Shown one piece after another: positions 1 through 64,000 of a stretch of DNA of 64,000 nucleotides. Position 1 is the first letter of the stretch. Every line of letters starts with the position of its first letter. The position numbers and the translations under genes were made by a program. The notes below the pieces were generated by a model that worked only from the letters and a program-made list of their open reading frames with translations, was not told where the DNA came from and did not search any database. This DNA comes from Zootoca vivipara (lineage: Eukaryota): NCBI RefSeq assembly GCF_963506605.1, contig NC_083277.1, forward strand, positions 92,380,001 through 92,444,000. The letters run 5' to 3'.

Positions 1-700
1 ACCAGTTTGGCTGCAGGAGTTGCTGGAAGGAGGTTTACAAGGCACCATCCAACCGCCTTAGGGACTTCACTCCAGATTTGTGTAGGGTTTGCTCTTTAGC
101 CTTCTCCCAAAGATAGTCCCTCAAGGCAGTGAGTACAGATTTTTCCTCGAGGTTTACTTTCAAAGCCTTTCTCTCGAATGAGCAAAGCAGTGGAGGTTGG
201 GGGTCAGAGTTTTCTTACTCCTAGATGGGCTGCCTTCCCAGGTTGATGAGCCCCATCTGCCTCTCACTTCCCCCCTACAGCGCATGCAGAAACCGCCTTC
301 TTGACCAATGGAACCACTCTTGGTCTTGTCTGCTCAACTCACCAGTGTCTGTCTTCACATGCAGGGGAAGTCCTTAACTCACCAATGGGTTTGAGAGCCA
401 TTGGCTACCCTCACGTGGTTTAGCCAACCAGTTGAAGCCATTTCTGGGGTGTCACATGCTGACAGCTTCTAGGAGCCACAGGTGAGAGCTGAGTTCAGGG
501 TGGTGACCAAGGTGGCCGAACTACCCCAGAAGGCACGCAACATGTCCCCCAGCAGGGGCCATAGCTGCCAAGTTTTCCCTTTTCTTGCGAGGGAGCCTAT
601 TCAGCATAATGTAAAATCCCTTAAAAAAGGGATAACTTGGCAGCTATGGCAGGGGCACTACCCCTCCCCTAACACCATATACACCCCGGAGGCTTTAATG
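1..700 (-). mobile_element. Degenerate LINE (probably RTE) 5'-region fragment
   Basis: Inverted similarity to 3770-4727 (e.g. catgcaggggaagtcc, ggctaccctcac, ggtttagcca, gacagcttctag). The family name is from recall and boundaries are approximate. Confidence 0.45.
560..648. mobile_element. hAT-type MITE (CATAGCTGCCAAGT TIR)
   Basis: TIR catagctgccaagtt / aacttggcagctatg with 8-bp TSD gcaggggc. Confidence 0.85.
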
Positions 701-1529
701 TTTCTGATTACCAGTTGTTTGAAACCACAGGAGGGGAGAGTGCTCTGTCTTGTGCTCAGATTGTACTTGCAGGTTTTCTACAGGCACCTGGCTGGCCCCT
801 GTGACAACAGAATGCTAACAGATGGGCCATTGGCCTGATCTTTTGGGATCTTACTGTGTTCTTAAGTGCACGACCTGAATTTCCCTATATGTGATTGACC
901 CCCACTGGAGACAGGGCAACAGTCTGGAAGCACCCTAAGTCCTTTGTCCTCATTCTCAACCCAGAGTTTCATTTCAGGGAAAGAAGAGTGATCTGTAAGG
1001 CGAGCAGCTTCCGCCCTTTCTGCTCCACCTATTTTTATTGGTTCACTTTCCAATAAAACTAAACTTGGGGGGGGGGTAAGATTAGGTAAAAGCCAACAAC
1101 TGAAGGCAGTGGCAAGGACCCATCTCCTTAATGGAAACTTGAAGATCTCTTCTGATGCTGCGGTTATTGAGACACAACTGCACATTTCATATGAATATTG
1201 AAAATGGATCCCTGGGGCTTTCTGGGTGGCAGATAATGGAGAAAAAGGAACATTGCCAAAATGCTGTACTGGATAGATGTCTGTGATGGGTTACTTAATC
1301 TTAATTGCTTCAAAGCAGTGGCCTCAATTTGAAGGAATCAGAGAAGTTCCTTTGTATGGTTACATCCTGTTCAATTGCATGGAATTTGCAAGCTGCTTCT
1401 TTGCCTTTTCCAGTGGTATTCTCATACCCTACTCACCAGACGCACCAACTGCAGGGGGCTGAGGGGTCTTTGGCCTCCTCAGTATCTGGGGGCAAGGGGC
1501 CAGGCCCCTGAATGTTGAGTGGGTGGAAG

Positions 1530-1729
1530 CAGTGGCGGAACTTCGTGCTCCGGCACCAGGGGCGGAGAGCAGGCGGGGGCGTGGCACGTTGCCCTCAGGG
1601 GCATGGCGCGCATCCCAGGGGCATGGCACGCATCCCGGGGGCATGACGCCCAGCACGTGGGGGCAGCCATGATGCCACCCCACCGGGATCCTGGTGCCGG
1701 GAGCGGTACCCCCTCTTCCTCTGCCAGTG
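1530..1729. mobile_element. GC-rich hAT-type MITE with internal ~21-bp tandem repeats
   Basis: Starts CAGTGGCGGA and ends in an imperfect TIR; 8-bp TSD ggtggaag at 1522-1529 and 1730-1737. Confidence 0.7.
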
Positions 1730-3406
1730 GGTGGAAGAGACCAAGTGTGGAGTTGGGCTCCGCACTCGGCTTTCTGCCAATGGTTGGCCTTCTCGCCCAT
1801 TGGCCTCCTCCAGTTGCCTGTATTATGAAGATCCAAGGGGTGCCGAGTTTGTCAGCAGGGTTGTGCTGAAGGACTGAATCTTCCGCACTCTGGCATGACC
1901 CTCTGAGGTGCCCGGTGCGCTAGTGCTGTGGTATGGTGTCGCATGTATGTGATATCATAAGCATGTTACATCATGTTACGTGTAGCGGGTCTGGGGCTCT
2001 GGTGTTTACTGGGTTTCCAGTGCTGTGTTTTTCATCTGTGTTCTCATGACATTATAACAGTTAACGATCTTATAGGTTGTTTCGGGGATGGGGAGAGGAA
2101 CCTCCGAGAAATTAACAAATGTCAGAATCTAGCTTATATTTGGGGCAGGCAGGGAGTGAAAATGCTAGTTGTGGGACTGTGTCGGGCTAGTTAAGTGCAG
2201 AGGCCTTGGGAAACAAAACCAGACCATTGGCAATGCAAAAGCACTTGTCCTTCCCCCCAGCTCTGTGTAGTGGACAGAGACAGGAGAATGGGCAGGCTGC
2301 TAAGGTGATGGGATGTGTGTGAGGTGACAGGAAGAGAGTGTTGTTTCACAAGGAGCAGAGGGGAACAAAGGCGGATCCATCTTGGCTGCTGACTGGACAG
2401 GCTGCATCCCAGAGACTGGGGAATATATGCTTGCCTGTTCTGAACTCAAGCCGGCTGAAGCTATGAGAGAAGCGAGGACAGGCACTCTGGAGATAGAATG
2501 CTGTGAAGGATCCTCCTCTCCATGTGTCTTGTACATTTTTGAAATGTACATATAATAAACACAGCAGCCAAAGGAAGAGAATAAATTCAGGAGGGGGGCG
2601 TTCTGGTGGACTGAGTTTCAGAAAGCCTTGCAGCAGTTAAAGTGGCTTAAAACACACTTTGTTGCTTGAGGACAACAAATCCACTTAAAAAACAACAAAT
2701 ACTTTCTGCGTTTAAGAAAGCGACAGGGAAATATGCTGAAAAGTGTTGATGAACGAATGGTTTTAAGAGGGAAACATACAACAATCAAGCAAGAAAGCGT
2801 GAATGCTCCTTGCCATATGACCTCCCTGCAAATCAATCAGAATAAACGCTCAGCAAAGACTGGGCATAGTCTAATCTCTCCTTAAGGTTTGTGCAAGCAA
2901 CTCAGGATAAATGACATTTATTAAACAAGCCATCTGGAGGGGTCTTCAGTCCTACTTTGTTGTTTTTGCTGCAGCAGTCTAACACAGCAAACAAACAAGA
3001 AATATGAACCACAGCAGCAGCACCAAAACTGCCTGAAGTACAGTTAGCCTGCAATTTACGGACATTTAATGTGTGCATTCAGCTTTATGTATGCTGCAAA
3101 ATAAGTAAATTAATTTAAAAGGGGTGGAAGGTGGGTGGGCATCTTGGAAAAAAAGACTTTGGCAATCTCACCCACGATTTGGGCAACCTCTGGAACGTAA
3201 CCCTCGTTCTGTTACTCACGCTCAGCCCAAGAATCCTTTGGTTTAGCTAGCAATCTTGACTGCTGATTACTGCATTCAGCCACAAGCAGCAGATAATGTG
3301 TGAGAGATTCAGTGCTTTATGGCCTGAGGTGAATAGGACTGAGTTCTGGGTAAATATAACTATACCGAGTAATTTTTAAAATGCAGAGCTCTTGTTAAAA
3401 GGAGAT

Positions 3407-3407
<1 letters not shown>

Positions 3408-3462
<55 letters not shown>

Positions 3463-3769
3463 TTTATTATTTATACCCCGCCCATCTGGCTGGGTTTCCC
3501 CAGCCACTCTGGGCGGCTTCCAACAGAAAAATAAAACACAATAATCTATTAAACATTAAAAGCCTCCCTGAGCCTTCAGATGTCTTCTAAAAGTCTGGTA
3601 GTTGTTTTCCTCTTTGACATCTATTGGGAGGGCGTTCCACAGGGCAGGCGCCACCACCGGGAAGGCCCTCCGCCTAGTTCCCTGCAACTTGGCTTCTCGC
3701 AACGAGGGAACCGCCAGAAGGCCCTCGGTGCTGGACCTCAGTGTCCGGGCAGAATGATGGAGGTGTGGA
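3408..3769 (-). mobile_element. L2-type LINE 3' fragment with an (AAT)n microsatellite tail
   Basis: Shares the ataccccgcccatctggctgggtttccccagccactctgggcggc terminus with 28012-28452 and 44738-45017; (AAT)n at about 3408-3456. Confidence 0.7.
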
Positions 3770-4727
3770 TGTAGATGATGCTCGGGGTGTATGGGGTGCT
3801 AGGGGAGGGGGAGTACCTCTGGTGGGGGGGGGACACATTGTTCTTGTTCTGGGGTAGTTTGCCCACCTTTGGTCTCCACGCAGCTCTCACTTGCAGCTTC
3901 TAGAAGCTGTCAGAATGTAACAGCAGGTACATCCTGGGAATGGCTTCGACTGGCTGGCTAAACCGGGTGAGGGTAGCCGTAGGGGTGGAGCAAGGTCAGG
4001 GCGGTGGGGGCGTCATCCCCGAGGGGGGGTGACATCACAATGGGCGGTGCCCCCCCGGGACGCCCCCCGCCACTGGATGCACCCCACCGCCCCTAGTTCT
4101 GCCTCTGCCCGTCTCTATGTGTGTCGCGCGGCACAGCACACCCCGCCCCTATGGGGACTGCACTGCGCCCCATGCCCCGTCCCATGGGCAGTTCGCCCCA
4201 TCCCCACTGGGTAGCCGATGGGTCTCAAACCCTCGTTGAATTAGGGACTTCCCCTGCATGTGAAGACAGGCTCTGGCCAATTGAGCAGGCAAGACTGATA
4301 GTGGTTCCAGTGGTCAAAGAAGGTGATTTCTGCTCGTGCTGCAGAGGGAAGTGAGGGGCAAGTGGGGCTCATGAACCTGGGAAAGGGGCCCATCCAGGAG
4401 AAGGAAGACTCTGTTCCTAAACCTCTGCTGCCTGGTAGGATATATTTGGGAGAAGAAAAGGCTAAGGGATGAACCCTACACGAATTGGGAGTGGATGGAG
4501 CCTTGTACGCCTCCTTCAGACAACTAACTCCTGCTGCCAAGCTGGTGCCAAATGTATTGCTCCACTTTCCTTTGGACCACATCAGTGAAGCTGAGAGAGG
4601 GGTCTTGTCGTCTGGGCAGCCCAGGACCCCCATACACACTCCCCAGGCTTGTGCACCAAGGGAGGTCGCTTTGGTGCTGCTAACACAGTGATTTGACTTC
4701 ACCCCTGAGGGAAACTCCATTGTCTCT
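3770..4727 (+). mobile_element. Degenerate LINE (probably RTE) 5'-region fragment, interrupted by a MITE
   Basis: Same family as 1-700 in the opposite orientation; split by the 3980-4209 insertion. Confidence 0.45.
3980..4209. mobile_element. GC-rich hAT-type MITE
   Basis: 8-bp TSD ggtagccg at 3972-3979 and 4210-4217; imperfect terminal inverted ends. Confidence 0.65.
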
Positions 4728-5717
4728 CGAGACAGATGAATGCCGACAGCAACAAGATGATGCTCATGAGACTTCCCAGCTCCCAGCTACATTTCAACAA
4801 AAATGCTGGACTAGATGGGCCTTTGGCCTGATTCACCAGGGATCTTCTTACTGGCAAGATGAAGCGACAACATCGTCAATTCACTTCTTTATTATGCATC
4901 ACTCATTTCATGCAGTCATAAGATTTTTGGCAGCAGTGCACAGAAAGTGAAGCGAACTAGGCTCCCGATTTCTTATTTGGCCAAGTTAAATTGCTCATGC
5001 CCAAACTGATATTGCTCTTTAAACTCATATTGCTGATCATAGCTAGATGTATAAATTAGACTAATTTCACACATTACCATAATGCTTACCGTACTTTTGT
5101 TTACCTGGAGTTGTCAAATACAATAGAGCACAGGGGGCTTCTGAGCCTTTATAGTTGCACAGAAGGAAGGATCAGGCAAGGAGAAGGTATCCCTGCCGAA
5201 ATTTAGCCCTTCTACGCCAATTGTTCTTTTCCTGGATTACCTGGTGGCAGCACTAGGCAACTGGCTCAAGGTGTTGCCATTTCAAGTTCCCACAATGCCT
5301 CTGATGCTCTGGAGCATTGTAGGCAAAATTTTCCTGGACAAAGACACCTTTTTCAAGCTGATGAACCCTCTTGAAGCCCTGGCAACTGCCCAAGGATGAC
5401 ATGCATTGATGCCAGGCCAGAAAACATGCCACTCAGTGAAGACTTGGAAAACCAGTACTTCAGAACAATTGGTTTTGCAAGGCTCAGTTAAGTGGCAAAT
5501 TTTGTGCTGTTTTCACATATTTCCAAGAATAATTTGCTTTGACATTAGTAATTTAATATCCAACAGCATTAGACATTCTGCCCCACGGCATTTCCTGACC
5601 TTATACAACTTAACTGGTGGTAATGTAGTGCAATCGTATCACGTGCATCGATTATGTGATCTAGTCTACAAAAATGCCATGCTCCTTGTTCCACCACAAA
5701 GGCCAGTAATCTATAAT

Positions 5718-8700
5718 TCAGCGTGTCCACTGTATGATAATAACAGCTAAAAAGATGACAGATAAAATCAGGCGGGTGTAATAAAGCCCTTTCTCCATAA
5801 GGACCATTGTTTTATCCCACGCGACTGATTCAGGGTCACCCTGGTGTTCTTCTAGAGAGAGATGTTTCTTGATCTGTTGCAGTTCCATATTCAGATGTTT
5901 CAGAAACACCAAGTTGTCATCTTCACTGTCTTTTGCTGGCAAGGGAAATCCATCTGCCGGCTGGTTCTCTTTGGGCCTCCTGTCTCCTGTACAGATGAAA
6001 ATGGGGATATATGTTAATCTGTTAAGAAGGATATGTTTGGGAACAGACATTGTTTGAGAATAAAGAAATGTAGAGTTAAAGAACTGCTTATTTGATTCTA
6101 AATTCTGGTGTATGGTCCACTTGAATGTGTGTCGGATGCATTGCATCTGTTATAACGCAACGTGAAGCAAGATACCTCCACCTTCATTAAAACCAATGCC
6201 AGTTATTTGATTCCAGGCAGGGCCTGGGTTTTCCTTGCAAGACTCAAAGTGCTGGAGAAGACCCTGCGAGTCAAGAAGGCTCTTGCGGTGCAATTCTATG
6301 CATCCCTACTGAGAGCTAAGTTCCACCATCAAGTTTAGTTGAATGTTCTCCCAGAGAAGTGTTTCAGCCTTAAGGTATGCAGGTTAAGTGCCTCTAACAG
6401 AGGCAATATTAATATTTTCCTGTACGTAATGAATGAAAAAAGAGCTTGTACCTGATTTATGCTTATTTCCACTTTCTCTATTGCGTGAAAGTGCATGGAA
6501 GGGATCAGACATGACACATTTGAGGCTAAACAGAATGAGTGAAACTTGTGAAATTGCCCAGACCTTAGATTAATATGGATTGCTTCCTTCCACACTTACT
6601 TATTTGAGCTATCAAGTACATTTCACACATTACTCAGAAAAGCATACAAGCTTATTCCAACTGTACATTCTGGAGGGAGCTTATTTTTTTCCCTTTTTAA
6701 GAGTGTATATAAAGGGAGATGTAACCCAATTTTGATCGTATGTATAGTTTGCCAATTCTGATCAGGCCCTTAGCTGGGCCCCACAAATTCCAATTCCTAA
6801 GATGCATTCTCTCTGTTTGAAGATCCATTAGTGCCTTCTTGCCAAAGTGTAATGTAAACTTTATACAGGATGATAGGATGCCCTGCTAGCTATCAAGGCC
6901 GGATGGCTGGCCTTGTCTGACGCTACCAGTCTGACGCACAGACCATGCAAGATAGACAGGAACTCAAGCCCCCATACTCAAGGCTGCTTGAGGCTGCTAC
7001 CAGGGTACATTGACAACGTGTATGATAAGGTGCAGGACAGGAATCTTCCTGTATATGTAACCCTTGACCCCTTTACTTGCACACACTTACAGAGTGGATT
7101 CATGGGGAGGGGGTAGAGGAGCCCAAAAAGGGGATAAATGCCCCATGCAAACTGTCTTTCTTTGCTCTTGTCATAAAGCATCACCAAGTGCCTTTCTCTA
7201 TAGAGAAAATAAAACTCTTTCTCTGAGCTCAACCCCTCGGTGTCGGTTTTTGACTGTCTTATAGTAATGGGTGATGGTGCTTGATATCTGCACCCTTCCC
7301 CTGCTTTATAGGTGCCCCACCTCCTTATGGTAAATTGTTTACATTTCGGAAAACGCTTACCTAAATGGGTCGCCGGGCTCTCGCGTTCCTCTTTCTTCCT
7401 GCCCAGGATTCTATTCATGAGTTTATTCCCCTTGAAGGATGGCAACTTTGGTCTCTTCTCTTTGAGATAGAGTACAAAAGCGTTCTCCAAGATACCAAGG
7501 ACCAGAAATACAAACATCCCAGTGNNNNNNNNNNNNNNNNNNNNNNNNNNNNNNNNNNNNNNNNNNNNNNNNNNNNNNNNNNNNNNNNNNNNNNNNNNNN
7601 NNNNNNNNNNNNNNNNNNNNNNNNNNNNNNNNNNNNNNNNNNNNNNNNNNNNNNNNNNNNNNNNNNNNNNNNNNNNNNNNNNNNNNNNNNNNNNNNNNNN
7701 NNNNNNNNNNNNNNNNNNAGCTCTCTCAGCCCTCAGAGGGCTTTCCTTTAATGTGGAATGGGGAACCCAAGGACTCTTCCAGTGCTTGGAACTCTCAATG
7801 AGTCTTACCAATAGGCTTGCCCTTTGCTCCCTTTGAGTGTTTGCTTGGCTAGAACAGGCATCCCCAAACTTTGGCCCTCCAGATGTTTTGGACTGCAATT
7901 CCCATCTTCCCCGACCACTGGTCCTGTTAGCTAGGGATCATGGGAGTTGTAGGCCAAAACATCTGGAGGGCCGCAGTTTGGGGATGCCTGGGCTAGAATG
8001 TGTCCTTGAAATCAGAAGTGGCCTAGTGTGGTGGAGCCTGCCTCTTTCGCTTTCCAATAGTGACTTACCACTTACTGTCAGGGGGGGAGAGGAGGCAACA
8101 GAGAGGGGCAATGTGGGGTGAGTGCATCAGCAGAGCCTGTCTGGCACTCCTGCTAGTGTACTTGCACTTTGTCAAGCTCCTTCCCTTCCCAACCCCTTCT
8201 CTCTCTCCTAGTAAGCAGCAAGGTCTGGAGGGCAGCAACATGAGAAAACAGGCCTTTTCTGCAGTGGCTCCGTTTGTGGAATGCTCTCCCCAGGGAGGTT
8301 CACCTGGCACCTTCATTATACACCTTTAAGCACAAGTTGAACATTCCTCTCCAACCAGGCCTTTGGCTGATTGACATCTAATGCCCTTTTAAAATTCAGC
8401 TAGGTAGCCGTGTTGGTCTAAAGTGAAAACTATGGAGAGAACTGGTCTGAAGAGAGATATTGGATTCTTGTCTCATTACATATGCTATAACTATTTTTGG
8501 TCATCTGCATTCTATCCCTTGCTTTTTCCTGTAGGACTAATTGCAGTCATTAACAGTCATCAACAGGTTTACCATACCCATTGAGTCAATCACCCATCTC
8601 CTACTACCCTTCTGAGAAAAATCCCACCCCACCCTCCCACTATATATTAGGGTCTGTTGACTTCTGTTTCAGTGTATCTGAAGAAGTGTGCATGCACACG

Positions 8701-11700
8701 AAAGCTCATACCAATGACAAACTTAGTTAGTCTCTAAGGTGCGGGTGGGACGTGAACGTGGTGTTGTGCCAATATTTGAAGTGCTTCGACCATATTAAAG
8801 TGCTAAACAAATTGCTAAGGGGGTATTGTTATTCTATTTTTGTACCATGCAAGATAATGATGATTCACAAAATGTACCTCCAACTAAAAGTTAGTTACTG
8901 ACCCAGGGGCCTGCTCACTAACTAAATCACAATGGAAATTAGTCCAATGAAAGCAACCAAAACTATTTGACAGCCCCTAAGTGTTCAAAGGCTGCCGGCG
9001 CTGAAATAAGCCATGCAATAAAATGTGGTTTACCTATGACTGGTGGATGATCTGATGTTGCGGGTAGCATATCATTAAGAATCATCGACAAAAATGAGAT
9101 TTGAAGGATCAGTGTCATTTTGAAGGCAATCTTTTCTCCAGGAGAGGCAGATGCAAAAGAAATAGCCATATCCAGCAAGAAGAGAGTTAAAGTTGGGAGG
9201 ATCAGAACCATCACATACAAAATGGAGCGCCTCTTCATAGAAATCTGTCCCAAAAAAGGGGGAAATGAATACATAAATAAAAATGAAGATTACAGCAGAG
9301 AAATCGGGTCCTCCCTGCAAGAGAGGGCACACGTTGCGGTGGGCCCGACAATCAGGTCTAGGTGTTGGGGCGGGGACAATTGGAGCAGCCACAACACCCT
9401 ATTGGTGGTCCATCTGACAGGGCGCAATTGGGCTAAGGGCATGCCAATCAAAGAGTCAGATGGACCACTATTTAAGCGCTGCATGTGTCCGTAGAGAGCC
9501 TCCTTCTCCAGCATAGTGTATTGGAACACCCACCCACCACTCCCTAATTTTAGGGCTTCTGCTTGACCTTGCTATGCCGTCGTGTGTCGTCTGCTATTGC
9601 AGGGGCACGGCAGGAATTTTCCCCACTTGGCTGATTGGTTGTTGCCATTTGGGTTTCGCCTGCCGCGTAGCAATTCGTCACAACTTGTAAGGTTGGCGGA
9701 TAGGCTCTGGTTCATGCTGATAGGGGTGGAATGATCCCTTACCACCCTATCCACTGGTATTCCTCTTAAAGGAATCCATTGGACTTCTGGTTGGTATTCC
9801 CCCAAGTGGGGCTGTGCCCTTTCCAGAGTTCTGGGCACACATGGGAGAATCAGAGCCTGGCGGTCGTCACGTTCCCCGTCCAAGGTGTGAACCTGGCTGC
9901 TGACCCATGGTGCGCCCTGAGTCAGCGCTCCCCTAGGTAGCTTTGGGAACCAGAGCCTATGCTACCACGCACTTGATTTGTAATCAATAAAGTTGTGGCC
10001 TAAATTCTGCCAAAAACCAAACCAAAAATATCATAGCTGCCAAGTTCCGGCCTGAGAAATAAGGGACTGGACCGGAAGTAGCAGACTGAAAGTAGCGCTG
10101 CCGCCATTTTGGAACTGAGCGGAGCATGCTCAGAAGCTACTTTTGATGCTGCTCTGCCCTGTTCCAAAATGGCCGCCGCACCAGAAGTCGCGCCATTTTG
10201 GAACTGGGCAAAGCAGCATCAAAAGTCACTTCTGAGCATGCTCCGCCCAGTTCCAAAATGGCCGCCGCGCCAGAATAAACCGGGGGGAAACAAAAAAATC
10301 CGTTTTTTTTGCTGGGAACAGCTGGGAAAAAGGGGGTTTCCCAGGGAATACGGGAGACTTGGCAGCTATGAAAAATATGAGTCATGTCTGAATTTATTTC
10401 TAGGCCTAGGTTAAAGGGCTCCACACGCAATGGAACTCTCTTTTCAGTCTCATTAGTAGCATACATTCATTCATCCATAGTCCTTATTCTTAGCAACCCA
10501 TTGGTGGGTGGGACCACCACCTCCCCTCTTCCAAAAATGTTTCAGGAGGAAAAATGGGATATAAATGTAATATTAATAACAATAACAATTGTAGGAAACA
10601 ATGGAGCCCCTGGCAGGACCTGGAGTGGGATCCAACAAGCTGCCGCAGAGACCCTGAAATGGGTCCCTGTACCACTGAGGTATTTACCATTGAAGGAAAA
10701 CAAAGGTTTCTCTGTCTGGAATGGCCTGGCAGGCAAAATTTCAATAATCAGAACTTGATGGCACCAGGGCTGTGGAATGCCTTCCTCCTTGCTGAAATAT
10801 AAGAGACCTCCATCAGGGTTGGCATTCCACCGGCTCCTGTAGACATACCTATTTAGGCAAGCATTCCTCCCAAATGAACTTCTGATTTATTGTTTTCCCT
10901 TTTGGTTTAACTGTGTTTTGTTTTTAATCGAAGTGTCCATTATCAACATATTTCAAAGAACACTTGATTATTATTTTTAAGAAATGAAAACAAGCCAATA
11001 ACATACTACCCCTTTAAAATTTACCTAAAATCTAAGCAGCAGTTCTGAAAATAAGTGTGGTTTAAAACCCATAAGCATGAAAAACAAACACTAGCTACAT
11101 CTTTTTGTGTTCCCATGTTTTCTAAATGTATTAGAAACCAAATACCTCATAAGTGACAGTACTGAAGTTAATTATGTCATATTCCATGGTGTGCTCTATG
11201 ATCCTCAGTCCCTCAAACTTCCATTCCCCACTGGTCAAGTAATATTCGCGACTATCTTGGTTCGCCTTCCTGGAAGTTTTGGTGCTCATTATTTTCATTT
11301 CCTTATCTAGAGGCAGTAGAAGAGAAATGATACGGAAGGTTGTTACTTCAGTATAGAAAAACAGTCACATCCATATTAGGTCTTCCATTTGAGGTTGTGC
11401 CAAAACTGTTCCATCTTGTCCCACAGTTTGTTCAGTGTGTGAATTAAGCCCCGGTGTTTCATCACACCAAAAATGGTAGTGATGTATCAGTAGCACACAC
11501 ATGGTCAGCCTCCAATGGGAGCAACTCTGAATTAAATTTGAGAGGTGGCTTTGACCATTGGCAAGGGGAGCAAACATGCAGGGAAGAGTGATAATGGGGA
11601 GAGAGTGAAGAAAGATGCAGAAAACAGGGAATGTAAGGCACATTCAGAAAGACACAAGCTGAGTGTATAGTGGAGACCTCCTGATGAAGGGTGGGTAAGA

Positions 11701-14412
11701 AATACAGCAAACAAATAATAATGGCTCGTTCCCCATGCTAGTCCTACTTCACACCAACCCATTGGAAGTAATGGACATGACTTACCCAGTCTTATCTTAC
11801 AATATAATAAAATTGTAAGGCTGTCATCATGCTGCAATTGGAAATGCAGGCATTTTTCGCTTCTTACCACATCTGCAGAAATGTTGGGGAGGGGTGGAAC
11901 AAACAGGAGAAAATCTCCTCTTCATCCGTTGGTGGTTTGGAGTTCAACATGATAGTGAGTTCATGGGGTGCAAATTGGGGGTGTGCATTCAAGAGGGTAC
12001 AAATGAAGAGAGTGAAGCCAACTATCATGCCAGTTCAACGAAGTACTGTACAGGGTTACCTGCATGTATCGATGACATTATGCTTATGTTGCATTTTTGT
12101 TGATCGAAAGGAAACGCATGGACATCCAGACTGCAGGATGAAGTCAGTCGGTAGGCTTGAAACATTAGAATGTAACCAATGGCTGATACATAAGCATAAG
12201 GGCTTTGTGTGAACTTGTCTTCATCTGCCCTAAAGGTATTGTATTGTAATTAGGAAAGCTTTGCATTTTGCACAGATTAGAGAACCCCTAAGTCTGGCAC
12301 CTACGTGGAAAGCCTCATTGTTAAACAAAGAACTGTAAAGTTGGAAGAGACCCCAAGGGTCATCTAGTCCAACCCCCTGCAATGCAGGAATCTGTTTGCT
12401 CAATGTGGGGCTCGAACCCACAACCCTGAGATTAAGAGTCTCATGGTCTACCAACTATCTTGTTGAAACAACCATCTAAAGCAGGGGTGGTCAACCTGGT
12501 CCCTACCGCCCACTAGGGGGCGTTTCAGGATTCTAGGTGGGCAGTAGGGGGTTCTATGGTACAAGCTGAATCCTCCTTCCATCGAACACTGGTGGGCGGT
12601 AAGGAAACGTTACCATCAAGAAAGATGCATTAGTGGGCGGTAGGTATAAAAAGGTTGACAACCCCTGATCTAAAGGGTCAAAAATGTAGATATTGACTTC
12701 ATGACAATAATAAAACATAAAATATAACTGAATGGTGATATAAAATACTTATAACAAACAAATAATGAATCAAAACTTGCACAGTTTTCTAATTTATTTC
12801 CATGCCATCAGTGGGAAACTGGGGGTGAAGAACAAACAGAATGTGGAGGAGCCCTTAGACCAAACTCTGTGCCAGGAAGACTCGAGACAACCTGATCGCA
12901 GTCAAACAATGCAAAATTCACAGGTTCTTGCCTTAGTCCTGGCAATGGTGTCTGCATTTGTGCTCAGCCCCCAGCCCAGTGCTGTTAAACTTCTGGCTAT
13001 CATGGCAGGCGAGGGAGGCGGGTGGCACTGTGGGTTAAAGCACAGAGCCTAGGGCTTGCCGATCAGAAGGTCGGCGGTTTGAATCCCCGCGACGGGGTGA
13101 GCTCCCGTTGCTCGGTCGCAGCTCCTGGCAACCTAGCAGTTCGAAAGCACCTCAAAGTGCAAGTAGATAAATAGGTACTGCCAGCTCCTGCCATCCTGGC
13201 AGTTCGAAAGCACCTCAAAGTGCAAGTAGATAAATAGGTACTGCTACAGCAGGAAGGTAAACGGTGTTTCCGTGTGCTGCTCTGGTTTGCCAGAAGCGGC
13301 TATGTCATGCTGGCCACATGACTTGGAAGCTATACACCGGCTCCCTCGGCCAATAATGCGAGATGAGCGCCGCAACCCCAGAGTCAGTCATGACTAGACC
13401 TAATGGTCAGGGGTCCCTTTACCTTTACCTTTTATCATGGCAGGCAGCCTTCTCAATGCCTGGGAATGGATATGGTAAGTGGTTTCAGTACACGGCTGCA
13501 CCCAAAGCAACCCTATGAATTTGCCCTGAAAATGCAGTTCGGAAACACATTCACCATGGGATAAAAGCAGCATTACCGTTCATCTATGTAGAGGTCTGGG
13601 GTCCAAAAAAGGTTCACAGGCAAAGTGATATTCGTAATGTTACAGAAATCCAAGGGATCCCATGAGACATATTCATTATCCCAGTACTAGAGGAAAGAAA
13701 AAATATATAACTTAGAAAAAAATAAAATAAAATCATGGGAGGAAAGATCTGTTTGCTATTTACAGAGAAGAAATAGGACCTCACCACATACATCCAGAAA
13801 TAAAAAGTGACCACCTGTAATTTTTCTTGCTGCAAGGAACAAAAAGGGAAAAGATTAACACATTATCTTCCTCCTGTCCTAGAGAATTAACACAGAGACA
13901 GATACATTGGTGGTACAACTGAAAGGTGGGTGGGTGGAAGATGGATGTCCCTCTTTTAAAATCCCCCCATCCCCCACTGGCAGAACTGCTGGTGGCCCTG
14001 CCAGTCACACACAGCTAGAATTGAAGCTATGAATCCAGGGAGTGAGTGTTCTGCAATTTCTCCCCAACAGCTTGTATTTGTAAGGCAGTACCCCACACCC
14101 AACATCCATTCCCTTTCTTTGCCCCCTCCCCAGTATTTGTGCTTAGCCCCATCACTGGAGACCAAACATGCAATGATTATTCTCTCTTACCACTGAGAGG
14201 ATGGACACCAGGGTGAAGTCTAGATAAACTTCTACAGGCTCTTCCCAATTTTTCATAGGTATGGTGTATAAGAAGAGATCCTTATTGGAAGAGATGTTCA
14301 GATACTCGGCCACATCGTGGTAGCTACAATTCTGTTTCTGGGTGGCTTCTGGAGTAGGGACAAAATGAGAAGATGAATGTGTCAGTATGGTAAGATTCAA
14401 AAGTCCTTGTTC

Positions 14413-14448
<36 letters not shown>

Positions 14449-15268
14449 CAATTTATTACCTGCTCTTCAACCTAATGCTCCAGATTTGGTTATGCTGGGG
14501 AAATATTGGAGTTCAGTACCCTGTGGGTTCAGCCTGGATGGCCAACAGAATCTGGACACCAATTGTTAGTCAAATAGGACATTTATTTAGATATTGCAAG
14601 GCTGGTTTCACACAACCTCAACCAGCAAATAAGTTATGGATGGCACACCAAATATGAAAGAAGTATACACATTTATACAATTACAAGCACAGGGAAGCAA
14701 AGGGGCTGTTATTTCCCTATATGGCAATACGTCTTTCTACTAGCTTATACTGGTTTAATCTTTTTCCTCAACAGTTACAGCAATAGCTCCTGCACATTTG
14801 TTGTTACATCCTTCTCACATGGTTCCGCTGCAAACACAACCTTCACATTCTAGCCTTCACTTGCTCAGCCTTTTCCTCACACATTTCAAGTCTCTTTTAT
14901 TCCTTTATAATGTTATTCTCCCTTCCAATTACAATTAGAACACAACATTAAAAGCAGTTTAAAGAAACTTAAGAATACAAAAATAAGGCGGATGCTAAAA
15001 AGATACATCTCAAGTATCAAAAGCCGTAGCAGAGAGGTGCATCTAGGCAGAGTCAGACCGTATCCTTTCTCTCCTCTTCCTTTGCTGTGTACCATCATTT
15101 TGAAAGCCAGTGAACTTGAGAAACCGCTGCCTTTCATTCTAGCATCCATCCTACCTTCCATAAAGTCTCTTTGTTGATTTGTCAGCTCTTAAAGCTAGAG
15201 AGAGGAGAAGAAATGGTTTTACCTGGCACCCAAGGGAGTAGAAAACTAACCAAAACAGCTCTCCACAT
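5718..15268 (-). CDS. 5-HT3/ZAC-family Cys-loop ligand-gated cation channel subunit, copy A (9 exons, about 447 aa)
   Basis: Exons in transcript order: 15268-15223 (46 nt, signal peptide MWRAVLVSFLLPWVP), 14348-14191 (158), 13829-13785 (45, QEKLQVVTFYFWMYV), 13686-13577 (110, WTPDLYIDER), 12229-12060 (170, Cys-loop CSLDVHAFPFDQQKC), 11306-11146 (161, GEWKF), 9244-9034 (211, M1-M2 SPGEKIAFKMTLILQISFLSMILNDMLP), exon 8 ending at 7361 (M3; its first ~10 nt fall in the N gap at 7525-7718), 5986-5718 (269, MA helix and M4, TGA). All visible junctions are GT-AG and phases are consistent. The 45/110/170/161/211 exon sizes match the 5-HT3A gene structure as I recall it. Confidence 0.9.
7525..7718. 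other. Assembly gap (194 N) covering the acceptor and first codons of exon 8 of receptor copy A
   Basis: Run of N in the sequence; by analogy with copy B (174-nt exon 8) about 10 coding nt are missing. Confidence 0.97.
7855..7990. mobile_element. hAT-type MITE (CAGGCATCCCCAAAC TIR)
   Basis: Perfect TIRs with 8-bp TSD ggctagaa. Confidence 0.88.
8398..8742. mobile_element. Penelope-like element fragment
   Basis: The ctgaagaagtgtgcatgcacacgaaagctcatacc...tctctaaggtgc motif and ggtagccgtgttggtct are shared with 63225-63375; family from recall. Confidence 0.55.
9301..10429. mobile_element. Insertion unique to intron 6 of copy A; possible non-autonomous DIRS/Ngaro-like element
   Basis: Copy B reads straight across this site (cagcaaag-aatggtac near 21260-21275). 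No clear TSD, and an internal hairpin is present. Family assignment is tentative. Confidence 0.45.
10032..10370. mobile_element. hAT-type MITE (CATAGCTGCCAAGT TIR) nested in the 9301-10429 insertion
   Basis: Same TIR as 560-648, 8-bp TSD aaaaatat, and internal palindromic repeats (gccattttggaact...agttccaaaatggc). Confidence 0.88.
12330..12455 (-). mobile_element. tRNA-Lys-derived SINE with a CR1-type 3' tail
   Basis: Minus strand GTTGGTAGACCATGAGACTCTTAATCTCAGGGTTGTGGGTTCGAGCCCCAC (tRNA-Lys(CTT)-like, 5' truncated) joined to GGGTTGGACTAGATGACC...CTTCCAAC. Confidence 0.8.
12482..12667. mobile_element. hAT-type MITE
   Basis: TIR caggggtggtcaacc / ggttgacaacccctg with 8-bp TSD atctaaag. Confidence 0.85.
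13011..13432 (+). mobile_element. Sauria SINE with an internal 63-bp tandem duplication
   Basis: tRNA-like head and (ACCTTT)n tail; 13-bp TSD tatcatggcaggc; 13119-13181 is repeated at 13182-13244. Confidence 0.88.
14412..14446. repeat. (TTG)n microsatellite
   Basis: Seen directly in the sequence. Confidence 0.9.
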
Positions 15269-16306
15269 TCTTCTCTGGGAGTAGAACCAAGTGTTTTTAA
15301 GAAAAGAAGCAATAATCTGCTAGGCTGCTAAATTTGCAGCGATGAGGAAGAGCCACATTTCTGTGTGAAATTGAGATCTCTCCTGGCTGTGGGGTAATGC
15401 ATTTCACATCTCTGGTTTTGAATCTCATTTCCATGCATTTGCTCGTAATAATATTTTCTCGTAACTTTATTGGCTCTGCATTAGCATTTGTATATTTCGC
15501 CCTGTTGGGATCACCCAACTAAAGCATTTGCTTTTGCTTCCTCTAAATTTGCGTTTAATTAAGGATCTGGCTTCCCATTAGTGTGCATTACTTACTCCTC
15601 GTTGTGGTCCGGATGTTTCTTTCCAGACAATTATGAGTTGTTCTTTCAATGCACTCTTTGCAAATGTTGTTAAGACAAATATTGTAATTAGATATCAAGC
15701 ACTGCACTCCTGCCTCTTTGAAAAGGCAACACACTTCACTTAGTAAAATACACAGTAGGACCTGAAGGCATATCAACCCTACTCACATATATCTACGGTG
15801 TTTAAACCCAGTTTAATTATCTTTGGTGTCTTCAAAGGGAATTGTAGTTTGGTATAGATGCTGCCAAAATTCTGTGACAGAGCCATAGTTCTTGGACATA
15901 ACTACAGCTCTTAGCACAAAGGGAATCCTGTGATCTCCAGATGTTGCCAAACTGCAACTCCCATTGCCCCTAAGCTTTGGCCATGCTGGCTGGGGCTCAT
16001 GGGAACTGAAGTCCAGCAACACCTGTAGGCCCACCAGTTCTCCATCCCTGACTGAAGGCCATGATTCTTATCCTTTTTTTTTTTTAAAAAAACCAATCTT
16101 CCCTTTGTGATAGCATAAAAATCCCCCACCCCTTCTTCAAACTTAGCTCCCCTAGTTATTTTATTTGAATTTTCAAAAGTGCTGAAATATTGCAACTTTG
16201 ATTTATAAATAGTATCTTTGGCTTCCTCCCAAAGAATCTTGAACTCACAGGCCTACAATTTCCGACACCCTCAAGAAACTATTTACAAGGGGGAACTACA
16301 ATAAAC

Positions 16307-16610
16307 GGTAAAGGGCCCCTGACCATCAGGTCCAGTCGTGTCCGACTCTATAGGCCGAGGGAGCCGGCGTTTGTCCACAGACAGCTTCCGGGTCATGTGG
16401 CCAGCATGACAAAGCTGCTTCTGGAGAACCAGAGCAGTGCACGGAAACGCCATTTACCTTCCCGCCCTATTTATCTCCTTGTACTTTGATGTGCTTTCAA
16501 ACTGCTAGGTGGGCAGGAGCTGGGACCAAGCAACGGGAGCTCACCCCGTTGCAGGGATTTGAACCGCCGACCTTCTGATCAGCAAGCCCTAGACTCTGTG
16601 GTTTAACCCA
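16307..16610 (-). mobile_element. Sauria SINE, internally deleted
   Basis: Nearly identical to parts of 18152-18513. Confidence 0.85.
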
Positions 16611-17563
16611 ATATTGAAATACAAAAGTATGAAGTGTGTTATTTGGGAAGGCAGCTTATTACATGACCAGCAAGTCATCACTAGTGCACAGGTAGCTCGG
16701 AATTATCTCACAAGCAGTGTGGCATATGATATACGAAGCATAGCAGCTTGTCATGCATGGTGGGGTTAATTGGTTGCATGTTTATTTGTGCTGTTCATGA
16801 AAATAGCAGTTATGGATGGAAGAATAGCAGTGGGGAACTAGCCATGCTAAGTGTGGGTGTTTCTTAAGCATTTAAAAGACAGGCAATGTCAGGGAGGATA
16901 GATACACAATTTATGAACTCAGTTTCCATACTTACACCACCCACATCATATTAAAATGACCACCTTTTTTTCCCCCAGAACCTCCTCTAATTCATCTTCA
17001 TCTTCAGCTAGGTAAGTCTTCATCAAAGCACTCCTGTTTTTGCACATTAGGTATTGATTATTCTGGGAAGTACGTTGAAACAAGACAAAATGTGCAGCTT
17101 GGAAGGAGCTCTTGGCAAAACGTCTACTCTTGGGGCCCCGTCTTATGCCAGTGGCTTTTCTCTGATGTACCTGGATAACAGCCCCCAGAAGTTACCGTGT
17201 AAAATTCCCACAAAGCCTCCAATAGAGTGATGCTCTGGGGAATTGTGGGAAATTTAAACGGCAACTCCTGGACCCAGACACTTTTTTCAATGGAGTGCAT
17301 GGATGTTGTGTCAGCAGTACTTCCTAATAATTGGCTTTGCGAGGTTCGATTGAGTCGTAAATTTTGCAATGTTTTTACATATTTCCAAGCATGAAATGCT
17401 TTCGTAAGCAAACTCCCAACAGCAAACGCCACTTGGCTGAGACATTTCATCAGGTGGCATTTACTGACTTTGTACAAATAACAGATTGGTAAGCTAGCAT
17501 ACTTGTATAATGGGCATTGGCTATACACCCCTTGTTCTACCACAAATACCGATAATATATAAT

Positions 17564-20500
17564 TTAGAATGTCCACTGTATGGCAACAAAAGTTAAAAAG
17601 ATGAGTGAGAAAATCAGGCGGGTAAAATAAAGCCCTTCCTCCACAAGGAGTATCGTATTATCCCACACGACTGATTCAGAGTCATCCTGGCATTCTTCTA
17701 GGGAGAGATGTTTCCTGATCTGTTGCAATTCTGCATTAATATGTTTCAGAAACACCAAACTCTCTTCGGCATGGCACTTTTCTGACAAGGATAATCTGCC
17801 TGCCTGCTGGCTCCCTTTGGGCAGCCCGTCTCCTGCATGAAAGAAAATGAAGACTGCATATGTTAACATGTTAAGAAAATCCTATGTAGGAACAGACGTT
17901 GTTTGAGAATTAAAAATGGAGAGTTAAAAAACTACCGGCTGTTTTGATTCTAAATTCTGGCATTTGGATCACCTGTCGAAGCAACCTAATAGATGCAGAA
18001 GGCCATCCAGAGGGCCATATCTCAATTCTGGATATATCCAGAAGGCCATATCTCAATTCTTGGACAATGGATCCAACCACATGTTCTTACCTTACCTCTT
18101 TCATCAGAGTAATGAGGACAGCCTGATGCTTCAAGTCCATTTCTTACATTAAAAAGGTAAAGGGGCCCCTGACCATCAGGTCCAGTCGTGTCAGACTCTG
18201 GGGTTGCAGTGCTCATCTCGCTCTATAGGCCGAGGGAGCCAGTGTTTGTCCGCAGACAGCTTCCGGGTCATGTGGCCAGCATGACAAGCTGCTTCTGGCG
18301 AACCAGAGCAGCGCACGGAAACGCCGTTTACCTTCCCGCCGGAGCGGTCCCAATTTATCTACTTGCACTTTGATGTGCTTTCGAACTGCTAGGTGGGCAG
18401 GAGCTGGGACCGAGCAACGGGAGCTCACCCCATTGCAGGGATTCGAACCGCCGACCTTCTGATCAGCAAGCCCTAGACTCTGTGGTTTAACCCACAGCGC
18501 CACCTGGGTCCCTATTTCTTACATTACACAGAAACAAAGTCAGCCTTGTTCTAGCTGTACATTCAGGAGGGGCTGGACATTGTCTCCATGACTTTATGCC
18601 ATGAAGTGACCCATACATTAGCTATATAAAAAAACTAACTAAATAAACAGCCAATTATTTATGTCCTCCTGAAAATGTACTGTGAAAAAGTTCTGGATTT
18701 TTTTTTTAAAAAAGCACTGGATTATAGTGCTTGACATTTGCCCCCTTCTCCCTCTTTTATCAATCTTTTCCATTATGTAAGAAAAAGAAAAAGAAAACAT
18801 TTTGGAAAGTGCTTACCTAAATCAGCCACAGGCTTCTCGGATTGCTTTTTCTTCTTTCTCAGAATTATATTCATAAATTTATTCCCCGTGAAAGGTGGGG
18901 AATCTGGTTTCTTCTGTTTAAGATAGAGTACGAAAGCATTCTCCAGGATACCAAAGACCATAAATACAAACATCCCGGTGAAAAACATGGCTGTGTTGGA
19001 GAAGAAATGGATGGTAAATATTTGGCCCTTCAGGGGACTGTTCTTTTAAGCTAGAGTGGGAGGGGCCTGGCAGGAAGCAGAAAAGAAATGGGGAGTGTTG
19101 TGGCACTGAGAAGAGATGCTGTAGGAACCACAAAAGTAACATGTGGGTTGCTGGTTTGGTGCTCCTGTGTCTGTAGATGCTTTGTCTGCGATGGGATGTG
19201 TGTATGGTAAAGATGTTGGTTGTTTTTGGGTGAGCTTGAGATAAGTTGAGTGGGAATTAGGTCTAACTCCATAACTCCAAAGGAATGTGGGGGAGGGGTA
19301 GTGATGGAGCCTGCGATAGTGACAATGGGTGATGGTTCTTCTCCCCACCAGATTTTTCGGGCATCTGATCACCAGTGTAACTACAGCGGCAAATGGGCCA
19401 GATTGCTTGCAGAAACTTGTAGAAGCTCTAGTTCTCCTTTATGAGAATTAAATGTTCCAAAACTCACACACTTGGTAGATTATAGAAGGTATAAAACAGG
19501 CATCCCCAAACTCGGCCCTCCAGCTGTTTTGGGACTACAGTTCCCATCATCCCTGACCACTGGTCCTGTTAGCTAGGGATGATGGGAGTTGTAGTCGCAA
19601 AAACAGCTGGAGGGCTGAGTTTGGGAATGCCTGGTATAAAATAAGGATAAATCTAAAAAATACACCAAAGCATTGAAACACAAAACCGAGTCATCTTGCC
19701 CTCTTTGGCTAGCATGGAATCCTTCTCTCTGAAATGCATAATACAGTAGTGAAATAGAGATTTCCATGGCCAATCAAATAGAGTCATCATTAAAAAGACT
19801 ACATCTCTCTTCCTGTCTTGCTCCTGCAAAGGAACCCATGGGACAAGACGGGTTAGTTGTTGCAGCACCACGGAGAGTTCCTAGGGGGATAAGTTGCTCA
19901 ATCTGGAGTTGGAACTGGACTGAGGCCTCTACCATCAGTCCACAACTCTTATATGATCAACTGCCTTTTGGAAATCCAGACTCCCTTAAAGGGCCACCTT
20001 CTAGCCTGAAAATGGACATTGCTCTTGGGTCCCATGGCCTCCCACTTGGTGTGATTCCTGTGCTGTTCGACTGTGCCATGTACTGGGGTTCCTCAGGCCT
20101 AAGTGGAGACACCTGTCCCATCTCTGATTCTGTGGACCCTGGCTTCTATAAATCCTGGTGCTGTGGCAGATATTAAAGCAGCTCTGGCCACCTGTTCCTT
20201 TGTCCTACCTTTTCCTTGAAGGAGTGCCAGCTTCCAATCCACAGAACACTGAGGATTTAACTCAGTTGGGATTCACTCCTAACTCCTGGGAGTAAGTCAT
20301 ATTGACTTCAATAGGACTTACTTTTGGCTGGGCATGGTTAGACTTATGCTGTTGTGCTGTGCACACCTTTGCCGAAGATGCATAACACACTGCAGGCCTT
20401 TGCTGCAGTTCACAATCGGTAGGAAGGTGTTACTGTCAATGTTGAACTAAAAGCTACTATAGCAGGCATCCCCAAACTTCGGCCCTCCAGATGTTTTGGA

Positions 20501-23500
20501 CTACAATTCCCATCATCCCTGACCCCTGGTCCTGTTAGCTAGGGATCATGGGAGTTGTAGGCCAAAACATCTGGAGGGTCGCAGTTTGGGGATGCCTGTA
20601 CTATAGCATAGTGGCTGCAAAACAGGATGTCTTCCCTAGGACAAATCTATCAGGGTGGCGAGCTAAACTCCCTCATTCTTTGCCCCACACCTGAGATATA
20701 TGGATAATAATACCGAGATACCTTGCAGAGCTGTTGTAAGATCCGCAAGTTCATGTCATTGAAGTGCTTTAAAATGTACTAAACAAACGCTAAGGAGTAT
20801 CTTTATGCTAGTTCTGTACAATGCTAGGTAATTACGATTCACAAAATAATATCACCACGCCAGCTAAAAATCAGTTACTGACTCAAGGACCCACTTGCTG
20901 GGCCACAATGTAAATAGGTCCAATGAATGCAACCAAAACTATTTGACAGCCCCTAAAACTGTTCAAAGGCTGCCAGTGCTGAATAATCCGTGCAGTAAAA
21001 GGTGGTTACCTATGACTGGTGGATCATCTGATGTTGCTGGTAGCATATCATTCAGAATCAATGACAAGAGTGAGACTTGCAGGATCAGCGTCACTTTGAA
21101 AGCAATCTTTTCTCCAGGGGAAGCAAGCGCGTAAGAAATAGCCATATCCAGCAAGAACAGAGTAAAAGTTGGCAGGATCAGAACCAACACATACAAAATG
21201 GATTGCCTCTTCATCGAAACCTGTCCCCCCCAAAAGGACCAAACGAGAATGAAGATTACAGCAAAGAATGGTACTATCCTTTCAGTCTCATTAATAGCAT
21301 CAATTTGCCCATAGTCCTTATTCTTAGCAGCCTAAGAGTGGGTGAGACCATTATTTTCCCTCTTCCTAAAATGTTTCATGGAAAGTGTGGGATAACACTG
21401 TCTTTGACACAATGACATCCAACCTGCCCACAAACTAACTAAATAAACAGGTCATCTGGAAGCACCCAAGTTGTGTTTGCTTCTGCAACACATCTACTAA
21501 CCCAACACATGCTTACTTCTTCAACGATCTTGCTAGATAAATGTGCATAGGATTGCAACCTCAGGATGCTATTCTGCTTGTATTGATGCAGCTTGAACGA
21601 TTCCTTAAAATCAAAGTGTCCATCATCAACATATTGCAAAGGGCAATTGATTTATCTTTTTGAAAACGAGCCAATAATGGTTGGTTGGCATCCGTCTGTC
21701 TCAGGAGACAGTAAAGGATGTGCCTTTGGGGAGTGAAGTCAAACCGCTGGAGAGATCAATATGGGAGAGACATGTTTGCTTGCAGCTGGGGCAGATGAAG
21801 GCATCCAGCTGTGCTGCCGCAGATGCACCATGGCGTTTCTTCTCTCTGGGTTCCTCCCAGCAGTCATTCCTTCTCTGGTCACTGCTGTGGATACATGACC
21901 TGACTGCTTGTCTCCAGGCTCTGCAGTTGTCTGGATGGGGTTCCTACATGGTGGGGCTGATGTTGCCAGCCTTCATCTTTGTAACACAGAGTTGGTCGGC
22001 CAATGGGCTTTGTGCCCGAAGCCAGCTCCCCATAAAGCACGTCCTTGGGGGGGGGGTCCTGCCATATTCCATCCCGTGGACATGACCACGCTGCCCACAT
22101 AGATGTGACAGAGAAAGGAGTGTAGACATGCTAGGAATGTGGGCTTGCAAGAGCACATCTTTGCTTGAGACTCTGTCCTGTCATGTGTGGCTCAAAATCT
22201 TCCTGACGCAGTGCATGTGGAAGACATTGAGGCAACACCCCTGATGCCCATGACTCACTTCCATAAAGCAGTGCGCTCAACACACAAGCCTGGCAGACCT
22301 TCATCTTGGTAAATTTACTACCCTAAAAATTTAAGCAGCATGTCTGAAATTTTGCTTAAGCATAAAAACGAACACAAGTTTTGTCTTCAGCATAAAACCA
22401 AACACTCTATATACAGTGGTACCTCGGTTTAAGTACACAATTGGTTCCGGAAGTCTGTACTTAACCTGAAGCGTACTTAACCTGAAGTGAACTTTCCCAC
22501 TGAAAGTAATGGAAAGTGGATTAATCCATTCCAGATGGGTCCACAGAGTACTTAACCTGAAGCGTACTTAACCTGAAGCGAACTTTCCCATTAAAAGTAA
22601 TGGAAAGTGGATTAATCCGTTCCAGACGGGTCCGCGGAGTACTCAACTTGAAGCATACTTAACCCAAGGTATGGGTGTAATTGGTTCTGGAAGTCCGTAC
22701 TTAATGTGAAGCGTACTTAACCTGAAGCGAACTTTCCCACTGAAAGTAATGGAAAGTGGATTAATCCACTCCAGACGGGTCCGCGGGGTACTTAAACTGA
22801 AAGTACTCAAACCGAAGCGTACTTAAACTGAGGTATGACTGTATAGGGATATCTTTCAGTGTTCCCATGTTTTATAAATGTATTATAAACTAAATACCTC
22901 ATAAGTGACAGTACTAATGTTGGTTGTTTCATATGGCATCATGTTCTCTATGACCCTCAGTTCCTCAAACTTCCACTCTCCACCACTCAAGTAAGATTTG
23001 TGACTATCTTGATTTGCCTTCATGGAAGATTTAGAGCTCTTCATCAGTAGTTCTTTCGCTAGATTCAGCAGGAGGCAAATGATATAGAAGGTTTTGTTAT
23101 TATTATTATTTCTGATTTTTTACTTTATTAATAAATGACAAAAATTACAGAAAAATGTTAAAATTTGAAAAAGCAAAAGCATTACATCGTACATTTCATT
23201 ATTCATTATAGATAAATCAGTTCTATTCCGAATGCACATAAATAGATCATTTTAGTAGTGATATTTGTGAGCCCTCTTAGGTCTTCCTTTTGAGGTTGTG
23301 CCATAACTGTTCCATCTTGTCCCACAGCTTGCTCAGCATGTGAATTAAGCCCCAATGTGGCATCACACAAACACATGGTCAGCCTCCAATGGGAGCAACT
23401 CCGAATTAATTTTGAGAGAAAACTTTGACCTGGGAGCATTGGCAGGGGGAGCAAACATACAAGAAAGAGTGATAATAGGGAGAGAGTGAAGAAAGATGTG

Positions 23501-46100: not shown

Positions 46101-49100
46101 CACTTATCTTTCACAGTCGGAGCTTCTTAGATTTAAATTGCATTTCAGTTTCTAAAATTGACCTGTTTAATTTTAATTGTTTTATATGAATGCTCAATTT
46201 TACATTTGCTTTGTGAGCAGCCTGAAGAAACTCCTATTATTAGGTATAAATGTAGCAAATAGCACTTTTTATTTTTTATAAAATAAAAGAAATAGCAGAA
46301 TTGTAGCATTGTCCTCATAATTAAAAGTACTAGGGCAAACGTGCTTCTATTTTGGTTTTGGGTGTACTGTATCAGCTATCTGCAGGGAATCCGTATTGTA
46401 ATGTTTCCAAGCATTCCTGTGAAATTTTGAAGTTGGAGGCACACAAGCCCGGTCGCCCAGGTATTTGCTCAAAAGTCAAGACCCACTGTCTTCAATGGAG
46501 TTTGATCCCAATTAAAGAATAGCAGATCTCCCTATTTAGGAGCAAGCCTAATTGAACTCAGAGGGATTGATTTTTTTGACTACAATCCCCATAATCCCTG
46601 ACCACTGGTCCTCTTAGCTAGGGATCATGGGAGTTGTAGGCCAAAACATCTGGAGGGCCAAAGTTTGGGGATGCCTGGGCTATGGCACTTGTAATGTTTT
46701 GCTAAAGCACAGTATATTGAGTCTTACATAAGTGTTTATTTATTTATTTTGGAATGATTGCTTATAGGACAGAGGAAATGCTTCATCAAAGGAAATTTTG
46801 GAGGGGGACAAAATAATCAAATTTGATTTTTTTGAAATTTGGTGCTTGTGGTAAATGCTTAGGTTCCAGGTCAGTGGACAGGATCTCATATAATGGAGCC
46901 AAGTTGCTAGATGTATATTCGTTAGTTCTCTTCATAGAATCATAGAATTGTAGAGTTGGAAGGAACCACAAGGGTCATCTATTCCAACCCCCTGCTCTAA
47001 TTCACAGTATTTGCCAGAACCAACAGACATAGTGAAGTATCTTGTATTTGACAATATTTCATCTCTGTTGCAGTTTGGAGAAAAGACCACAAGTTTTTCA
47101 AAATTCTCTCATGGCTTTGAAATATTGATCTAGCAAATGAGACAGAGGATAGTGGTGAGTTGCTCAGGGACACAATATGGAGAGCAGGACAATTGGGGTG
47201 GAAGGAGCTTGGCAGCAAAGATGCAAAAATGTGGCCCATTGAGGTTTGCTCGTATTTTTTAGAAGCTAACCATGCCCTAGTACTTGCCCCTTTCCCCAAT
47301 CTGAAGGCATTTAGGCTGAAAAACCTTTGATCATGGCTCTTGATTATCTGCTAAGGGCTGAACCATTTGTATACTTTCTTATGTACGATGGTGCTGGTTT
47401 AATCCCACTTAGGGTTCCTGACAATCCCCCCCCCCCAACAAGCTGGAATTTGGTGGCAAGATTATGAAACTGAAAATTCAAAATCTCTAAATTGGCTAAT
47501 ATTTTGGGCCTGAGGAGGACTGATTCACTCTGGCCACCAGAGCACTGTGTATTTTATTTTTTCATAACAGCTCTCAAAAATAGTTAAGTCTTTGGGGGGA
47601 CACAGCAGGCCCCTGAACTGGGGGGGTAAGCCTCATGAACTGCTGTAGACCCTAGATACGGTCAGCATGCACACAAAAAAGGCTTCTAGCCTTCTCATAG
47701 ACTGTGTGGCATAGATTGGGGATTCTGTGCCACTTGGAGGAGAAAAAAAGACAGGAAGGAACTCCTGGTGATATATTTCAGACAATATACGTTTTGGAAT
47801 AATCCTTCGAGGGCACACTTTGAATAGAGCTGTTCACAGCAAGTGCATAAACAAGCTCTGAAGTGTGTTTGGCCAGAAATAAACCTTCCCCATGCACCTA
47901 GAGTTCCTCTCTTTTCCTGTTGGTGTTGCTTTCCCAGTTTGGTAGCCATCTCTTCTTCTGCTTGTGCAAGAGCCACATCTGTGGTGCATGGCAAGGGGGT
48001 CTCCGGAGCTTACAGGTTATATAACTGATGGCACATAGCAGAGGCCATCTGGAAGAAACCAGGCTCTTTAATAACAAGCTAAATATGAAATAAAAAAGCA
48101 GTTTATTAACTCAGCGAGTCCAAATTAAGTCTAACCTAGAGCAGGATTGCCCATCACTTTAGTTCAACCGGTGTCAAGTTTTTGTCTCATGTTGAGCAGC
48201 TGTAAGGAACCTCAGGCCTGGGGGACAGACTCTCCCGAAGCCACACCCTCTCTCCCAAGCGATGCCTCTCACCTGGTTGCTCCATGCGAGTACTTCTGGC
48301 TGGCTGGAAACTGTCCTGTGATAACACCTCAGCTGCCTAAGAGCTGTGTGTGTGTGTGTGTAGAAGCTGATTTGTGTGTCTGGAATGTAGCTTATTGTAC
48401 AAAGTCAAGAGTCCCATCCATTGTGCTTCTGGTCCCGTCTGCTATTTACATCCCAGGCTGTATAAAAGGTTTCCACAACAATGAGGATCAAGCTAGTGAA
48501 CAGCATGCCAGGGAGCTTTAAGATGGATATACACTATAGAAGTAGGAAGCAGGTTCTGTTTTTTAGTGGAAAGACAAGTTCACTAGATTTTTTTGTACAT
48601 AATACAGCCAGTATTTATTTTTGGTCAAATAAATTATGCTCTCAGCATTTTGCTGAACTGACTGACAATGTGATGCAGCTGTCCCTTTGTTGAGGCAAGT
48701 GTTAATATCTCATTGCTTGCATGAGTAATTACTCTGAAGTGTGTTCAAGAAATCAAAGCTGATTTGCAAGCATGGAAGAAAATGTTTCAACCTACCGGAG
48801 CGTTCAGAATGTTGACATGTGTAAAGGGGTGCTTTTTAATAACAGAGTGAGTCCTTGTCCCACAAAAACAGGAATTATCTGTTATGTAATAAATAAAGAG
48901 AAGCAGCACATCCATTCTGGTGGTTACCCTCCCATTTTCTATCATGCCTAAAGCATTTTCTTGACCTAAATGATGCTGAGAATTCAAAGCAGCAAGCCTA
49001 TTTCTGGAATGCAAAGAAAGAAACACAATAAATTTCCGTGTTCAGAATACTGGCGTTTCTTTTTTTATTTAAGAAGAGAATAAAGCATTTTTAAATATAT

Positions 49101-51464
49101 TAATTTTAAGTATACTACACTTAAACTGGGATGCTGGTTTGCACATCAACAGTGTTCAAAACCAAGAATGATTGCAATGGCCCCCTCCCACCCCAAATAC
49201 TGATGCAACAAACAGATGACTTGAGAACAAACATCCGTTCAAAAGTCCCTTAGTAGAAAGATAGTAAAGGAAAGTTAATCAAAACATCAGCAGCCACGAT
49301 GGCAGCCACACAGAGCAAGGTAAATGCCCTTGAGAAAACCAACTTCCTTTGTTATTTTACCCCCCAGACAACTTGCTTTTTCAACTGTAAGGCATGAAGG
49401 TTTGTCATTATGGTTACCAGAGTGGTAGCCACAATCATGTCTATGGCTCCTAATACTTCAAAAGCTGGGCCACATCAAGGGTACAAAAGAAGTTTTGGCA
49501 TTAAGTAGTAAAGGAAGAATCCTTCCAGAAAGAAGAGCCCCTGGGCAGGCTTGCTCAAAAATACTTTCACACATTACAAAAGTGACTTCAATTGGCTGAA
49601 CACAAGGACCCCCATGGCAAGAATCTAGCAAACACATAACAAGATGACAATCTGATGGCAGAGGAGTAGAAATCTCACTCTGTTTGACTTAACCATTGAC
49701 TTTCCACACATTTGCCTTCTTACCCTGTATTAACTTCACAAAATCGGCTTCAGGTCAAAACCAGGTCTACCAACATGAAATGTAAAAGCATGGCAAGAAG
49801 CAGAAATGTTGGCAGCCAGCTGTAAGGAGCCATGGTCCTCAAGTCATCTGGCTCAGGCCTGTTAATACTGACCACTGCAAAGCGTGCGATTTGAGAATCG
49901 CAGTCAAAGAAGAAACAGTGCTGAAAAGTGAGAGGACATGAAGGAATAAGCTGGAAACAATGAAAAGGCAGACTCATTTACACTAGCGTGATTTCAAAGA
50001 AACATCACAGACTTTGGGTCTTATTCAGATACAACTAAACAAGAAACTGGTCCAAAATTTCTTCAAGTATAATACTGCTTGGTAAGTTAATAATCATTGC
50101 TACTATTGTCCCCTCACAAGTGAGAACTCTGGCATGTGTACCCTAAACTTAGTGAAATATAATACTGCTTATTTTCATATATGTATGCAACCCTAACCAT
50201 CACTTATTAGCATGTGACTAAAGAATCCCAATTCTGTATTTCTGTGAAATGGATACTGACTATTCCTGAGACTGAAGAGGCCTTTTGTGTGTAAATGTGT
50301 GGAATATGTAGGCGAGGTTGAATAAATGAGCAGAGGGAGCCTTTGGAAAAGGCAGCTTGGCAACGGAAGCGTTAACTAACAAGTGACTATGTGGAATAGT
50401 GTGATAAACAATATTATTAGTGATGACAACTGAACTTGCTGAATTTACTCCTACTTAACATGAGTCATCATTATTCAGTTTTTGCAAGCCCATGCAAATC
50501 ATGTCTTAGGAGCCAGCCACAAAAGACAATTAGGAAAAACCACTTGGAATGGCAAGGCATGGGAAACGCAACACCCAAATGAAGACGAGGGTGTCTCTCC
50601 AAGCCTGTAATAGCACTTCTTGTTTGGCTTCTTGGAAATCCCAGGTTAAATGAGCGAAGTGATGACAACTAACTTCCTAAAATAAAAATACTGGAGGAAG
50701 TGTAAACCTAAGCTCACTCTGTCCTATCTTATATGAGTGGAACAATTAGGTACGCTTGATGAAGATGTAACAGCAATCTTTTTTCAAGTTTTTCCAGTTG
50801 CAATGAGCTTGCATTGTAAAAATTGAAAAACCTGACCAATAAGAGGATGGCTTAAACAGGAAGAACATGCTCCCCTTCCAGAAAGACAGAAGTCCAGTAA
50901 AAAGTCTTGCTGATGCATCTGTGGGTTCTTCATGGGAAGAAGAAGAAGGGGGAAAGGAAACTGAAGAAAGAGAGTGCATGTATGGAAGCTGCCTCTGGAA
51001 ACTGATGTTTTAAATTATTACGTTCTGGATATTCCAGGGCATTGTAAGAAATCCAAGCTTGTTGCTGTGTTGCTTGAAGGAAAGCAAATCCAACTGGTCG
51101 TGGGAGAAGGTGGAGACTGTGGCTAGTTTGTTTAATTTCCTGTTTGTGGTTTCTGGCTGCTGCAGTGATGCGAAGGGTTTCCTCGAAAAATCTTGGATAC
51201 CAACTACAACTATGACATAGAGCTTTTTGCAGCACATCCAGGGACCCAGGCAGCTTGGAGCACTGACTTCGAAGAATGTGAGGTGGGCTCTTCCCACTCT
51301 TGAAACACTTGCAAGAGGTTCCCTTTTTGTGCAAGAAGACATCAACGTGAGAAGCTCCTAGGACTTGGGAGGCAGGAGGCCGTACAATGCTCCCTGGTGC
51401 CGAAGTGAAGAGCTCGATGCTGAATTTGCTTGTGGCAAACGCAGTGACGCCAAAGCAGCAGGAT

Positions 51465-56880
<5,416 letters not shown>

Positions 56881-59800
56881 TCAAGGCAAAACAAAAACAA
56901 ACAAAGAAACAAAAACAAAACTACATATAAATATACAAAAACAAAGGAGCTTTCAAATACCTCAAATTAATGCATTAATAAAACAACAGAAGCATTAATA
57001 AAACAACAGAACAGAAGAAGTTCAGGTGCAGTGAATAATGCATTTTAACTGCACAGATTCCTTCTGTAGTTTTGGATCATAAAAGCCACGTTTTGCTAAT
57101 TCCTTATGGTTTGGAGACAAAGAAGAAAATACGGAGGCAGAGTGTCAGTGCCCAAGACCCTCAAGATGAGTTTCTGACCCTCCTCTGGCTGAGGAGCCCC
57201 CAGCCAAGTCAGAGGGAGAGGTCACATAACCCCCAGCACTCAACCATGTTGGTACCAGAAGGCCCAATCTGAGGCAGCTGGTCAACAGTGGAGTGCATGC
57301 CTGAGAACCCAACTTTATTGCATAACTGAAGAGCTCCCCGAGAGTAATGGTCCTTCTCAAGTGAGTGGGCTCTTAGTGCAAACAACTGCATCTTATGCTA
57401 GGTATGGTCTGGGTTGTATCAGCCTTCGTTGGAATCTGTTGCTTGAACGATATACCTACCGTATGTCATTCAGCTGCCTACGTCTGAGCCTGATGTCTTT
57501 GCCCTGCTATGTACGGAATTTCCTCAGTTGCTGATTCCTGTTTTTGGACACCACCCTGGTTTATTTTTTGACTTGGGTCCAACCTTGGTATTGTGTATGG
57601 GCCCAAGCAGATGTGATGTGATGTATTGTATTGTATTGTATTGTATTGTATTGTATATGGGCCCAAGCAGATGGTATGGGGAAACCTGCCCTGTCTAACT
57701 CACAGACCATTATCTAACCTGTTCCAAGCAGGACAGTGTACAAAACTATGTGTGGTGTGAAGTAAATGGTTAGACAGAAGTTTTTCTCCCCCTCTCAATA
57801 TACTAGAAGCCAGGGTGATCTAACGAAGCTGAACTTTGGGAGATTCACTGCAGACAAAAGAAAGCACTTCTTCATACATTTCATTGTTACAGCCATGGAC
57901 TCTGCTCCCCCAAGAGACAGTGATGGCCACTCAATGGACCCTTGCTATGTTTTACCTCAACTGTCCGAGACAGTGTGCTTCTGAATATCAACTGCTGGGG
58001 ATCGCTAGGAGGGGAAGGGTTGTTGTGCTCAGGCTGTGATTTTGGGCTCCCCACAGGCATCTGGTGGGCTGAAATGGGAAGAAGATGCTGATCTAGATGG
58101 GCTTTCAATCTGATCCAGCAGGGGTGCTCTTAAGTTCCATGAAGGTAGTGCAGATACTGCTATTTTTCATGCAAAGGTCAAGCTGGAATCTCTCTCTTCC
58201 AAGAAGCAGAGTGGCACCCACTTTTCATTGACCCAGATTAGACATGGGGGAATCTAATGTTTTTGAGCATCACTGCAGAACTGGATACCGTCCCCCTCCT
58301 ATGTGGACCTCCCCCCCCCTAAGGAGGAGATACTTTATTGCACTGCTGCTTTATTTATGATTCTTAATTATCATTTTCAGCAGCTCAGCTGTCGGGCAAA
58401 TTGTCCTGATTATCTCACCCTAGTGTGACACAGGAGGGGGGCCTTGCTGCCGCTGAGGTGCTAATTATCTTTTTAGTGTTTTATTTTATGATTTGTTGGT
58501 TTCTCCAAGAGCCTCTGCTTGAAGAGCAGCATATAAAACCCCATAATAATGGTTGCTATATTTATCATTGTTATCATTACCGCCACCATCAATGACAACG
58601 GCAGCGGAATCAGCAGACATATGCCTGCCAATGTTAGTCTGGTTGCAAAGACTCTACAGAAGGCTATGAAGCTGATCAACGAGGGCATTCCAGTGCCTTT
58701 GGGGCAAGTGAACTATAGCCCTTGCTTCTTGCAACGGATGCTGTTTCCCCTCTGAAATTAAGGCACTTGGGTGTAGGGCCTGATGCACTTTTGGTGTAGT
58801 GACACTGCTGCATATGAAGAGGTGGCCTTTGAAGGCATGACTGCCCTAGGCACCTTTGATTCAGCCTTGAAACACACTAGCAACTAACGCCTTTGGTCTC
58901 ATCCGGGAGGACTCTTTCTTACGTTCTCGCAGACTGATAAGATCCTACTCTCTCCCAGCTTTCCCAAGCCAATGTTGAATAAATTCAATCAGGTCTAGTC
59001 AACAGTGTCCAGTGCCTTATAGGGTCAGCCTTGTTGCTTACAATGCTAACTACCAGGGGAGAATGGGTTGATAGTCCTTTTCGAGGACTGAGTAACCCTC
59101 TGCATTTCATCCATCTCCAGCTCCTGACAAGAGTCCTGCTCAGCCTGGGGGCACAAAGCCACGTCTTCCCACCAGACTCTTCACAGCTGCCTCTGCCGCT
59201 GTCTGTCTGATCTGATCCTCTATTTGTTGATGAACGTGTGTGAAGACTTGGGAGTGTTGGTGGTTGCTGCCTGGGGGACAAGCTGCCATAGACTTCTTCG
59301 TGTGACAGGAAGAGTCAGCTGCACCTGCCCGTTTAAGGAGGGGCTCTCTCTCTGGGGCAGCGCAGCTGTAGGATAAATTGTCCTAATTATCCCACCCTGC
59401 TGGGAAGCCAAAGGGGGCACTGCTGCCACAGAGGTGCTAATTGAATCATTGCCTTTCCTCCTGGTTTCCCCCCTGGACTTTAATGAGCAATGCTTCTGGG
59501 GAGCTATTGTTCTGAACTGGTTGCTATAGCAGAAGCAGGAGGCCAGGCACCCACCCACACAAATACACACCTTCCTCTGTTGTCCTCCCCATTCCCAGCA
59601 CATGTAGACGTCAGGCTTCGGATAGGAATTAACAGGCCTGGAATCCAAAACACCTTTCTGGTAAATTAGCACTTTTTGGAATTGCACCTTGCACCTCGGC
59701 TCACTTTGGGCAAAGGTTGTACAGAGGGTGGGCCATTTATACACCACCAAAAAAAAAAAGAGGAGAGGAAATGCATCAGTCTAAAGAAAAGTTGGAAGAT

Positions 59801-61309
59801 GACAATGATTTGCTCAAAAGTTGCATGTGCTGATTGATGACACAGAGATGCACATTTAGAAAGGTGCACTATTATATCATAGTAGGAATAGGTTTGATCT
59901 ATGTGGCTTCACATGTCTGCTGTGAAAAGAAAGAACAGCGAAAGCCTTGATCTTTCAACCAATCTTGGACTGGACAGCCCTTCAAATGGAGGGCTACCCT
60001 CTGTAAAGGCACACATGGCAATACTATTTGTATAATTAAACCCACTGAGCCTATTGATGGTGGGATTTGAATATGCTAGGATGGTGGGAAATAACTAAAT
60101 CTGGGTGCATGTGTATCCAAATATAGAATTGTTCATTAGTAATTAGATTCGGCTTTTCCTAATTGTCCTTCCCTGCTTAAAACCTGAAAAGAAGTACGAG
60201 AGAAGCACCAAATTACACCCAGAGGCTGGCCAAGGGCTTTAGATGTATTCCTAAGCTCCTTGTTATATATGTTGATTATTCCTCGGGAACCCGATTTCCG
60301 GCTCTGAACACTATACCCCAGGGTGAACTCTGAGAAGTGACAAGCTCTTAATTTCAATAATCATAACGATGCAGAATGACCTGGTCTGGCAGCTGCACTC
60401 CCTGAATGGGTCTGATTAAGAGCGGATTGCATTTACGGGTAGAGAGATTTTTATAGGAGCCACCTCCAGGTTTCCAAATGCCCCCAAGAGATTGGAAGCG
60501 TGACAAAAAGGGGTTAGTACTGGAAGAGGAAAATAATATGTTCCAGCTTGTGTCAAAAGGGAAATGTCACATTCATTAGCTCCTTGGGCTGTGACTGATG
60601 TACTCTTCTTTTCCTACGTCATCTTTTTAAAATTATTATTTGGAAGCTGATAGACCCAGAAACATTCATGCTGCCTCACTCCAGGTAACAAAGAGCAGAG
60701 TTCTCCCTGCGTATCTGAGGATTACGTCAGCCTTGTCCCACCATATGGCTTCCAATTTAATTTGCTGGGGTTGAGTTAAGTGGATTAGGAAAACCCGGGA
60801 TCCAGCACCATGGTTTTAAAAACCAATAATTTTTTTTGCAAGAGCTGTAAAAGGTATAAGAGAAAAGAAGCGTAGGGAAATCATTATTCTTTTCTGCGAC
60901 GGAGGACGTCTTCATCGGGAGGCAATGAGGTTTTCCAGTTTAAAGTAACATCTTAAAGAACTGCTGCTTTTTCAACAGTCACATTTGCTTCTACACAACC
61001 AGGAAATCTGCACACACGGACACCAGCAATAGCATGTGAGGAATTAAAATTGTATGACTTTAAGCAGGAGCTGTGTCCTGGACAGGGTGGAGGCCGAGGG
61101 GTAGTGAGGTTATGGCTATGTGGGTACACCAGCAGCGGCTGCCCTGCCCCATTCAGCAGCAATGCCAGTAGTTTGGAGGGTGGCTCAACGCCACTGCCCT
61201 ATTCTGCCAGGCACTCCTACTTGAAGATATGGATCCTCTTACTCCCATCAGCCCCAGCCAGCATGGCCAGTGATCAGGGCTGATAGTTGTAGTCCAGTAA
61301 CATCAGGAG

Positions 61310-61638
61310 ACGCGCCAAGGGCTTGCTGATTGGAAGGTCAGCAGTTTGAATCCCTGTGACGGGGTGAGCTCCCGTTGTTCATTCCCAGCTTCTGCCCACC
61401 TAGTAGTTCGAAAGCATGTCAAGTGCAAGTAGATAAATAGGTATTGCTCCGTCGGGAAGGTAAACGGCGTTTCCATGTGCTGCTCTGGTTCGCCAGAAGC
61501 GGCTTAGTCATGCTGGACACATGACCCGGAAGCTGTCTGAGGACAAACGCCGGCTCCCTCGGCCTATAGAGCGAGATGAGCGTGTAACCCCCGAGTCGTC
61601 CGCGACTGGACCTAACGGTCAGGAGTCCCTTTACCTTT
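61310..61638 (+). mobile_element. Sauria SINE, 5' truncated
   Basis: 12-bp TSD taacatcaggag at 61298-61309 and 61639-61650. Confidence 0.85.
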
Positions 61639-62469
61639 TAACATCAGGAGGGAGACATATTCCCTCTCTCCAATGTCTACTTAAAAGGTATGAACACTCC
61701 TTCCTTGCACAACTTTTCATAAAAAATGTTGTTTTTTTAAGAAAGAAAAGCCCCCTTTTTCATTTATCATCCACGGCAAACTTTTGCTTCATTTTTGCCA
61801 ACTTGCAAAAAGCACAATTAGTTACTTAATCAGCTAACCGTTTCATTTCTAACACATTTGTAATCGTGAATAAAAGGAAAGATTTTATATATTTTTAATC
61901 CATCTGTATTCTAAACAGTGCTGTTTTATGTGTGAACTGCTGCCTAAGTTAAACGTAATGCATTTCTTATTTTTAAGGTGGTAAAAGAGCCGAGGCTTCA
62001 TAGGTCAGTCAGCAATGCATATATTTCACTTTCCTCTCAATGTTTTCCTCTCGTGTTTCAAAATGCATGTGTATACAGTTCCACCTCTTCTCAGTGCACT
62101 GCGCTGAGCCTTCAATTAAGCATAATTTACTATTCATCCAAGTGGGGAAACTACCAGCTTTGGGAAATGCCATATTCTTAAACCAGCGTCAAACCATGGC
62201 TTAAAGTCATGACATAGTAAACAGTTTTCTGGCTCAGATAAAATGGAAAATTATACAGTAGTTAACAGAAGACTCACTGGCTCATCACACACTGTACACC
62301 AAGAAAAACAGAGGGAAGGAAGGGGATAGAGCTCGCAGCTCCAAGGCTTATGCTTATTTCTGCTTAAGCCTAGATACAATTGTCCAAACTGGGCCTGTCA
62401 CACACCAACATCAGAACTGATATGGCGTATTTTGTTTTCAGCTATTTTACTTCAAGCATTTATATACAG

Positions 62470-62806
62470 CAGGCACGTCCAACAGGTAGATCGTGATCTA
62501 CCGGTAGATCACTGGACATCTGTGGTAGATCACTGGGGCCCCCCAAGAAGCTCAACAAGTTTGGCTCCTCCCAAAAAAGCTCAACATTTTTTGCCCTGGA
62601 CCCCTAAAAAATGTGGCTTTCTCCTTCCTAAATAAAGTTCAACAATTTCAACCTAACCCCCCCCCCCAAAATGGGCCTTCCTCCTTCATTTAAAAAAAAA
62701 GCAAAAAAGCTCATCAACTTTGACCTGAACCCCCAAAAAGGGGGTAGATCACTGGCAGTTTTTAACTGTGAGTAGATCGCTGTCTCTTGGAAGTTGGCCA
62801 CCCCTG
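62470..62806. mobile_element. hAT-type MITE
   Basis: Imperfect TIRs caggcacgtccaac / gttggccacccctg with 8-bp TSD atatacag. Confidence 0.75.
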
Positions 62807-63224
62807 ATATACAGCATAAGGCTTTAATCTCTAACCGGTGTACCGTAAGGGTAAAATGCTACAATAAAGATTGAACTAACGAACTACAAAACGGAAAAGC
62901 TACTTAAAAGGCCTGCTGAAACCAAAGAACTTCACTAGGTGCCAAGTTCAACAAGAAGGAGGGTGGCTTGTCCGATCTCAGCCAGGTTCATAATACTGAA
63001 TGCATGTGGTAGATATGAACCACACATGCAAGTTATGGGGGACCATTAATTCAGCTGCCAAGCAGGGAACGTGCTTAATTAATAGTGCAATCCTACTCAT
63101 ATTTACCCAGAAGTATGTCCCACTAAATCCAGTGGGATTTAGGAGGCTGCAATCCTAAATTCACTTACGAAGAGGGTCACCTTACTACAGGGTCACCTTG
63201 GGAAAATCACTGCAATGTTGTTGG

Positions 63225-63375
63225 TGACTTCTGTTTCAGTGTATTTGAAGAAGTGTGCATGCACACGAAAGCTCATACCAATGACAAACTTAGTTGGTCT
63301 CTAAGGTGCTGCTGAAAGGAATTTTTTTTATTTTGTTTCGACTACATCAGACCAACACGGCTACCTACCTGTAAC
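63225..63375. mobile_element. Penelope-like element fragment
   Basis: Nearly identical to 8659-8742, and also contains the reverse complement of 8400-8419. Confidence 0.55.
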
Positions 63376-64000
63376 TGCAATTTTTCTGTAAAATCGTAAG
63401 TATTAGAACTTCTATGCAAAAACATACAGGCAGATTTGGAATGAATATGTTAAATATTATTCAAGATGTCTTGAAGAAGGAGTTCTAGCAGCTGTCTTTT
63501 GTCAGAGCAGTTAAGACAAATTATGTCAAGAGCAGCAAGCAGGGCAGACAGCCTTGCAGTAAGAAAACACAAAGCCGGAAGCAAGCCAGAAAGTCACTGT
63601 AGAATGAAATGACACCAGCTCAGGAACCATGTTGCCATGGTGACAGAGATTGCTCTGGGTGACCCAACACATTTGTCACAATCAGATCAGCTCTAGGGCA
63701 ACTTAAAATAATAATAATAATTGTTCCTTCACAAAAAGTGCAACACAAGAAAAGAATTAACCAATCCTATTGTTGTCCCTACTGTTCCTTCTTATCCCAC
63801 CAAGGAAAGGGCTTACTAGATCCTTGTTTAATTTATCCATTAATCAAACTCTATATTGAATTACCGGTAAGGTTTACTGGTAATTCAAATAAATCCTTCT
63901 ATATCTCTCAGGACTAATCTCAGGACTAGATAAATAGATATAGATATAGATGATATATAGATATAGATATAGATATATGAATGTTGGCTCAAGCATTCTC

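What the first reader, a model, noticed from the sequence alone, without database searches (positions are those of the whole stretch)
11146..13829. Canonical serotonin-binding residues are missing
Seen: loop B reads CNISIMSSIHA in A and CNLTMTTIYS in B, with no Trp. Loop D reads FYFWMYV in A and FYFWLLV in B. Loop C reads HTMEYDIINFST in A and NMMPYETTNIST in B, with no vicinal cysteines. The loop-A Glu (IDER / IEER) and loop-D Trp are kept. Known: 5-HT3A needs the loop-B Trp (W183, cation-pi), loop-D Arg (R92) and loop-C Tyr (Y234), and nAChR alpha subunits have the loop-C Cys pair. Inference: these subunits probably cannot form the principal face of a 5-HT or ACh site, so they either bind a different ligand or act as accessory subunits.
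Basis: partly seen in the sequence, partly recalled or inferred. Interest (0 to 1): 0.7.

Follow-up and report, generated by a model that had tools for sequence, protein, structure and literature searches.

The report
Orphan serotonin-receptor-like channel lineage in lizards
Three intact neighbouring lizard genes encode channel subunits of an old, unstudied side branch of the serotonin 5-HT3 receptor family that lacks the serotonin-gripping residues, so they likely form a cation channel opened by some other molecule rather than by serotonin.

Summary
The residues are as reported. Genes A and B, plus a third copy (C) just outside the window, are intact nine-exon Cys-loop subunit genes. The 5-HT3A Trp183 position is Ser in A, Thr or deleted in B, Pro in C; Arg92 and Glu236 are also lost. 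Corrections: Tyr234 is kept as Phe in A and Tyr in C; missing vicinal cysteines say nothing, since 5-HT3A lacks them too; the kept loop-A Glu is family-wide. The loss is no lizard oddity: the genes sit in a separate bony-vertebrate lineage (sturgeon to birds), apart from HTR3A/B, HTR3C/E and ZAC, where 2 of 100 rows carry Trp183. The lizard has its own canonical HTR3A, HTR3B and ZACN. No mammalian member was found. Pore and gating residues of a cation channel are kept, while pocket positions vary more than other exposed positions (crude test). Best reading (0.5): cation channels with a non-serotonin ligand; rival (0.3): accessory partners of 5-HT3A. No function was tested. The scan noted the same cluster before in another lizard genome. 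Databases label the genes '5-HT3A-like'; ten paper searches found no description of the lineage.

The parts
5718..15268 (-). Gene A: 9-exon 5-HT3-family subunit gene, 447 aa, no internal stop
   Evidence: Exon model with GT-AG junctions (the 5' boundary of exon 8 is inferred from gene B's exon length); exon 5 is 100% identical to database protein P0001
15223..15268 (-). Gene A exon 1 (start codon, hydrophobic signal-peptide-like N-terminus)
   Evidence: one contig of a guessed-RNA run joins exon 1 to exon 2, skipping 874 nt
14191..14348 (-). Gene A exon 2 (N-terminal helix with extra Cys23, beta1)
13785..13829 (-). Gene A exon 3, 45 nt, loop D: W90 kept (13796), R92 to Tyr (13790)
13577..13686 (-). 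Gene A exon 4, loop A (D-E-R for N128-E129-F130) and extra Cys98
12060..12229 (-). Gene A exon 5: loop E, Cys loop, loop B; W183 position is Ser173 (12072)
11146..11306 (-). Gene A exon 6: loop F (D204 kept) and loop C (Y234 to Phe at 11166, E236 to Thr, no vicinal Cys)
9034..9244 (-). Gene A exon 7: pre-M1 Arg, M1, M2 with -1' Glu (9136), 6' Thr, 9' Leu, 20' Asp, M2-M3 Pro
7361..7534 (-). Gene A exon 8: M3 and start of the intracellular loop
   Evidence: 5' boundary inferred; tblastn
5718..5986 (-). Gene A exon 9: MA-like helix, M4, stop
   Evidence: helices 429-454 and 458-494 in the model of the orthologue
17564..27154 (-). Gene B: tandem paralogue, 9 exons, 446 aa, all GT-AG, no internal stop; 70% identical to A (294 of 419)
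26329..26373 (-). Gene B exon 3, loop D (W90 kept, R92 to Leu)
26114..26223 (-). Gene B exon 4, loop A (E-E-R)
24508..24674 (-). Gene B exon 5: Cys loop and loop B, one codon shorter than in A; 183 position Thr or deleted
22898..23058 (-). Gene B exon 6: loops F and C (Y234 to Ile, E236 to Thr)
21010..21220 (-). Gene B exon 7: M1-M2 with -1' Glu, 6' Thr, 9' Leu, 20' Asp

Best explanation
A and B (with C next door) are intact subunit genes of a separate, old branch of the 5-HT3 family of pentameric channels that has kept a cation pore but not the serotonin site, and they likely assemble among themselves into a cation channel that would be opened by a non-serotonin small molecule bound at the subunit interface. 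Shown: intact genes, the 5-HT3A-like fold of the orthologue's model, loss of W183/R92/E236, kept pore and gating residues, a branch apart from HTR3A/B, HTR3C/E and ZAC, and the lizard's own canonical HTR3A/HTR3B elsewhere. Inferred: pentamer assembly without 5-HT3A; cation selectivity (from the -1' Glu); a ligand at the interface, where A offers W80, Y82, Y131, Y133, F143, F224 plus E119, R120 and D194, a pocket unlike the amine box; different ligands for different copies.
For: Intact open frames and GT-AG junctions; dN/dS 0.20-0.31 in M1-M3 and 0.19-0.42 in the extracellular domain between the three paralogues; one spliced contig of A. Model of orthologue P0002 mean pLDDT 83.6, best matches 5-HT3A. 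Tree of 40 rows: the lizard genes lie in a 21-row clade (100/99) of fish, coelacanth, frog, caecilian, turtle, bird, crocodile and squamate proteins, apart from HTR3A/B (100/100), the HTR3C/E group (85/90) and ZAC; joining the squamate genes to marmoset HTR3E is rejected, p-AU 0.0006. Across 101 lineage rows: Trp at 183 in 2 of 100, Arg at 92 in 2 of 86, but acidic -1' in 95 of 101, 6' Thr/Ser 95 of 101, 9' Leu/Ile 100 of 101. Pocket positions change more often on the tree than other extracellular positions (P 0.002 wide, under 0.001 tetrapods) and than exposed-proxy positions (p 0.031 and 0.005). Independent tandem expansions (three here; three named in each of Mauremys and Gopherus). Own HTR3A keeps W90, R92, E129, W183, Y234, E236.
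Against: No functional data at all. Every characterised non-A 5-HT3 subunit fails to form functional homomers and acts with 5-HT3A (PMC3504740). An acidic -1' is also kept in 16 of 18 HTR3C/E-group rows, so it does not mark homomer-formers. The pocket excess is not seen within the squamate A/B set against exposed positions (p 0.30), nor in 4 of 5 pairwise comparisons at p under 0.05; the exposure proxy is crude, loop C and F columns are the least reliably aligned, the squamate ZAC set also shows an excess (P 0.024), and relaxed constraint on an unused site could look similar. The model is of a single chain of a Podarcis orthologue, not a pentamer. The wider 25-row clade has only 85/75 support and the root rests on a long ZAC branch.
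Confidence: 0.5

Rival explanations
1. Accessory subunits: A, B and C co-assemble with the lizard's 5-HT3A, leave serotonin binding to A-A interfaces and tune conductance, calcium entry or desensitisation, filling the place that HTR3C/D/E fill in mammals.
For: All tested non-A subunits behave so (PMC3504740). No HTR3C/E-type gene was found in this lizard assembly (best exon matches are HTR3A/HTR3B at 57% and 53%), and no mammalian member of this lineage was found, a reciprocal pattern. The lineage shares an extra cysteine pair with the HTR3C/E group. Complementary-face W90 (8 of 8) and D204 (16 of 16) are kept in the squamate A/B set.
Against: Only 24% identity to 5-HT3A (97 of 406); orthology to HTR3E rejected; repeated expansions and raised pocket variability are not expected of mere spacers; fish carry both this lineage and HTR3C/E-group genes.
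Confidence: 0.3
2. ZAC-like behaviour: homomeric cation channels with spontaneous opening or gating by protons or metal ions rather than an organic ligand.
For: ZACN lies 1.4 Mb away on the same contig; ZAC shows that this family can gate without the amine box and opens spontaneously (PMC13036004); the extracellular domains are acidic (net -14, -9, -6).
Against: The human ZAC zinc residues are not matched: Y176 (5-HT3A 181 position) is Met in A, F67 (71 position) Thr, R88 (92 position) Tyr/Leu/Phe; loop C is full length, not short as in ZAC; identity to lizard ZAC is 19% (68 of 353). Lacertid ZAC itself lacks Y176, so this test is weak.
Confidence: 0.13
3. They are divergent but working serotonin receptors, as their database name suggests, using a rebuilt site (F224, E119, W80, Y82).
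For: E129 and W90 kept, aromatic at 234 in A and C; database names.
Against: W183 makes the critical cation-pi contact (PMC3504740) and is highly conserved in chordate 5-HT3A (PMC9977066); E236 and R92 also lost; pocket not conserved across the lineage; a canonical HTR3A exists.
Confidence: 0.05
4. Decaying duplicates with no channel function.
For: Three 2026 RNA runs (about 6% of each read) laid no exon read on exons 1-4 of A, but the tool counts that as no test.
Against: Three intact frames, dN/dS well under 1 in the membrane part, 86-95% identity (372 of 423 to 398 of 419) to Podarcis orthologues, one spliced contig, orthologues across bony vertebrates.
Confidence: 0.02

Closest known systems
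5-HT3A subunit (HTR3A; mouse 4PIR, 6HIQ, human 8AXD)
   Same: Best sequence and structure match; Cys loop, pre-M1 Arg, -1' Glu, 4' Lys (A, B, C), 6' Thr, 9' Leu, MA-like helix; same exon breaks as the lizard's HTR3A over the exons compared; W90, E129, D204 kept in A and B.
   Different: 24% identity; W183, R92, E236, Y153, F226 replaced; extra cysteine pair; separate branch and chromosome; true HTR3A is on contig C15.
5-HT3B, C, D, E accessory subunits
   Same: No canonical principal face; extra cysteine pair shared with the HTR3C/E group (15 of 17 and 16 of 18 rows).
   Different: Not orthologous; locus is beside MRPL58 and KCTD2, not 11q23 or 3q27 (human places from PMC9977066); -1' Glu kept where the HTR3B rows have Thr and marmoset HTR3E has Asn.
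Zinc-activated channel (ZAC, ZACN)
   Same: Cation-type 5-HT3-family relative without W183; same chromosome arm, 1.4 Mb away.
   Different: 19% identity; own gene exists; human zinc-site residues unmatched; long loop C; MA-like helix present, which mammalian ZAC lacks (PMC13036004).
nAChR alpha subunits (e.g. alpha7)
   Same: Same fold (Z about 27-29), -1' Glu.
   Different: No loop-C vicinal cysteines, no loop-B Trp; lower sequence scores than 5-HT3A.
Diversified chemosensory Cys-loop receptors (cephalopod chemotactile receptors; recalled, no call)
   Same: Pattern only: tandem expansion, conserved pore, variable pocket without the neurotransmitter box.
   Different: Different ancestry (nAChR-derived in cephalopods, recalled); no sensory expression or ligand shown here.

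Membership tests
Cys-loop pentameric ligand-gated ion channel, cationic | Ligand-binding and four-helix membrane domains (PF02931, PF02932) | tested here: met
   Both Pfam families over cut-off in P0001, P0008, P0010; model matches 5-HT3A, Z 29.8, rmsd 4.1, 351 aligned
Cys-loop pentameric ligand-gated ion channel, cationic | Cys-x13-Cys loop with FPFD, pre-M1 Arg, M2-M3 Pro | tested here: met
Cys-loop pentameric ligand-gated ion channel, cationic | -1' Glu, 9' Leu in M2 | tested here: met
   A, B, C all E and L; role of -1' Glu from PMC3504740
Cys-loop pentameric ligand-gated ion channel, cationic | Pentamer assembly and ion current | not testable with these tools
   Needs expression and electrophysiology
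5-HT3A (HTR3A orthologue) | Loop-B Trp183 | tested here: not met
   Ser / Thr-or-gap / Pro
5-HT3A (HTR3A orthologue) | Loop-D Trp90 and Arg92 | tested here: not met
   Trp kept, Arg replaced by Tyr / Leu / Phe
5-HT3A (HTR3A orthologue) | Loop-C Tyr234 and Glu236 | tested here: not met
   Phe / Ile / Tyr at 234, Thr at 236 in all three
5-HT3A (HTR3A orthologue) | Groups with HTR3A; locus beside HTR3B | tested here: not met
   Separate clade; canonical HTR3A/HTR3B pair on C15
5-HT3C/D/E (HTR3C/E orthologue) | Groups with mammalian HTR3E | tested here: not met
   AU p 0.0006 (one mammalian row, group named after the tree was seen)
5-HT3C/D/E (HTR3C/E orthologue) | Functions only with 5-HT3A | not testable with these tools
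   Needs co-expression
ZAC | Groups with ZACN | tested here: not met
   own ZACN at C2:90.98-90.99 Mb
ZAC | Human zinc-site residues F67, R88, Y176, E194 | tested here: not met
   Three mappable positions are Thr, Tyr/Leu, Met; E194 could not be aligned
nAChR alpha subunit | Vicinal loop-C cysteines and loop-B Trp | tested here: not met

The most novel reading that the evidence does not exclude
Bony vertebrates other than mammals carry a whole unrecognised family of ionotropic chemoreceptors derived from the 5-HT3 family: a locus between MRPL58 and KCTD2 that expanded independently in lizards, turtles and fishes, kept its cation pore, diversified its pocket to sense environmental, gut or skin chemicals, and was deleted on the way to humans.
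Probability: 0.2. Interest if true: 0.8.

Novelty: new variant of a known kind. Interest (0 to 1): 0.45.

Why it matters
Reviews state that vertebrate genomes hold only five 5-HT3 subunits (PMC8634148, passage). The tree here shows a further lineage, present from sturgeon and coelacanth to birds and lizards, hidden under the automatic label '5-HT3A-like'. That label can mislead: a zebrafish gill atlas read a '5-HT3A-like' gene, the top marker of a neuron-like cluster, as a serotonin target (PMC9203529); whether that gene belongs to this lineage I could not test. Finding the ligand is a direct oocyte experiment and would either add a new transmitter or sensory channel class in non-mammalian vertebrates or show a second, independent set of accessory subunits. 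The bare observation, missing serotonin residues in a non-A subunit, is ordinary.

Tried and rejected
Alignment artefact at W183: rejected (ungapped HMMER alignment; 11 of 11 gap placements in B non-aromatic). ZACN identity: rejected. Orthology to HTR3C/E: rejected. Idea that medaka 'olZAC' (8WGE), a zinc-gated homomer of doubtful orthology, is a member of this lineage: not supported; it is absent from the best 60 of 259 PDB matches to the lineage profile and its loop B differs. Expression: no RNA holder on record was listed; three raw RNA runs of unknown tissue laid no exon read on A exons 1-4, which the tool counts as no test; expression of exons 5-9 and of gene B was not examined, so tissue is unknown. 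Zebrafish CR759836.1 could not be placed in the tree. No complex prediction was run: a pass would follow from likeness to solved pentamers. Literature: 10 searches found no paper describing this lineage; Holbrook 2009 on HTR3C/D/E evolution is not held and supplements of PMC9977066 were not read, either of which may list these genes.
Full report
What is there. The finding covers exons 3-6 of a minus-strand gene (A, 15268-5718). A tandem paralogue (B, 27154-17564) lies upstream, and a third (C) begins 1.1 kb beyond the window's left edge. Each has nine exons and an open frame (447, 446, 443 aa); every junction I could read is GT-AG (the acceptor of A's exon 8 is not readable in this copy). Exon 5 of A is identical to a database protein named '5-hydroxytryptamine receptor 3A [Zootoca vivipara]' on a contig of the same length as C2, so the window is from the common lizard. 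A and B are 70% identical (294 of 419), each 47% to C, and 24% to a 5-HT3A. dN/dS between the three is 0.20-0.31 over M1-M3 and 0.19-0.42 over the extracellular domain; over the intracellular loop plus M4 it is 1.11 for A-B and undefined for the C pairs. One contig of depth 3.4 in a guessed-RNA run of the same organism label joins exon 1 to exon 2 of A: thin, but a spliced form.

Checking the observation. The quoted loops are correct. Against solved mouse and human 5-HT3A the orthologue of A aligns without gaps through loops D, A, E and B. With sturgeon 5-HT3A (P0088, whose numbering equals mouse numbering at W90, R92, E129, W183, Y234) as reference: W90 W/W/W in A/B/C; R92 Y/L/F; E129 kept in all; W183 S / T-or-gap / P; D204 D/D/K; Y234 F/I/Y; E236 T/T/T. 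B's loop B is one codon short and none of 11 in-frame gap placements puts an aromatic at 183. W183 makes the cation-pi contact with serotonin and Y234 is part of the aromatic box (PMC3504740, parts 1-2 of 5 read); W184, Y235 and E237 (human numbers) are highly conserved in chordate 5-HT3A (PMC9977066, section 18). So a canonical serotonin principal face is very unlikely. Three qualifications: an aromatic remains at 234 in A and C (Y234F is tolerated in 5-HT3A; recalled, no call); 5-HT3A has no vicinal cysteines either; and the loop-A Glu is kept in 96 of 100 lineage rows and in the ZAC rows, so it may be structural.

What the genes are. The same assembly holds a canonical HTR3A (W90, R92, E129, W183, Y234, E236 all present in the exon matches) next to HTR3B on contig C15, and ZACN 1.4 Mb away on C2. 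A search with A's M1-M2 exon gave five matches: A, B, C, HTR3A, HTR3B; a search with marmoset HTR3E found no closer gene. A search with the C orthologue gave 55 named hits from squamates, turtles, a crocodile, birds, caecilians, a frog and teleosts, none mammalian. In a maximum-likelihood tree of 40 rows (chosen from the 67 to fit the time limit, dropping near-duplicates, some fish rows and five long-branch rows), rooted on ZAC, the lizard genes sit in a 21-row clade (bootstrap 100, SH-aLRT 99) whose tetrapod part roughly follows the species tree; four more rows (bichir, coelacanth, two amphibians) join at only 85/75; HTR3A/B (100/100) and an HTR3C/E group with marmoset HTR3E, shark, gar, lungfish, frog and teleost rows (85/90) lie outside. 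Forcing the six squamate rows together with HTR3E is rejected (p-AU 0.0006; group named after seeing the tree). C split from A/B early in squamates; A and B group together against gecko and Hemicordylus copies (100/99), with dS 0.32. An extra cysteine pair (C23, C98) is present in 79 of 88 and 97 of 99 lineage rows and in 15 of 17 and 16 of 18 HTR3C/E rows, but in 1 of 4 and 0 of 5 A/B rows and in no ZAC row: either ancestral, or a hint that the lineage is nearer HTR3C/E than the tree says.

Neighbourhood. Upstream lie an RF-1-domain gene (exons 45898-40710, matching the MRPL58 part of a fused lizard prediction) and a coiled-coil gene that I recognise as CDR2L (recalled; no family hit). Downstream of C lie a BTB gene (KCTD2-like) and a RING/B-box/SPRY TRIM gene. 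A human 17q25.1 gene list runs CDR2L, ICT1 (MRPL58), ATP5H, KCTD2 with no channel gene between (PMC3548333, passages). With no named mammalian hit, this suggests loss of the locus in mammals; 112 of 147 representatives are unnamed and could only be placed by their nearest named hit, so the loss is likely, not shown.

Pocket versus pore. The alignment held 136 rows (87 of the first 158 proteins that covered the core, plus named hits and my three models; it contains near-duplicates). In the 101 lineage rows Trp183 occurs in 2 of 100 (both Microcaecilia), Arg92 in 2 of 86, Glu236 in 2 of 100, whereas -1' is acidic in 95 of 101, 6' Thr/Ser in 95, 9' Leu/Ile in 100, 20' acidic in 91. Fourteen pocket positions change more often on the tree than other extracellular positions (0.41 against 0.29, P 0.002; tetrapods 0.30 against 0.18) and than 104 exposed-proxy positions (p 0.031; tetrapods 0.005), but not within the 16 squamate A/B rows (p 0.30); pairwise, A and B differ at 7 of 14 pocket sites against 49 of 173 others (p 0.08), B and its Podarcis orthologue at 6 of 14 against 25 of 173 (p 0.015), and three other pairs show nothing. 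The HTR3C/E group shows no excess (P 0.32); eight squamate ZAC rows do (P 0.024), which weakens the test. Within squamate A/B, W90, E129, D204, a small residue at 183 and Phe/Leu at 153 are steady, as if a different, conserved pocket exists in that subgroup.

How it most likely works. The model of the A orthologue (pLDDT 83.6) has the full subunit fold with an MA-like helix and matches 5-HT3A best. The -1' Glu governs cation selectivity in this family. I infer a depolarising cation channel, built from A, B and C alone or mixed, gated through the usual Cys-loop, pre-M1 Arg and M2-M3 Pro coupling by a ligand other than serotonin (0.5). The main rival is an accessory role beside 5-HT3A (0.3), the rule for all tested non-A subunits, and favoured by the apparent absence of HTR3C/E in this lizard. 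ZAC-like metal, proton or spontaneous gating is possible (0.13), though the human zinc residues are unmatched (PMC13036004, passages; alignment). Serotonin gating (0.05) and decay (0.02) are unlikely.

Novelty and score. The genes are annotated, under a misleading name; the 2023 survey sorts sequences into A-E only in the parts I read (PMC9977066: abstract, section 9 part 1 of 4, section 18, passages), and a review counts five vertebrate subunits (PMC8634148, passages). Ten searches of the open library found no account of this lineage; subscription papers and supplements were not seen. The scan's own note e1-10286114 reports the same cluster in another lizard genome; it agrees but is no independent support. 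The missing residues alone are ordinary for a non-A subunit; an old, expanded, orphan channel lineage with a directly testable ligand question is of moderate interest: 0.45, new variant of a known kind.

Noticed in passing
window 29077-33941 (-): Gypsy-type LTR retrotransposon: 1386-codon open frame (33598-29441) with RT, RNase H and integrase domains, flanked by two 300-nt direct repeats that are 100% identical, so a very recent insertion; its near repeat lies 1.9 kb upstream of gene B's start, same orientation.
   Followed up: partly
L001:8905 to L002:9449 (G000:C2, just left of the window, -): Third paralogue C, 443 aa, intact; 183 position Pro, 234 Tyr, 2' Asn, 20' Ser, so its pore differs from A and B.
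   Followed up: yes
window 17172-17324 (-): The N-terminus of database protein P0002 (Podarcis orthologue of A) matches DNA downstream of gene B's stop (78% over 51 aa): a likely annotation error. The Zootoca records also lack loop D: P0001 starts at the end of exon 3 and P0008 skips the 45-nt exon 3.
   Followed up: partly
window 40710-45898 (-): MRPL58/ICT1-like RF-1-domain gene; a Phrynocephalus prediction fuses it to the channel gene (P0193), showing the same neighbourhood in an agamid.
   Followed up: yes
window 51468-56880 (-): Exons of a coiled-coil gene that I recognise from memory as CDR2L; no curated family hit.
   Followed up: partly
L006:6850-L005 about 3200 (G000:C2:90.98-90.99 Mb, -): Lizard ZACN; lacertid ZAC has Ser where human ZAC has the zinc-binding Tyr176, so lacertid ZAC may not be zinc-gated in the human way.
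   Followed up: partly
L019:387-5302 (-): Another long-ORF Gypsy-type element (1270 and 418 codons) about 8 kb upstream of ZACN.
   Followed up: no
G000 whole assembly: No HTR3C/D/E-type gene found (60 candidates scored), whereas fish, lungfish, frog and mammals have that group: possible reciprocal loss.
   Followed up: partly
P0163 (Crocodylus), P0191 and P0030 (Microcaecilia): The crocodile member has Phe at -1' and Asn at 2'; the two caecilian members are the only lineage rows with Trp at 183, natural comparators for ligand tests.
   Followed up: no
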